Shown piece by piece: positions 1 to 64,000 of a DNA stretch of 64,000 bases. The DNA is from Escherichia coli (GTDB lineage: Bacteria; Pseudomonadota; Gammaproteobacteria; Enterobacterales; Enterobacteriaceae), in NCBI RefSeq assembly GCF_017348835.2, contig NZ_CP071375.1; one strand, written 5' to 3'. Each line of letters opens with the position of its first letter. Positions within the stretch are counted from its first letter, which is position 1. The notes under the pieces are model-generated. The model did no database searches and was not told the origin of the DNA. It worked only from the letters and a program-made list of their open reading frames with translations. A program made the translations under genes and the position numbers.

Positions 1-17
1 GGCACGATAAGAAGGGA

Positions 18-1556
18 TTATTTACGTCGCTGACGCAGACTCATCAACACAGCAGCAAAACCAAACAGTGCCGTCAGCACCCACAGCGGCCAGTTGCCGG
101 TACGTGCATACGGTGTGAGTCCGGTGGTCGGCGTCACATTAGTGGTTAACACCTCGCGGGTGAACTGCGGGATCATCGCCTGAATCTCACCCTGCGGGCC
201 AATCACCGCCGTAATGCCGTTGTTGGTGCTGCGCAACAGTGGGCGCGCCAGCTCCAGCGCACGCATTCGCGCCATCTGGAAGTGTTGCCATGGACCAATA
301 GATTTACCAAACCACGCATCGTTGGAGATAGTCAGCAGATAGTCGGTATCCGGGCGGAAGTTATCGCGCACTTGCTCGCCGAGAATGATCTCGTAGCAAA
401 TAGCCGCAGTAAGCTCAATACCATTTGCCGACAGCGGCGGCTGGATATATGGCCCACGGCTGAACGACGACATCGGCAGATCAAAGAACGGTGCTAACGG
501 ACGCAGAATCGACTCCAGCGGGACAAACTCGCCAAACGGCACCAGATGGTTTTTGTTATAGCGATCGGCTGATTCGTAGCTGTACGGTGCACCTTTACCC
601 AGCGTGATGATGGTGTTGTAGGTATCGTAACGGTTCTGCTTATTAAGACGCGCGTCAACAATCCCGGTCACCAGCGTACTCCCTTTATCACGCAACTCAC
701 CGTCCAGTGCTTTGAGGAACGGTTGCTGATTAATTTCCAGATCGGTTATCGCCGACTCCGGCCAGATAATCAACGATGATTTGCCCATCAGTGGTGCCGT
801 TGCGTTGTAGTAAATCTTCAGCGTATTAAGAAGCTGGCCTTCGTCCCATTTCAGCGATTGCGGAATATCGCCCTGAACCATCGAAACCTGAATGGTTTTC
901 TCCGGTTGTGGGGTAAACCACTGGATGTAACGCAGCGGGAAGGGAAGGGCAAACAGCACGACGGCCACCACCAGCGGACGCCAGTTGCGTTTGACTAACG
1001 CCAGTGCCAGCAGGCCGCTAACCATCATCAGCAGGAAGTTAATGGCTTCCACGCCCATTAGCGGTGCCAGCCCTTTTAACGGGCCATCAATCTGGCTATA
1101 GCCGAACTGTAACCACGGGAAGCCTGTCAGTACCCAACCGCGCAGAAACTCGGTCACTTGCCAGAGAGCAGGGGCGGCAATCGCCACGCGCAGCCAGGTG
1201 GTTTTCGGCCACAGGCGCGACAGCACGCCAGCAAACAGTCCGGTATACAGCGACAAATACGCTGCCAGTAGCACCACCAGGAAGATGTTAACCGGGCCAG
1301 GCATTCCGCCAAAGGTCGCGATGCTGACATAGACCCAGTTAATACCGCTGCCAAAGAGGCCAAATCCCCAGCAAAAGCCAATAGCGGCAGACTGGAGTGG
1401 ACGGCGGTTAAAGGTCAACGCCTGAAGCCCCATCAGCGAAATAATCGCCGCAGGCCAGACGTCGTAAGGAGAGAAGGCCAGCGTTCCGCAGGCACCGAAT
1501 AATAACGCCAGCAGCAGGCGAATGCGCTGGCGTTCAATTAATGAGGCAAAAGCCAT
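18..1556 (-). CDS. lnt: apolipoprotein N-acyltransferase
   Basis: 512-aa ORF with ATG at 1556-1554; N-terminal membrane helices followed by a carbon-nitrogen hydrolase domain; sequence recognised as E. coli Lnt (CutE). Confidence 0.95.
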
Positions 1557-1580
1557 GTAGTTATCTATCCAGTTTCGGTT

Positions 1581-2459
1581 TTATTCATCCAGCTTTGGCT
1601 GGGGTGAGTCATCCGGGATTTTGACATGAACCTGAATAATACGCCGACTATCGGCCATCGCCACTTTGAACTGGTAACCGTCGATGTCGATGGTTTCGCC
1701 ACGCGCCGGAAGATGCCCAAATGCCTGCATCACCAGACCACCGATAGTGTCGACTTCTTCATCGCTAAAGTGGGTGCCGAACGCTTCGTTGAAGTCTTCA
1801 ATGGAAGCCAGTGCGCGTACGGTCCAAGTATGACGACTCAGCTGACGGAAGTCGATATCATCTTCTTCGTCATACTCGTCTTCAATCTCACCAACAATCA
1901 GTTCCAGGATGTCTTCAATGGTCACCAGACCGGAAACCCCACCGAATTCGTCAATGACGATCGCCATGTGGTAACGCTGAGAGCGAAACTCTTTCAGCAT
2001 CCGGTCTACGCGCTTACTTTCAGGAACGACAACCGCCTGACGTAACACTTTGTCCATGCTGAAGGCTTCAGCATCGCTGCGCATAAACGGCAGCAAGTCT
2101 TTCGCCATCAGAATCCCTTCAATGTGATCTTTGTCTTCGCTAATCACCGGGAAACGTGAGTGGGCGGACTCGATGATGACATCAAGGCATTCGTCCAGCG
2201 TCTGGTTGCGTTTCAGGGTAATCATCTGGGAGCGGGGGATCATGATGTCGCGGACGCGTTGGTCTGCGATGTCCATCACCCCTTCGAGCATATCGCGCGT
2301 ATCTTCGTCGATAAGGTCGTTCTGCCCGGAATCACGGATCAGCGCCAGCAGTTCGTCACGGTTTTTCGGTTCACCGTGGAAAAGTTGGCTGAGTAACAGG
2401 GAGAAAAATCCCTTCTTGTTGCTTATCGTGTCACTACTGTGTGAATTGTCGTCGCTCAT
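1581..2459 (-). CDS. corC: Mg/Co efflux-associated protein CorC (CBS-pair plus CorC_HlyC domain)
   Basis: 292-aa ORF recognised as E. coli CorC/YbeX; sits 24 bp upstream of lnt in the conserved ybeZ-ybeY-corC-lnt arrangement. Confidence 0.95.
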
Positions 2460-2548
2460 GGCGTCGTATGGGTTCTCAGGTTAGTTAATCAAAACGCCGT
2501 CGTTAATCACCAACGGCGGGGACGTCTGCCAGCCAAATGCCTGGCAAA

Positions 2549-3016
2549 TTATTCTTTCTCGGCAATGTACGGATCCTCATAGCCCAGAGCAAGCATAATC
2601 TCTGTTTCGAGGGCTTCCATTTCTTCTGCTTCGTCATCTTCGATGTGATCGTAACCTAACAAATGCAGACTGCCGTGCACCACCATATGCGCCCAGTGCG
2701 CCTCCAGTGGTTTGCCTTGCTCCTGAGCTTCCTTCTCAACCACCTGACGGCAGATAACCAGATCGCCCAGTAGCGACATCTCCATGCCAGGCGGCACTTC
2801 AAACGGGAAGGAGAGCACGTTGGTCGGCTTATCCTTACCGCGATAGGTCAGATTCAGACTGTGGCTTTCGGCGGTATCGACCACGCGAATAGTTACTTCC
2901 GATTCTTCCTGAAACTGCGGGATCACCGCATTCAGCCATGTTTGAAACTGGCTCTCTTCCGGCAATCCGGAGTTATCTTCACATGCCAGTTGTAAATCGA
3001 GGATCACCTGACTCAT
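2549..3016 (-). CDS. ybeY: endoribonuclease YbeY (16S rRNA 3' end maturation)
   Basis: 155-aa ORF with the metal-binding motif [11 protein letters not shown]; 4-nt overlap with the ybeZ stop. Confidence 0.95.
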
Positions 3017-4053
3017 TTTTGTTCCTGTTCTTCGCGCTTGCGTTCTGCTGCCAGCGCCGCTTTACGTTTTTGTTCTGCTTCTTCCCAGGCTTCATAAGCG
3101 TTAACGATACGCGCCACCACCGGGTGACGAACCACGTCTTCGCTGTGGAAGAAGTTAAAGCTGATCTCTTCGACATCGGCCAGCACTTCAATGGCATGAC
3201 GTAAGCCTGATTTAGTATTACGCGGCAGGTCGATCTGTGTGACGTCGCCGGTGATAACCGCTTTTGAGTTAAAACCGATACGGGTCAGGAACATCTTCAT
3301 CTGTTCGATGGTGGTGTTCTGGCTCTCATCGAGAATGATAAAGGCGTCATTCAGCGTACGACCACGCATATAGGCCAGCGGTGCGACTTCAATAACGTTG
3401 CGCTCAATCAGTTTCTCGACTTTCTCAAAGCCCAGCATTTCAAACAGCGCGTCGTACAGTGGGCGCAGATACGGGTCTACTTTCTGGCTTAAATCGCCAG
3501 GCAGGAAGCCCAGTTTCTCACCGGCTTCTACTGCCGGACGAGTCAGCAGAATACGGCGAATTTCCTGACGCTCCAGGGCATCAACTGCTGCAGCCACTGC
3601 CAGGTAGGTTTTACCCGTACCCGCCGGGCCAACGCCGAAGGTAATGTCATGGTCGAGAATATTGGCGATGTACTGCGCCTGGTTTGGCGTGCGCGGCTTA
3701 ATTACGCCGCGTTTGGTTTTGATATTGACCGCTTTGCCGTACTCCGGCACGCTCTCCGCGCTTTGCTCCAGTACCCGTGCTTCTTTAATCGCAAGGTGGA
3801 TCTGTTCCGGTTCGATATCCTGAATCTGACCGCGCATCGGGGCAGTATCGACATACAGGCTACGCAGAATGTCTGCCGCAGCGGTGACGCAAATCGGACG
3901 GCCGGTCAGTTTAAAGTGGTTATCGCGGCGATTGATCTCGATGCCGAGACGGCGTTCGAGCTGCTTGATGTTGTCATCAAACGGGCCGCACAGGCTCAAC
4001 AGACGCGCATTGTCTGCTGGCTCCAGGGTGATTTCGCGAGTGTCTATGTTCAA
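3013..4053 (-). CDS. ybeZ: PhoH-like ATPase YbeZ
   Basis: Walker A GPAGTGKT; the ORF track gives 359 aa, but the conserved N-terminus [12 protein letters not shown] is recalled from E. coli YbeZ and corresponds to a TTG at 4053-4051 preceded by a GAGGAA Shine-Dalgarno, giving 346 aa. Confidence 0.85.
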
Positions 4054-4205
4054 ACCGTTCCTCTTATCTGTATGCCGCCGGAAGCTGAACATTCACCGGC
4101 CTATAAGGAAATTATTCACGCCACAGGAAAAAGGCGCAAGCATTGCGATAAAGATGGGGATAAAGAGAGAAAAAACAAGGCCCACCGGAACGGCAGGCCT
4201 GAGAA

Positions 4206-5630
4206 TTACGGCTGATAATAACCCACGCCAAGGTCGTTTTCTTTGCGGGTACGGGCAATCACCGATTCCGGTGTTTCTGCCACGCGCAGACCCATTTCAT
4301 CTTCAGTTCGCACCACTTTACCGCGCAGAGAGTTCGGGTAGACGTCGGTAATTTCTACATCGACGAATTTACCGATCATATCCGGCGTGCCTTCGAAGTT
4401 GACCACGCGGTTATTTTCCGTACGCCCGGAAAGCTCCATGATGCTCTTACGCGATGTACCTTCTACCAGAATACGCTGGGTGGTGCCGAGCATCCGACGG
4501 CTCCATGCCATCGCTTGCTGATTAATGCGCTCTTGCAGAATATACAGACGCTGCTTCTTCTCTTCTTCCGGAACATCATCAACCATATCGGCGGCTGGTG
4601 TACCCGGACGTGCAGAGAAGATAAAGCTGTAGCTCATGTCGAAATTGACGTCGGCAATCAGCTTCATCGTTTTCTCGAAGTCTTCGGTGGTTTCGCCAGG
4701 GAAGCCAACGATGAAGTCAGAACTGATCTGAATATCCGGACGCGCCGCACGCAGTTTACGGATGATCGCTTTGTACTCCAGCGCCGTATGGGTACGTCCC
4801 ATCAGGTTCAGAATACGATCGGAACCGCTCTGTACCGGCAGATGCAGGAAGCTCACCAGCTCCGGCGTGTCGCGATACACTTCGATGATATCGTCGGTGA
4901 ATTCGATCGGATGGCTGGTGGTAAAGCGAATACGATCGATCCCGTCGATCGCAGCAACCAGACGCAACAGATCGGCAAACGATCCTGTGGTGCCGTCGTA
5001 GTTTTCACCACGCCAGGCGTTCACGTTCTGACCGAGCAGGTTGACTTCACGCACGCCCTGAGCCGCAAGCTGGGCAATTTCAAACAGAATATCGTCGGAG
5101 GGACGGCTTACCTCTTCACCACGGGTGTAAGGCACCACGCAGTAGGTGCAATATTTATTGCAGCCTTCCATGATGGAGACAAACGCGGTCGGTCCTTCGG
5201 CGCGCGGTTCCGGTAGACGGTCAAACTTCTCGATTTCCGGGAAGCTGATATCTACAACCGGGCTGCGGTCGCCGCGCACGGAGTTGATCATCTCCGGCAG
5301 ACGGTGCAGCGTTTGCGGCCCAAAAATAATATCGACATAGTGGGCGCGCTGGCGAATGTGCTCGCCTTCTTGCGATGCCACGCAGCCACCGACGCCGATA
5401 ATCAGGTCTGGATTCTTCTCTTTTAACAGTTTCCAGCGACCCAACTGATGGAAGACTTTTTCCTGAGCCTTCTCGCGGATTGAGCAGGTGTTCAGCAGCA
5501 GCACATCCGCTTCTTCCGCCACGTCGGTCAGTTGATAGCCGTGGGTGGCATCCAGCAGATCGGCCATCTTCGATGAATCGTACTCGTTCATCTGACAGCC
5601 CCAGGTTTTAATATGGAGTTTTTTGGTCAT
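4206..5630 (-). CDS. miaB: tRNA-i6A37 methylthiotransferase MiaB (radical SAM)
   Basis: 474-aa ORF with radical-SAM cysteine motif CNKYCTYC and a C-terminal TRAM domain; recognised as MiaB. Confidence 0.95.
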
Positions 5631-5775
5631 CGACTTGCTCTTGCGAAATAGTAGCCAGGAATGCAGGGCGCATAGTGTAATGCTTTGCTGCCGTTGTGAC
5701 CAGTATGAGCGTTATCAGCCCTTAGGGGTAAAAATCCTGTAAACTTAAAGCATATTGCTAACAGGATGATTGACC

Positions 5776-6951
5776 ATGACAAATCAACCAACGGAAATTG
5801 CCATTGTCGGCGGAGGAATGGTCGGCGGCGCACTGGCGCTGGGGCTGGCACAGCACGGATTTTCGGTAACGGTGATCGAGCACGCAGAACCTGCACCGTT
5901 TATCGCTGACAGCCAGCCGGATGTGCGGATCTCGGCGATCAGCGCGGCTTCGGTATCATTGCTTAAAGGGTTAGGGGTCTGGGATGCAGTACAGGCTATG
6001 CGTTGCCATCCTTACCGCAGACTGGAAACGTGGGAGTGGGAAACGGCGCATGTGGTGTTTGATGCTGCTGAACTAAAGCTGCCGCTGCTTGGCTACATGG
6101 TGGAAAACACTGTCCTGCAACAGGCGCTGTGGCAGGCGCTGGAAGCGCATCCGAAAGTAACGTTACGTGTGCCAGGCTCGCTGATTGCATTACATCGAGA
6201 TAATGATCTTCAGGAGCTGGAACTGAAGGGCGGTGAAACGATCCGCGCGAAGCTGGTGATTGGTGCCGACGGCGCAAATTCGCAGGTGCGGCAGATGGCG
6301 GGAATTGGCGTTCATGCCTGGCAGTATGCGCAGTCGTGCATGTTGATTAGCGTCCAGTGCGAGAACGATCCCGGCGATAGCACCTGGCAGCAATTTACTC
6401 CGGACGGACCGCGTGCGTTTCTGCCGTTGTTTGATAACTGGGCATCGCTGGTGTGGTATGACTCTCCGGCGCGTATTCGCCAGTTGCAGAATATGAATAT
6501 GGCACAGCTCCAGGCGGAAATCGCGAAGCATTTCCCGTCGCGTCTGGGGTACGTTACACCGCTTGCCACTGGTGCGTTTCCGCTGACGCGTCGCCATGCG
6601 TTGCAGTATGTGCAGCCAGGGCTTGCGCTGGTGGGCGATGCCGCGCATACCATCCATCCGCTGGCGGGGCAGGGGGTGAATCTTGGTTATCGTGATGTCG
6701 ATGCCCTGATTGATGTTCTGGTGAATGCCCGCAGCTACGGCGAAGCGTGGGCCAGTTATCCTGTCCTCAAGCGTTACCAGATGCGGCGCATGGCGGATAA
6801 CTTCATTATGCAGAGCGGTATGGATCTGTTTTATGCCGGATTCAGTAATAATCTGCCGCCGCTGCGTTTTGTGCGTAATCTTGGTTTGATGGCGGCGGAG
6901 CGTGCTGGCGTGTTGAAACGTCAGGCGCTGAAATATGCGTTAGGGTTGTAG
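5776..6951 (+). CDS. ubiF: 3-demethoxyubiquinol 3-hydroxylase UbiF (FAD monooxygenase)
   Basis: FAD-binding GxGxxG (IVGGGMVGG); the ORF track starts at TTG 5770, while the ATG at 5776 gives the recalled N-terminus MTNQPTEIAIV (391 aa). Confidence 0.9.
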   Translation: MTNQPTEIAIVGGGMVGGALALGLAQHGFSVTVIEHAEPAPFIADSQPDVRISAISAASVSLLKGLGVWDAVQAMRCHPYRRLETWEWETAHVVFDAAELKLPLLGYMVENTVLQQALWQALEAHPKVTLRVPGSLIALHRDNDLQELELKGGETIRAKLVIGADGANSQVRQMAGIGVHAWQYAQSCMLISVQCENDPGDSTWQQFTPDGPRAFLPLFDNWASLVWYDSPARIRQLQNMNMAQLQAEIAKHFPSRLGYVTPLATGAFPLTRRHALQYVQPGLALVGDAAHTIHPLAGQGVNLGYRDVDALIDVLVNARSYGEAWASYPVLKRYQMRRMADNFIMQSGMDLFYAGFSNNLPPLRFVRNLGLMAAERAGVLKRQALKYALGL

Positions 6952-6963
6952 CCTTACAACATT

Positions 6964-7017
6964 GCCGGATGCGTGCCAACCGTAGGTCGGATAAGACGCG
7001 GCAGCGTCGCATCCGAC
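6964..7017. repeat. REP (repetitive extragenic palindrome) element
   Basis: Imperfect palindrome gtaggtcggataagacgcggcagcgtcgcatccgac, typical of E. coli REP units, 3' of ubiF. Confidence 0.7.
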
Positions 7018-7073
7018 ATTGAAGGATAAGACGTGTCAACATCGCATTCGACATTGAATGAACGCAGAAAAGC

Positions 7074-7100
7074 AAAAAGCTCGCCGAAGCGAGCTTTTTT
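7074..7100. terminator. bidirectional intrinsic terminator between ubiF and the tRNA operon
   Basis: Hairpin gctcgc-cgaa-gcgagc flanked by an A-run on one side and a T6 run on the other. Confidence 0.7.
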
Positions 7101-7104
7101 AATG

Positions 7105-7179
7105 TGGCTGGGGTACGAGGATTCGAACCTCGGAATGCCGGAATCAGAATCCGGTGCCTTACCGCTTGGCGATACCCCA
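7105..7179 (-). tRNA. glnX: tRNA-Gln (anticodon CUG)
   Basis: 75-nt sequence whose reverse complement reads TGGGGTATCGCC...CCAGCCA; anticodon loop uuCUGau. Confidence 0.95.
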
Positions 7180-7216
7180 ACTGGGTGCACTTACAAGGTA
7201 AGCGTCTTGAATAAAT

Positions 7217-7291
7217 TGGCTGGGGTACGAGGATTCGAACCTCGGAATGCCGGAATCAGAATCCGGTGCCTTACCGCTTGGCGATACCCCA
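7217..7291 (-). tRNA. glnV: tRNA-Gln (anticodon CUG)
   Basis: Identical 75-nt copy of the preceding tRNA-Gln(CUG). Confidence 0.95.
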
Positions 7292-7339
7292 ACAAATTGG
7301 TTTTTGAATTTGCCGAACATATTCGACACATTCAGAATT

Positions 7340-7416
7340 TGGTGGCTACGACGGGATTCGAACCTGTGACCCCATCATTATGAGTGATGTGCTCTAACCA
7401 ACTGAGCTACGTAGCC
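7340..7416 (-). tRNA. metU: tRNA-Met (elongator, anticodon CAU)
   Basis: 77-nt sequence, reverse complement GGCTACGTAGCTCAGTTGGTTAGAGC...CCACCA; anticodon loop cuCAUaa. Confidence 0.95.
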
Positions 7417-7431
7417 AGATTGTTTCTTCGA

Positions 7432-7506
7432 TGGCTGGGGTACCTGGATTCGAACCAGGGAATGCCGGTATCAAAAACCGGTGCCTTACCGCTTGGCGAT
7501 ACCCCA
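7432..7506 (-). tRNA. glnW: tRNA-Gln (anticodon UUG)
   Basis: 75-nt tRNA-Gln with anticodon loop uuUUGau. Confidence 0.95.
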
Positions 7507-7540
7507 ATAACCGGGCGGTGAACCGCTTACTCGAAGAAGA

Positions 7541-7615
7541 TGGCTGGGGTACCTGGATTCGAACCAGGGAATGCCGGTATCAAAAACCGGTGCCTTACCG
7601 CTTGGCGATACCCCA
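7541..7615 (-). tRNA. glnU: tRNA-Gln (anticodon UUG)
   Basis: Identical 75-nt copy of the preceding tRNA-Gln(UUG). Confidence 0.95.
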
Positions 7616-7638
7616 TCCGTACAACGCTTTCTGGTGAA

Positions 7639-7723
7639 TGGTGCGGGAGGCGAGACTTGAACTCGCACACCTTGCGGCGCCAGAACCTAAATCTGGTGCG
7701 TCTACCAATTTCGCCACTCCCGC
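7639..7723 (-). tRNA. leuW: tRNA-Leu (anticodon UAG)
   Basis: 85-nt class II tRNA with a long variable arm; reverse complement GCGGGAGTGGCGAAATTGGTAGACGCACCAGATTTAGGTTCTGG...CACCA. Confidence 0.93.
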
Positions 7724-7731
7724 AAAAAAGA

Positions 7732-7808
7732 TGGTGGCTACGACGGGATTCGAACCTGTGACCCCATCATTATGAGTGATGTGCTCTAACCAACTGAGCT
7801 ACGTAGCC
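7732..7808 (-). tRNA. metT: tRNA-Met (elongator, anticodon CAU)
   Basis: 77-nt sequence identical to metU; first gene of the operon. Confidence 0.95.
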
Positions 7809-7848
7809 ATCTTTTTTTTCGCGATACCTTATCGGCGTTGCGGGGCGC

Positions 7849-7877
7849 ATTATGCGTATAGAGCCTTGCAGCGTCAA
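7849..7877 (-). promoter_or_regulatory. sigma70 promoter of the metT-leuW-glnUW-metU-glnVX tRNA operon
   Basis: On the minus strand: TTGACG (-35), 17-bp spacer, CATAAT (-10), then a GC-rich discriminator GCGCCCCGC about 35 nt upstream of the mature metT 5' end; A/T-rich UP-like sequence upstream. Confidence 0.6.
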
Positions 7878-8139
7878 CCTCTTTTTCAAGGAAAATTGCT
7901 CGAAAGTGACTGTTTGGTTAGGTTGCGAACAGCGTGGCGCTATATTCGTCAATTATTGTTTACTTTGTGTTTTTTCCCACCCTACAGCCATTCTTTTGTC
8001 ATACAGGATGAAATTCGGAATTTAACAATAGTGGTGGGAAATTAATCTATGAAATACTGGCCTACAGTGATGAGTTGTCAAACAGTGATGTGGCAAACCC
8101 GGAACATTTCCTTACTGCATATCAGAATCAACAAGCACC

Positions 8140-8177
8140 TCAATAACTGAAACAGCCCCGGATTTCACCGGGGCTGT
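8140..8177 (-). terminator. probable asnB terminator hairpin
   Basis: 10-bp stem acagccccgg / ccggggctgt 11 bp downstream of the asnB stop, followed on the transcript by a U-rich stretch. Confidence 0.55.
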
Positions 8178-8187
8178 TTCGCATTTC

Positions 8188-9852
8188 TTACTTATACGCC
8201 GACTGGTGAACACCAACCGCGCGACCAGACGGATCGTCCATTTTCTTGAACGCTTCATCCCATTCGATCGCTTTAGCGGAAGAACACGCGACGGAAGGAC
8301 CGCCCGGCACGCACTCAGCGGCACTCGGAAGCGGGAATAGTTCTTCAAAGATCTCCCGGTACAGATACGCTTCTTTTGAGGTCGGTGTGTTGTACGGGAA
8401 GCGGAAGCGGGCAGTTTCCAGCTGTTGATCAGAAACCTGCTGCGCCGCCACTTCTTTCAGGGTGTCGATCCAACTGTAACCGACGCCATCGGAGAACTGC
8501 TCTTTCTGCCGCCAGGCCACGCTTGCGGGCAGGTATGACTCAAAACATTCACGCAGGATGTGTTTTTCCATCTTGCCGTTACCGCACATTTTATCCTGCG
8601 GGTTAATGCGCATCGCCACGTCGAGGAATTTCTTGTCGAGGAACGGAACGCGTGCTTCCACGCCCCAGGCTGACATCGCTTTGTTGGCACGGGCGCAGTC
8701 ATACATATGCAGGGCCAGCAGTTTACGCACCGTCTCTTCATGCAGTTCTTTGGCATTCGGTGCTTTGTGGAAGTAAAGATAACCGCCAAACACTTCATCA
8801 GAACCTTCACCGGACAGCACCATTTTAATGCCCATCGCTTTGATCTTACGCGACATTAAATACATCGGTGTTGAAGCGCGAATAGTGGTCACATCATAGG
8901 TTTCGATGTGGTAAATCACGTCGCGGATGGCGTCCAGACCTTCCTGTACAGTGAAGTGAATTTCATGATGCACAGTGCCCAGATGGTTTGCCACTTCCTG
9001 GGCTGCTTTCAGATCCGGTGAACCCGGCAGACCTACAGCAAAGGAGTGTAACTGCGGCCACCAGGCTTCAGAGCGTTCCTGATCTTCCACGCGACGGGCT
9101 GCGTATTTCTTGGTGATAGCGGAAATAATTGAGGAATCCAGACCACCAGAAAGCAGCACACCGTAAGGCACATCAGACATCAGATGGCTTTTAACGGAAT
9201 CTTCCAGAGCCTGACGCAGCTCGTTTTTGTCGGTGACATTATCTTTCACCGCATCGTAGTCGAACCAGTCGCGATGATAATAAGAACGGATTTCGCCGTC
9301 CTGACTCCACAAATAGCTCCCCGCCGGGAACTCTTTAATCGTGCGGCATACCGGCACGAGGGCTTTCATTTCTGAGGCCACATACAGCTGACCATGTTCG
9401 TCATAGCCCATATACAGTGGGATGATCCCCAGATGGTCGCGACCAATCAGGTAGGCATCTTTTTCGCTGTCGTACAGGGCAAAGGCAAACATGCCCTGCA
9501 AGTCGTCGAGAAATTCCGGCCCTTTTTCCTGATACAGCGCGAGGATCACTTCACAGTCAGACCCTGTCTGGAACTGATAACGATCGCCGTATTCAGCGCG
9601 CAATGCCTGGTGATTGTAGATTTCACCGTTTACCGCCAGTACGTGGGTTTTTTGTTGGTTGTAGAGAGGTTGCGCCCCCGCGTTAACGTCAACAATTGAC
9701 AGACGTTCGTGGGCGAGAATGGCGTTATCACTGGCATAAATACCGGACCAGTCCGGGCCACGATGACGCATCAGGCGTGACAGCTCGAGTGCTTTCTTAC
9801 GCAGCTCAACTGCGTCTGTTTTGATATCGAATACGCCAAAAATTGAACACAT
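8188..9852 (-). CDS. asnB: asparagine synthetase B (glutamine-hydrolysing)
   Basis: The ORF track gives 581 aa; the conserved N-terminus MCSIFGVFD, with the catalytic Cys2 of class II amidotransferases, starts at ATG 9852, giving 554 aa. Confidence 0.95.
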   Translation of the reverse strand: MCSIFGVFDIKTDAVELRKKALELSRLMRHRGPDWSGIYASDNAILAHERLSIVDVNAGAQPLYNQQKTHVLAVNGEIYNHQALRAEYGDRYQFQTGSDCEVILALYQEKGPEFLDDLQGMFAFALYDSEKDAYLIGRDHLGIIPLYMGYDEHGQLYVASEMKALVPVCRTIKEFPAGSYLWSQDGEIRSYYHRDWFDYDAVKDNVTDKNELRQALEDSVKSHLMSDVPYGVLLSGGLDSSIISAITKKYAARRVEDQERSEAWWPQLHSFAVGLPGSPDLKAAQEVANHLGTVHHEIHFTVQEGLDAIRDVIYHIETYDVTTIRASTPMYLMSRKIKAMGIKMVLSGEGSDEVFGGYLYFHKAPNAKELHEETVRKLLALHMYDCARANKAMSAWGVEARVPFLDKKFLDVAMRINPQDKMCGNGKMEKHILRECFESYLPASVAWRQKEQFSDGVGYSWIDTLKEVAAQQVSDQQLETARFRFPYNTPTSKEAYLYREIFEELFPLPSAAECVPGGPSVACSSAKAIEWDEAFKKMDDPSGRAVGVHQSAYK

Positions 9853-10098
9853 AACCTTCTCCGTTAACCTGGTATTTGTTGCTTGTTGTGTTTGCTTGTT
9901 TAAAAAAATGCCGCAAAGCAGCACTGTGCGCAAGCGATTTGGCGGTGAAAAAATAAAAAACGTAATGGTGATTGCTGATTTGTGAAAAAGGGGAGGGTGC
10001 GGTGATGTATTTATTAATGGATCGATAATTTTTGGCGGGTTTTATTGAATGTTTATATTTTACGGGGGCCAAATTGCTGACAAAGTGCGATTTGTTCA

Positions 10099-10198
10099 TG
10101 CCGGATGCGGCGTGAACGCCTTATTCGGCCTACAAAAGCATGAAAATTCAATAAATTGCAGGAGCTGCGTAGGCCTGATAAGCGTAGCGCATCAGGCA
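10099..10198. repeat. BIME / RIP-like element (two inverted REPs with a conserved linker)
   Basis: REP tgccggatgcggcgtgaacgccttattcggcctac and inverted REP gtaggcctgataagcgtagcgcatcaggca separated by a linker containing aattcaataaattgcagga. Confidence 0.75.
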
Positions 10199-10248
10199 GT
10201 TTGGCGTTTGTCATCAGAGCCAACCACGTCCGCAGACGTGGTTGCTAT

Positions 10249-11001
10249 TCAGATAACGTCGATTTCAGCGACCGATGGGTAAATCCAGCTGGGGCGGAAC
10301 GGCATACTGTCGATATCGTCGAGCGATGAAACACCAGAGAGCACCAGAATCGTCTCCAGACCTGCCTGGAAGCCGGCCAGAATATCGGTACGCAGGTTAT
10401 CGCCGACAATCACCGTTTCTTCCGAATGTGCCTGCATTTTGTTTAATGCCGCGCGGATAATCCACGGACTCGGCTTACCAACATAGAACGGTTTACGCCC
10501 GGAGATTTTTTCGATCCCTGCACACAACGCGCCACAGGCGGGATAAAAACCGCGCCCGTGGGTGTCCGGGTTGGTGGCGATAAAACGTGCACCGTTAGCG
10601 ACGAAATAGGCCGCTTTATGCATCATGTCCCAGTTGTAGGAACGCGTTTCGCCAACAATCACAAAATCAGGGTTCACATCGGTAATAGTGAAACCGGCTT
10701 TGTACAGTTCATGAATCAGTGCGCCTTCGCCCACCACATACGCTTTCTTGCCTTCCTGGCGACGCAGGAAATCGGCGGTCGCCATCGCAGAGGTATAAAA
10801 CACGCTGTCAGGTACATCGACACCGGCAGTGGCAAAGCGGTTCGCCAGATCCTGCCCGGTCTGCGAAGGATAGTTGGTCAGCAACACCAGCGGCAGGCCT
10901 TTATCCATAATCCCGTGCAAAAATTCCGCTGCACCCGGTACGGCGACGTTATCGTGCATCAGCACGCCGTCGATATCGCAAATTACATTTTTAATGGTCA
11001 T
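10249..11001 (-). CDS. nagD: UMP phosphatase NagD/UmpH (HAD superfamily)
   Basis: 250-aa ORF with HAD motif I DIDGVL; last gene of the nagBACD operon. Confidence 0.93.
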   Translation of the reverse strand: MTIKNVICDIDGVLMHDNVAVPGAAEFLHGIMDKGLPLVLLTNYPSQTGQDLANRFATAGVDVPDSVFYTSAMATADFLRRQEGKKAYVVGEGALIHELYKAGFTITDVNPDFVIVGETRSYNWDMMHKAAYFVANGARFIATNPDTHGRGFYPACGALCAGIEKISGRKPFYVGKPSPWIIRAALNKMQAHSEETVIVGDNLRTDILAGFQAGLETILVLSGVSSLDDIDSMPFRPSWIYPSVAEIDVI

Positions 11002-11048
11002 GGACTACCCAGAATATTGACAACAATAAGCGCCACTATAAAAGCACA

Positions 11049-12269
11049 TTAATTTTCCAGCAAATGCTGGAGCAAAATACCGTTGAGCATGGCGCGTTTT
11101 ACCAGCGCAAAAGCGCCGATTGCCGAGCGGTGATCCAGCTCAGAACGTACCACCGGCAGATTAGTACGAAACGCCTTCAGCGCCTGGGTATTAATGCAGC
11201 TTTCAATAGCAGGGAGCAGCACTTTATCGGCTTCGGTGATTTCACCGGCAATAACAATTTTTTGCGGATTAAATAAGTTGATAGCAATGGCGATGGTTTT
11301 GCCCAGATGACGACCGACATACTCAATCACTTCCGAGGCCAGGCTATCGCCTTTGTTCGCGGCTTTGCAGATAGTTTTGATGGTGCAGTCGTCCAGCGGC
11401 ACGCGGCTCTGGTAGCCCTGCTTTAACAGATTCAACACCCGTTGTTCAATGGCAGCGTTGGCGGCGATAGTTTCCAGGCAGCCAAAGTTGCCGCAGTGGC
11501 AGCGTTCACCCAGCGGTTCGACCTGAATATGGCCAATTTCACCGACGTTGCCGTTGCGGCCAATAAAAATGCGCCCGTTAGAGATAATCCCGGCCCCGGT
11601 TCCGCGATGGACACGCACCAGAATGGAGTCTTCGCAATCCTGACTTGCACCGAAGTAGTGCTCTGCCAGCGCCAGACTACGGATATCGTGGCCGACAAAA
11701 CAGGTCACTTTAAAACGCTCTTCCAGTGCTTCTACCAGCCCCCAGTTTTCCACCTGAATATGCGGCATGTAATGAATTTTGCCGCTGTCCGGGTCAACAA
11801 GTCCAGGCAGGATCACGGAAATGGCGATCAGCTCGCGCAGCTTGCGTTGGTAGCTATCAATAAACTGAGCAATGGCATTCAGCAGGGCATGTTCCAGCGT
11901 CTGCTGGGTACGTTCCGGCAGCGGGTAATGTTCTTCTGCCAGCACTTTGCTGCTGAGATCAAACAGAGTGATGGTGGCGTCATGACGACCAAGCCGTACG
12001 CCGATTGCGTGGAAATTGCGGGTTTCGGTGACGATAGAGATAGCGCGGCGGCCCCCGGTGGAGGCCTGCTGATCAACTTCTTTGATCAGCCCGCGTTCGA
12101 TAAGCTGACGCGTAATTTTGGTTACGCTGGCGGGGGCAAGCTGGCTTTGCTCGGCAATCTGAATCCGCGAGATTGGCCCGTACTGGTCAATCAGGCGATA
12201 AACCGCCGCGCTGTTAAGCTGTTTTACGAGATCAACATTACCTATCTGAGCTTGTCCGCCTGGTGTCAT
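11049..12269 (-). CDS. nagC: N-acetylglucosamine repressor NagC (ROK family)
   Basis: 406-aa ORF with an N-terminal HTH and a ROK sugar-kinase-like domain carrying a CxCGxxGC zinc motif. Confidence 0.95.
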   Translation of the reverse strand: MTPGGQAQIGNVDLVKQLNSAAVYRLIDQYGPISRIQIAEQSQLAPASVTKITRQLIERGLIKEVDQQASTGGRRAISIVTETRNFHAIGVRLGRHDATITLFDLSSKVLAEEHYPLPERTQQTLEHALLNAIAQFIDSYQRKLRELIAISVILPGLVDPDSGKIHYMPHIQVENWGLVEALEERFKVTCFVGHDIRSLALAEHYFGASQDCEDSILVRVHRGTGAGIISNGRIFIGRNGNVGEIGHIQVEPLGERCHCGNFGCLETIAANAAIEQRVLNLLKQGYQSRVPLDDCTIKTICKAANKGDSLASEVIEYVGRHLGKTIAIAINLFNPQKIVIAGEITEADKVLLPAIESCINTQALKAFRTNLPVVRSELDHRSAIGAFALVKRAMLNGILLQHLLEN

Positions 12270-12277
12270 ACTTTCTC

Positions 12278-14286
<2,009 letters not shown>

Positions 14287-14440
14287 TATTCACCTCAATA
14301 AGTAAAATGTAAGCCGTTGGCGGATTAGGCATCTTTAAGCGTAACCTGGATTTGCGCAGACAGGCGTCAATCCGACCTGATTTTTTGAATGATAAAATAA
14401 GTTTTCTGGTTTAGCCAGTAAAAGGGAGTGATGATAACGA

Positions 14441-14466
14441 TATTTGGTGACAAAACTCACAAAAGA
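14441..14466. promoter_or_regulatory. probable CRP site in the divergent nagB-nagE control region
   Basis: GGTGAcaaaacTCACA matches the TGTGA-N6-TCACA consensus. Confidence 0.5.
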
Positions 14467-14472
14467 CACGCA

Positions 14473-14497
14473 TTTAATTTGCGATACGAATTAAATT
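14473..14497. promoter_or_regulatory. probable NagC operator
   Basis: AT-rich palindrome tttaatttgcgatacgaattaaatt next to the CRP-like site between nagB and nagE. Confidence 0.45.
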
Positions 14498-14618
14498 TTC
14501 ACACACTCTGTAGCAGATGATCTAACAATCTGATTACAGAACATCGGCAGTAAAATTTGCAGCAAAATAAAAATACGGCTTTAAACGAGCCAAATAGGGT
14601 TCTCGTAGGGGGAATAAG

Positions 14619-16565
14619 ATGAATATTTTAGGTTTTTTCCAGCGACTCGGTAGGGCGTTACAGCTCCCTATCGCGGTGCTGCCGGTGGCGGCACTGTTGC
14701 TGCGATTCGGTCAGCCAGATTTACTTAACGTTGCGTTTATTGCCCAGGCGGGCGGTGCGATTTTTGATAACCTCGCATTAATCTTCGCCATCGGTGTGGC
14801 ATCCAGCTGGTCGAAAGACAGCGCAGGTGCGGCGGCGCTGGCGGGTGCGGTAGGTTACTTTGTGTTAACCAAAGCGATGGTGACCATCAACCCAGAAATT
14901 AACATGGGTGTACTGGCGGGTATCATTACCGGTCTGGTTGGTGGCGCAGCCTATAACCGTTGGTCCGATATTAAACTGCCGGACTTCCTGAGCTTCTTCG
15001 GCGGCAAACGCTTTGTGCCGATCGCCACCGGCTTCTTCTGCCTGGTGCTGGCGGCCATTTTTGGTTACGTCTGGCCGCCGGTACAGCACGCTATCCATGC
15101 AGGCGGCGAGTGGATCGTTTCTGCAGGCGCGCTGGGTTCCGGTATCTTTGGTTTCATCAACCGTCTGCTGATCCCAACCGGTCTGCATCAGGTACTGAAC
15201 ACCATCGCCTGGTTCCAGATTGGTGAATTCACCAACGCGGCGGGTACGGTTTTCCACGGTGACATCAACCGCTTCTATGCCGGTGACGGCACCGCGGGGA
15301 TGTTCATGTCCGGCTTCTTCCCGATCATGATGTTCGGTCTGCCGGGTGCGGCGCTGGCGATGTACTTCGCAGCACCGAAAGAGCGTCGTCCGATGGTTGG
15401 CGGGATGCTGCTTTCTGTTGCTGTTACTGCGTTCCTGACCGGTGTGACTGAGCCGCTGGAATTCCTGTTCATGTTCCTTGCTCCGCTGCTGTACCTCCTG
15501 CACGCACTGCTGACCGGTATCAGCCTGTTTGTGGCAACGCTGCTGGGTATCCATGCCGGCTTCTCTTTCTCTGCGGGGGCTATCGACTACGCGTTGATGT
15601 ATAACCTGCCGGCCGCCAGCCAGAACGTCTGGATGCTGCTGGTGATGGGCGTTATCTTCTTCGCTATCTACTTCGTGGTGTTCAGTTTGGTTATCCGCAT
15701 GTTCAACCTGAAAACGCCGGGTCGTGAAGATAAAGAAGACGAGATCGTTACTGAAGAAGCCAACAGCAACACTGAAGAAGGTCTCAATCAACTGGCGACC
15801 AACTATATTGCTGCGGTTGGCGGCACTGACAACCTGAAAGCAATTGACGCCTGTATCACCCGTCTGCGCCTTACAGTGGCTGACTCTGCCCGCGTTAACG
15901 ATACGATGTGTAAACGTCTGGGTGCTTCTGGTGTAGTAAAACTGAACAAACAGACTATTCAGGTGATTGTTGGCGCGAAAGCAGAATCCATCGGCGATGC
16001 GATGAAGAAAGTCGTTGCCCGTGGCCCGGTAGCAGCTGCCTCTGCTGAAGCAACTCCGGCAACTGCCGCTCCTGTAGCAAAACCGCAGGCTGTACCAAAC
16101 GCGGTATCTATCGCGGAGCTGGTATCGCCGATTACCGGTGATGTCGTGGCACTGGATCAGGTTCCTGACGAAGCATTCGCCAGCAAAGCGGTGGGTGACG
16201 GTGTGGCGGTGAAACCGACAGATAAAATCGTCGTATCACCAGCCGCAGGGACAATCGTGAAAATCTTCAACACCAACCACGCGTTCTGTCTGGAAACCGA
16301 AAAAGGCGCGGAGATTGTCGTTCACATGGGTATCGACACCGTAGCGCTGGAAGGTAAAGGCTTTAAACGTCTGGTGGAAGAGGGCGCGCAGGTAAGCGCA
16401 GGGCAACCGATTCTGGAAATGGATCTGGATTACCTGAACGCTAACGCCCGTTCGATGATTAGCCCGGTGGTTTGCAGCAATATCGACGATTTCAGTGGCT
16501 TGATCATTAAAGCTCAGGGCCATGTTGTGGCGGGTCAAACACCGCTGTATGAAATCAAAAAGTAA
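14619..16565 (+). CDS. nagE: PTS N-acetylglucosamine-specific EIICBA component
   Basis: 648-aa ORF with a polytopic EIIC domain, EIIB (CITRLR) and a C-terminal EIIA; recognised as NagE. Confidence 0.95.
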   Translation: MNILGFFQRLGRALQLPIAVLPVAALLLRFGQPDLLNVAFIAQAGGAIFDNLALIFAIGVASSWSKDSAGAAALAGAVGYFVLTKAMVTINPEINMGVLAGIITGLVGGAAYNRWSDIKLPDFLSFFGGKRFVPIATGFFCLVLAAIFGYVWPPVQHAIHAGGEWIVSAGALGSGIFGFINRLLIPTGLHQVLNTIAWFQIGEFTNAAGTVFHGDINRFYAGDGTAGMFMSGFFPIMMFGLPGAALAMYFAAPKERRPMVGGMLLSVAVTAFLTGVTEPLEFLFMFLAPLLYLLHALLTGISLFVATLLGIHAGFSFSAGAIDYALMYNLPAASQNVWMLLVMGVIFFAIYFVVFSLVIRMFNLKTPGREDKEDEIVTEEANSNTEEGLNQLATNYIAAVGGTDNLKAIDACITRLRLTVADSARVNDTMCKRLGASGVVKLNKQTIQVIVGAKAESIGDAMKKVVARGPVAAASAEATPATAAPVAKPQAVPNAVSIAELVSPITGDVVALDQVPDEAFASKAVGDGVAVKPTDKIVVSPAAGTIVKIFNTNHAFCLETEKGAEIVVHMGIDTVALEGKGFKRLVEEGAQVSAGQPILEMDLDYLNANARSMISPVVCSNIDDFSGLIIKAQGHVVAGQTPLYEIKK

Positions 16566-16615
16566 TCTGCTTTATGCCTGATGCGACGCTTGAGCGTCGC
16601 ATCCAACAATGACAA

Positions 16616-16647
16616 GCGGTGGAGATCTTCTCTGCCGCTTTTTTTTT
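16616..16647 (+). terminator. nagE intrinsic terminator
   Basis: GC-rich hairpin gcggtggaga-tct-tctctgccgc followed by a T9 run; preceded by a REP-like palindrome at 16580-16603. Confidence 0.65.
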
Positions 16648-16767
16648 CATCAATCATCCCCATAATCTCAGTGAGATTTTCGATTTTCACTAACTAACAG
16701 TTGTCAGCCTGTCCCGCTTATAAGATCATACGCCGTTATACGTTGTTTACGCTTTGAGGAATCCACG

Positions 16768-18432
16768 ATGAGTGAGGCAGAAGCCCGCCCGACTAACTTT
16801 ATCCGTCAGATCATCGATGAAGATCTGGCCAGTGGTAAGCACACCACAGTACACACCCGTTTCCCGCCGGAGCCGAATGGCTATCTGCATATTGGCCATG
16901 CGAAATCTATCTGCCTGAACTTCGGGATCGCCCAGGACTATAAAGGCCAGTGCAACCTGCGTTTCGACGACACTAACCCGGTAAAAGAAGATATCGAGTA
17001 TGTTGAGTCGATCAAAAACGACGTAGAGTGGTTAGGTTTTCACTGGTCTGGTAACGTCCGTTACTCCTCCGATTATTTTGATCAGCTTCACGCATATGCG
17101 ATCGAACTGATCAATAAAGGCCTGGCGTACGTTGATGAACTGACGCCGGAACAGATCCGCGAATACCGCGGCACCCTGACACAGCCGGGTAAAAACAGCC
17201 CGTACCGCGACCGCAGCGTTGAAGAGAACCTGGCGCTGTTCGAGAAAATGCGTACCGGCGGTTTTGAAGAAGGTAAAGCCTGCCTGCGTGCGAAAATCGA
17301 CATGGCGTCGCCATTTATCGTAATGCGCGATCCGGTGCTGTACCGCATTAAATTTGCTGAACACCACCAGACTGGCAACAAGTGGTGCATCTACCCGATG
17401 TACGACTTCACCCATTGCATCAGCGATGCGCTGGAAGGTATTACGCACTCTCTGTGTACGCTTGAGTTCCAGGACAACCGTCGCCTGTACGACTGGGTAC
17501 TGGACAACATCACCATTCCTGTTCACCCGCGCCAATACGAATTCTCGCGCCTGAATCTGGAATACACTGTGATGTCCAAGCGTAAGCTGAACCTGCTGGT
17601 GACCGACAAGCACGTTGAAGGCTGGGATGACCCGCGTATGCCGACCATTTCCGGTCTGCGTCGTCGTGGTTACACTGCGGCTTCTATTCGTGAGTTCTGC
17701 AAACGCATCGGCGTGACCAAGCAGGACAACACCATTGAGATGGCGTCGCTGGAATCCTGCATCCGTGAAGATCTCAACGAAAATGCGCCGCGCGCAATGG
17801 CGGTTATCGATCCGGTGAAACTGGTTATCGAAAACTATCAGGGCGAAGGCGAAATGGTCACCATGCCGAACCATCCGAACAAACCGGAAATGGGGAGCCG
17901 TCAGGTGCCGTTTAGCGGTGAGATTTGGATCGATCGCGCCGATTTCCGCGAAGAAGCTAACAAGCAGTACAAACGTCTGGTGCTGGGTAAAGAAGTGCGT
18001 CTGCGTAATGCTTACGTCATTAAGGCTGAACGCGTGGAGAAAGATGCCGAAGGTAATATCACCACCATCTTCTGTACTTATGACGCCGACACCTTAAGCA
18101 AGGATCCGGCAGATGGTCGTAAAGTGAAAGGCGTTATTCACTGGGTAAGCGCGGCACATGCGCTGCCGGTTGAAATCCGCCTGTACGATCGTCTGTTCAG
18201 TGTGCCGAATCCAGGCGCTGCGGATGATTTCCTGTCGGTGATTAACCAGGATTCTCTGGTCATTAAACAGGGCTTTGCTGAACCGTCTCTGAAAGATGCG
18301 GTGGCAGGTAAAGCATTCCAGTTTGAGCGTGAAGGTTACTTCTGCCTCGATAGCCGCCATTCTACGGCGGAAAAACCGGTATTTAACCGCACCGTTGGGC
18401 TGCGTGATACCTGGGCGAAAGTAGGCGAGTAA
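16768..18432 (+). CDS. glnS: glutaminyl-tRNA synthetase
   Basis: 554-aa class I aaRS with HIGH (HIGHAKS) and KMSKS-like (VMSKR) motifs. Confidence 0.97.
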
Positions 18433-18447
18433 TTTTAAGTTTCGCTA

Positions 18448-18610
18448 TGCCGGATGGGGCGTTTACGTCGCATCCGGCAAGGAACAGACAAACAGTTTCA
18501 AACGCTAAATTGCCTGATGCGCTACGCTTATCAGGCCTACATGATCTCTGCAATATATTGAGTTTGCGTGCTTTTGTAGGCCGGATAAGGCGTTCACGCC
18601 GCATCCGGCA
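18448..18610. repeat. BIME cluster (three REP units)
   Basis: Three REP palindromes in alternating orientation: gccggatggggcgtttacgtcgcatccggca, gcctgatgcgctacgcttatcaggcctac, gtaggccggataaggcgttcacgccgcatccggca. Confidence 0.75.
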
Positions 18611-18630
18611 AGAAATATGCAAACAATCCA

Positions 18631-18657
18631 AAACGCCGCGTTCAGCGGCGTTTTTTC
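18631..18657 (+). terminator. intrinsic terminator 3' of glnS
   Basis: Hairpin cgccgcg-ttca-gcggcg followed by a T6 run. Confidence 0.7.
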
Positions 18658-19010
18658 TGCTTTTCTTCGCGAATTAATTCCGCTTCGCAATTTATCCATA
18701 AAATAAATTTAAAATCACGAAACATAATTAAATAAAATGTAACCGCTTTCATCTTGCTGGAATTTCACGCTTTTATTCTTCTGCAAGCCTTTCAACGGCA
18801 AACTTAAGCCTTGTAACAAAAATCATCAAAATATGTGCGGTTGCTCATGTTCTTACATTCTGGTTACAGAAAGAGATTGATAATTCGCGTCGCGAAAAAT
18901 AGTCTGTTCCTGTAGTCAGCGAGACTTTTCTCAACGCTACTTTTTTAATTTTTATTTTTTTCGCTGTTCACCTTTGGTGCAGCAATTTATACGTCAAAGA
19001 GGATTAACCC

Positions 19011-20417
19011 ATGCGTACGTTTAGTGGCAAACGTAGTACGCTGGCGCTGGCTATCGCCGGTGTTACAGCAATGTCGGGCTTTATGGCAATGCCGGAGGCT
19101 CGCGCCGAAGGATTCATCGACGATTCAACCTTAACCGGCGGTATCTATTACTGGCAGCGTGAACGCGACCGTAAAGATGTTACCGACGGCGACAAATACA
19201 AAACCAACCTTTCTCACTCCACCTGGAATGCCAACCTCGATTTTCAGTCTGGTTATGCTGCTGATATTTTCGGCCTTGATATTGCCGCGTTTACGGCGAT
19301 TGAAATGGCGGAAAACGGCGACAGCTCTCACCCGAACGAAATCGCGTTTTCAAAAAGTAATAAAGCCTATGACGAAGACTGGTCCGGCGACAAAAGCGGT
19401 ATAAGCCTGTATAAAGCAGCGGCCAAATTTAAATACGGTCCGGTTTGGGCGAGGGCAGGTTATATTCAGCCAACCGGTCAGACGCTGTTAGCGCCGCACT
19501 GGAGCTTTATGCCAGGTACTTATCAGGGGGCGGAAGCCGGAGCGAATTTTGATTACGGCGATGCCGGTGCGTTGAGTTTCTCCTACATGTGGACCAATGA
19601 ATACAAAGCGCCGTGGCATCTGGAAATGGATGAGTTTTATCAGAACGATAAAACCACCAAAGTTGATTATCTGCACTCCCTTGGGGCGAAATACGACTTC
19701 AAAAATAACTTCGTACTGGAAGCGGCATTTGGTCAGGCGGAAGGGTATATCGATCAATATTTTGCCAAAGCCAGCTACAAATTTGATATCGCCGGTAGCC
19801 CGTTAACCACCAGCTACCAGTTCTACGGTACCCGCGATAAAGTTGACGATCGCAGCGTCAACGACCTTTATGACGGCACCGCCTGGCTGCAAGCGTTGAC
19901 CTTTGGTTACCGGGCGGCTGACGTAGTGGATTTGCGCCTCGAAGGCACCTGGGTTAAGGCTGACGGTCAGCAGGGATACTTCCTGCAACGTATGACTCCA
20001 ACCTACGCTTCCTCGAACGGTCGCCTGGATATCTGGTGGGACAACCGTTCCGACTTTAACGCTAACGGCGAAAAAGCGGTTTTCTTCGGTGCGATGTATG
20101 ACCTGAAAAACTGGAATCTTCCAGGCTTCGCCATCGGCGCTTCCTACGTTTACGCATGGGATGCTAAACCTGCGACCTGGCAGAGCAATCCGGATGCGTA
20201 CTACGACAAAAACCGGACTATTGAAGAGTCTGCCTACAGCCTGGATGCGGTCTATACCATTCAGGACGGTCGCGCCAAAGGCACGATGTTCAAACTGCAC
20301 TTCACCGAATACGACAACCACTCCGACATCCCAAGCTGGGGCGGTGGTTACGGCAACATCTTCCAGGATGAGCGTGACGTGAAATTTATGGTAATCGCAC
20401 CATTCACCATCTTCTGA
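19011..20417 (+). CDS. chiP: chitooligosaccharide outer-membrane porin (chitoporin)
   Basis: 468-aa ORF with a signal peptide and C-terminal beta-barrel ending in ...APFTIF; recognised as ChiP/YbfM. Confidence 0.93.
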
Positions 20418-20466
20418 TGCCCGACGCGGCAGGTTTTGTGCCTGCCGCACGTTTGAGGAATTTGCT

Positions 20467-20793
20467 ATGAAAAAACTGATTCTCATCGCCATAATGGCAT
20501 CGGGGCTGGTGGCTTGTGCGCAATCAACCGCGCCACAGGAAGACAGCCGTCTGAAAGAGGCATACAGCGCCTGTATCAACACCGCACAAGGTTCGCCAGA
20601 AAAAATTGAAGCCTGCCAGAGCGTGTTAAACGTGCTGAAGAAAGAGAAACAACATCAGCAGTTTGCCGACCAGGAAAGTGTACGCGTACTGGATTATCAG
20701 CAGTGTCTGCGTGCAACGCAAACCGGAAATGATCAGGCGGTGAAAGCCGATTGTGATAAGGTCTGGCAGGAAATACGCAGTAATAACAAATAA
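20467..20793 (+). CDS. chiQ: lipoprotein ChiQ
   Basis: 108-aa ORF with lipobox LVAC; immediately downstream of chiP. Confidence 0.85.
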   Translation: MKKLILIAIMASGLVACAQSTAPQEDSRLKEAYSACINTAQGSPEKIEACQSVLNVLKKEKQHQQFADQESVRVLDYQQCLRATQTGNDQAVKADCDKVWQEIRSNNK

Positions 20794-20833
20794 GTGAGAG
20801 CTGTAACTCTCGCTTTTCTTATTTCCCTTGCAT

Positions 20834-20862
20834 AAAAAAGCCAACCCGCAGGTTGGCTTTTC
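20834..20862. terminator. bidirectional terminator between chiQ and fur
   Basis: Hairpin agccaacc-cgca-ggttggct flanked by an A-run and a T-run. Confidence 0.7.
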
Positions 20863-20876
20863 TCGTTCAGGCTGGC

Positions 20877-21323
20877 TTATTTGCCTTCGTGCGCATGCTC
20901 ATCTTCGCGGCAATCGCCTTCGGCACAGTGACCGTAAAGATAGAGACTGTGGTTAGTCAGGCGAATGCCATGTTTTGCGGCAATTTCACGCTGACGCGCT
21001 TCGATGGAGTCATCACTAAATTCGATTACCTTGCCGCAGTCGAGGCAGATCAGGTGATCGTGGTGATGTTGCTGTGTCAGTTCAAATACGGATTTACCGC
21101 CTTCAAAATTGTGGCGGGTGACGATACCAGCATCGTCAAACTGGTTCAGTACGCGATATACCGTAGCCAGACCAATTTCTTCACCCATATCGATCAGACG
21201 TTTGTATAAATCTTCCGCACTGACGTGATGGTTGTCCGGCTCCTGAAGAACTTCCAGGATTTTTAAACGAGGAAGCGTTACTTTCAGGCCAGCTTTCTTT
21301 AGGGCGGTATTGTTATCAGTCAT
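20877..21323 (-). CDS. fur: ferric uptake regulator
   Basis: 148-aa ORF with HHHDH and paired CxxC zinc motifs; recognised as Fur. Confidence 0.97.
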   Translation of the reverse strand: MTDNNTALKKAGLKVTLPRLKILEVLQEPDNHHVSAEDLYKRLIDMGEEIGLATVYRVLNQFDDAGIVTRHNFEGGKSVFELTQQHHHDHLICLDCGKVIEFSDDSIEARQREIAAKHGIRLTNHSLYLYGHCAEGDCREDEHAHEGK

Positions 21324-21402
21324 GCGGAATCTGTCCTGTTACTAAGCGGTTCACTTCATTAGAAGAAGTGACAGAATTTGCTCTTGAGATAATGCGTATC
21401 AT
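21316..21402 (-). CDS. uof: uof, upstream leader ORF translationally coupled to fur
   Basis: 28-codon ORF MIRIISRANSVTSSNEVNRLVTGQIPHD whose TGA overlaps fur codons 2-3 (ATGACTGA); matches the described uof leader peptide. Confidence 0.75.
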   Translation of the reverse strand: MIRIISRANSVTSSNEVNRLVTGQIPHD

Positions 21403-21611
21403 TATAGAATTGCCACGCCTAAATGAAAACCACAAGTCCCTGGCAAATATTGTTAATAAAAACGTGGCACAGCTTACATTTACAACAGCAAGGCCACTTG
21501 AACACCGGGACATTGTACAGGTACAACAGCAAAAGTTACAAATTTGTAGCAATTATTTTGATTGGCATTATCTATTAATACGGCGTAGACATGAGTCTAC
21601 GCCGCATCACA

Positions 21612-22142
21612 TCAGGCATTGAGAATTTCGTCGAGATGCAACTCTTCAGAAATCTGTTTAACCCATTTTTCTACACGTTCAGCGGTCAGTTCCGGCTGAC
21701 GGTCTTCGTCGATAGCCAGACCGACAAAGTGGTCGTCATCTGCCAGACCTTTTGATGCTTCGAAATGATAGCCCGCAGTTGGCCAGTGACCAACGATGGT
21801 TGCACCGCGCGGTTCAATGATGTCGCGGATGGTGCCCAATGCGTCGCAGAAATATTCGGCGTAATCTTCCTGGTCACCACAACCAAACAGCGCAACCAGT
21901 TTGCCATTGAAATCAATCTCTTCGAGAGTCGGGAAGAAGTCATCCCAGTCACACTGCGCTTCGCCGTAATACCAGGTTGGGATGCCCAGCAGCAGAATGT
22001 CATAAGCTTCCAGATCTTCTTTGCTGCTTTTTGCAATGTCATGGACATCGGCAACGTCTTTACCAAGCTGTTTTTGAATCATTTTTGCGATATTTTCGGT
22101 ATTACCGGTGTCGCTGCCGAAAAAGATGCCAGTGATAGCCAT
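21612..22142 (-). CDS. fldA: flavodoxin 1
   Basis: The ORF track gives 215 aa; the conserved flavodoxin N-terminus [16 protein letters not shown] starts at ATG 22142 (176 aa). Confidence 0.95.
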
Positions 22143-22281
22143 GAGTGAAATAACCTCTTGAAACTTATTGAAATGGGGGTGGAAAATTGCCCACGGATAA
22201 AGGCAATCATAGCAGAACAGGCAGTCTTGCGGAATCAGCAAACGAGCAGGACTGCACACTGTGCTACATGAAAGTGGAAAT

Positions 22282-22575
22282 TTAAACGATGCCCTGACTA
22301 CGCAGCGCCGCCAGTTGCTGCATTAACATCTCTTCGATCAGTTCGCTACGGCTCATATTGCGCGACTCCGCCAGCTCGTTCAGCGCCTCGACAGCTTCCG
22401 CGTTCAGCTTCAGTTCGACACGCTTAAGGCCTCGTACTTTGTCGCGTTTTAGCTGGTTGCGTTTATTAATACGCAGCTGTTCATCGCGCGAAAGCGGATT
22501 AGTTTTCGGTCGTCCCGGTCGACGCTCGTGCGCGAACAGATCTAATGTCGTACGGTCCGTTTGTTCTTTGGCCAT
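22282..22575 (-). CDS. ybfE: LexA-regulated small protein YbfE
   Basis: The ORF track gives 120 aa; the recalled YbfE N-terminus [14 protein letters not shown] starts at ATG 22575 (97 aa). Confidence 0.8.
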
Positions 22576-22714
22576 GATCTTGGTGACTTCGGGGGAAACA
22601 ATCAGCCAGGCCTCTGCCCGGATGGATAGCGCGCCATAATACATCAGCGCGATGAGTCACGCCAACGCCCACGCGCGGAAAGCGACGCGGACGCTGGGTT
22701 TTTAATCAGTTGCG

Positions 22715-23479
22715 TTAATCATTGAGATAGCGACGGATAGCGCGTAATACCGCATCCGGTTTTTCAGCATGGACCCAGTGACCCGCGCCTGCAATCACAT
22801 GCGCCCGTGCCTGTGGAAATTGTGCCAGTAAATCATCACGGTACTGCTCGCTAACATAAGGAGAATTGCCGCCAGGGATAAACAGGGCAGGGTGATCCCA
22901 TGCCGGGATTTTCTCCCAACCCACAATATGCGGATACTGATCCCACAATACCGGCACGTTAAAGCGCCACTCCCCGTCAACAAAAGATTTCAACAGAAAC
23001 TGAATCACCCCTTCTTCATTAAGATGCTGGCGCATTATTGCTGCTGCTTGCTGGCGAGTTTGTGCGTCCGATTCACTGACCGCGTTGATAGCCGCGAAAA
23101 TCTCATCATGACGGCGTACGTGATAGTCGACCGGTGCGATATCGATCGCCACCAGTTTATCGATGCGATCGGGGGCCAGTGCAGTAAGTGCCATTACCGC
23201 TTTACCGCCCATGGAGTGACCGATAAATGTTGCTTTGTCGATCTGCTGTGCATCCAGAGTATCAACAAGATCCTGGGCCATCGCCGGGTAATTCATTACC
23301 GGATCTCTCGGTGAAAGACCGTGGTTACGCATATCAACCTGGATGATATTGTGATCGTTTACCAGATCGCGAGCCAGTACGCCAAGGTTGTCGAGGCTGC
23401 CAAATAGACCATGGACAAGAACGATGGGAGAATTATTGTGCTGGTTTTGTGCAGTTTGCGCGCGGATATTCAATTTCAT
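22715..23479 (-). CDS. ybfF: alpha/beta-hydrolase esterase YbfF
   Basis: 254-aa ORF with nucleophile elbow GHSMGG. Confidence 0.9.
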   Translation of the reverse strand: MKLNIRAQTAQNQHNNSPIVLVHGLFGSLDNLGVLARDLVNDHNIIQVDMRNHGLSPRDPVMNYPAMAQDLVDTLDAQQIDKATFIGHSMGGKAVMALTALAPDRIDKLVAIDIAPVDYHVRRHDEIFAAINAVSESDAQTRQQAAAIMRQHLNEEGVIQFLLKSFVDGEWRFNVPVLWDQYPHIVGWEKIPAWDHPALFIPGGNSPYVSEQYRDDLLAQFPQARAHVIAGAGHWVHAEKPDAVLRAIRRYLND

Positions 23480-23663
23480 GGCAAAGTTCTTTTTTTCGCG
23501 TTGTCGGGTTAGGGTATTATGTTGACCATTGTGCCACAGGGCTGCAACAAATAAGGTTTATTCCGAGTTTTTCTGCAAGCCAGGCTTGACGCTATCCGCT
23601 GCCGGGATTTATTCATATACTCCTGGCGACTTGTATTCAGCTAAGACACTGCACTGGATTAAG

Positions 23664-24209
23664 ATGAAAACGATTGAAGTTGATGATGAACTCTACAGCT
23701 ATATTGCCAGCCACACTAAGCATATCGGCGAGAGCGCATCCGACATTTTACGGCGTATGTTGAAATTTTCCGCCGCATCACAGCCTGCTGCTCCGGTGAC
23801 GAAAGAGGTTCGCGTTGCGTCACCTGCTATCGTCGAAGCGAAGCCGGTCAAAACGATTAAAGACAAGGTTCGCGCAATGCGTGAACTTCTGCTTTCGGAC
23901 GAATACGCAGAGCAAAAGCGAGCGGTCAATCGCTTTATGCTGCTGTTGTCTACACTATATTCTCTTGACGCCCAGGCGTTTGCCGAAGCAACGGAATCGT
24001 TGCACGGTCGTACACGCGTTTACTTTGCGGCAGATGAACAAACGCTGCTGAAAAATGGTAATCAGACCAAGCCGAAACATGTGCCAGGCACGCCGTATTG
24101 GGTGATCACCAACACCAACACCGGCCGTAAATGCAGCATGATCGAACACATCATGCAGTCGATGCAATTCCCGGCGGAATTGATTGAGAAGGTTTGCGGA
24201 ACTATCTAA
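23664..24209 (+). CDS. seqA: replication-initiation negative regulator SeqA
   Basis: The ORF track gives 226 aa; the conserved N-terminus [16 protein letters not shown] starts at ATG 23664 (181 aa). Confidence 0.95.
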
Positions 24210-24234
24210 AACGTTGCAGACAAAGGACAAAGCA

Positions 24235-25875
24235 ATGGCAATCCACAATCGTGCAGGCCAACCTGCACAACAGAGTGATTTGATTAACGTCGCCCAACTG
24301 ACGGCGCAATATTATGTACTGAAACCAGAAGCAGGGAATGCGGAGCACGCGGTGAAATTCGGTACTTCCGGTCACCGTGGCAGTGCAGCGCGCCACAGCT
24401 TTAACGAGCCGCACATTCTGGCGATCGCTCAGGCAATTGCTGAAGAACGTGCGAAAAACGGCATCACTGGCCCTTGCTATGTGGGTAAAGATACTCACGC
24501 CCTGTCCGAGCCTGCGTTCATTTCCGTACTGGAAGTGCTGGCAGCGAACGGCGTTGATGTCATTGTGCAGGAAAACAATGGCTTCACTCCAACGCCTGCC
24601 GTTTCCAATGCCATCCTGGTTCACAATAAAAAAGGTGGCCCGCTGGCAGACGGTATCGTGATTACACCGTCCCATAACCCGCCGGAAGATGGTGGTATCA
24701 AGTACAATCCGCCAAATGGTGGCCCGGCTGATACCAACGTCACCAAAGTGGTGGAAGACAGGGCCAACGCACTGCTGGCCGATGGCCTGAAAGGCGTGAA
24801 GCGTATCTCCCTCGACGAAGCGATGGCATCCGGTCATGTGAAAGAGCAGGATCTGGTGCAGCCGTTTGTGGAAGGGCTGGCCGATATCGTTGATATGGCG
24901 GCGATTCAGAAAGCGGGCCTGACGCTTGGCGTTGATCCGCTGGGCGGTTCCGGTATCGAATACTGGAAGCGTATTGGCGAGTATTACAACCTCAACCTGA
25001 CTATCGTTAACGATCAGGTCGATCAAACCTTCCGCTTTATGCACCTTGATAAAGACGGCGCGATCCGTATGGACTGCTCCTCTGAGTGTGCAATGGCAGG
25101 CCTCCTGGCACTGCGTGATAAGTTCGATCTGGCGTTTGCTAACGACCCGGATTATGACCGTCACGGTATCGTCACTCCGGCAGGTTTGATGAATCCGAAC
25201 CACTACCTGGCGGTGGCGATCAATTACCTGTTCCAGCATCGTCCGCAGTGGGGCAAAGATGTTGCCGTCGGTAAAACGCTGGTTTCATCTGCGATGATCG
25301 ACCGTGTGGTCAATGACTTGGGTCGTAAACTGGTAGAAGTCCCGGTAGGTTTCAAATGGTTTGTTGATGGCCTGTTCGACGGCAGCTTCGGCTTTGGCGG
25401 CGAAGAGAGCGCAGGGGCTTCCTTCCTGCGTTTCGACGGTACGCCGTGGTCCACCGATAAAGACGGCATCATTATGTGTCTGCTGGCGGCGGAAATCACC
25501 GCTGTCACCGGTAAGAACCCGCAGGAACACTACAACGAACTGGCAAAACGCTTTGGTGCGCCGAGCTACAACCGTTTGCAGGCAGCTGCGACTTCCGCAC
25601 AAAAAGCGGCGCTGTCTAAGCTGTCTCCGGAAATGGTGAGCGCCAGCACCCTGGCAGGTGACCCGATCACCGCGCGCCTGACTGCTGCTCCGGGCAACGG
25701 TGCTTCTATTGGCGGTCTGAAAGTGATGACTGACAACGGCTGGTTCGCCGCGCGTCCGTCAGGCACGGAAGACGCATATAAGATCTACTGCGAAAGCTTC
25801 CTCGGTGAAGAACATCGTAAGCAGATTGAGAAAGAAGCGGTTGAGATTGTTAGCGAAGTTCTGAAAAACGCGTAA
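24235..25875 (+). CDS. pgm: phosphoglucomutase
   Basis: 546 aa from ATG 24235 ([13 protein letters not shown]); phosphoserine loop TPSHNP. Confidence 0.95.
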
Positions 25876-25895
25876 ACACATTAAATAATAAATAT

Positions 25896-25919
25896 CCTCC
25901 GGCATAGCCGGAGGTTTTT
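25896..25919 (+). terminator. pgm intrinsic terminator
   Basis: Hairpin ctccggc-ata-gccggag followed by a T5 run, 20 bp after the pgm stop. Confidence 0.65.
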
Positions 25920-26600
25920 CAAATGCGCCTATAAGGCTCTCTTACCAGCCGCGCCCTAACAGGCGCACACGATCTGACATTTGCATCCAACTTCGTTACT
26001 TACGGCCCGTAAACGGGCTGCCCGGATAGGGAATCGATAACTGCTCTACCATTTTATCCTCTTCAAGCTGGTGCTTTATGTAATCCTGTATCTTCGCCGT
26101 GTTCTTACCCACTGTATCGACGTAGTACCCTCTGCACCAGAACTCCCTGTTCCTGTATTTGAATTTCAAATCACCAAACTGCTCGTAAAGCATCAGACTG
26201 CTTTTCCCTTCCAGATATCCCATAAAGCCGGATACGCTCATTTTGGGCGGGATCTCCACAAGCATATGGATATGATCTGCACAGCATTCAGCTTCCAGAA
26301 TCCGTACACTTTTCCACTCACACAGCTTTCTCAAAATACTGCCTATTGCTCTACGCTTCTCTCTGTAGAACACCTGTCTTCGATATTTTGGCGCAAAAAC
26401 TATGTGATATTTACAGTTCCATCGGGTGTGCGCTAAGCTCTTTTCGTTCCCCATTGGGACCCCCTTTTGATTTCTTGTTTGACACTTGCAGTTGCCAGAC
26501 CGCAAGGTGTTTTAACAAATCAAAAGGGGTTTTAATAACTGGCTCAAAGCTGAAAGCTTTCCGGAACCCCCAGCCTAGCTGGGGGTTTTCTGTGCACAAG
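25920..26600 (-). mobile_element. IS200 insertion sequence (IS200/IS605 family); ends approximate
   Basis: Contains a 152-aa HuH tyrosine transposase and the characteristic IS200 5' leader hairpins; boundaries estimated to about +/-30 bp from the flanking pgm and potE terminators. Confidence 0.8.
25996..26454 (-). CDS. tnpA: IS200 transposase TnpA (HuH Y1 transposase)
   Basis: 152 aa from ATG 26454 (MGNEKSLAHTRWNCKYHIVFAPKYRR...) with HuH motif HIHML and catalytic Tyr in RGYYVDTVG; near-identical to the Salmonella IS200 TnpA from memory. Confidence 0.9.
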   Translation of the reverse strand: MGNEKSLAHTRWNCKYHIVFAPKYRRQVFYREKRRAIGSILRKLCEWKSVRILEAECCADHIHMLVEIPPKMSVSGFMGYLEGKSSLMLYEQFGDLKFKYRNREFWCRGYYVDTVGKNTAKIQDYIKHQLEEDKMVEQLSIPYPGSPFTGRK

Positions 26601-26631
26601 AAAAAGGGCGGTCGCAAGATCGCCCTTTTTT
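26600..26631 (-). terminator. potE-speF operon intrinsic terminator
   Basis: Hairpin gggcggtcgc-aa-gatcgccc with a U-run on the minus-strand transcript, 12 bp 3' of the potE stop. Confidence 0.7.
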
Positions 26632-26642
26632 ACTTTGCTTTT

Positions 26643-27962
26643 TTAACCGTGTTTATTTTTCAGTTCAAAGCGTGGTGATACCAGACCATACAGTGTCCAA
26701 CCGAGGAAGGTCACGATAGAACCGTACAGCATGGCTTCTTCCCCGGATGAGTACAGCGCATAGAAACTGTACATCGCGCCAACAAAAGCAACAAAGTTTG
26801 CAACTTTCGCTTTTGAGGGGGGCACATTAGCGACCTTTTGAATAATGACTAATGCCGCCATTGACAGAATATACGGAATGATATTGGTCACCACGGCCAG
26901 GTTAACCAGCACGTTGAACTGACTGTTTAGCGACGGGCTAATCGTCATCAGCGCCAACCCGCTCTGGATAATCACAATGGTCAACATTCCCTGCACCGGT
27001 GCATCCACTTTGGTTACACGGGAGAAAATTTTAGGGAAGTAGCCTTCATCAGATGAAGATTTAAACACCTGGGCAATGGTGAACTGCCAGCCAAGTAGCG
27101 AACCGCAGCAGGACATCACCATCAGCGCCATAATGACTTTACCCACTTCCGGCGTGAACATCTGCGCGAAGGCCAGACCAAATGGTGCCGTTGAATTTGC
27201 CAGCTCCATATTTGGCACAATCCCGGCAATCACGTTGGTGGAGACGATATAAATCACCGCCGCACCTAACGTACCGCCGAGTACCGCGATTGGCACATTA
27301 CGTTCCGGGTTTTCCACTATATCAGTATTTGCACACGCAGACTCCAGACCAAGAAAAGCCCACAGCGTCATAGCGATGGAAGAACCTACCGCACTGAAGA
27401 ACGGTGCATGATGCGGATTCCAGGAATCAACGTACAGCGTCGGGCTAAACCAGAACCAGCCAATAATGCACAGACCGACGACCGGAATAATGACCCCCCA
27501 CACGGTAATGCTACTGATTTGCCCGGTAATGCGCGCACCACCAAAGTTAGCCACGGTACAAATCCACAGCACCCCGATGGTCGCAAGACCAATCTGCACT
27601 GGCGACAAACTCGCGCCGAGCAGTTCGGTGCCGTAACCAACCGCCGAAATAGCAATCGCGACGTTAGCAATCAGCAGTGAGACGCCGTAGGTATAGTTCG
27701 CCATAAAGTTACCGGATTTACCGAAAGCATACTCGGCATAACCGCCCATACCGCCTGATTTACGGCTGAACATACCGCATTTTGCGAATGCCCATGCCAG
27801 TGCCATTGAGCCTACGGCTGTCACCAGCCAGGAGATAATTGAGATTGTCCCGACTTCGGCAAGCTTTGTCGGCAGCATGATGATACCGGAGCCCATCATG
27901 TTGACCATCGTCAGTATGGTTAACTGAACGACGCCCATTTTGTTCGATTTAGCCTGACTCAT
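26643..27962 (-). CDS. potE: putrescine-ornithine antiporter
   Basis: 439-aa APC-family transporter with 12 predicted helices; recognised as PotE; 4-nt overlap with the speF stop. Confidence 0.95.
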   Translation of the reverse strand: MSQAKSNKMGVVQLTILTMVNMMGSGIIMLPTKLAEVGTISIISWLVTAVGSMALAWAFAKCGMFSRKSGGMGGYAEYAFGKSGNFMANYTYGVSLLIANVAIAISAVGYGTELLGASLSPVQIGLATIGVLWICTVANFGGARITGQISSITVWGVIIPVVGLCIIGWFWFSPTLYVDSWNPHHAPFFSAVGSSIAMTLWAFLGLESACANTDIVENPERNVPIAVLGGTLGAAVIYIVSTNVIAGIVPNMELANSTAPFGLAFAQMFTPEVGKVIMALMVMSCCGSLLGWQFTIAQVFKSSSDEGYFPKIFSRVTKVDAPVQGMLTIVIIQSGLALMTISPSLNSQFNVLVNLAVVTNIIPYILSMAALVIIQKVANVPPSKAKVANFVAFVGAMYSFYALYSSGEEAMLYGSIVTFLGWTLYGLVSPRFELKNKHG

Positions 27963-30157
27963 AATTTTTCCCCTTTCAACAGGGTGCTTTGCGCATCACG
28001 AGGCTTGATGACATAGCACCAAACTTGCTTACGACCATCATGTTCTTCGATATAGACACCCTGCAGCTCCGGTGCAAAACCTGGCAGCAGGTTGATCCCT
28101 TCTTCCAGAGCGCTGAAGTAACGCAGAACAGCACCACCCCAGATTTCACCCGGAACAACACACAGCACACCCGGAGGATAAGGAAGCGCACCTTCGGCAG
28201 CGATACGGCCTTCTGCATCCGGCAGACGAACCAGTTCCACTTCACCGCGTAAATAGGCGTAGTTGGCTTCTTGCGGATTCATGCTGACGCGTGGGAAGTG
28301 CTCCTTACGGAACATCTCTTTTTGCAGTTGTTTCACGTTGTGGCGGGCATACAAATCATGCATTTCCTGACACAACTGACGCAGGGTATAACCGGCGTAG
28401 CGCTCTTCATGCTGTTTGTAGATGGAAGGTAGCACTTCTGCTAATGGCGCGTCGGACTCAAGCAGTTTTTCGAAGCGTACCAGCAGGGCAACAAGTTGCT
28501 GAAGTTTGGCCATATCTTCTGCCGGAGTCAGCAGGAAGAGGATGGAGTTAAGATCGCATTTTTCCGGCACTACGCCATTTTCGCGCAGGAAGTTAGCAAG
28601 AATCGTCGCGGGTACACCGAACGCTTCATATTCGCCGTTACGTGCATCAATACCTGGGGTTGTCAGCAACAGTTTGCATGGATCGACAAAGTATTGATTC
28701 TCTGCATAGCCTTCAAAAGAATGCCAGTGTTCCCCTGGTACAAACTGGAAGAAGCGCAGATCAACCGCAATTTGCGCTGTTTCATACGACTGCCAGGGTT
28801 TACCATCCACCAGTTCAGGTACGAACGGACGAATATGCTGACAGTTATCGAGGATCAGTTTGCGGGCATTAATGCCATTTACCACACAATCCATCCACAT
28901 ATTACGACCGCTGACACCTTCATGCATTTTGGCGTTGATATCCAGTGCGGCAAACAGCGGATAGAACGGGCTGGTGGAGGCGTGCATCATAAAGGCGTTG
29001 TTCATGCGTTTGTGCGGTACATAACGCTGTTGCCCTTTGATGTGGCTGTCTTTTTTATGAATTTGTGAAGTCTGAGAAAAACCAGCCTGTTGTTTATGCA
29101 CAGATTGCGTAACCAGAATACCCGGATCGTTCTCATTAAGTTCCAGTAGCAGCGGCGAACAGTCCGCCATCATCGGAATAAACTGTTCATAGCCGACCCA
29201 TGCTGAGTCAAACAGGATGTAGTCACACAGATGACCAATTTTATCCACCACCTGGCGGGCGTTATAAATCGTACCGTCGTAGGTGCCTAACTGAATCACA
29301 GCGAGGCGGAAAGGACGAGCCTCTTTTGCCCGCTGCGGTGCGACTTCCGCGATCAGCTCACGCAGGTAACTTTCTTCAAAACAGTGCGCATCAATGCCAC
29401 CGATAAAGCCATACGGGTTACGTGCCGTTTCCAGATAAACCGGTGTTGCACCAGCCTGTAGCAACGCTCCGTGGTGGTTAGATTTGTGGTTATTGCGATC
29501 AAACAGCACCAGATCACCCGGTGTTAGCAGGGCGTTTAAAACCACTTTGTTAGAAGATGAAGTGCCATTTAGAACGAAGTATGTTTTATCTGCATTAAAC
29601 ACTTTTGCCGCATGTTGCTGTGCAATGCATGGCGCGCCTTCGTGAATCAGCAGATCGCCCATTGCCACATCCGCGTTGCATAAGTCGGAACGGAACAGCG
29701 TTTCTCCGAAGTACTCCACGAACTGATTCCCTGCCGGATGACGACGGAAAAACTCACCTCCCTGATGACCCGGGCAGTCAAAAGCGCTATTGCCCTGATT
29801 GACATAATCGACCAGTGCGCGGAAGAAGGGCGGGCGCAGTTGCGTTTCATAATGGCTGGCAGCGGTTTCTAACTGACGTCCATAAAACTCTTTCCGTGAT
29901 TCGCAATGCTCGAAGACACCAGAAATACGTGGCAGATATTCTGCTGGTACACGTTCTTCATTTTCCGTTGCAATAAAAACAGGAATACCATAGCCAGTAG
30001 CGTCTATTTCATCGAGTTTTCCACGTTCAACATCACTGACTGATAAAATAATGGCGGCAACGTCAATATAATTACTTTCGTCTATATTCACGCATGCACG
30101 ATGAGTGGAAAAACAATCCGGGCAAGAACGACTAACGGCAATTTTTAATTCTGACAT
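27959..30157 (-). CDS. speF: inducible ornithine decarboxylase (PLP-dependent)
   Basis: Recognised as SpeF; two in-frame ATGs (30166 and 30157); the second gives the recalled 732-aa protein starting MS-LKIAVSRS. Confidence 0.93.
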   Translation of the reverse strand: MSELKIAVSRSCPDCFSTHRACVNIDESNYIDVAAIILSVSDVERGKLDEIDATGYGIPVFIATENEERVPAEYLPRISGVFEHCESRKEFYGRQLETAASHYETQLRPPFFRALVDYVNQGNSAFDCPGHQGGEFFRRHPAGNQFVEYFGETLFRSDLCNADVAMGDLLIHEGAPCIAQQHAAKVFNADKTYFVLNGTSSSNKVVLNALLTPGDLVLFDRNNHKSNHHGALLQAGATPVYLETARNPYGFIGGIDAHCFEESYLRELIAEVAPQRAKEARPFRLAVIQLGTYDGTIYNARQVVDKIGHLCDYILFDSAWVGYEQFIPMMADCSPLLLELNENDPGILVTQSVHKQQAGFSQTSQIHKKDSHIKGQQRYVPHKRMNNAFMMHASTSPFYPLFAALDINAKMHEGVSGRNMWMDCVVNGINARKLILDNCQHIRPFVPELVDGKPWQSYETAQIAVDLRFFQFVPGEHWHSFEGYAENQYFVDPCKLLLTTPGIDARNGEYEAFGVPATILANFLRENGVVPEKCDLNSILFLLTPAEDMAKLQQLVALLVRFEKLLESDAPLAEVLPSIYKQHEERYAGYTLRQLCQEMHDLYARHNVKQLQKEMFRKEHFPRVSMNPQEANYAYLRGEVELVRLPDAEGRIAAEGALPYPPGVLCVVPGEIWGGAVLRYFSALEEGINLLPGFAPELQGVYIEEHDGRKQVWCYVIKPRDAQSTLLKGEKL

Positions 30158-30312
30158 TTTGTTCATCTCTTTATTTCAGGTAATAGCAGGTCCTCAATTT
30201 CTCAAAGGAGAAATCGATCACGCCGGAAAAAAAGCAAAGCTCCACCGCTGATAAATAAATCAGTAGTTTGCTTTTTGCAGATGCAATAACCCAGACCAGC
30301 CCGGTAACTGGC

Positions 30313-30488
30313 TATACTCGTCATACTTCAAGTTGCATGTGCTGCGTCTGCGTTCGCTCACCCCAGTCACTTACTCATGTAAGCTCCTGGGGATTCACTC
30401 GCTTGTCGCCTTCCTGCAACTCGAATTATTTAGAGTATATACTCGTCATACTTCAAGTTGCATATGCTGCGACTCGAATTATGTAGAG
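30313..30488. repeat. ERIC (enterobacterial repetitive intergenic consensus) element with a partial tandem duplication
   Basis: Core at 30355-30398 contains both ERIC PCR primer sequences (reverse complement of AAGTAAGTGACTGGGGTGAGCG, then ATGTAAGCTCCTGGGGATTCAC); full palindromic unit about 30313-30440; the left arm (30313-30346) is repeated at 30438-30471 with one mismatch. Confidence 0.8.
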
Positions 30489-30592
30489 TTTAAAAGGGTT
30501 AGCAGTATATGAGCACCGAGGGATACAGGTATTAACCTGTAATGCTTAAAGTCAGGGAGACCTGTACGCTGGGGTGCCCTTTAGTCAGAAGA

Positions 30593-30697
30593 CTAGCGGG
30601 CATTAAAGAAATGAAAGTCAAAACTATTACGATGGGCAAACTTCATGATATGGGTTGTCCGCCTTATATGAGGCATTAAGCGGTTATTATTTTCCAT
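30593..30697 (-). CDS. speFL: speFL ornithine-sensing arrest leader peptide
   Basis: 34-codon ORF MENNNRLMPHIRRTTHIMKFAHRNSFDFHFFNAR ending in TAG; matches the described SpeFL arrest peptide. Confidence 0.8.
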   Translation of the reverse strand: MENNNRLMPHIRRTTHIMKFAHRNSFDFHFFNAR

Positions 30698-30892
30698 TTA
30701 CCTTTACCTCTTGCTGTGTCAGTTGAAGGTAGAGTTATTCTATCCATGAAATGGCTATAATCTGTGAAGAAGATCAACAAAAAACGATCATACCCCAGAT
30801 AATAAATCATTAATTATGAATAGCGCCATATTAGACGCTGTTTTGTTATTTAAATGTTGTAATTTTGTGTTTTATATTTGCGTTAAGAAATT

Positions 30893-30926
30893 AAACCTGC
30901 CAAATAATAATATTTGGTGCAGGTTT
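30893..30926 (-). terminator. probable kdpE terminator hairpin
   Basis: Imperfect hairpin aaacctgccaaata / tatttggtgcaggttt about 45 bp 3' of the kdpE stop, U-rich tail on the transcript. Confidence 0.5.
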
Positions 30927-30971
30927 AATAATAAATTAATCACTATTTAAGCGAATTTATTGAATAACAAT

Positions 30972-31649
30972 TCAAAGCATAAACCGATACCCAATACCGG
31001 TTTCAGTAATGAAATGGCGGGGGCGAGCGGGATCCTGTTCCAGTTTTTGTCGCAGATGTCCCATATAAATACGCAAATAATGACTGTGTTCGACCGCGTT
31101 TGGCCCCCACACCTGGTTAAGGAGTTGGCGCTGGGGGAGTACTTTTCCGGCGTTGTTGAGCAGCACTGCCAGCAGGCGAAACTCAATCGGGGTGAGGTGC
31201 ACCTCTTCCTCACCCCGGTGAATCACGCGGGCGGCTAAATCGACGGTAACATCGGAAAATTTCACTACCGGATCGGGCGCGGCAGTGGCTGAATGGCGGC
31301 GTAATGCGACGCGCAGACGGGCCTGCAATTCGCCAATGCCAAACGGCTTACTCAGATAATCATCCGCTCCGGCATCCAGCGCGGCGATTTTGTCGCTCTC
31401 TTCGCTGCGTGCGGAAAGCACTATCACCGGCACCGCGCTCCACTGGCGCAGGTCGCGGATAAACTCAATCCCATCACCATCGGGCAGGCCGAGATCGAGA
31501 ATAATCAAATCTGGCTTACGGGTTGCCGCTTCCAGCAAGCCGCGTTGCAGCGTTTCGGCCTCAAAGACGCGCATACCGTCGCCCTCCAGCGCCGTGCGCA
31601 GAAAGCGACGAATAGCCTGTTCATCTTCAACAATCAGAACGTTTGTCAC
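30972..31649 (-). CDS. kdpE: response regulator KdpE (OmpR family)
   Basis: 225-aa receiver plus winged-helix protein; the start codon is GTG at 31649, embedded in ATGTGA with the kdpD stop. Confidence 0.95.
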   Translation of the reverse strand: MTNVLIVEDEQAIRRFLRTALEGDGMRVFEAETLQRGLLEAATRKPDLIILDLGLPDGDGIEFIRDLRQWSAVPVIVLSARSEESDKIAALDAGADDYLSKPFGIGELQARLRVALRRHSATAAPDPVVKFSDVTVDLAARVIHRGEEEVHLTPIEFRLLAVLLNNAGKVLPQRQLLNQVWGPNAVEHSHYLRIYMGHLRQKLEQDPARPRHFITETGIGYRFML

Positions 31650-34330
31650 ATATCCTCATGAAATTCTTCAAGTTCAGGGGCAGTTTGCTGGGGAAGTGTA
31701 ACACGAAAACAGGCACCACCTTCCGGTCGGTTGAACGCGGTAATAGTGCCCCCGTGTACATCCACTATCTCCCGACAAATTGCCAGTCCAAGCCCTACCC
31801 CCGGTACTGCCGACTCTTTATTCCCGCGAGCAAACTTATCAAATATCGTCTGCTCCTGGCCTGGCGGAAGACCGGGGCCGTTATCCCAGACATCCAGTTG
31901 TAGATTTTCGCCCTCAACGTGGGCATCGATACCAATTTCGGCCTGCGCACCCGCATATTTCACCGCGTTCTCCAGCAGATTAATCAGCACCCGTTCAAAG
32001 AGTGGCCCGTCAACGTGGATTAAGGTCAGCGGTTCTGGCAGAGAAAGATTGATGGGCGACGATAAACCCGGTTCCAGCATTTGCAGCGCGCTGCCGACCA
32101 CTTCTTCCAGCGTTAACCACTCTTTCTTCAAATTAAAGCCGCCGGACTGAATTCGCGCCATATCCAGTAGATTATTCACCAGTCGGGTAGTGTTCAGCAC
32201 GTGCTGACGGATCTCGCTGGCCTGGCGGGCGTGGGGTGATCCTTCGCTTGCCAGATCGAGCGTTAAGATTTCTGCCTGACCAAACAGCACCGTAAGCGGA
32301 GTGCGTAAATCATGCGAAAGCGCCGCCAGCAGGGCGTTACGGATCTGTTCACGTTCGCTTGCCATCCGCGCCTGTTCTTCGCTGGCGGTCAGCGTCAGCC
32401 GCTCAAGCGCATTGGCGACTAACAGCGTAAACGTCTCCAGCAGGCGCTGCTGTTCCGGGATCATCAACTGACGCAGATTCCCCGGTTCCACCACCACCAG
32501 CCCGTAGGTTTTCTCACCGCTTTTTAACGGCAAAATCTGGTACGGCACGCCGGGTAACGTGTCGGTGCCCGCACCCGCAGGCAGGCCTTTATCAAAACTC
32601 CACTGCGCGATGGCATCGTCCCACGGCGTCATTCCTTGCGGATGTGTTAACGGCTGCAATTTACCGTTGTCATCGGGCAACAACACCTGACTGCGGGCAT
32701 GAAACGTGGAGGCAATAAATTGTTCGCTGGTGGCGGCGATGTCCTGCGGACTGCGGCCCACCGCCAGAGCTTTCGACATTTCATATAAGTGCCGTGTGCG
32801 TTGCTCGCGGTAACGGGCTACCCGCGCCTGATAACGCACACCCGCAGTAAGGTTCCCGATCACCAGCCCGACGGTTAACATCACCGCGAAGGTCAGCAGA
32901 TATTGCACATCAGAGACGGCGAGCGTGCCGCGTGGGGCGATAAAAAAGAGATCGAAACTCACCACATTAATGACGGTAGCAACCACCGAAGGCCAGCGTC
33001 CATAAAATAGCGCCACCACCACCACGCCAAGTAGATACAGCATCACCAGGTTGGCGGCATCAAACGCCATCAGCCACTGCATGGCAATTAAGGTGATAAC
33101 GGCGCATAACGCGGCGGCAACCACGCATCCCTGAATCTGTACCCGCCACTTGTCTTTAAAAGAGCGGCTATCCGGCGCGTTGTTAATCGTGCGGGCGGGT
33201 GGTTCATCAAGCGCGACCAGAACCTGATCGAGATCGGGGGCGATGCGCGCCAGCCGGTCAGCAAACGTTTCCCGACGCCACCAGCGGCGCGAGGCTGGGC
33301 GACCGAGAATAATCTTACCGAGATTATGTTCACGGGCATAACGCACTACCGCTTTCTCTTCCGCTGGATCAGAAAGTGTTGCCGTCTCCGCGCCCAGCTC
33401 CTGCGCCAGACGTAAGGCGCTGAGAATTGCCCGACGTTTTTTCTCCGGTAAGCGATGCAGGGCAGGGGTTTCAACATACACCGCGTGCCAGACGCTCCCC
33501 AGCCGTGACGCCAGCCGCGCCGCCGCGCGGACCAGTTTTTCGCTGCCGGTGTTATGGCCGATGCATAAAAGGATCGCGTCGCGCGTGTGCCAGACTTTCT
33601 CTTCGCCAGGATGCCCCCGCCAGGCGCGCATTTGCTCATCAACGCGATCGGCAGTACGGCGCAGTGCCAGTTCGCGCAGGGCGATCAGATTGCCTTTGCG
33701 GAAAAAATGTTCAATGGCGCGCTCCGCCTGCCCGGCAATATAGACTTTGCCTTCTTTCAGCCGCTGGCGCAGATCGTCCGGGGGCAAGTCCACCAGAACC
33801 ACGTCGTCGGCGGCATCGAAAAAAGGATCGGGCACGGTTTCCCGTACCTGAATTCCGGTGACGCCGCTGACCACATCATTCAGGCTTTCCAGATGTTGAA
33901 CGTTGACGGTAGTGAAAACATCAATACCAACTTCCAGCAGTTCTTCGATATCCTGCCAGCGTTTGGGATGACGGGAACCTGGCGCATTACTGTGCGCCAG
34001 TTCGTCCATTAAGATCAGCGCCGGGCGGCGGGCGAGGGCGGCATCGAGATCAAACTCGCTTATATGCCGCCCACGGTACGCCTGGCGTTTTAACGGCAGA
34101 ACAGCCAGCCCTTCCAGCATGGCGGCGGTATCTTTTCGCCCGTGGGTTTCTACCACGCCAACCACAATATCCAGCCCTTGCGCCCGCAGTCGCTGGGCTT
34201 CTGCCAGCATCGCCCAGGTCTTCCCGACGCCTGCGCAGGCACCGAAGAAAACTTTCAGCTTCCCCCGATGCGGCGCGGCAGTTTGTTCCAGCAGACGATC
34301 GGGGTCGGGACGTAAGGGTTCGTTATTCAT
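31646..34330 (-). CDS. kdpD: sensor histidine kinase KdpD
   Basis: 894 aa from ATG 34330 ([14 protein letters not shown]); KdpD N-terminal domain, four TM helices and a HisKA/HATPase core; start overlaps the kdpC 3' end by 8 nt. Confidence 0.93.
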
Positions 34331-34895
34331 CAAGTTTATCCAGCGCCAGATTGAGTTCGACAATGTTGACGATCGGCTGGCCGATATATTTCACCAGTGG
34401 TTGTTGGCTGTATTTTGCGATCAGTTGCGTGAGCTGTTCAACGCTGAGATTACGCGCTTTCGCTACGCGTGGGATCTGCCAGGCCGCCGCTTGTGGGGTG
34501 ATGTTATTGTCCAGCCCGCTTGCCGACGCCGTCACCAGTTCAACCGGAACGTTCGCGCTGGCATCCGGGTTAGTGGCCCGTAATGCAGCAACGCGTGCGG
34601 CTATTAGTTTATTCAGCTCAGGGTTACTGACTGCCAGATTGCTCCCGCCAGAAGCCTGTGGATTATAGGGCATTTCTGCCGTTGCCGACGGGCGACCATG
34701 AAAATAGCCGTTGCCGGTAAAATTCTGCCCGATTAATGCCGAACCGCGCACCGTATCACCTTCACGAATCAACGAACCATTGGCCTGCCAGGGAAACCAC
34801 CATTGCCCCAGCACGGTGGTCAGCAGCGGGTAAACGCCGCCAGTAATCAATAACAGAAAGATAAATGTCGATAATGCCGGACGTAATCCACCCAT
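34323..34895 (-). CDS. kdpC: K+-transporting ATPase subunit C
   Basis: 190 aa from ATG 34895 ([16 protein letters not shown]), single N-terminal TM helix. Confidence 0.9.
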
Positions 34896-34903
34896 GGTAA
34901 ACC

Positions 34904-36952
34904 TCACACCAGACCGCAAACGGTCAGCAGTAAATCAATGACTTTGATACCAATAAACGGCACCAGCAGCCCACCCAGACCGTAAATCCATAAGTTACGG
35001 CGCAACATGGCAGAAGCGGTAAGCGGTTTATAACTCACGCCTTTTAACGCCAGGGGAATCAAAAAGACGATAATCAAGGCGTTGAAAATAACCGCACTGA
35101 GAATGGCGGAGTCGGGCGAATGCAGGCGCATGATGTTCAGCGCATTTAACTGCGGATACGTTACCGCGAATGCCGCCGGAATAATGGCGAAGTATTTCGC
35201 CACATCGTTGGCAATGCTGAAGGTGGTCAGCGAGCCACGGGTCATCAGCATCTGTTTGCCAATATGTACCACCTCGATCAACTTGGTCGGGTTAGAGTCG
35301 AGATCCACCATATTGCCCGCTTCTTTCGCCGCCTGAGTACCAGAGTTCATCGCCACCGCGACATCTGCCTGCGCCAGCGCCGGAGCATCGTTGGTGCCGT
35401 CGCCGGTCATCGCTACCAAACGGCCTTCCGCCTGATACTGACGGATCAATGCCAGCTTGGCCTCCGGTGTCGCTTCGGCGAGAAAATCATCGACGCCCGC
35501 TTCCGCGGCAATGGCGGCGGCAGTCAGACGGTTATCGCCGGTAATCATCACCGTTTTAATACCCATTTTGCGCAGCTGGGCGAAGCGTTCTTTAATGCCG
35601 CCTTTGACGATATCTTTCAACGCAATAACGCCCAGCACACGAGAACCTTCCACCACTACCAGCGGCGTGGCTCCCTGACGCGCAACCTGATCGACTTTTT
35701 GATCAACATCGGCAGGGAAGTGACCACCGTTAGCCTCAACGTGGCGGCGAATGGCATCGACAGAACCTTTACGGATCATGCGGTTGTCGATGTTGATCCC
35801 GCTCATCCGGCTTTGCGCAGTAAACGGTACAAAGGTGGCATGGAGCGACTGCACATCGCGCTCGCGCAGGTTAAAACGCTGCTTGGCGAGGATCACAATA
35901 CTGCGGCCTTCCGGCGTTTCATCAGCCAGCGAAGCCAGTTGTGCGGCGTCAGCCAGCGTTTTTTCATCCACGCCCTGCGCAGGGATAAACTCCGATGCCT
36001 GACGGTTACCGAGCGTGATGGTGCCGGTTTTATCCAGCAGCAAGACGTCAACGTCACCCGCCGCTTCAACCGCCCGCCCGCTGGTGGCAATCACATTCGC
36101 GCCCAGCATCCGACTCATCCCGGCGACGCCGATCGCTGACAACAGGCCGCCAATAGTGGTTGGGATCAGACAGACCAGCAGCGCCACCAGTACCGTTACG
36201 CTGACTGCATTACCGCCCCACGCGGAAAACGGCCACAGTGTGGCGGTTGCCAGTAAAAAGACGATAGTCAGGGCAATCAGCAGGATGGTCAGGGCAATCT
36301 CGTTCGGCGTTTTGCGTCGCTGTGCGCCTTCCACCATCGCGATCATCCGATCCAGAAATGTCTCGCCGGGGTTAACGCTACACTCAATCACCAGCCAGTC
36401 AGAAAGAATACGCGTGCCGCCGGTGACGGAGGCAAAATCGCCGCCGGATTCACGGATCACCGGTGCCGATTCCCCGGTGATGGCGCTTTCATCGACCGAT
36501 GCGCCGCCTTCAATGACTTCACCATCGCAGGGGATAATATCGCCAGCTTCTACCAGCACGATGTCACCTTTACGCAGTTGATCGGCAGGAACTTTGTCTG
36601 CCACAGCGCCATATTTCGGTTCGCGCAGCTTGCGAGCAAAAGCAGTTTTTTTCACTCCTTTCAGACTGTTGGCCTGCGCTTTACTGCGGCCTTCTGCCAG
36701 CGCCTCGGCGAAATTAGCGAACAGTACGGTGATCCACAGCCAACCGCTAATGGCCGCGCTAAACAGCGCATTGCCGGGCATCGCACCGCTTGCCATCGCG
36801 ATGCTAATACAGGTGGTCAGCAGACTGCCGATCCAGACGATAAACATCACCGGATTGCGCCATTGCGCCTGCGGGTTTAATTTTTTCACCGCTTCTTTCA
36901 GCGCCTGAACGACAAGTGTTGGTTCGAATAGCGCCAGTTGTTTACGACTCAT
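34904..36952 (-). CDS. kdpB: K+-transporting P-type ATPase subunit B
   Basis: 682 aa with phosphorylation motif DKTGT and hinge motif GDGTND. Confidence 0.97.
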
Positions 36953-36974
36953 ATTCAGTGCTCACTCAATATCA

Positions 36975-38648
36975 TCAGGAGAGATATTCCGCCACCGGAC
37001 CAAGCGCTAGGGCAGGGATAAAGGTCAGTGCGCCAACCAGCAACACGGTGCCGATTAACAGGCCAACAAACAGCGGGCCGTGCGTTGGCAGCGTGCCGGA
37101 GCTGGCGGGTTGGCTCTTTTTACTCACCAGCGAACCGGCAATTGCCATCACCGGGATAATCACCCCGAAGCGACCGACAAACATGCAGAACGCCAGTAAA
37201 CAGTTCCAGAACGGAGAGTTGGCGCTTAATCCGGCAAAGGCGCTGCCGTTGTTGTTAGCGGCGGATGACACGGCGTACAGCACTTCGCTAAAACCATGCG
37301 GGCCAGGGTTGAGCATGGCGCTACGTCCGGCGTCGGTCATCATCGCCAGCGCCGCGCCCATCAGCACCAGTGTTGGAGTAACCAGAATCGCCAGTGCAGT
37401 CAATTTCATCTCACGTACGTCGATTTTTTTACCCAGATATTCCGGTGTACGACCAATCATCAGCCCGGCAATAAACACCGCCAGCAGGACAAACAGCATC
37501 ATGCCGTAAAGACCAGAACCGACACCGCCGAATACCACTTCACCAATTTGCATCAGCCACATCGGCACCATGCCACCGAGAGCGGTAAACGAATCATGCA
37601 TCGCAATCACCGCGCCACAGGAAGCCGCCGTAGTCACGACCGCAAACAGGCTACTGACCAGCACGCCGAAACGGCTCTCTTTACCTTCCATATTGATGCT
37701 GCTGTCCGCGCCCAGTGCCAGCAGATGCGGATTACCCTGAACTTCTGCCCACATCACCACGCCTACGCAGATGACAAAAATCACTGACATCGCCCACAGC
37801 AACATGCGCCCCTGGCGGCGATCGCCCGTCACTTCACCAAAGGCAAAGCACAGCGCTGTTGGGATCAAGAAGATCGCCAGCATCTGCACGAAGTTGGTCA
37901 GTGCGGTTGGGTTTTCAAACGGATGCGACGAGTTGGCATTAAAGAAGCCACCGCCGTTAGTACCGAGCATCTTGATCGCTTCCTGAGAAGCTACTGGCCC
38001 CATGGGTAACAGCTGTTGCGCTCCTTCAACGGTATTCACTGCCTGATAGGGCAGAAAGTTTTGCAGCGCACCTTGTTGAATAAAAAACAGTGCGATCAAC
38101 AACGCCACAGGGACTAGCACCCATAACGTGATGCGTAGCAGATCGACCCAGGCATTCCCGAGTGTGCTCATGCTCTGGCGAGTAAACGCACGGATGAGGG
38201 CAAAAATCACCGCAATCCCGCTGGCGGCAGAAAGAAAGTTTTGTACCGTTAAGCCCGCCATCTGGCTGAAATAGCTCAACGTGGTTTCACCGCTATAAGA
38301 TTGCCAGTTGGTATTGGTGACAAAGCTGACGGCGGTATTCAGCGCCAGATCCCACGACAGCCCCGGCAACTGCTGTGGATTAAGCGGCAGATAGTGCTGA
38401 CCGAGCAACATAAAAAAAAGCACCGCCAGCCCCAGCATGTTCAGGCCGAGAATGGCACAGAGATATTGCTTCCAGTTCATCTCATGGTCAGAGACGCCAG
38501 GTAAACGAAAGAGTACGCGTTCAACGCCCGCTGTACCGGGAAGAGATATGTCATTAATCAGCCGTGCCAGCCCGCTGCCTAAAGGGCGCGCCAGCACCAT
38601 TAACACCAGTAAAAACGTGGCGATCAGTAAGAACCCTTGCGCAGCCAT
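36975..38648 (-). CDS. kdpA: K+-transporting ATPase subunit A
   Basis: The ORF track gives 605 aa; the conserved N-terminus [14 protein letters not shown] starts at ATG 38648 (557 aa). Confidence 0.93.
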
Positions 38649-38737
38649 CAGAACGCCTCCGCATTGATCAGGGCATAAACCAGATAACCCAGTAATAAAA
38701 ACACCAGCAATACGCCGGCTATCACGCCTGCACTCAC
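38648..38737 (-). CDS. kdpF: K+-transporting ATPase subunit F (small membrane peptide)
   Basis: 29 codons (M)[28 protein letters not shown] from GTG 38737, with a GGAGG Shine-Dalgarno 6 nt upstream; its stop TGA overlaps the kdpA ATG. Confidence 0.8.
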
Positions 38738-38814
38738 AGTGCACCTCCAGTGGCCTAAAAGTGATACCGGAAGGGTAGAATTCTGGCTGCAAAGATTTCG
38801 CAAAAATCTGCGGG

Positions 38815-38840
38815 TGGGGTGTAAAAAAAGTATAAAAATG
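38815..38840 (-). promoter_or_regulatory. KdpE binding site of the kdpFABC promoter
   Basis: Minus-strand sequence CATTTTTATACTTTTTTTACACCCC with direct half-sites TTTATA and TTTACA, about 80 bp upstream of kdpF. Confidence 0.6.
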
Positions 38841-39049
38841 GCAAAAGCCATGATTTAACTAATGTTTAGTATTAATTTAACTTTTGTGTAACTTAATTAC
38901 AGGGTGAATGTAAATAAACCATCAATAAGCAAAAATAAGTGGTCGGATGAGTAGTAAAATTACACAAAAGGCGGTACTATTTTCATCAGATAAACAAATT
39001 CATTTTTCCGGTGCTATTCACCGGGTAGATACAAAAGGGGGAGAAAAGT

Positions 39050-39256
39050 ATGGAACTCTACAGAGAATATCCTGCATGGCTTATCTTTTTACGCCGTACT
39101 TATGCGGTTGCAGCGGGCGTTCTGGCGCTGCCTTTCATGCTTTTCTGGAAAGACCGCGCCCGCTTTTACAGCTACCTGCATCGCGTCTGGTCGAAAACCA
39201 GCGATAAACCGGTGTGGATGGATCAGGCCGAAAAGGCAACTGGTGATTTTTACTGA
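39050..39256 (+). CDS. ybfA: small uncharacterized protein YbfA
   Basis: 68-aa [36 protein letters not shown]... with a good Shine-Dalgarno; recognised as YbfA. Confidence 0.8.
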
Positions 39257-39280
39257 TTGCTGAGTTCTGAATACATTGAA

Positions 39281-39311
39281 AACCGCTAGTGGAAACGCTG
39301 GCGGTTTTTTT
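39281..39311 (+). terminator. probable ybfA intrinsic terminator
   Basis: Hairpin aaccgc...gcggtt followed by a T7 run. Confidence 0.55.
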
Positions 39312-39357
39312 CTTTTCGCCGTCTACACTTACTCCTGTAAACCGTTCAGGAGCAGTA

Positions 39358-39867
39358 ATGAATCAGCAACGATTTGATGACAGCACCCTAATCCGTATCT
39401 TCGCCCTTCATGAGTTACATCGACTGAAAGAACATGGCTTAACGCGCGGGGCGCTTCTCGATTATCACAGCCGCTATAAACTCGTCTTTCTGGCTCATTC
39501 CCAGCCGGAATACCGCAAACTTGGCCCGTTCGTGGCTGATATTCACCAGTGGCAAAATCTGGATGACTATTACAACCAGTACCGCCAACGCGTAGTTGTT
39601 TTGCTTTCTCACCCCGCCAACCGACGTGACCACACCAACGTTTTGATGCACGTTCAGGGTTATTTTCGCCCGCATATTGATTCCACAGAACGCCAGCAGC
39701 TGGCTGCGCTTATCGACAGTTATCGCCGTGGCGAGCAACCGCTTCTTGCGCCGCTGATGCGTATCAAACACTATATGGCGCTTTATCCTGACGCCTGGCT
39801 TTCAGGGCAGCGTTATTTCGAACTTTGGCCGCGTGTGATTAACTTGCGCCATTCAGGAGTTTTATGA
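39358..39867 (+). CDS. ybgA: DUF1722-family protein YbgA
   Basis: 169 aa from ATG 39358 (MNQQRFDDSTLIRIF) with an AGGAG Shine-Dalgarno; the ORF-track start at 39289 would read through the ybfA terminator. Confidence 0.85.
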   Translation: MNQQRFDDSTLIRIFALHELHRLKEHGLTRGALLDYHSRYKLVFLAHSQPEYRKLGPFVADIHQWQNLDDYYNQYRQRVVVLLSHPANRRDHTNVLMHVQGYFRPHIDSTERQQLAALIDSYRRGEQPLLAPLMRIKHYMALYPDAWLSGQRYFELWPRVINLRHSGVL

Positions 39868-41282
39868 CTACCCATCTGGTCTGGTTTCGCCAGGATTTAC
39901 GTCTGCATGATAATCTCGCGCTGGCTGCCGCCTGCCGCAATTCGTCTGCACGCGTGCTGGCGTTGTATATCGCTACACCACGCCAGTGGGCGGCGCATAA
40001 TATGTCGCCGCGTCAGGCTGAACTTATCAATGCTCAACTGAACGGGCTACAAATCGCGCTGGCGGAAAAAGGCATTCCTTTATTGTTCCGTGAAGTGGAT
40101 GACTTTGCCGCCAGCGTCGAAATAGTTAAACAGGTGTGCGCGGAAAACAGCGTTACTCATCTTTTTTATAACTATCAGTATGAGGTGAATGAGCGGGCGC
40201 GGGATGTGCAGGTTGAGAGAACGCTGCGTAACGTGGTGTGTGAAGGATTTGATGACAGCGTGATCCTGCCGCCTGGCGCGGTGATGACCGGCAATCATGA
40301 GATGTACAAAGTCTTTACGCCTTTTCAAAATGCCTGGCTGAAACGGCTGCGGGAAGGGATGCCGGAGTGCGTCGCTGCACCAAAAGTTCGTAGTAGCGGA
40401 TCGATAAAGCCCGCGCCATCAATTACGCTGAATTATCCTCGTCAGTCTTTCGATACTGCGCATTTTCCGATGGAAGAAAAAGCGGCGATTGCGCAATTAC
40501 GCCAGTTTTGCCAGAACGGTGCCGGAGAATATGAGCAACAACGAGATTTTCCGGCAGTTGAAGGCACCAGCCGTTTGTCCGCCAGCCTGGCAACGGGCGG
40601 GTTATCACCTCGCCAGTGTTTGCATCGCCTGTTGGCGGAACAGCCGCAGGCGCTGGACGGTGGGGCCGGTAGTGTCTGGCTTAGTGAGCTGATCTGGCGC
40701 GAGTTCTACCGTCATCTGATGACGTATTACCCCTCGTTGTGTAAACATCGTCCATTTATTGCCTGGACGGATCGTGTGCAGTGGCAAAGCAATCCCGCCC
40801 ATTTAAAGGCCTGGCAGAAAGGCAAAACGGGATACCCGATTGTTGATGCCGCTATGCGTCAGCTTAACAGCACTGGCTGGATGCATAACCGGCTACGGAT
40901 GATTACAGCCAGTTTTCTGGTGAAAGATTTGTTGATCGACTGGCGCGAAGGCGAGCGATATTTCATGTCGCAGCTGATTGATGGTGATTTGGCAGCCAAT
41001 AACGGTGGCTGGCAGTGGGCGGCTTCTACGGGTACTGATGCAGCGCCGTATTTTCGTATTTTCAACCCGACAACCCAGGGCGAGAAATTTGACCGCGAAG
41101 GCGAGTTTATCCGCCAGTGGCTACCGGAACTACGCAATGTACCGGGGAAATCGGTGCATGAGCCGTGGAAGTGGGCGCAGAAAGCAGGTGTGAAGCTGGA
41201 TTATCCGCAACCGATAGTCGAGCACAAAGAGGCGAGAGTACAAACGTTGGCAGCGTATGAGGCGGCGCGGAAGGGGAAATAA
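39864..41282 (+). CDS. phr: deoxyribodipyrimidine photolyase
   Basis: 472-aa ORF with photolyase N-terminal and FAD-binding domains; ATGA overlap with ybgA. Confidence 0.95.
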   Translation: MTTHLVWFRQDLRLHDNLALAAACRNSSARVLALYIATPRQWAAHNMSPRQAELINAQLNGLQIALAEKGIPLLFREVDDFAASVEIVKQVCAENSVTHLFYNYQYEVNERARDVQVERTLRNVVCEGFDDSVILPPGAVMTGNHEMYKVFTPFQNAWLKRLREGMPECVAAPKVRSSGSIKPAPSITLNYPRQSFDTAHFPMEEKAAIAQLRQFCQNGAGEYEQQRDFPAVEGTSRLSASLATGGLSPRQCLHRLLAEQPQALDGGAGSVWLSELIWREFYRHLMTYYPSLCKHRPFIAWTDRVQWQSNPAHLKAWQKGKTGYPIVDAAMRQLNSTGWMHNRLRMITASFLVKDLLIDWREGERYFMSQLIDGDLAANNGGWQWAASTGTDAAPYFRIFNPTTQGEKFDREGEFIRQWLPELRNVPGKSVHEPWKWAQKAGVKLDYPQPIVEHKEARVQTLAAYEAARKGK

Positions 41283-41309
41283 CAGACGCGTCAGGCAATC
41301 GAGCCCAGA

Positions 41310-41417
41310 TGCCGGATGCGGCGTGAACGCCTTATCCAGCCTACAAATTTGTGCAAATTCAATAAATTGCAGGAAATACGTAGGCCTGATAAGACGCGTC
41401 AAGCGTCGCATCAGGCA
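41310..41417. repeat. BIME / RIP-like element (two inverted REPs with a conserved linker)
   Basis: REP tgccggatgcggcgtgaacgccttatccagcctac and inverted REP gtaggcctgataagacgcgtcaagcgtcgcatcaggca separated by a linker containing aattcaataaattgcagga, as at 10099-10198. Confidence 0.75.
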
Positions 41418-41431
41418 TCGGTGCTGGCCTA

Positions 41432-43096
<1,665 letters not shown>

Positions 43097-43183
43097 TTAA
43101 TATGTCAAAAGATTGGCTATCGACGAACTGGCGAGGTAACGCTATGTTAACGGTGTAGCTATCAGAATACGGAAGGCGCGAAG

Positions 43184-43927
43184 ATGAAAAACACCGAACT
43201 GGAACAACTGATTAACGAAAAACTGAACAGCGCGGCGATTAGTGATTACGCGCCGAATGGTTTGCAGGTAGAAGGCAAAGAGACGGTGCAAAAAATTGTT
43301 ACCGGTGTCACTGCCAGCCAGGCTTTGCTCGATGAGGCAGTGCGTCTGGGCGCGGATGCGGTCATTGTGCATCATGGCTACTTCTGGAAAGGAGAGTCTC
43401 CGGTCATTCGCGGAATGAAGCGTAACCGTTTAAAAACGTTGCTGGCGAATGATATCAACCTGTATGGCTGGCATTTGCCGCTTGACGCACATCCTGAGCT
43501 GGGCAATAACGCACAGCTGGCGGCGTTACTGGGGATCACGGTCATGGGCGAAATTGAGCCGTTGGTGCCGTGGGGCGAACTGACCATGCCTGTGCCGGGA
43601 CTGGAGCTGGCTTCCTGGATTGAAGCGCGTCTGGGACGTAAGCCGTTATGGTGTGGCGATACCGGACCTGAGGTGGTCCAGCGCGTCGCCTGGTGCACGG
43701 GCGGCGGGCAAAGTTTTATCGATAGCGCCGCGCGTTTTGGCGTGGATGCTTTTATTACTGGCGAAGTTTCTGAACAGACCATTCATTCAGCCCGCGAGCA
43801 GGGATTGCATTTTTATGCTGCAGGTCACCATGCCACTGAACGTGGTGGTATTCGCGCATTGAGCGAGTGGCTGAATGAAAATACCGATCTTGATGTGACC
43901 TTTATTGATATTCCTAATCCTGCATAA
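43184..43927 (+). CDS. ybgI: Nif3-family metal-binding protein (GTP cyclohydrolase 1 type 2 homolog)
   Basis: 247-aa ORF recognised as YbgI. Confidence 0.9.
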   Translation: MKNTELEQLINEKLNSAAISDYAPNGLQVEGKETVQKIVTGVTASQALLDEAVRLGADAVIVHHGYFWKGESPVIRGMKRNRLKTLLANDINLYGWHLPLDAHPELGNNAQLAALLGITVMGEIEPLVPWGELTMPVPGLELASWIEARLGRKPLWCGDTGPEVVQRVAWCTGGGQSFIDSAARFGVDAFITGEVSEQTIHSAREQGLHFYAAGHHATERGGIRALSEWLNENTDLDVTFIDIPNPA

Positions 43928-43949
43928 CGAATAATCAGAGGGATCGAAA

Positions 43950-44606
43950 GTGCAACGAGCGCGTTGTTATCTGATAGGTGAAACGGCGGTAGTGCTGGAA
44001 CTGGAACCGCCGGTGACGCTGGCTAGCCAGAAACGGATCTGGCGACTGGCGCAGCGTCTGGTGGATATGCCGAATGTGGTTGAAGCCATTCCCGGCATGA
44101 ACAATATCACGGTGATTTTGCGTAATCCTGAGTCGCTGGCGCTGGATGCCATAGAGCGTTTGCAACGCTGGTGGGAGGAGAGCGAGGCCCTGGAACCTGA
44201 GTCTCGCTTTATTGAAATTCCGGTGGTTTACGGTGGTGCAGGCGGACCGGATTTGGCGGTGGTCGCGGCGCATTGCGGGTTGAGCGAAAAACAGGTTGTT
44301 GAATTGCACTCCTCCGTGGAATACGTGGTCTGGTTTTTAGGTTTTCAACCGGGCTTCCCGTATCTCGGGAGTTTGCCGGAACAACTACACACGCCACGGC
44401 GCGCTGAACCGCGCTTGCTCGTTCCGGCAGGTTCTGTCGGGATCGGCGGGCCGCAGACTGGTGTTTATCCGCTGGCAACGCCGGGTGGCTGGCAGTTGAT
44501 TGGTCATACCTCACTCAGCCTGTTTGATCCGGCGCGTGACGAACCCATCTTATTACGTCCGGGAGACAGCGTGCGCTTTGTACCGCAAAAGGAGGGAGTA
44601 TGCTGA
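43950..44606 (+). CDS. pxpB: 5-oxoprolinase subunit B
   Basis: 218-aa ORF starting on GTG 43950; recognised as YbgJ/PxpB; overlaps pxpC. Confidence 0.9.
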
Positions 44607-45532
44607 AGATTATTCGTGCGGGCATGTATACCACTGTGCAAGATGGCGGTCGTCACGGTTTTCGCCAGTCGGGTATCAGCCACTGCGGCGCACTGGATAT
44701 GCCTGCGTTACGCATTGCTAACCTGCTGGTGGGTAATGACGCCAATGCCCCCGCGCTGGAGATCACGCTCGGTCAGTTAACGGTTGAGTTCGAAACTGAT
44801 GGGTGGTTTGCTCTGACGGGTGCCGGTTGCGAAGCGCGGCTGGATGATAATGCCGTCTGGACCGGCTGGCGATTGCCGATGAAAGCAGGCCAGCGTTTAA
44901 CGCTTAAACGCCCGCAGCACGGGATGCGCAGTTATCTGGCGGTCGCGGGTGGTATTGATGTTCCGCCGGTAATGGGATCATGCAGCACCGATCTCAAAGT
45001 GGGGATTGGCGGGCTGGAAGGCCGTTTACTGAAGGATGGTGACCGACTCCCGATTGGCAAATCGAAGCGTGATTTTATGGAAGCGCAGGGCGTTAAACAG
45101 CTGCTGTGGGGCAACCGCATTCGCGCCTTGCCGGGGCCGGAATATCATGAGTTCGATCGCGCCTCGCAGGATGCATTCTGGCGTTCGCCCTGGCAGCTTA
45201 GCTCGCAAAGTAACCGCATGGGCTATCGCTTACAGGGGCAAATTTTAAAACGCACCACCGATCGCGAACTGTTATCTCACGGTTTGTTACCGGGCGTGGT
45301 GCAGGTGCCGCATAACGGGCAGCCGATTGTGTTGATGAACGACGCACAGACCACCGGTGGTTACCCGCGTATTGCCTGTATCATTGAGGCTGATATGTAC
45401 CATCTGGCGCAAATTCCGCTCGGTCAGCCGATTCATTTTGTCCAGTGTTCACTGGAAGAGGCACTGAAAGCGCGGCAAGATCAGCAACGTTATTTTGAAC
45501 AATTAGCGTGGCGGCTGCACAATGAAAATTGA
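44600..45532 (+). CDS. pxpC: 5-oxoprolinase subunit C
   Basis: 310-aa ORF recognised as YbgK/PxpC; overlaps pxpB and pxpA. Confidence 0.9.
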
Positions 45533-46256
45533 CCTGAACGCCGATCTGGGCGAAGGCTGCGCCAGCGACGCAGAGCTATTAACGCTGGTTTCCTCTGCCA
45601 ATATTGCCTGTGGATTTCATGCAGGCGATGCGCAAACCATGCATGCTTGCGTGCGTGAAGCAATAAAAAATGGTGTTGCAATTGGCGCTCACCCGAGTTT
45701 TCCCGACAGGGAAAATTTTGGTCGCAGCGCCATGCAGCTGCCGCCAGAAACCGTTTACGCCCAGACGCTGTATCAAATTGGCGCGCTGGCAACGATTGCC
45801 CGTGCGCAAGGCGGCGTAATGCGTCATGTCAAACCGCACGGCATGTTGTACAACCAGGCGGCGAAAGAAGCACAACTGGCAGACGCCATCGCCAGAGCGG
45901 TATACGCTTGCGATCCAGCATTGGTTCTCGTTGGGCTGGCAGGAAGCGAGCTGATTCGTGCAGGCAAGCAATATGGCCTGACAACGCGCGAGGAAGTGTT
46001 TGCCGATCGCGGTTATCAGGCTGACGGCTCGCTGGTGCCGCGAAGCCAGTCAGGCGCGTTGATTGAAAACGAAGAACAGGCGCTGGCGCAAACGTTGGAG
46101 ATGGTGCAACACGGCAGAGTCAAAAGTATCACCGGCGAATGGGCAACAGTCACGGCGCAAACGGTCTGCCTGCATGGCGACGGCGAGCACGCACTGGCGT
46201 TCGCCCGCCGACTACGCTCTGCATTTGCCGAAAAGGGGATTGTTGTCGCAGCATAA
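45522..46256 (+). CDS. pxpA: 5-oxoprolinase subunit A (LamB/YcsF family)
   Basis: 244-aa ORF recognised as YbgL/PxpA. Confidence 0.9.
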
Positions 46257-46291
46257 CCCCGATTAATAAAGAATGAAAAAAGGATATCACC

Positions 46292-47083
46292 ATGCCTGAA
46301 GGCCCGGAGATCCGCCGTGCAGCGGATAACCTGGAGGCGGCGATCAAAGGCAAACCACTAACTGAAGTCTGGTTTGCCTTCCCGCAGTTAAAATCTTATC
46401 AATCACCACTTATCGGTCAACACGTTACCCATGTGGAAACGCGTGGTAAGGCGTTGTTAACTCATTTTTCCAACGACTTAACGCTCTACAGCCATAATCA
46501 GCTTTACGGCGTCTGGCGCGTGGTTGATACCGGCGAAGAGCCGCAGACCACGCGAGTATTGCGGGTAAAACTGCAAACGGTTGACAAAACCATTCTGCTT
46601 TATAGCGCCTCGGATATTGAGATGTTGAGGCCGGAACAACTGACCACGCATCCGTTTTTACAACGCGTTGGTCCCGATGTGCTGGATCCGAATCTGACGC
46701 CGGAGGTGGTAAAGGAACGGCTATTGTCGCCGCGCTTTCGTAACCGTCAGTTTGCTGGATTACTGCTCGATCAGGCGTTTCTGGCAGGACTTGGCAATTA
46801 TTTGCGGGTGGAGATCCTCTGGCAGGTTGGGTTGACTGGAAATCATAAAGCGAAAGAACTCAATGCGGCGCAACTGGATGCACTCGCACACGCGTTACTG
46901 GATATTCCTCGATTTTCCTACGCTACGCGGGGGCAGGTGGATGAGAATAAGCATCATGGGGCGCTGTTTCGCTTTAAGGTTTTTCATCGTGATGGCGAAC
47001 TGTGCGAACGCTGTGGCGGCATCATTGAGAAAACCACGCTGTCATCTCGCCCGTTTTACTGGTGTCCGGGCTGCCAGCACTAG
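46292..47083 (+). CDS. nei: endonuclease VIII (DNA glycosylase / AP lyase)
   Basis: 263-aa ORF with N-terminal [14 protein letters not shown] (catalytic Pro2) and a C-terminal zinc finger CxxC...CxxC. Confidence 0.95.
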
Positions 47084-48126
47084 GCCGTACGTTTCGGCGC
47101 ATAGGTTGAAATAAACCGCGCAATGGCAGGCCCTGTCAGCAAAATACTGAACAGGCGCAGGGTTTGCATCGCCATAATGAGCGCCATATCGGCATTGCTC
47201 CCTGCGGCGATGACCGCCACGGTATCAAGCCCGCCGGGGCTGGTGGCGAGGTAGGCAGTCATAAAATCAATGTGCATAAACCGGGTCAGTCCCCACGCCA
47301 TACCCGCACAAATAGCCAGCAGAGCAAAAATCGACAGCAGGATTTGTGGTAGCGGGCGTAGTGCCCGCAGTAAGATTTGTTTATCGAAACCAAGACCAAT
47401 CCGCCAGCCAATTGCCATATACGCCATCGCCAGCAGCCATTCCGGTAGTTCGATGGTGATGAGCTGACCAGACTGGAGCACTGCGCCCGCCAGCATCGGG
47501 ATGAGCATCGTGCCGGAAGGAAGACGCAGCAGGCATCCCACTGTACCGGCAACGACCGCGAGCAAAATAGTAAGCAGGAGATTAATGCTCACTGGCGGGA
47601 ACCAGACGATATGCTGGTTAACCGCTTCAGCGTTATCACCCAGCATCATGCGAGTGACCAGAACAGCGGCCCCCGCGACGAACAGCACTCGCAGATATTG
47701 CATAAACGCCACCAGGCGAATATCTGCGCCGTAATCTTGCGCCATAGCGACCATTGCCGCCGCGCCGCCAGGAGAGGAACCCCAGGCACCGGTATTTCCA
47801 GGCAATGAGCTATAGCGCACCAATAACCAACCCACGATGGCGCTGGAAAGCAGCGTTACCAGTAAAATTGCAAGCACGATCGGCCAGTTGACGGCCAGGG
47901 TGGTGAGAATCGAACCAGTGAGGTTTTGCGCAATCATGCAGCCAAGAATGGCCTGCGCGGCGAGAAAAGCGGAGCGGGGGAGTTGCAGGATAACCCCGCG
48001 CATACTGAAGATGATCCCGGCGATCATCGGCCCAAGTAATAATGCCGCCGGGAGATGTACCGCGAGGAAACCAATAGAAAGGAGAAGTGATAGCACACAT
48101 AACATTCCCCACTGCAAAACTGGCAT
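47080..48126 (-). CDS. abrB: AbrB-family putative membrane transporter / regulator
   Basis: Polytopic membrane protein recognised as AbrB/YbgN; two candidate ATGs (48141 and 48126), the second chosen to match the recalled 348-aa length. Confidence 0.85.
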
Positions 48127-48274
48127 CCTTTGCTCCCTCATTATTTACTCTTTGGTGTATCGATACAGCATAAAGAATGCCGGGCATGGAAAAAATAACG
48201 GTAATCAATAAAAGCCGGAAAATTGGCAATTAACCGAAGAAGCCCTCTCCGGCTGGAAAGGGCAATAGGCTAAA

Positions 48275-49336
48275 TCAGTTGTAGTTAATTTTGAAAAGTA
48301 CCACTGTATCAAAGGGACCAACGTCGATGGGCGTACCCGGCGTGGATGACAATTCTGCCGTGTAGGTTTTTTCATACACTAACAGGTCGCTGGTAAAATC
48401 GGCATACTCACTGTATTTGTTGAAAGTATAGGGTGAGGCATTTTCATCCAACAATCGAAGCTTCAGGCCATTGCCAATGAGCAGTGATTTATCTTCGTCG
48501 ATAAGGGTTTCATCGGTATAAAACGAAGAGCTGACTTTAAAACCGTCGGTACACTGGTCGTTTTGTGATTTGGTTGTAGTTATTTTAAATTGCTGCGACA
48601 TCGTATGGCGACGAATATCCAGCACGTTAAATCGGCCAAAATCAACGACCTGGGTTTCAGGTGAGATAGCAAAGTTGACGCTGCAATCCAGCACGCGGAT
48701 ATTTTCCAGACCGGTAATGTGATATTTCAGATTCTTCGCGGTAGGGTCTTCGTTCACGCTGCCTGCGCCATCAAACTGTACGACGATGTAATCGCTGAGT
48801 TTGCTCTGATAATCATGGGGCGGCATGGCGCGAACTTTAACGTAAAGCCGCATACGCGCCACAAACGTCCGCGATTTGTGCATAACGGTTGGATCGCCGG
48901 AGCAAAGTTTATTTTGCCAGCCCATCGCAATGATCTGCTCCGGGGTGTAAATATCAATATTCTTACTGTCGATGCACTGATTCGTGTCGATGCGGCTTTT
49001 CCCAAGGCTTGCGTCATAGTCCACGCCTTCATAGGTTACGCCCAATTGATAATAGGGATCCTGAATACCGGGGTAAGGGTTTACCCAGGCGTAGACGTGC
49101 TCGCTTTCAAAATTACCGTTTGTGTTGTTGTCACAGTAGACCGGAATTTTTATATCGTCAGATTCCCAGATTTTATCGCCGGGTTTGGAATTGGCCGGAA
49201 CGGCGAAGGGCATAATAGCTTCCGATTTTTCTACAGCGCCGTTTGCGGTACCAAAATAGCAGTTCAGCGCCAGCGCCGCTTTTAGCGGCAAAAAAATCAG
49301 ACAGATGGCGAGCAACACGCCTTTGGCGAATCTCAT
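48275..49336 (-). CDS. ybgO: putative fimbrial adhesin (tip protein) of the ybg chaperone-usher operon
   Basis: 353-aa secreted protein with a signal peptide; last gene of the ybgD-Q-P-O operon. Confidence 0.8.
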
Positions 49337-50064
49337 TTTTTATTCTCCACCGGCTGCAGGCGGCATTGCCGCTGGCAGGAGAGCGTGTTCATACGCAATG
49401 CGCCGTAGTCGTCCATGTAGCCAAGATAAAACTGCTTGCCGCTATAGCTGCCCGTGCTGGTGGTGACCGAACTGAACGGTGCGACCATCGTGCTTTTAAA
49501 GCCAGGCAGCACGCCTTTCTCATCCCGCCCAAGATAGGCAATAGTCAGATAGTATCCGGTCGGGTTTTTCAGGGTAAGCTGGTTATTCTGCTGGCTAACC
49601 TGTAGCTGTTGCTCAACATGATCGCCCATTTTTTTGCGTAATGCGGCGGGTCGCCAGAATAGCTTAATGCGACTTTGGACGGCGACTTGCAGGATCGCAT
49701 GGCCCTCGCTGCCTTCCGGGACAGGCGGAATTTCACGCAGGTTATAGTAAAAGAGAGATTCGCGATCGGTGGGTAATTTCGCGGTGGCGGCTTGTTTCAT
49801 GATCCGAACCTGCGAAGCCGCTTTTGGCTCCAGTCGCTGGATAGGCGGCAGGGCGACGAGAAATTCATCGCTTTTCTCTCCCTTTTCATTTTCTATCCAT
49901 GAATAGGCGAGGTAGGGGAGTTTATCGCTGCGGTTTTCCACGCGCAGGCTGGTTGCTTTATCTTTGCTATTAAAGATGATGCGCGTGCGGTCAGGCTGCA
50001 CTGCGCCGTGGCTGCACATACTGGCAACCAGAAGAATCAAAGGGAATCCTTTAACAAATGTCAT
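49333..50064 (-). CDS. ybgP: periplasmic fimbrial chaperone (PapD-like)
   Basis: 243-aa ORF with signal peptide and PapD-like fold motifs; 4-nt overlap with ybgO. Confidence 0.85.
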
Positions 50065-50078
50065 CGTCTTTTCCTTAA

Positions 50079-52538
50079 TTAATGACAGGGTAAAATCAGG
50101 CGCTTAGTCACATCTTCCAGATGTTCCGGCAGATGAATGGCACACGTTTTCTGGTCGCCCCAGTGCACGGTAAATTGTTGATTTTCATCGACCCCACTCA
50201 GCCATGCGTGACCGTTTTCGCCAACCATCCCGACGCTGACACCGCCTTCAGCCTGGCGAACATCGGCACCGAGCGGCGGGAAATGCCCGTTAGCATCGCT
50301 GATAATGACGTTGAGATCTTTCCCGGCGCGGGACGCCAGCGATTTAAAGCCGATGGCGCCTTCGGTCCAGGTTTCTTTCACCACGTTTTCGGAAACGGTA
50401 ACGCCGTCAGGCAAGTCGTTCATATTGACCGCCACCGTCGTAGGCTGGTAGCTGGAAACAAACGGTACCACGGCAATACCAAAGCGGTTGGTGTAGTCAA
50501 TATTGCCCTGAATCGGAATATCGCCCACGCCGTCGGTGCTGACCATCAGGCGTGGTTCATTGGTGGAACTGCGGCGATGGAATGCCGCGCCATGTTGAGT
50601 CGCGGTAAACGAGCCGCTCCAACTGGCACTGGCGGAAGTGTAATCATTGGCGGCATAGGTTCCGGTCAGATCCCATTCCCCCGCCGAACTGAGGTGTTGG
50701 TAATTGCCGCTGACCTGCGCACCGTTATCCGGGCGATCGGATTGTATTCCAGCCGACATTCCCCAACTGTTTCGTTCATCCAGGGTATCGTTCCACGACA
50801 TGCGGTGGGTGGTACTATTACTGTTGTTCTGCATGTCATAACCCAGTCGACCACTTTCCCCAATCGGTAAGGAGATCGAAAAGTAAATCTGGTTGTCGCG
50901 ATCTTTATCTTCATAATGGGTGGTGTTGAACGAGGTCGAGACAGAAATATCTTTCCAGTCGCCAATGTCGACGTTAAAACCGGCGGTAATGTTGGCCGTG
51001 GTGGAGGTATCCGCATTCCACCAGCTCTGATGCAGGATGTTGGCGTAGAGATTAAGATTCAGCGGAGTAATAGGCTGACCGAAGGAGAGGCTGATGGTTT
51101 GCTTTTCATCCTGCGCGTCGGCGTCATTGTATTTGTGATCAATGTAGTTAGCGTAGCTGTGAAAATGGCGATCGGAGAAGCGATAGGCTGCCAATGAGAT
51201 GGTGCTGTTGGTCGCATCAACCTGTTTGCTGTAGTTAAAGCGGTAGCTGTAACCCTGCTCATCCTGTTGAGTATCAAAATGGCTGTCGGCCCAGGTCACG
51301 TCAAACGACAGCGCCCCCAGCCAGAGCATATTTTGCCCAATACCCAGCGCGCCGGAACGATAGTCATCGCCTGCGAGAAGCATGCCGCCATATAGTGAAG
51401 TGTTGGAGAGCATCCCCCAGGAGACTTCATGGCTAATGAAGGTTTCATCCTCGGTGTGGTGCGACATAGAGGAACGCGGGCGACCGGCAGCCAGTTTATA
51501 GCGCACCTGGCCCTGACGCGTCAGGAACGGGGTAGAGGCCGCTGAAACCTGGAAGTTATTCACCCGTCCATCTTCTTCGCTCACTTTGACATCCAGTGTA
51601 CCTTGCACTGACTGATTCAGGTCATCAATAATAAATGGGCCTGGCGGAACTTTTTTCTGGTAAATCACGCGACCAGAATGGCTTATCGTGACCGTGGCGT
51701 TAGTCTGTGCGATGCCGCTGATTTGCGGCGCGTAGCCGCGTAACTCCCAGGGGAGCATTCGATCGTCGCTGGCTAACGCCGCACCGGTATAGGAGAAACC
51801 ATCAAAAATGTTAGAGCTAAAATCGGTTTCGCCCAGGGTTAATCGGGAACCTATTTGCGGTAACGGGCGGAACAGGTAGGTCCGTGAAATCGCCCCGGAT
51901 TGTTCACGGTTGTCGCCGCTATCGGACTGGCTAAGCTGATAATCGCTGCGCAGACGCCATGCCCCGGCGTTGAGGCCCGTGGTGCCATAGGCGTTCAGGT
52001 TGTTGCTGCTGCTGCCGCTTTGTGGGCGATAAGTGCTGGCAAACAGGTTGTAATCCATCAGGAAGCCAGGAATACCGTTATTCCACGTTGAGGGTGGCGT
52101 CCAGTTTTCTGAATGCCACGCCAGCCATGCCTGCGGGATTGTAATATTGAGCTGTTGATTTGCCTGATCGAAAGTAAAGATGATTTCAGGGAAGACACTA
52201 AAATCGACACATTCTTTTATTGCCGGTAATTTTTTACGAAAGTCAGATTTAAGTCCGAAGAGTTCGATCAGCGATTCATTGATACAAGGAATAATTTTAT
52301 CGCCAGATTTTTGCCAGCGAATTTGTTGCCCATTACTGATTTTATTATTATTAACCGTAACACTAACAAAATAATCGCCGGGAGCTACGACGCCTTTTTG
52401 ATTGAGCAACGAAATATCAACGCTATCCCGAATCGACTTATCGAGAACGTTAAGGTTAAATTCAGCTGCCAGCGCAGGAGGGGTTACCATTGCCAGACAG
52501 GAAAGAACAGAGAGTCGATAAATATTCACGGCATCCAT
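50079..52538 (-). CDS. ybgQ: outer-membrane fimbrial usher
   Basis: 819-aa ORF recognised as the usher YbgQ; the exact start among nearby ATGs is not resolved. Confidence 0.85.
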   Translation of the reverse strand: MDAVNIYRLSVLSCLAMVTPPALAAEFNLNVLDKSIRDSVDISLLNQKGVVAPGDYFVSVTVNNNKISNGQQIRWQKSGDKIIPCINESLIELFGLKSDFRKKLPAIKECVDFSVFPEIIFTFDQANQQLNITIPQAWLAWHSENWTPPSTWNNGIPGFLMDYNLFASTYRPQSGSSSNNLNAYGTTGLNAGAWRLRSDYQLSQSDSGDNREQSGAISRTYLFRPLPQIGSRLTLGETDFSSNIFDGFSYTGAALASDDRMLPWELRGYAPQISGIAQTNATVTISHSGRVIYQKKVPPGPFIIDDLNQSVQGTLDVKVSEEDGRVNNFQVSAASTPFLTRQGQVRYKLAAGRPRSSMSHHTEDETFISHEVSWGMLSNTSLYGGMLLAGDDYRSGALGIGQNMLWLGALSFDVTWADSHFDTQQDEQGYSYRFNYSKQVDATNSTISLAAYRFSDRHFHSYANYIDHKYNDADAQDEKQTISLSFGQPITPLNLNLYANILHQSWWNADTSTTANITAGFNVDIGDWKDISVSTSFNTTHYEDKDRDNQIYFSISLPIGESGRLGYDMQNNSNSTTHRMSWNDTLDERNSWGMSAGIQSDRPDNGAQVSGNYQHLSSAGEWDLTGTYAANDYTSASASWSGSFTATQHGAAFHRRSSTNEPRLMVSTDGVGDIPIQGNIDYTNRFGIAVVPFVSSYQPTTVAVNMNDLPDGVTVSENVVKETWTEGAIGFKSLASRAGKDLNVIISDANGHFPPLGADVRQAEGGVSVGMVGENGHAWLSGVDENQQFTVHWGDQKTCAIHLPEHLEDVTKRLILPCH

Positions 52539-52587
52539 ACCTGAACAATATTCGCAAAAGGCGGCTAATCAGCCGCCTTAAAAAGGA

Positions 52588-53154
52588 TTATTGGTAATCC
52601 AGAACGTAAGTTGCGTTAGCAGTAACGGCCCCCGCGGTAACCGAAACTGCGTTATCCATCTGTTCCATCCAGGCAAAGAAGTTTAACGTTTGTTCTGTTG
52701 AACTTGCCAATAAGTCAATTGTTGGCGCTTCTGTTCCCAATACAACAAATGATTCATCTTTGTTCATGAGACGTACGCCAACGCCGGTAGCCTCGCCAGC
52801 ACTGATGTTACTAAGGAGCGGCGTTGCACCTGTCGTTTTAGCTGTGCTGTCGAAGGTCACGCCTACCTTTGAGACCACGCCACCGTTGCCATCATCCCAG
52901 CCTGCAATATCACAGTTGATTAAGCGAATATTGACAGGTTTTTTCTCGCTATGATGTTCTCGATTTATGTGGGATGTGGTTACTTCACCCAAGTCAATGT
53001 TCATATCAAGGTCATTAGGGTGAATTTCACAAGGTGCTTCAATAACTTCACCTTTAAAGTGGATTTCACCAGATCCTTCATCTGCAGCAAAAACAGGTGA
53101 AGCGAATAGTAGAGATATGGCCAGGGCGGCCAGTGTTTTTTGTCCTTTAAACAT
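52588..53154 (-). CDS. ybgD: fimbrial major subunit-like protein
   Basis: 188 aa from ATG 53154 (MFKGQKTLAALAISLLFASPVFA signal peptide); an alternative ATG at 53169 adds 5 residues. Confidence 0.85.
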   Translation of the reverse strand: MFKGQKTLAALAISLLFASPVFAADEGSGEIHFKGEVIEAPCEIHPNDLDMNIDLGEVTTSHINREHHSEKKPVNIRLINCDIAGWDDGNGGVVSKVGVTFDSTAKTTGATPLLSNISAGEATGVGVRLMNKDESFVVLGTEAPTIDLLASSTEQTLNFFAWMEQMDNAVSVTAGAVTANATYVLDYQ

Positions 53155-53480
53155 ACATGAATCCTTCATGGGCTATGATAAAGTATACTAATTATTCCGA
53201 CAGAATAGTGGTTTTTTGTTCATGTAATAATATTAATGTTGCTACATTATGTTTGAGAGTTTCTCAAAGCTCTCGAATCATAAATAAAGTGAATTAATCC
53301 TATTACGAGTTTATTTAATTGTGGGTGCTACCCAATGTATTCTACATCGATTGGCGGGATAACGGTGGTGGTGAATGAAAAATTAGGATTTTATTTAGTT
53401 GTCGGATATGTATTCTTGTAACGTGTAATTATGTATTTGTGTCCGATTACGTTTTTTTGTCGATAGACATAACTAACGAA

Positions 53481-53513
53481 CAAAAAAAAGCCCGCCAGAT
53501 ATTCAGGCGGGCT
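53481..53513 (-). terminator. gltA intrinsic terminator
   Basis: Hairpin agcccgcc...ggcgggct followed by U8 on the minus-strand transcript, about 30 bp 3' of the gltA stop. Confidence 0.75.
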
Positions 53514-53540
53514 AAACGATATATGGTTCAAATCAGATAA

Positions 53541-54824
53541 TTAATGTTTAACATCTGATTTAAAGTCTCGTTTTTCATAGCCGGTGTACAACTGGCGCGG
53601 ACGGGCGATCTTCATGCCGTCACTGTGCATTTCGCTCCAGTGAGCGATCCAGCCAACGGTACGGGCCATAGCGAAGATGACGGTGAACATGGAAGACGGA
53701 ATACCCATCGCTTTCAGGATGATACCAGAGTAGAAATCGACGTTCGGGTACAGTTTCTTCTCGATAAAGTACGGGTCGTTCAGCGCGATGTTTTCCAGCT
53801 CCATAGCCACTTCCAGCAGGTCATCTTTGGTGCCCAGCTCTTTCAGAACTTCATGGCAGGTTTCACGCATTACGGTGGCGCGCGGGTCGTAATTTTTGTA
53901 CACGCGGTGACCGAAGCCCATCAGGCGGAAAGAATCATTTTTATCTTTCGCACGACGAACAAATTCCGGAATGTGTTTAACGGAGCTGATTTCTTCCAGC
54001 ATTTTCAGCGCCGCTTCGTTAGCACCACCGTGCGCAGGTCCCCACAGTGAAGCAATACCTGCTGCGATACAGGCAAACGGGTTCGCACCCGAAGAGCCAG
54101 CGGTACGCACGGTGGAGGTAGAGGCGTTCTGTTCATGGTCAGCGTGCAGTATCAGAATACGGTCCATAGCACGTTCCAGAATCGGATTAACTTCATACGG
54201 TTCGCACGGCGTGGAGAACATCATATTCAGGAAGTTACCGGCATAGGAGAGATCGTTGCGCGGATAAACAAATGGCTGACCAATGGAATACTTGTAACAC
54301 ATCGCTGCCATGGTCGGCATTTTCGACAGCAGGCGGAACGCGGCAATTTCACGGTGACGAGGATTGTTAACATCCAGCGAGTCGTGATAGAACGCCGCCA
54401 GCGCGCCGGTAATACCACACATGACTGCCATTGGATGTGAGTCGCGACGGAAAGCGTGGAACAGACGGGTAATCTGCTCGTGGATCATGGTATGACGGGT
54501 CACCGTAGTTTTAAATTCGTCATACTGTTCCTGAGTCGGTTTTTCACCATTCAGCAGGATGTAACAAACTTCCAGGTAGTTAGAATCGGTCGCCAGCTGA
54601 TCGATCGGGAAACCGCGGTGCAGCAAAATACCTTCATCACCATCAATAAAAGTAATTTTAGATTCGCAGGATGCGGTTGAAGTGAAGCCTGGGTCAAAGG
54701 TGAACACACCTTTTGAACCGAGAGTACGAATATCAATAACATCTTGACCCAGCGTGCCTTTCAGCACATCCAGTTCAACAGCTGTGTCCCCGTTGAGGGT
54801 GAGTTTTGCTTTTGTATCAGCCAT
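53541..54824 (-). CDS. gltA: citrate synthase (type II)
   Basis: 427-aa [24 protein letters not shown]...; recognised as GltA. Confidence 0.97.
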
Positions 54825-55532
54825 TTAAGGTCTCCTTAGCGCCTTATTGCGTAAGACTGCCGGAACTTAAATTTGCCTTCGCACATCAACCTGGCTTTAC
54901 CCGTTTGTTATTTGGCTCGCCGCTCTGTGAAAGAGGGGAAAACCTGGGTACAGAGCTCTGGGCGCTTGCAGGTAAAGGATCCATTGATGACGAATAAATG
55001 GCGAATCAAGTACTTAGCAATCCGAATTATTAAACTTGTCTACCACTAATAACTGTCCCGAATGAATTGGTCAATACTTCCACACTGTTACATAAGTTAA
55101 TCTTAGGTGAAATACCGACTTCATAACTTTTACGCATTATATGCTTTTCCTGGTAATGTTTGTAACAACTTTGTTGAATGATTGTCAAATCAGATGATTA
55201 AAAATTAAATAAATGTTGTTATCGTGACCTGGATCACTGTTCAGGATAAAACCCGACAAACTATATGTAGGTTAATTGTAATGATTTTGTGAACGGCCTA
55301 TACTGCCGCCAGGTCTCCGGAACACCCTGCAATCCCGAGCCACCCAGCGTTGTAACGTGTCGTTTTCGCATCTGGAAGCAGTGTTTTGCATGACGCGCAG
55401 TTATAGAAAGGACGCTGTCTGACCCGCAAGCAGACCGGAGGAAGGAAATCCCGACGTCTCCAGGTAACAGAAAGTTAACCTCTGTGCCCGTAGTCCCCAG
55501 GGAATAATAAGAACAGCATGTGGGCGTTATTC

Positions 55533-55922
55533 ATGATAAGAAATGTGAAAAAACAAAGACCTGTTAATCTGGACCTACAGACCATCCGGTTCCCCATCAC
55601 GGCGATAGCGTCCATTCTCCATCGCGTTTCCGGTGTGATCACCTTTGTTGCAGTGGGTATCCTGCTGTGGCTTCTGGGTACCAGCCTCTCTTCCCCTGAA
55701 GGTTTCGAGCAAGCTTCCGCGATTATGGGCAGCTTCTTCGTCAAATTTATCATGTGGGGCATCCTTACCGCTCTGGCGTATCACGTCGTCGTAGGTATTC
55801 GCCACATGATGATGGATTTTGGCTATCTGGAAGAAACATTCGAAGCGGGTAAACGCTCCGCCAAAATCTCCTTTGTTATTACTGTCGTGCTTTCACTTCT
55901 CGCAGGAGTCCTCGTATGGTAA
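55533..55922 (+). CDS. sdhC: succinate dehydrogenase cytochrome b556 subunit
   Basis: 129 aa from ATG 55533 ([15 protein letters not shown]). Confidence 0.93.
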
Positions 55923-56263
55923 GCAACGCCTCCGCATTAGGACGCAATGGCGTACATGATTTCATCCTCGTTCGCGCTACCGCTATCGTCCTGACGCTCT
56001 ACATCATTTATATGGTCGGTTTTTTCGCTACCAGTGGCGAGCTGACATATGAAGTCTGGATCGGTTTCTTCGCCTCTGCGTTCACCAAAGTGTTCACCCT
56101 GCTGGCGCTGTTTTCTATCTTGATCCATGCCTGGATCGGCATGTGGCAGGTGTTGACCGACTACGTTAAACCGCTGGCTTTGCGCCTGATGCTGCAACTG
56201 GTGATTGTCGTTGCACTGGTGGTTTACGTGATTTATGGATTCGTTGTGGTGTGGGGTGTGTGA
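55916..56263 (+). CDS. sdhD: succinate dehydrogenase hydrophobic membrane anchor subunit
   Basis: 115-aa [22 protein letters not shown]...; overlaps sdhC and sdhA. Confidence 0.93.
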
Positions 56264-58029
56264 TGAAATTGCCAGTCAGAGAATTTGATGCAGTTGTGAT
56301 TGGTGCCGGCGGCGCAGGTATGCGCGCGGCGCTGCAAATTTCCCAGAGCGGCCAGACCTGTGCGCTGCTCTCTAAAGTCTTCCCGACCCGTTCCCATACC
56401 GTTTCTGCGCAAGGCGGCATTACCGTTGCGCTGGGTAATACCCATGAAGATAACTGGGAATGGCATATGTACGACACCGTGAAAGGGTCGGACTATATCG
56501 GTGACCAGGACGCGATTGAATATATGTGTAAAACCGGGCCGGAAGCGATTCTGGAACTCGAACACATGGGCCTGCCGTTCTCGCGTCTCGATGATGGTCG
56601 TATCTATCAACGTCCGTTTGGCGGTCAGTCGAAAAACTTCGGCGGCGAGCAGGCGGCACGCACTGCGGCAGCGGCTGACCGTACCGGTCACGCACTGTTG
56701 CACACGCTTTATCAGCAGAACCTGAAAAACCACACCACCATTTTCTCCGAGTGGTATGCGCTGGATCTGGTGAAAAACCAGGATGGCGCGGTGGTGGGTT
56801 GTACCGCACTGTGCATCGAAACCGGTGAAGTGGTTTATTTTAAAGCCCGCGCTACCGTGCTGGCGACTGGCGGAGCAGGGCGTATTTATCAGTCTACCAC
56901 TAACGCCCACATTAACACCGGCGACGGCGTCGGCATGGCTATCCGCGCAGGCGTACCGGTGCAGGATATGGAAATGTGGCAATTCCACCCGACCGGCATT
57001 GCCGGTGCGGGCGTACTGGTCACCGAAGGTTGCCGTGGTGAAGGCGGTTATCTGCTGAACAAACATGGCGAACGCTTTATGGAGCGTTATGCGCCGAACG
57101 CCAAAGACCTGGCGGGCCGTGATGTGGTGGCGCGTTCCATCATGATTGAAATCCGTGAAGGTCGCGGCTGTGATGGTCCGTGGGGGCCACACGCGAAACT
57201 GAAACTCGATCACCTGGGTAAAGAAGTTCTCGAATCCCGTCTGCCGGGTATCCTGGAGCTTTCCCGTACCTTCGCTCACGTTGATCCGGTGAAAGAGCCG
57301 ATTCCGGTTATCCCAACCTGTCACTACATGATGGGCGGTATTCCGACCAAAGTGACCGGTCAGGCGCTGACTGTGAATGAGAAAGGCGAAGATGTGGTTG
57401 TTCCGGGGCTGTTCGCGGTAGGTGAAATTGCCTGCGTATCGGTACACGGTGCTAACCGTCTGGGCGGCAACTCGCTGCTGGACCTGGTGGTCTTTGGTCG
57501 TGCGGCAGGTCTGCATCTGCAAGAGTCTATCGCCGAGCAGGGTGCACTGCGCGATGCCAGCGAGTCTGATGTTGAAGCGTCTCTGGATCGTCTGAACCGC
57601 TGGAACAATAATCGTAACGGTGAAGATCCGGTGGCGATTCGTAAAGCGCTGCAAGAATGTATGCAGCATAACTTCTCGGTCTTCCGTGAAGGTGATGCGA
57701 TGGCGAAAGGGCTTGAGCAGTTGAAAGTGATCCGCGAGCGTCTGAAAAATGCCCGTCTGGATGACACTTCCAGCGAGTTCAACACCCAGCGCGTTGAGTG
57801 CCTGGAACTGGATAACCTGATGGAAACGGCGTATGCAACGGCTGTTTCTGCCAACTTCCGTACCGAAAGCCGTGGCGCGCATAGCCGCTTCGACTTCCCG
57901 GATCGTGATGATGAAAACTGGCTGTGCCACTCCCTGTATCTGCCAGAGTCGGAATCCATGACGCGCCGAAGCGTCAACATGGAACCGAAACTGCGCCCGG
58001 CATTCCCGCCGAAGATTCGTACTTACTAA
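56263..58029 (+). CDS. sdhA: succinate dehydrogenase flavoprotein subunit
   Basis: 588 aa from ATG 56263 ([24 protein letters not shown]), FAD-binding fold. Confidence 0.97.
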
Positions 58030-58044
58030 TGCGGAGACAGGAAA

Positions 58045-58761
58045 ATGAGACTCGAGTTTTCAATTTATCGCTATAACCCGGATGTTGATGATGCTCCGCG
58101 TATGCAGGATTACACCCTGGAAGCGGAAGAAGGTCGCGACATGATGCTGCTGGATGCGCTTATCCAGCTGAAAGAGAAAGATCCCAGCCTGTCGTTCCGC
58201 CGCTCCTGCCGTGAAGGTGTGTGCGGTTCCGACGGTCTGAACATGAACGGCAAGAATGGTCTGGCCTGTATTACCCCGATTTCGGCACTCAACCAGCCGG
58301 GCAAGAAGATTGTGATTCGCCCTCTGCCAGGTTTACCGGTGATCCGCGATTTGGTGGTAGACATGGGACAATTCTATGCGCAATATGAGAAAATTAAGCC
58401 TTACCTGTTGAATAATGAACAAAATCCGCCAGCTCGCGAGCATTTACAGATGCCAGAGCAGCGCGAAAAACTCGACGGGCTGTATGAATGTATTCTCTGC
58501 GCATGTTGTTCAACCTCTTGTCCGTCTTTCTGGTGGAATCCCGATAAGTTTATCGGCCCGGCAGGCTTGTTAGCGGCATATCGTTTCCTGATCGATAGCC
58601 GTGATACCGAGACTGACAGCCGCCTCGACGGTTTGAGCGATGCATTCAGCGTATTCCGCTGTCACAGCATCATGAACTGCGTCAGTGTATGTCCGAAGGG
58701 GCTGAACCCGACGCGCGCCATCGGTCATATCAAGTCGATGTTGTTGCAACGTAATGCGTAA
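58045..58761 (+). CDS. sdhB: succinate dehydrogenase iron-sulfur subunit
   Basis: 238-aa ORF with cysteine clusters for the 2Fe-2S, 4Fe-4S and 3Fe-4S centres. Confidence 0.97.
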   Translation: MRLEFSIYRYNPDVDDAPRMQDYTLEAEEGRDMMLLDALIQLKEKDPSLSFRRSCREGVCGSDGLNMNGKNGLACITPISALNQPGKKIVIRPLPGLPVIRDLVVDMGQFYAQYEKIKPYLLNNEQNPPAREHLQMPEQREKLDGLYECILCACCSTSCPSFWWNPDKFIGPAGLLAAYRFLIDSRDTETDSRLDGLSDAFSVFRCHSIMNCVSVCPKGLNPTRAIGHIKSMLLQRNA

Positions 58762-58762
58762 A

Positions 58763-58885
58763 CCGTAGGCCTGATAAGACGCGCAAGCGTCGCATCAGGC
58801 AACCAGTGCCGGATGCGGCGTGAACGCCTTATCCGGCCTACAAGTCATTACCCGTAGGCCTGATAAGCGCAGCGCATCAGGCGTA
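58763..58885. repeat. BIME cluster (three REP units)
   Basis: Three alternating REP palindromes between sdhB and the sucA promoter region. Confidence 0.75.
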
Positions 58886-59061
58886 ACAAAGAAATGCAGG
58901 AAATCTTTAAAAACTGCCCCTGACACTAAGACAGTTTTTAAAGGTTCCTTCGCGAGCCACTACGTAGACAAGAGCTCGCAAGTGAACCCCGGCACGCACA
59001 TCACTGTGCGTGGTAGTATCCACGGCGAAGTAAGCATAAAAAAGATGCTTAAGGGATCACG

Positions 59062-61863
59062 ATGCAGAACAGCGCTTTGAAAGCCTGGTTGGACTCTTCT
59101 TACCTCTCTGGCGCAAACCAGAGCTGGATAGAACAGCTCTATGAAGACTTCTTAACCGATCCTGACTCGGTTGACGCTAACTGGCGTTCGACGTTCCAGC
59201 AGTTACCTGGTACGGGAGTCAAACCGGATCAATTCCACTCTCAAACGCGTGAATATTTCCGCCGCCTGGCGAAAGACGCTTCACGTTACTCTTCAACGAT
59301 CTCCGACCCTGACACCAATGTGAAGCAGGTTAAAGTCCTGCAGCTCATTAACGCATACCGCTTCCGTGGTCACCAGCATGCGAATCTCGATCCGCTGGGA
59401 CTGTGGCAGCAAGATAAAGTGGCCGATCTGGATCCGTCTTTCCACGATCTGACCGAAGCAGACTTCCAGGAGACCTTCAACGTCGGTTCATTTGCCAGCG
59501 GCAAAGAAACCATGAAACTCGGCGAGCTGCTGGAAGCCCTCAAGCAAACCTACTGCGGCCCGATTGGTGCCGAGTATATGCACATCACCAGCACCGAAGA
59601 AAAACGCTGGATCCAACAGCGTATCGAGTCTGGTCGCGCGACTTTCAATAGCGAAGAGAAAAAACGCTTCTTAAGCGAACTGACCGCCGCTGAAGGCCTT
59701 GAACGTTACCTCGGCGCAAAATTCCCTGGCGCAAAACGCTTCTCGCTGGAAGGCGGTGACGCGTTAATCCCGATGCTTAAAGAGATGATCCGCCACGCTG
59801 GCAACAGCGGCACCCGGGAAGTGGTTCTCGGGATGGCGCACCGTGGTCGTCTGAACGTGTTGGTGAACGTGCTGGGTAAAAAACCGCAAGACTTGTTCGA
59901 CGAGTTTGCCGGTAAACATAAAGAACACCTCGGCACGGGTGACGTGAAATACCACATGGGCTTCTCGTCTGACTTCCAGACCGATGGCGGCCTGGTGCAC
60001 CTGGCGCTGGCGTTTAACCCGTCTCACCTTGAGATTGTAAGCCCGGTAGTTATCGGCTCTGTTCGTGCCCGTCTGGACAGACTTGATGAGCCGAGCAGCA
60101 ACAAAGTGCTGCCAATCACCATCCACGGTGACGCCGCAGTGACCGGGCAGGGCGTGGTTCAGGAAACCCTGAACATGTCGAAAGCGCGTGGTTATGAAGT
60201 TGGCGGTACGGTACGTATCGTTATCAACAACCAGGTTGGTTTCACCACCTCTAATCCGCTGGATGCCCGTTCTACACCGTACTGTACTGATATCGGTAAG
60301 ATGGTTCAGGCACCGATTTTCCACGTTAACGCGGATGATCCGGAAGCCGTTGCCTTTGTGACCCGTCTGGCGCTCGATTTCCGTAACACCTTTAAACGTG
60401 ATGTCTTCATCGACCTGGTGTGCTACCGCCGTCACGGCCACAACGAAGCCGACGAGCCGAGCGCAACCCAGCCGCTGATGTATCAGAAAATCAAAAAACA
60501 TCCGACGCCGCGCAAAATCTACGCTGACAAGCTGGAGCAGGAAAAAGTGGCGACGCTGGAAGATGCCACCGAGATGGTTAACCTGTACCGCGATGCGCTG
60601 GATGCTGGCGATTGCGTGGTAGCAGAGTGGCGTCCGATGAACATGCACTCTTTCACCTGGTCGCCGTACCTCAACCACGAATGGGACGAAGAGTACCCGA
60701 ACAAAGTTGAGATGAAGCGCCTGCAGGAACTGGCTAAACGCATCAGCACGGTGCCGGAAGCAGTTGAAATGCAGTCTCGCGTTGCCAAGATTTATGGCGA
60801 TCGCCAGGCAATGGCTGCCGGTGAGAAACTGTTCGACTGGGGCGGCGCGGAAAACCTCGCTTACGCCACGCTGGTTGATGAAGGCATTCCGGTTCGCCTG
60901 TCGGGCGAAGACTCCGGTCGCGGTACCTTCTTCCACCGCCACGCGGTGATCCACAACCAGTCTAACGGTTCCACTTACACGCCGCTGCAACACATCCATA
61001 ACGGCCAGGGCGCGTTCCGTGTCTGGGACTCCGTACTGTCTGAAGAAGCAGTGCTGGCGTTTGAATACGGTTATGCCACCGCAGAACCACGCACTCTGAC
61101 TATCTGGGAAGCTCAGTTCGGTGACTTCGCCAACGGTGCGCAGGTGGTTATCGACCAGTTCATTTCCTCTGGCGAACAGAAATGGGGCCGGATGTGTGGT
61201 CTGGTGATGTTGCTGCCGCACGGTTATGAAGGGCAGGGGCCGGAGCACTCCTCCGCGCGTCTGGAACGTTATCTGCAACTTTGTGCTGAGCAAAACATGC
61301 AGGTGTGCGTACCGTCTACCCCGGCACAGGTTTACCACATGCTGCGTCGTCAGGCGCTGCGCGGGATGCGTCGTCCGCTGGTCGTGATGTCGCCGAAATC
61401 CCTGCTGCGTCATCCGCTGGCGGTTTCCAGCCTCGAAGAACTGGCGAACGGCACCTTCCTGCCAGCCATCGGTGAAATCGACGAGCTTGATCCGAAGGGC
61501 GTGAAGCGCGTAGTGATGTGTTCTGGTAAGGTTTATTACGACCTGCTGGAACAACGTCGTAAGAACAATCAACACGATGTCGCCATTGTGCGTATCGAGC
61601 AACTCTACCCGTTCCCGCATAAAGCGATGCAGGAAGTGTTGCAGCAGTTTGCTCACGTCAAGGATTTTGTCTGGTGCCAGGAAGAGCCGCTCAACCAGGG
61701 CGCATGGTACTGCAGCCAGCATCATTTCCGTGAAGTGATTCCGTTTGGGGCTTCTCTGCGTTATGCAGGCCGCCCGGCCTCCGCCTCTCCGGCGGTAGGG
61801 TATATGTCCGTTCACCAGAAACAGCAACAAGATCTGGTTAATGACGCGCTGAACGTCGAATAA
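59062..61863 (+). CDS. sucA: 2-oxoglutarate dehydrogenase E1 component
   Basis: 933-aa [33 protein letters not shown]...; recognised as SucA. Confidence 0.97.
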
Positions 61864-61877
61864 ATAAAGGATACACA

Positions 61878-63095
61878 ATGAGTAGCGTAGATATTCTGGT
61901 CCCTGACCTGCCTGAATCCGTAGCCGATGCCACCGTCGCAACCTGGCATAAAAAACCCGGCGACGCAGTCGTACGTGATGAAGTGCTGGTAGAAATCGAA
62001 ACTGACAAAGTGGTACTGGAAGTACCGGCATCAGCAGACGGCATTCTGGATGCGGTTCTGGAAGATGAAGGTACAACGGTAACGTCTCGTCAGATCCTCG
62101 GTCGCCTGCGTGAAGGCAACAGCGCCGGTAAAGAAACCAGCGCCAAATCTGAAGAGAAAGCGTCCACTCCGGCGCAACGCCAGCAGGCGTCTCTGGAAGA
62201 GCAAAACAACGATGCGTTAAGCCCGGCGATCCGTCGCCTGCTGGCTGAACACAACCTCGACGCCAGCGCCATTAAAGGCACCGGTGTGGGTGGTCGTCTG
62301 ACTCGTGAAGATGTGGAAAAACATCTGGCGAAAGCCCCGGCGAAAGAGTCTGCTCCGGCAGCGGCTGCTCCGGCGGCGCAACCGGCTCTGGCTGCACGTA
62401 GCGAAAAACGTGTCCCGATGACTCGCCTGCGTAAGCGTGTGGCAGAGCGTCTGCTGGAAGCGAAAAACTCCACCGCCATGCTGACCACGTTCAACGAAGT
62501 CAACATGAAGCCGATTATGGATCTGCGTAAGCAGTACGGTGAAGCGTTTGAAAAACGCCACGGCATCCGTCTGGGCTTTATGTCCTTCTACGTGAAAGCG
62601 GTGGTTGAAGCCCTGAAACGTTACCCGGAAGTGAATGCTTCTATCGACGGCGATGATGTGGTTTACCACAACTATTTCGACGTCAGCATGGCGGTTTCTA
62701 CGCCGCGTGGCCTGGTGACGCCGGTACTGCGTGATGTCGATACCCTCGGCATGGCAGACATCGAGAAGAAAATCAAAGAGCTGGCAGTTAAAGGCCGTGA
62801 CGGCAAGCTGACGGTTGAAGATCTGACCGGTGGTAACTTCACCATCACCAACGGTGGTGTGTTCGGTTCCCTGATGTCTACGCCGATCATCAACCCGCCG
62901 CAGAGCGCAATCCTGGGTATGCACGCTATCAAAGATCGTCCGATGGCGGTGAATGGTCAGGTTGAGATCCTGCCGATGATGTACCTGGCGCTGTCCTACG
63001 ATCACCGTCTGATCGATGGTCGCGAATCCGTGGGCTTCCTGGTAACGATCAAAGAGTTGCTGGAAGATCCGACGCGTCTGCTGCTGGACGTGTAG
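61878..63095 (+). CDS. sucB: dihydrolipoyllysine succinyltransferase E2 component
   Basis: 405-aa ORF with an N-terminal lipoyl domain ([11 protein letters not shown]), an Ala/Pro-rich linker and the catalytic motif DHRLIDG. Confidence 0.97.
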
Positions 63096-63114
63096 TAGTT
63101 TAAGTTTCACCTGC

Positions 63115-63297
63115 ACTGTAGACCGGATAAGACATTATCGCCTTCTCCGGCAATTGAAGCCTGATGCGACGCTTAACGCGTCTTATCAGGCCTACGGGAA
63201 GCACCGATGTAGGTCGGATAAGGCGCTCGCGCCGCATCCGACAAGCGATGCCAGATGCGACGCTTACACGTCTTATCAGGCCTACGGGTGACCGACA
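63115..63297. repeat. BIME cluster (several REP units)
   Basis: REP palindromes gcctgatgcgacgcttaacgcgtcttatcaggcctac, gtaggtcggataaggcgctcgcgccgcatccgac and gccagatgcgacgcttacacgtcttatcaggcctac in the sucB-sucC spacer. Confidence 0.75.
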
Positions 63298-63370
63298 ATA
63301 CCCGGAAGCGATACGAAATATTCGGTCTACGGTTTAAAAGATAACGATTACTGAAGGATGGACAGAACAC

Positions 63371-64000
63371 ATGAACTTACATGAATATCAGGCAAAACAA
63401 CTGTTTGCCCGCTATGGCTTACCAGCACCGGTGGGTTATGCCTGTACTACTCCGCGCGAAGCAGAAGAAGCCGCTTCAAAAATCGGTGCCGGTCCGTGGG
63501 TAGTGAAATGTCAGGTTCACGCTGGTGGCCGCGGTAAAGCGGGCGGTGTGAAAGTTGTAAACAGCAAAGAAGACATCCGTGCTTTTGCAGAAAACTGGCT
63601 GGGCAAGCGTCTGGTAACGTATCAAACAGATGCCAATGGCCAACCGGTTAACCAGATTCTGGTTGAAGCGGCGACCGATATCGCTAAAGAGCTGTATCTC
63701 GGTGCCGTTGTTGACCGTAGTTCACGTCGCGTGGTCTTTATGGCCTCTACCGAAGGCGGCGTGGAAATCGAAAAAGTGGCGGAAGAAACTCCGCACCTGA
63801 TCCACAAAGTTGCGCTTGATCCGCTGACTGGCCCGATGCCGTATCAGGGACGCGAGCTGGCGTTCAAACTGGGTCTGGAAGGTAAACTGGTTCAGCAGTT
63901 CACCAAAATCTTCATGGGCCTGGCGACCATTTTCCTGGAGCGCGACCTGGCGCTGATCGAAATCAACCCGCTGGTCATCACCAAACAGGGTGATCTGATT
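63371..64000 (+). CDS. sucC: succinyl-CoA synthetase beta subunit (5' part; continues beyond the window)
   Basis: Open frame from ATG 63371 translating to [63 protein letters not shown]...; no stop inside the window. Confidence 0.95.

Follow-up and report, generated by a model that had tools for sequence, protein, structure and literature searches.

An intact, deeply divergent allele of the ybg chaperone-usher operon in Escherichia coli, probably exchanged by homologous recombination

The stretch of E. coli DNA analyzed here (the window, 64 kb) carries four uninterrupted open reading frames, ybgD, ybgQ, ybgP, and ybgO, on the minus strand between gltA and abrB, and the synteny at the locus is sdh-gltA-ybgDQPO-abrB-nei. 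These reading frames and the RefSeq annotation of the 100%-identical strain PE164 agreed with the ybg layout of K-12.

52588..53154, minus strand: ybgD, major pilin subunit, 188 aa (Pfam Fimbrial, 2e-28; PDB sequence matches to FimA and PapA)
50079..52538, minus strand: ybgQ, outer-membrane usher, 819 aa (Pfam Usher, 4.5e-182; PapC_N and PapC_C)
49333..50064, minus strand: ybgP, periplasmic PapD-like chaperone, 243 aa (Pfam PapD_N, 6e-36; PapD_C, 1e-13)
48275..49336, minus strand: ybgO, two-domain tip adhesin, 353 aa (PDB chain matches, AlphaFold/Foldseek, weak Pfam Fimbrial match)
48686-49267, minus strand: YbgO receptor-binding domain, residues 24-217 (match to 9rww and 9rx0)
48278-48685, minus strand: YbgO pilin domain, residues 218-353 (weak Pfam Fimbrial match)

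The original prediction, made from the sequence, was of a ybg chaperone-usher operon with four intact genes and overlapping or tight junctions. Synteny and domain content supported the assignment, all protein lengths were within one residue of those of K-12 (window/K-12: YbgD 188/188, YbgQ 819/818, YbgP 243/242, YbgO 353/353 aa), and the coordinates place ybgQ 49 nt after ybgD and ybgP 14 nt after ybgQ, with ybgP and ybgO overlapping by 4 nt (ATGA). The ybg operon is an already known system of E. coli. It belongs to a "core-associated" chaperone-usher type of which many strains have no intact copy (PMC3559732), and Ybg raised adherence to bladder cells in the work of Korea (2010), as cited in PMC6033998.

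The ybgD start was placed at the ATG at 53154, which is preceded by GAAGGA and is also the RefSeq start in PE164. A longer start at 53169 (193 aa), offered by the ORF tool, had no Shine-Dalgarno sequence and was rejected. For ybgQ, an 816-aa alternative from an in-frame GTG is possible, and this version is present in databases. The predicted signal peptides were matched by putative cleavage sites, called by eye, in YbgD (SPVFA↓ADEG), YbgQ (PPALA↓AEFN), YbgP (CSHG↓AVQP), and YbgO (KAALA↓LNCY), the last of which falls where the crystallised YbgO domain begins (PDB 9rww, residue 1). YbgD has a FimA-like N-terminal donor strand (GEIHFKGEVI) and ends in YVLDYQ. Pfam yielded a single sub-threshold Fimbrial match for YbgO, over residues 218-353 (20.8 bits, where the cut-off is 25.6), while the solved chains 9rww and 9rx0 matched residues 24-217 with an E value of about 1e-120. 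The AlphaFold model of YbgO had a pLDDT of 87.6, and its best Foldseek matches in the PDB were the two-domain adhesins FimH, LpfD, CupB6, PapG, CsuE, and CfaE.

Four features flank or divide the genes, three of them hairpins.

53155..53477, minus strand: AT-rich 5' region of ybgD, presumed promoter/regulatory region (31.9% G+C; window rank)
53482..53513, minus strand: gltA intrinsic terminator, hairpin AGCCCGCC...GGCGGGCU followed by a U-run (arms 53489-53499 and 53503-53513)
52558..52579, minus strand: GC-rich hairpin AAGGCGGCU-GAUU-AGCCGCCUU followed by UUG, directly 3' of the ybgD stop (RNA fold)
48242..48263, minus strand: putative operon terminator, hairpin GCCCUUUCC-AGCC-GGAGAGGGC with a weak U-tract, 12 nt past the ybgO stop (RNA fold)

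The 386 bp upstream of ybgD (53155-53540) were strongly AT-rich, as had been noted from the sequence, with 33.2% G+C, against 52.0% in the window overall; among all 386-bp segments of the 64 kb, only 0.28% had a G+C content as low or lower, which places the region in the lowest 0.3%. About 60 bp at its gltA side are gltA stop-proximal sequence and the gltA intrinsic terminator, so the true 5' region of ybgD is about 53155-53477. The terminator (z = -3.7 for the RNA fold of 53470-53545) keeps gltA transcription apart from ybgD, and its CCCGCC/GGCGGG hairpin was the sole clearly conserved block in common with the K-12 intergenic region. The upstream region resembled that of K-12 at two points only, the gltA terminator and the ribosome-binding site. 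Its identity to K-12 was 50% by global alignment and about 45% in a sliding profile, and its alignment score against K-12 had a z of about 5, compared to about 19 for K-12 against KTa005. The ybg upstream regions of every other allele were AT-rich too (26-33% G+C).

In the ybgD 5' region, a scan of the coding strand gave no consensus-like sigma-70 site at its threshold, GATC and switch-like long inverted repeats were not found, and Rfam gave no match above a gathering score; the high-affinity H-NS 10-mer had no match within the ybgD upstream region. H-NS represses the cryptic fimbriae of K-12 (Korea et al. 2010, cited in PMC3559732). Given the AT-richness and this report, H-NS silencing of the ybg operon in the window is plausible, and we infer its "cryptic" status on these grounds. 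Transcription would probably start beyond the gltA terminator, within the ~320 bp of AT-rich sequence, and expression in laboratory culture would probably be low through H-NS-type silencing, as reported for the K-12 cryptic fimbriae.

The hairpin after ybgD had a z of -3.5 (RNA fold of 52525-52600). A GGCGGC/GCCGCC-type hairpin was predicted at the same site in K-12, KTa005, O103, E1V33, and Superficieibacter, in divergent surroundings; in E. whittamii the GGCGGC motif was located further downstream, beyond the end of the extracted stretch. By analogy with other fimbrial operons, the hairpin is probably a partial terminator or an mRNA-stabilising element that sets the ratio of the major subunit to the assembly proteins. 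The putative operon terminator was weak, with a z of only -1.9 for the RNA fold of 48180-48285.

The operon in the window was not the ordinary ybg operon that had been expected but a deep allelic variant, with 74-79% nucleotide identity to K-12 over the operon and 97.5-98.1% in the flanking genes. Sliding identity to K-12 was 92-100% (mostly 97-100%) outside a sharply delimited tract and 62-89% inside it. Synonymous divergence (dS) from K-12 was 0.01-0.10 for pxpC, pxpA, nei, abrB, gltA, sdhC, and sdhD and 1.58-2.07 for the ybg genes, where values above about 1.5 are saturated and give the order of magnitude only. As a calibration, the flanking genes of the window and Superficieibacter differed by a dS of 0.66-2.35. 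At synonymous sites, the distance between this ybg allele class and the K-12 class is as large as that to another genus in the neighbouring genes. The dN/dS ratios of all four genes against K-12 were 0.038-0.087, which argues that the Ybg proteins have been maintained functional, and low ratios across saturated synonymous divergence strengthen the original view that the operon is not decayed.

The tract was defined by comparison with Escherichia sp. E1V33, a species-representative genome that is unclassified Escherichia in the NCBI taxonomy.

48131..53829, no strand: recombinant tract, E1V33-type rather than K-12-type (sliding identity and informative sites)

It reaches from ybgO into gltA, of which it takes in the final ~120-290 bp, with a mixed left edge (47956 to 48131) and a right edge within 53664-53892. 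Among sites that discriminate K-12 from E1V33, about 1,340 inside the tract matched E1V33 and about 20 matched K-12, and most of those outside matched K-12. The window and E1V33 were 98-100% identical over 48081-53880, the regulatory region included, and their YbgQ proteins were identical or almost so, while identity in the flanks was 86.5-99.5% per 200 bp (mostly 90-97%). Reversing the K-12 pattern, dS between the window and E1V33 was 0.02-0.04 in ybg and 0.13-0.43, a between-species divergence, in the surrounding chromosome. Mobility genes were found neither in nor adjoining the tract. Since the tract is nearly identical to E1V33 while the flanks diverge, the sequences point to allelic replacement at ybg by homologous recombination, and a near-identical allele in chromosomes at between-species divergence implies exchange between species. 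E1V33-type YbgO was found outside E. coli in two contigs only, and cryptic-clade Escherichia mostly carry another usher class (P0005, 83% identity), so the transfer may have run from E. coli to E1V33 and not the other way.

Divergence was unevenly spread over the operon. YbgO had been named as the protein likeliest to vary between strains, but it was the most conserved against K-12 (87.8% amino acid identity, 90.7% in the receptor-binding domain; dS 2.07, dN/dS 0.038). YbgQ was 83.8% identical (dS 1.58, dN/dS 0.059), and the least conserved proteins were YbgD (79.8%; dS 1.62, dN/dS 0.087) and YbgP (78.2%; dS about 1.8, dN/dS 0.08). Within K-12-type operons, ybgD and its upstream region formed an additional deep polymorphism: K-12 and KTa005 have identical YbgO and YbgP and 78% identity in YbgD. 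The best conserved part was thus the YbgO receptor-binding domain, and divergence was greatest in the shaft subunit, chaperone, and regulatory region. This pattern suggests that the receptor is conserved and that the antigenic or phage-exposed surface and regulation are subject to selection or drift.

Among 5,426 complete E. coli genomes, 411 carried the allele, O157:H7, O55:H7, and O145:H28 among them, and exactly 411 had the window-type ybgD 5' sequence; these counts are biased by the heavy sequencing of O157:H7. The allele may be called phylogroup-E/O157-type, a phylogroup label that we assume from those serotypes. At 90% identity, the window-type usher cluster had 1,482 members and the K-12 type 18,862; ushers of rare E. 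coli, of cryptic Escherichia, of E. fergusonii, and of E. albertii fell into further classes, separate from these two. The usher tree was star-like. E. whittamii and Superficieibacter electus carry the same four ybg genes downstream of gltA.

The ybg locus of O157:H7 (EDL933/Sakai) is one of 16 fimbrial loci (Low et al. 2006, cited in PMC7098969) and belongs to the same allele class as the window; nucleotide identity over the operon was 99.5-99.6% for beef and pork isolates with 5.5-5.6-Mb genomes. In EDL933, YbgO was identical to that of the window and YbgP, YbgD, and YbgQ differed by 2, 3, and 6 residues, respectively. However, a nonsense mutation in EDL933 turns usher codon 724 from TGG into TAG (W724*; window position 50368). 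The codon is intact in the window, so the window copy is a potentially functional version of the allele, which the reference O157:H7 strain carries in broken form. The exact intact 61-mer at this site was found in the window and in 317 of the 411 carriers.

We consider it likely that the intact ybg operon is a rare, deeply divergent allele, a ~5.7-kb block exchanged by homologous recombination and held under strong purifying selection, whose mechanism would be that of its family. An ordinary K-12-like cryptic operon with a strain-variable tip adhesin would fit the K-12-like gene order, gene lengths, chromosomal position, and AT-rich upstream region, but is very improbable in view of the contrast between operon and flanking identity and of the conservation of YbgO, which is greater than that of YbgD and YbgP (78-80%) and complete between K-12 and KTa005. 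An unused operon decaying in place, under acceleration or relaxed constraint and with no recombination, is hardly credible. Ybg is indeed "not intact in many strains" (PMC3559732), with inactivations in EDL933, O103 RM8385 (ybgD frameshift), and E. whittamii (truncated usher ORF) and a ybgO remnant alone in some lineages; yet the dN/dS values indicate purifying selection rather than neutrality, the edges of divergence are sharp to within 200 bp, and in-place acceleration cannot account for the contrast between tract and flanks in E1V33.

The gltA-abrB interval is variable, with another island in some genomes, and the upstream region is mostly unalignable to K-12, as might be expected of a mobile-element island bearing a different fimbrial type unrelated in origin to K-12 ybg. 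Such an origin is nevertheless very unlikely: the four genes are orthologous to and colinear with those of K-12, their proteins align without gaps at 78-88% amino acid identity, the Escherichia usher classes group together in the tree, the breakpoints are inside homologous abrB and gltA sequence, the locus has the same position in another genus, and no integrase, transposase, tRNA, or direct-repeat boundary was found. Somewhat less improbable, though still doubtful, is that the operon is not silent and that its replaced regulatory region confers an expression programme of its own, for example host- or temperature-induced, making "cryptic" inapplicable. The region has only its end elements in common with the K-12 type, strong purifying selection implies regular use, ybg (allele unspecified) was expressed higher in HUS-associated non-O157 STEC (PMC6033998), and BolA overexpression induces ybgD in K-12 (PMC4337573). 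Against this, all other alleles match the region in AT-richness, so the same silencing logic could apply, and Low et al. (2006; cited in PMC7098969) found F9 and Yeh to be expressed from promoter fusions in O157:H7, with ybg unmentioned as expressed.

Under the preferred reading of an exchanged allele, the block comprises the 3' end of gltA with its terminator, the regulatory region rich in AT, ybgD, ybgQ, ybgP, and ybgO, and was exchanged as a whole by homologous recombination in the conserved flanks, the abrB 5' end and the gltA 3' end. From family membership, all four proteins would be exported by the Sec pathway, YbgP would cap subunits through donor-strand complementation, and YbgQ would form the assembly pore in the outer membrane. 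The two-domain adhesin YbgO would enter first and take the tip position, with YbgD polymerising behind it through donor-strand exchange. The conserved hairpin after ybgD would probably leave more ybgD transcript than usher, chaperone, and adhesin transcripts.

Among known systems, the window operon is, by sequence, a different allele class of the K-12 fimbrial type ("cryptic"; Korea et al. 2010; Wurpel et al. 2013, PMC3559732). The two are alike in locus, gene order, lengths, domains, the hairpin after ybgD, and the length (386 bp in the window, 389 bp in K-12) and AT-richness of the upstream region; they differ in nucleotide (74-79%) and amino acid (78-88%) sequence, with saturated synonymous sites, and in a regulatory region that is unalignable save for its two end elements. 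Type 1 fimbriae (fimAICDFGH, with the two-domain adhesin FimH) are of the same assembly class, with the FimA-like donor strand of YbgD and, for the YbgO model, FimH and other two-domain tip adhesins as best structural matches. However, the four-gene ybg operon is without FimF/FimG adaptors, FimI, the invertible fimS switch, and recombinase genes, and the receptor-binding domain of YbgO has no significant sequence similarity to FimH, with about 10% identity in the model-based structural alignment. fimA encodes a polymorphic major subunit, a likeness to ybgD, which encodes the most polymorphic protein here.

The other island seen in the gltA-abrB interval of some genomes carries a GntR regulator, RraA, dehydrogenases, and a TRAP transporter.

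The ybg locus of the window encodes a major pilin (YbgD), an usher (YbgQ), a chaperone (YbgP) and a tip adhesin (YbgO), and is laid out as follows.

Layout of the ybg operon and its flanking genes
47080–48126: abrB, flanking the operon on the ybgO side
48275–49336, minus strand: ybgO, uninterrupted ORF of 353 aa
49333–50064, minus strand: ybgP, uninterrupted ORF of 243 aa
50079–52538, minus strand: ybgQ, uninterrupted ORF of 819 aa
52588–53154, minus strand: ybgD, uninterrupted ORF of 188 aa
53541–54824: gltA, flanking the operon on the ybgD side

The original prediction of four intact genes with tight junctions and signal peptides was borne out. The ybgD/ybgQ and ybgQ/ybgP junctions were 49 nt and 14 nt, respectively, and ybgP and ybgO overlapped by 4 nt. 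The ATG of ybgD at 53154 is preceded by GAAGGA and is also the RefSeq start, which makes the 193-aa alternative start given by an ORF tool unlikely; the start of ybgQ was ambiguous (819 aa, or 816 aa via an in-frame GTG). YbgQ contained the barrel, N-terminal and C-terminal usher domains (Pfam Usher, 4.5e-182; PapC_N, 5.7e-35; PapC_C, 6.7e-14), and YbgP was a PapD-like two-domain periplasmic chaperone (PapD_N, 6.2e-36; PapD_C, 1.1e-13). YbgD matched the Pfam Fimbrial family (2e-28) and, by sequence, FimA and PapA in the PDB, and its signal peptide and FimA-like N-terminal donor strand (GEIHFKGEVI) could be read by eye. Signal peptides were evident on inspection in the operon proteins, and the predicted YbgO cleavage site, between ALA and LNCY, fell exactly where the crystallised domain begins (residue 1).

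YbgO showed the receptor-binding and pilin domains of a two-domain tip adhesin. Its residues 24–217 (window 48686–49267) resembled at the sequence level the solved chains 9rww and 9rx0 (E ~1e-120; K-12-like allele), and residues 218–353 gave a sub-threshold Fimbrial match, the only Pfam match of the protein. The AlphaFold model (pLDDT 87.6) had FimH, LpfD, CupB6, PapG, CsuE and CfaE as its best predicted structural matches in the PDB. Neither 9rww nor 9rx0 was among the Foldseek PDB library results (entries released up to April 2026), and the likeness to the solved YbgO domain is one of sequence. The PDB sequences also included the related adhesin domains 9rwu/9rwv and 9rwe, which the Foldseek library did not return either, and a literature search found no paper accompanying these entries or 9rww and 9rx0.

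PMC3559732 describes Ybg as a "core-associated" E. coli fimbrial type of the chaperone-usher kind and notes that it is "not intact in many strains", and PMC7098969 lists ybg among the fimbrial loci of O157:H7 Sakai. Both defining features of the type (Wurpel et al. 2013) were present, namely the position between gltA and abrB/nei and the grouping of the usher with K-12 YbgQ. In a neighbour-joining tree of Ybg ushers and their relatives, with Fim, Yad and other E. coli fimbrial types left out, the window usher was placed among the Ybg sequences of Escherichia and away from relatives in Kluyvera, Citrobacter, Enterobacter and Salmonella. Because every testable feature of the Ybg family was found, the window operon is a known system. 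Nothing here is new in kind, the fimbriae being of a type already catalogued in E. coli.

The window copy nonetheless belongs to a distinct, ancient ybg allele class that has been exchanged between Escherichia species, which the original prediction overlooked. Flanking sequences were 92–100% identical to K-12 per 100 bp, mostly 97–100%, and from ~48200 to ~53195 identity fell abruptly to 62–89%, with ~45% in the ybgD upstream region, before being regained in the last ~100 bp of gltA. Amino acid identities to K-12 were 87.8% for YbgO, 83.8% for YbgQ, 79.8% for YbgD and 78.2% for YbgP. Silent divergence (dS) from K-12 was 1.58–2.07 in the ybg genes, values so high as to be saturated, and 0.01–0.10 in seven flanking genes; dN/dS of the ybg genes was 0.038–0.087. 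Since the flanking genes of the window and Superficieibacter differ by dS values of 0.66–2.35, the silent-site distance between the two E. coli ybg classes, at its saturated values, is roughly what separates the neighbouring genes of different genera. Among 5,426 complete E. coli genomes, 411 carried the 5.6-kb region at ≥99% identity, and the other genomes with a full-length operon, K-12 included, mostly matched it at ~77–78%. Deep allelic divergence between O157:H7 and K-12 fimbrial loci has long been recognised as a general phenomenon. For ybg, the literature searched contained no statement of an exchanged ancient allele class or of shaft, chaperone or regulatory variability.

Among species-representative genomes, scanned with exact peptide words, the window usher had a counterpart immediately downstream of gltA in E1V33 (an unclassified Escherichia sp.; ~100% identity), E. 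whittamii (85%) and Superficieibacter electus (70%); in Superficieibacter, nei and pxp also lay downstream. The ybg loci of E. fergusonii, E. albertii and E. marmotae surfaced in protein searches only, the scan having missed them because it relied on exact words. Between the window and the one E1V33 genome, flanking identity per 200 bp was 86.5–99.5%, mostly 90–97% (dS 0.13–0.43), and at 48081–53880 it was 98–100% (dS 0.02–0.04). We refer to this E1V33-type segment (~48.1–53.85 kb) as the tract. At the sites that distinguish K-12 from E1V33, the window agreed with E1V33 at ~1,340 sites inside the tract, against ~20, and with K-12 at most sites outside it. The informative-site mosaic placed the edges as follows.

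Edges of the recombinant tract from the informative-site mosaic
47956–48131: left edge, mixed
between 53664 and 53892: right edge

Divergence changed stepwise at both edges, inside homologous sequence, and the tract and its flanks were discordant in dS in opposite directions for K-12 and E1V33. Local acceleration of the ybg genes is ruled out by the mirror-image tract and flank identities with K-12 and E1V33. Insertion of a mobile island does not fit the locus, which has no mobility genes or repeat boundaries and consists of colinear orthologues. The tract is thus the signature of allelic replacement through homologous recombination between species.

Clustering of ushers at 90% identity resolved the following classes; the window usher, at 84% amino acid identity to K-12 YbgQ, fell in a separate cluster.

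Usher classes, with identity to the window usher and number of members
Window-type class: 99%, 1,482 members
K-12-type class: 84%, 18,862 members
Rare E. coli class (P0002): 85%, 36 members
Cryptic-clade class (P0005): 83%, 67 members
E. fergusonii class: 82%, 241 members
E. albertii class: 68%, 255 members

The neighbour-joining tree of the ushers was star-like within Escherichia. The Ybg-like usher of E. albertii (P0012; 68% to the window) grouped with Superficieibacter (76%) and not with other Escherichia, which is another point on which the ybg and species trees disagree. The window type occurred almost entirely in E. coli: an E1V33-type YbgO was present on only 2 contigs of unclassified Escherichia, and other cryptic-clade strains carried the P0005 usher class. 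Carriers of the window type included O157:H7, O55:H7, O145:H28 and O157:H16 strains, together with assorted pig, poultry, mink, baboon and human isolates. In EDL933 (O157:H7), the window-type usher was interrupted by W724* (TGG to TAG, window 50368). The window usher is intact, so that functional work would be better based on this copy than on that of EDL933. The exact window 61-mer around codon 724 was found in 317 of the 411 carriers, and 94 of the 411 were mismatched. Two strains differed in the content of the interval: that of Seattle 1946 between gltA and abrB held only a 396-bp ybgO pseudogene remnant (locus L003, 7179–7574), and in AVS0972 (locus L004, 7207–14114) a GntR regulator, RraA, dehydrogenases, UxaA-family hydrolases and a TRAP transporter lay next to abrB.

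The adhesin YbgO had been expected to be the gene most variable between strains, and the opposite was seen: to K-12, YbgO was more conserved than YbgD and YbgP. Between the classes, the receptor-binding domain of YbgO (residues 24–217) was 90.7% identical and its pilin domain 87.5%, and mature YbgD was 79.4% identical, with a minimum of 67.5% at residues 61–100. Between K-12 and KTa005, too, YbgD varied more than YbgO. KTa005 had YbgO and YbgP identical to those of K-12 and an usher region 94.5–100% identical per 200 bp, with a YbgD of 78% amino acid identity and 63–84% nucleotide identity over ybgD and its upstream region (locus L011, 6001–6997). E. coli therefore has three or more deeply separated classes of ybgD with its regulatory region. 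It is the shaft subunit, the chaperone and the regulatory region that vary, and not the adhesin. A literature search on hypervariable fimbrial backbone genes returned nothing specific to ybg.

As predicted, the 386-bp region upstream of ybgD (53155–53540) was strongly AT-rich, with 33.2% G+C compared to 52% for the whole window; only 0.28% of 386-bp stretches were as low or lower. Its gltA-proximal ~60 bp contained the gltA intrinsic terminator (53482–53513), and small ORFs of 24–46 aa were present in the intergenic region. All homologous ybgD upstream regions were 386–407 bp long with 26–33% G+C. The gltA terminator hairpin and the ribosome-binding site were all that the window-type and K-12-type regions shared; in global alignments scored over shuffles, z was ~5 for the window versus K-12 and ~19 for K-12 versus KTa005. 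A second AT-rich patch (52100–52400, 35–39% G+C) lay in the 5′ part of ybgQ, ~0.8–1 kb downstream of the upstream region.

No match to the H-NS high-affinity 10-mer (TCGATAAATT-like) was found in 53155–53540 with up to 2 mismatches. This 10-mer is not obligatory in H-NS targets. Literature searches found no H-NS ChIP or expression reports on the window-type allele. The AT-richness, taken together with K-12 cryptic fimbriae being reported as H-NS-silenced (PMC3559732, citing Korea 2010), makes H-NS silencing of the window operon plausible. The promoter scan detected no sigma-70-like site 5′ of ybgD on the coding strand, and its overall counts were not above those of shuffled sequences. An Rfam scan of 47900–55500 at E ≤ 1 returned only snR41, Hrs1 and anti-hemB, all sub-threshold chance matches, and no regulator gene for the operon was found.

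A phase-variable fimbrial switch was considered and rejected, as the locus had neither switch-like inverted repeats with a recombinase nor paired GATC sites. For a fimS-type switch, the inverted repeats returned by the repeat search were all weak or short, and no gene for a recombinase was present; for a pap-type Dam/Lrp switch, the upstream regions of the window and K-12 both had 0 GATC sites. A GC-rich hairpin (52558–52579, z = −3.5) directly followed the ybgD stop codon. Counted over the allele classes readable at that position, it was also predicted in K-12, KTa005, O103, E1V33 and Superficieibacter, even though the sequence around it had diverged. This hairpin probably attenuates or stabilises transcripts in favour of the major subunit.

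By analogy with the family, the four Ybg proteins would leave the cytoplasm via Sec, YbgP would bring about donor-strand complementation of the subunits, and the YbgQ usher would be the assembly site of a fibre with the YbgO adhesin at its tip and a YbgD polymer behind it. We raise only tentatively the possibility that the ybg locus is a long-lived, trans-species balanced polymorphism, in which ancient classes are kept and passed on by recombination and the swapped and selected unit is the regulatory region with the major subunit. Such a polymorphism would encompass no fewer than three deep ybgD classes in E. coli and, across the genus, five or more usher classes. Exchange of the regulatory region and YbgD could then create antigenic, phage-receptor or expression differences, and the receptor-binding domain of YbgO might be held near constant for a conserved receptor. 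If so, ybg expression in phylogroup-E strains would follow a programme different from that of K-12, set by the window-type regulatory region. A conserved receptor-binding domain set against a variable shaft and promoter offers a clear hypothesis for studies of the recently solved YbgO domain.

Treating ybg as a single gene set masks classes with ~22% nucleotide difference and promoter regions that are for the most part unrelated. K-12 regulatory findings, such as H-NS silencing, are thus not transferable to O157-type strains without a test, and SNP- or GWAS-type mapping of STEC reads on K-12 may yield artefactual ybg "variants". An STEC GWAS mapped on K-12 reported strong host associations of "variants" at ybgP and ybgQ (PMC12547504), which may simply reflect the allele class of the lineage. 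When expressed, Ybg has been linked to bladder-cell adherence (PMC6033998, citing Korea 2010). Literature searches with the O157:H7 locus tags Z0869–Z0872 and ECs0742–0745 returned nothing relevant, only unrelated affibody papers.

Elsewhere in the window, two further differences from K-12 were observed. The K-12 RhsC element (~9.6 kb), which lies between ybfA and ybgA and comprises rhsC, ybfB, an RHS fragment, ybfC and ISAs1 remnants, was absent, leaving a clean junction at 39310–39320. Downstream of pgm, ~0.7 kb (25892–26603) stood in place of ~1.7 kb of K-12 sequence containing a lipoprotein gene, a DUF2625 pseudogene and a wHTH fragment.

Follow-up and report, generated by a model that had tools for sequence, protein, structure and literature searches.

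In Escherichia coli K-12, gltA (b0720) and sdhC (b0721) are transcribed divergently from a common spacer, and the control exerted there is textbook TCA-cycle regulation. One CRP site is described as common to gltA-sdhCDAB (Shimada 2011), sdh is derepressed 133-fold in an arcA mutant (Park 2013), and in their passages on sdhC two publications (PMC5861419 and PMC6393394) report that Spot 42, RyhB and RybB all target this gene. Another group of described systems, the leader-peptide uORFs, is represented by mdtU-mdtJI (Adams 2021) and by speFL, and consists of short translated ORFs that precede a metabolic gene on its transcript and are followed closely by a mapped RNA 3′ end. Here we compare both with a spacer found in a 64,000-nucleotide stretch of E. 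coli DNA (contig NZ_CP071375.1; hereafter, the window), which also carries speFL. The spacer occupies positions 54825..55532 (708 bp) and lies between the following divergent genes.

53541..54824, minus strand: gltA (citrate synthase) CDS, left flank, a 427-aa ORF annotated as gltA in the PE164 and K-12 genomes
55518..55922, plus strand: sdhC CDS, with the start at 55533 (K-12, 129 aa, MIRNV...) or at 55518 (PGAP, 134 aa)

PGAP puts the sdhC start 15 nt earlier, which would shrink the spacer to 693 bp. K-12 MG1655 754469..755176 aligned to the spacer without indels. The alignment of 801 columns was gap-free and had 4 mismatches, of which 3 fall inside the spacer; these three substitutions are located at 54907 in the gltA leader, at 55191, the base with which ArcA site 1 ends, and at 55295, which belongs to the 3′ end of ArcA site 2 and to the spacer of the sdhC promoter. 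The flanking genes, their orientation and the 708-bp length are identical to those of the K-12 locus. No change falls in the small ORFs ybgU and ybgV, in the CRP site, in the sRNA sites or, save for 55295, in the promoters; both ArcA sites agree save for terminal bases, and there is no structural difference. We are thus nearly certain that the interval is the already known gltA–sdhCDAB divergent control region of E. coli. Its closest match is the pig isolate PE164 (100% identity) rather than K-12, and of 5426 complete E. coli genomes, 5425 have a single copy of this DNA. For comparison among species, 80 related loci anchored on SdhC were collected (81 spacers in the comparison), which avoids a bias to intact ybgU. 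The divergent order was kept at all 79 loci where both genes were on the DNA retrieved, with spacers of 637-1159 bp. An Rfam scan of 54300..56000 at E ≤ 1 gave no matches.

The original prediction, made from the sequence of the window, described the stretch as a divergent gltA/sdhC spacer of 708 bp that separates two heavily regulated TCA-cycle promoters and contains a long sdhC leader. The spacer is real and collinear with K-12, the sites for ArcA, CRP and the sRNAs fall within it, and the TSS at 55310/55311 gives a leader of 222 nt, all in agreement with that description. The accompanying claim, that this is the longest non-coding stretch of the window apart from those containing insertions, is only approximate: it is exceeded by the kdpE–speF interval (30167..30971, approximately 814 nt), in which speFL is encoded, and by the interval between asnB and ubiF with its seven tRNA genes.

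The rightward unit is made up of the following two features.

55276..55311, plus strand: sdhC promoter and transcription start site (TSS); TTGTAA, 17-bp spacer, TATACT (55276..55304, promoter scan), TSS 55310/55311
55311..55532, plus strand: sdhC 5′ leader, 222 nt, the most conserved part of the spacer in the family-wide conservation profile

Three independent datasets agree on the sdhC start at 55310/55311, namely Cappable-seq (754178 in U00096.2, score 180), the data of Kim 2012 (2074 reads, 222-nt UTR) and SMRT-Cappable-seq (754954). The TSS and both hexamers match K-12, the single change in the promoter being that at 55295 between the hexamers, and the sdhCDAB-suc mRNA starts rightward from this one strong sigma-70 promoter. 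Pairwise divergence within Escherichia was 0.014 in the leader versus 0.06 in the core. When 42 insert-less leaders were folded together with RNAalifold, the long-range pairs were all invariant and the covariation term was −0.44, which speaks neither for nor against a structure, and the minimum free energy of the E. coli leader had z = 0.14. The terminator scan returned a single hit, a minus-strand candidate at 55464..55450 in the leader, which was weak, had no other support and was rejected.

The binding sites for regulators lie upstream of this promoter or overlap it.

55160..55191, no strand assigned: ArcA-P site 1 with three direct repeats; it overlaps the distal gltA promoter (Park 2013 supplement)
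55243..55296, no strand assigned: ArcA-P site 2 with four direct repeats; it extends over the −35 and promoter spacer of sdhC (Park 2013 supplement)
55223..55238, no strand assigned: candidate CRP site CGTGACCTGGATCACT, the sole TGTGA-N6-TCACA match (up to 2 mismatches) in the spacer

Site 1 was published as TTGTAACAACTTTGTTGAATGATTGTCAAATT (U00096.2 754027..754058, a ChIP-seq peak) and site 2 as U00096.2 754110..754163, −71 to −18 of sdhC (Park 2013). By sequence match, both sites are present in the window, site 1 differing from the published sequence only at its last base (55191) and site 2 showing one difference, at 55295. The centre of the candidate CRP site is at −80.5 from the sdhC TSS and at −79.5 from the distal gltA TSS. 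The CRP pattern was not enriched in the window (12 found versus 26 expected), and therefore the assignment to CRP rests on the literature.

Leftward transcription into gltA starts at four positions, which derive from K-12 grown in rich and minimal media.

54825..55039, minus strand: major gltA mRNA 5′ leader, 215 nt, TSS 55039 (SMRT-Cappable-seq; Kim 2012)
55046..55074, minus strand: main gltA promoter, −35 TTGACC (55074..55069), 17-bp spacer, −10 TATTAG (55051..55046); sequence in Kim 2012
55075, minus strand: minor gltA TSS with a 251-nt leader (SMRT-Cappable-seq, K-12 754719)
55131, minus strand: minor gltA TSS with a 307-nt leader (SMRT-Cappable-seq, K-12 754775)
55151..55188, minus strand: distal gltA promoter, −35 TTGACA (55188..55183), 18-bp spacer, −10 TACAAA (55164..55159), TSS 55151; both hexamers identified by sequence inspection

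The major TSS at 55039 is K-12 754683 in SMRT-Cappable-seq and U00096.2 753906 in Kim 2012, and a full-length b0720 transcript at 753128..754683 is listed by SMRT-Cappable-seq. The distal TSS at 55151 is K-12 754795 in the same dataset, and the numbering "−68 to −37" used in the ArcA paper (Park 2013) implies a gltA TSS near 55123. TSS 55131 is served by a perfect −10 box, TATAAT, at 55141..55136. Earlier transcript mapping by Wilde and Guest in 1986 is said to have placed gltA starts 196 and 299 nt upstream and the sdhC start 219 nt upstream, which is consistent with the TSS datasets.

The original prediction took all of this region to be regulatory and none of it coding, and regarded the small ORFs there, for example 54806..54997, as unsupported. 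That plus-strand ORF is indeed without annotation in K-12 and PE164. The examples given were on the plus strand only and the minus-strand ORFs were overlooked; on the minus strand, K-12 annotates two small genes whose products have been detected experimentally, and an RNA 3′ end follows them.

55030..55137, minus strand: ybgU (b4735), 35 aa, MRKSYEVGISPKINLCNSVEVLTNSFGTVISGRQV (K-12 and PGAP annotation, Pfam PF23495)
55014..55046, minus strand: ybgV (b4768), 10 codons, GTG start, (M)VDKFNNSDC (K-12 annotation 754658..754690)
55003, minus strand: mapped 3′ end of an RNA, within the leader of gltA and 11 nt beyond the stop codon of ybgV (K-12 754647, Adams 2021 supplement)

ybgU overlaps the 5′ part of ybgV in a different frame, and both sequences in the window are exactly those of K-12. 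The YbgU sequence is identical to UniProt YBGU_ECOLI and matches PF23495 over its full length, 1-35, with 100.5 bits (cutoff 27). PGAP calls the ORF in all E. coli genome rows examined, among which YbgU is nearly invariant, and an AGGA Shine-Dalgarno sequence is located 10 nt ahead of its ATG. In K-12, YbgU was detected by a chromosomal SPA tag with immunoblotting, by tetracycline ribosome profiling and by top-down mass spectrometry (MS), the MS spectrum being among the two weakest and requiring confirmation with a synthetic peptide, and its accumulation is comparable to that of other validated small proteins. YbgV was identified in K-12 by ribosome profiling with retapamulin and Onc112 and confirmed by tagging (immunoblot), and it exceeds YbgU in both ribosome density and protein level. 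Published profiling thus places translated small ORFs within the stretch that had been taken as purely regulatory, and by its own criterion the original prediction is contradicted on this point.

The TSS maps determine which transcripts carry the two ORFs. The major gltA mRNA (TSS 55039) begins inside ybgV and bears neither of them, whereas ybgV is carried by the full-length gltA transcripts from TSS 55075, 55131 and 55151, and ybgU by that from 55151 only. This distal mRNA starts AGGAAAAGCAUAUA-AUG and is the sole isoform bearing the ybgU start. Since ybgU and ybgV are found only on minor long-leader gltA mRNAs, they are upstream ORFs, and the TSS maps suggest that the transcripts in question would be controlled by ArcA; the 5′ end of the 55151 isoform would coincide with the ybgU Shine-Dalgarno sequence. 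Adams 2021 describes the 3′ end at 754647 (minus strand) as abundant, lying 179 nt upstream of gltA, flagged "uORF" and not Rho-dependent. A terminator scan and local folding at 55003 revealed no terminator-like hairpin (fold z = −0.34).

The main gltA promoter sits within ybgU, and the GTG of ybgV is overlapped by the −10 of this promoter. By motif coordinates the ybgU ATG is inside the TATAAT box; the start codons of both ORFs are in or against gltA −10 boxes. The conservation of ybgU/ybgV DNA is attributed to the main gltA promoter, of which both the −35 and the −10 are inside ybgU. Within Escherichia, pN/pS of ybgU was 0.94 versus 0.027 for gltA, and no other frame scored as high as that of ybgU, the remaining five in this DNA giving 0.47-0.75; the confidence interval on the ybgU value is wide because only 5 Escherichia sequences, with about 7-8 substitutions per pair, were available. 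Variable sites in ybgU within Escherichia numbered 4/8/4 by codon position. Across the 81 spacers no codon periodicity was found in ybgU (variability of 0.111/0.129/0.134 at positions 1/2/3), and its periodicity ratio was at the 35th percentile among all 108-nt windows of the spacer.

The integrity of the ORF gave a similar picture. ybgU was intact in 29 of the 81 spacers and broken in 52, with independent stops at codons 10, 14, 20, 22, 24 and 27 and with ATG changed to ATA or ATT in several genera. The ORF was whole in each of the five Escherichia lineages sampled and in some further genera. Breaks recurred in Citrobacter, Enterobacter, Lelliottia and the Klebsiella oxytoca group, and the ATG was lost (ATT/GTT) in Buttiauxella and Atlantibacter. 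Retention of ybgU in the related spacers (28/80) was compared with that of two ATG-ORFs antisense to the sdhC leader, which were retained in 27/80 and 41/80. For ybgV, a start codon was present at the equivalent position in 81/81 spacers and opened a short ORF of 1-11 codons each time, the sequence, length and stop position of which varied.

These comparisons suggest that the ybgU and ybgV peptides are not under purifying selection. On balance we favor, by a modest degree of confidence, the explanation that ybgU and ybgV are translated as by-products of DNA serving as promoter and leader, proto-gene-like and without a selected peptide function. As such they would be a modest addition to what is known, a clean example of translated ORFs arising in promoter DNA, with no change to how the system is understood. 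As counterpoints to the by-product explanation, YbgU is intact and nearly invariant in the E. coli rows examined, has its own Pfam family and accumulates like other validated small proteins, young lineage-specific proteins can function without deep conservation, and the strong 3′ end at 55003 could mean a short regulatory or independent transcript and not idle passengers.

Another explanation is that ybgU and/or ybgV act in cis as uORFs, their translation altering processing or termination at 55003 or access to the gltA start, with the peptide itself irrelevant; gltA output from particular isoforms would then be translation-dependent. Both ORFs are on full-length gltA transcripts from upstream TSSs, the abundant 3′ end comes just 11 nt beyond the ybgV stop, and Adams 2021 includes ybgV-gltA in a list of validated small ORFs that are followed within 200 nt by an RNA 3′ end, in which respects they resemble the leader-peptide uORFs. 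This explanation is also favored by YbgV having more ribosomes and more protein than YbgU, and the missing peptide conservation fits a uORF whose translation, not product, counts. The start codon at the ybgV position in every spacer, followed by a short ORF, points in the same direction; however, this conservation is explained by the −10 boxes that hold the start codons, and neither ORF length nor stop position is conserved. MdtU has a C-terminal region whose conservation extends to 17 genera or more (Adams 2021), whereas the ybgU/ybgV peptides and stops are not. The ybgV-gltA 3′ end further departs from the leader-peptide systems, and counts against a cis-acting uORF, in that it is not Rho-dependent according to the published table and has no terminator-like hairpin. 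In addition, the ORFs are missing from the major mRNA isoform, so that any uORF effect is limited to the minor ones, and no experimental link of ybgU/ybgV to gltA expression was found in the literature. Taking both sides into account, we consider a cis-acting role rather unlikely. If it were true, the lifting of ArcA repression would let the distal gltA promoters fire, the share of long-leader mRNA continuing beyond 55003 would be determined by translation of the ORFs, and a translational layer would be added to the control of citrate synthase.

It is distinctly doubtful that YbgU, perhaps together with YbgV, acts in trans as a small protein whose function is under selection in Escherichia, its gene being young, lineage-restricted and overlapping with the gltA promoter. 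Detection by chromosomal tag, ribosome profiling and top-down MS, the curated Pfam family PF23495 and the UniProt entry would be expected of such a protein, and the 35-aa ORF is intact across E. coli genomes generally, where it is called by PGAP, as well as in five of five Escherichia lineages sampled and some other genera. Against this, the pN/pS of 0.94 is the highest among the six frames, there is no third-position excess, and the ORF is repeatedly broken or deprived of its start in other genera, at a retention equal to that of the null ORFs. The MS evidence includes one of the two weakest spectra, for which a synthetic peptide is needed, and the ybgU start is present only on the isoform from the least proximal TSS.

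That the whole 708 bp is untranslated regulatory DNA and RNA with none of its small ORFs expressed agrees with the way the sequence evolves, like regulatory DNA, and with the plus-strand ORFs carrying no annotation, but it is already refuted by the published profiling and tagging unless these are tag-insertion artefacts, as two CDSs are annotated here in the reference genome, both products were independently detected in K-12 publications, and the window equals K-12 across both ORFs and their upstream promoters. What stands of the regulation-only claim is that the DNA is constrained as regulatory sequence and not as protein; what does not is the exclusion of translation, two small ORFs being translated in K-12. 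The spacer is in this sense a calibration case: called non-coding from sequence alone, it held two annotated and detected small genes on the opposite strand.

Returning to the sdhC side, pairing of the three small RNAs with the leader was predicted as follows, together with an insertion that bears on one of them.

55468..55490, plus strand: predicted Spot 42 site, −65..−43 from the 55533 ATG (windowed duplex search)
55504..55526, plus strand: predicted pairing of RybB (55508..55524) and RyhB (55504..55526) over the sdhC translation initiation region
55449..55505, plus strand: clade-specific insertion of about 57 nt in the sdhC leader, present in 22/81 spacers

Spot 42 nt 3-26 formed a local duplex with the leader at ΔG −26.6, better than 30 of 30 shuffles. 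[quoted passage not shown] RybB (ΔG −15.2) and RyhB (ΔG −17.3) at the initiation region were not better than shuffles, and the predicted RybB site is retained in nearly all species compared. Control of sdhC translation by the three sRNAs would not differ here from that known in E. coli, the predicted RybB and RyhB sites overlapping the initiation region. Another RyhB candidate at 55371..55396, with 13-bp complementarity and ΔG −24.6, was within the shuffle range (minimum −25.6) and variable between genera, and was rejected. Full-length duplexes of the sRNAs with the leader contained long interior loops, and shuffles were equally good.

The predicted Spot 42 site falls inside the insertion, and strong Spot 42 pairing was confined to species with the short insert. 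The 22 carriers comprise Escherichia, Citrobacter and Salmonella, plus a few with a longer form. Repression of sdhC by Spot 42 may thus have arisen recently in the Escherichia–Citrobacter–Salmonella clade, when about 57 nt were inserted into a leader that is nearly invariant elsewhere along its length. A combined account, with isoform-specific regulatory uORFs on gltA and, separately, a recent clade innovation in Spot 42 control of sdhC, seems to us unlikely. The placement of the Spot 42 site within a clade-restricted insertion is a modest addition that leaves the understanding of the system unchanged. In K-12, the 5′ edge of the insertion coincides with two 3′ ends mapped by Term-seq, 55447 and 55454 (Adams 2021 supplement).

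The spacer between the divergent gltA (− strand) and sdhC (+ strand, where the ORF beyond the spacer encodes SdhC) is 708 bp long (54825..55532), as originally predicted, given the K-12 sdhC start at ATG 55533 (MIRNV...); with the start at 55518 called by the NCBI pipeline PGAP, it would be 693 bp. In a megablast search, 5425 of 5426 complete E. coli genomes each had a single copy of 54700..55650, with identity of 100% to the pig isolate PE164 and 99.8% to many other E. coli. The expected collinearity with K-12 MG1655 was confirmed by a gap-free spacer alignment with three substitutions, at 54907 (within the gltA leader), 55191 (the final base of ArcA site 1) and 55295 (close to the 3′ end of ArcA site 2, between the −35 and −10 of the sdhC promoter and 4 bp from the latter). 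The divergent arrangement was found in 79 of 80 related loci, with spacers of 637-1159 bp. The description of this spacer as the longest non-coding stretch was roughly right, but two others are longer, the tRNA cluster between asnB and ubiF and the kdpE–speF interval (30167..30971). The latter, placed by collinearity with PE164, holds the speFL leader peptide and a PGAP "hypothetical protein". In PE164, an IS200/IS605 tnpA lies between potE and pgm (predicted window position ~25996..26454, assuming collinearity) and is probably the insertion to which the original prediction alluded.

Features in and beside the gltA–sdhC spacer (window positions)
53541..54824, − strand: gltA (citrate synthase, 427 aa), ORF in the window sequence
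55014..55046, − strand: ybgV (b4768; K-12 754658..754690), GTG start, K-12 RefSeq CDS encoding (M)VDKFNNSDC
55030..55137, − strand: ybgU (b4735; K-12 754674..754781), K-12 RefSeq CDS encoding MRKSYEVGISPKINLCNSVEVLTNSFGTVISGRQV
55039, − strand: gltA transcription start site (TSS; K-12 754683), leader to gltA ATG 215 nt, SMRT-Cappable-seq
55075, − strand: gltA TSS (K-12 754719), leader 251 nt, SMRT-Cappable-seq
55131, − strand: gltA TSS (K-12 754775), leader 307 nt, SMRT-Cappable-seq
55151, − strand: gltA TSS (K-12 754795), leader 327 nt, SMRT-Cappable-seq
55188..55183 and 55164..55159, − strand: distal gltA promoter for TSS 55151, −35 TTGACA, 18-bp spacer, −10 TACAAA, read from the sequence
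55160..55191: ArcA site 1, three direct repeats over the distal gltA promoter, ChIP-seq and footprint of Park et al. 2013, mapped here
55243..55296: ArcA site 2, four direct repeats over the sdhC −35 and spacer, same source, mapped here
55276..55304, + strand: sdhC promoter TTGTAA-17-TATACT, promoter scan
55449..55505, + strand: clade-specific ~57-nt insertion immediately 5′ of the sdhC ribosome-binding region, 81-spacer comparison

The original prediction attributed the whole region to regulation rather than coding. The regulatory part held, as ArcA sites, a candidate CRP site and predicted sRNA sites could all be mapped; the non-coding part did not, because ybgU and ybgV are annotated and detected. 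Both sequences are identical to K-12 in the window, and the PGAP annotation of PE164, like that of all E. coli among the matches listed, has the ybgU ORF as a "hypothetical protein". YbgU matches Pfam PF23495 (100.5 bits; UniProt YBGU_ECOLI). In PMC6001520 it was seen by chromosomal SPA tagging and immunoblot, and also counted as an unidentified positive in a tetracycline ribosome-profiling screen; it also appears in top-down mass spectrometry, with a weak spectrum compared with a synthetic peptide (PMC12529367). YbgV was found by retapamulin/Onc112 ribosome profiling, confirmed by tagging, and is more abundant than YbgU (bioRxiv 10.1101/511675). It is thus on ribosome profiling that the non-coding claim fails, since published profiling detects translation of both genes. 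The central features are already in the reference annotation and literature, and the finding is an ordinary one.

An arcA mutant derepresses sdh 133-fold and gltA 7-fold (Park et al. 2013). The candidate CRP site CGTGACCTGGATCACT at 55223..55238 is the sole CRP-like sequence in the spacer, although by itself the pattern match carries no statistical weight; the centre of the site lies 80.5 bp from the TSS of sdhC and 79.5 bp from the distal one of gltA, and one CRP site was reported to serve both divergent units (Shimada 2011). The sdhC TSS is at 55310/55311 in Cappable-seq (score 180), Kim 2012 (2074 reads, 222-nt UTR) and SMRT-Cappable-seq. In the last dataset, full-length b0720 (gltA) transcripts start at four TSSs; that at 55039 was found independently by Kim 2012, with promoter TTGACC-17-TATTAG, and positions in Park et al. 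2013 imply a gltA TSS near 55123. Cappable-seq also gives a modest + strand TSS at 55110 (U00096.2 753977, score 10.6), which points toward sdhC and is antisense to ybgU, and weak ones at 55232 and 55406.

The small genes overlap this promoter DNA closely. Both the −35 (55074..55069) and the −10 (55051..55046) of the main gltA promoter lie within the ybgU ORF, the ybgU ATG is contained in a perfect TATAAT (55141..55136) serving as −10 for TSS 55131, and the first base of the ybgV GTG is the last base of the main −10. The mRNA starting at 55151 begins with AGGAAAAGCAUAUA-AUG, the Shine-Dalgarno of ybgU. From these positions, the major gltA mRNA lacks both ORFs, ybgV is carried by the three minor isoforms and ybgU only by the longest; both are upstream ORFs on the gltA mRNAs with long leaders.

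Selection on the peptides was assessed with 80 loci gathered through SdhC, so that sampling was unbiased with respect to ybgU. In an alignment of 81 spacers (MAFFT), conservation at the DNA level was high across the entire interval, and that of the ybgU segment did not exceed its neighbours. Variability at ybgU codon positions 1/2/3 was 0.111/0.129/0.134, and the periodicity ratio stood at the 35th percentile among all 108-nt windows of the spacer. The ORF was intact (canonical start, 30-45 aa) in 29 of 81 spacers, with independent interruptions at codons 10, 14, 20, 22, 24 and 27; ATA or ATT stood in place of the ATG in taxa that include the Klebsiella oxytoca group, Atlantibacter and Buttiauxella. 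Under the same rule, two control ATG-ORFs antisense to the sdhC leader were retained in 27/80 and 41/80 loci, compared with 28/80 for ybgU. Within five Escherichia lineages, pN/pS was 0.94 in the ybgU frame, the highest of six (others, 0.47-0.75), and 0.027 in gltA; variable ybgU sites were distributed 4/8/4 over the codon positions, and the invariant blocks within ybgU were the gltA −35 and −10. Among 5425 E. coli genomes, 5252 have the segment at 99% identity or more, and because of this near uniformity, intactness within E. coli proper says little. The ybgV GTG, which abuts the −10 box, was always a start codon (ATG in four species), followed by an ORF of 1-11 codons, variable in sequence and stop position.

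This is almost certainly the known gltA–sdhC control region, and ybgU and ybgV are translated in E. coli. On balance we favor, with some reserve, the reading that the two lack a selected peptide function; they would be by-products of promoter and leader DNA. The main rival, a cis effect of their translation on the minor gltA isoforms, appears rather unlikely. One observation favors it: Adams et al. (PMC7815308) include "ybgV-gltA" in their set of validated small ORFs that have an RNA 3′ end <200 nt downstream, and their table places this end at K-12 754647 (window 55003), 11 nt past the ybgV stop and not Rho-dependent; a terminator scan and local folding found no terminator-like element there. 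A trans-acting function of YbgU as a young gene is disfavored by the selection tests and improbable. That nothing is translated in the spacer, taken literally, is refuted by the published detection.

In the sdhC leader, the 5′ two-thirds (55311..55445) shows the highest conservation in the spacer. Escherichia divergence is 0.014 there; the promoter core has 0.06, and pS in gltA is 0.24. No Rfam family matched the leader. RNAalifold predicted long-range helices, UCUCCGG (55314-20)/CCGGAGG (55434-40), CUGC/GCAG and CAGCGU/ACGCUG, which covariation neither supports nor refutes because all pairs are invariant in 42 species. Most genera have, at the leader position corresponding to ~55366..55390, a short hairpin with a U-run, the stem sequence differing by genus (ATCTG/CAGAT, CTCC/GGAG, GCTTC/GGAGT; mean z −1.16 over 37 unique sequences, weak in E. 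coli at z 0.14); no published RNA 3′ end is reported at this hairpin.

Pairing was predicted using the K-12 sRNA genes. Spot 42 (nt 3-26) would pair with 55468..55490 (ΔG −26.6, exceeding 30/30 shuffled targets), in agreement with PMC5861419, which places its site "about 50 nt upstream of the start codon". Weaker sites were predicted over the initiation region for RybB (55508..55524) and RyhB (55504..55526), consistent with published work reporting sdhC as a target of all three sRNAs. [quoted passage not shown] The ~57-nt insertion encloses the whole Spot 42 site and is present in 22/81 Enterobacteriaceae spacers, namely in Escherichia, Citrobacter, Salmonella and Intestinirhabdus and, in a longer form (+64-70 nt), in Lelliottia, Huaxiibacter and others. 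Across the 81 spacers, Spot 42 pairing was predicted at −21 to −27 kcal/mol where the short insert is present, versus −15 to −20, the background level, without it. Published Term-seq 3′ ends at 55447 and 55454 fall at the 5′ edge of the insertion. The location of the site in a clade-restricted insertion is a minor observation that may be new.

A second minor observation, which may also be new, is that the sdhC start is ambiguous: ATG 55533 (K-12, UniProt; 129 aa) and ATG 55518 (PGAP; 134 aa, MWALF extension) are both annotated. Across the family, 55506..55532 hardly varies at any of the three codon positions. In the three relatives that are most distant, the 15-nt stretch is missing and sdhC begins directly behind the invariant AAUAAGAACAGCAU, where E. 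coli has its upstream ATG 55518, which the predicted RybB and RyhB sites straddle.
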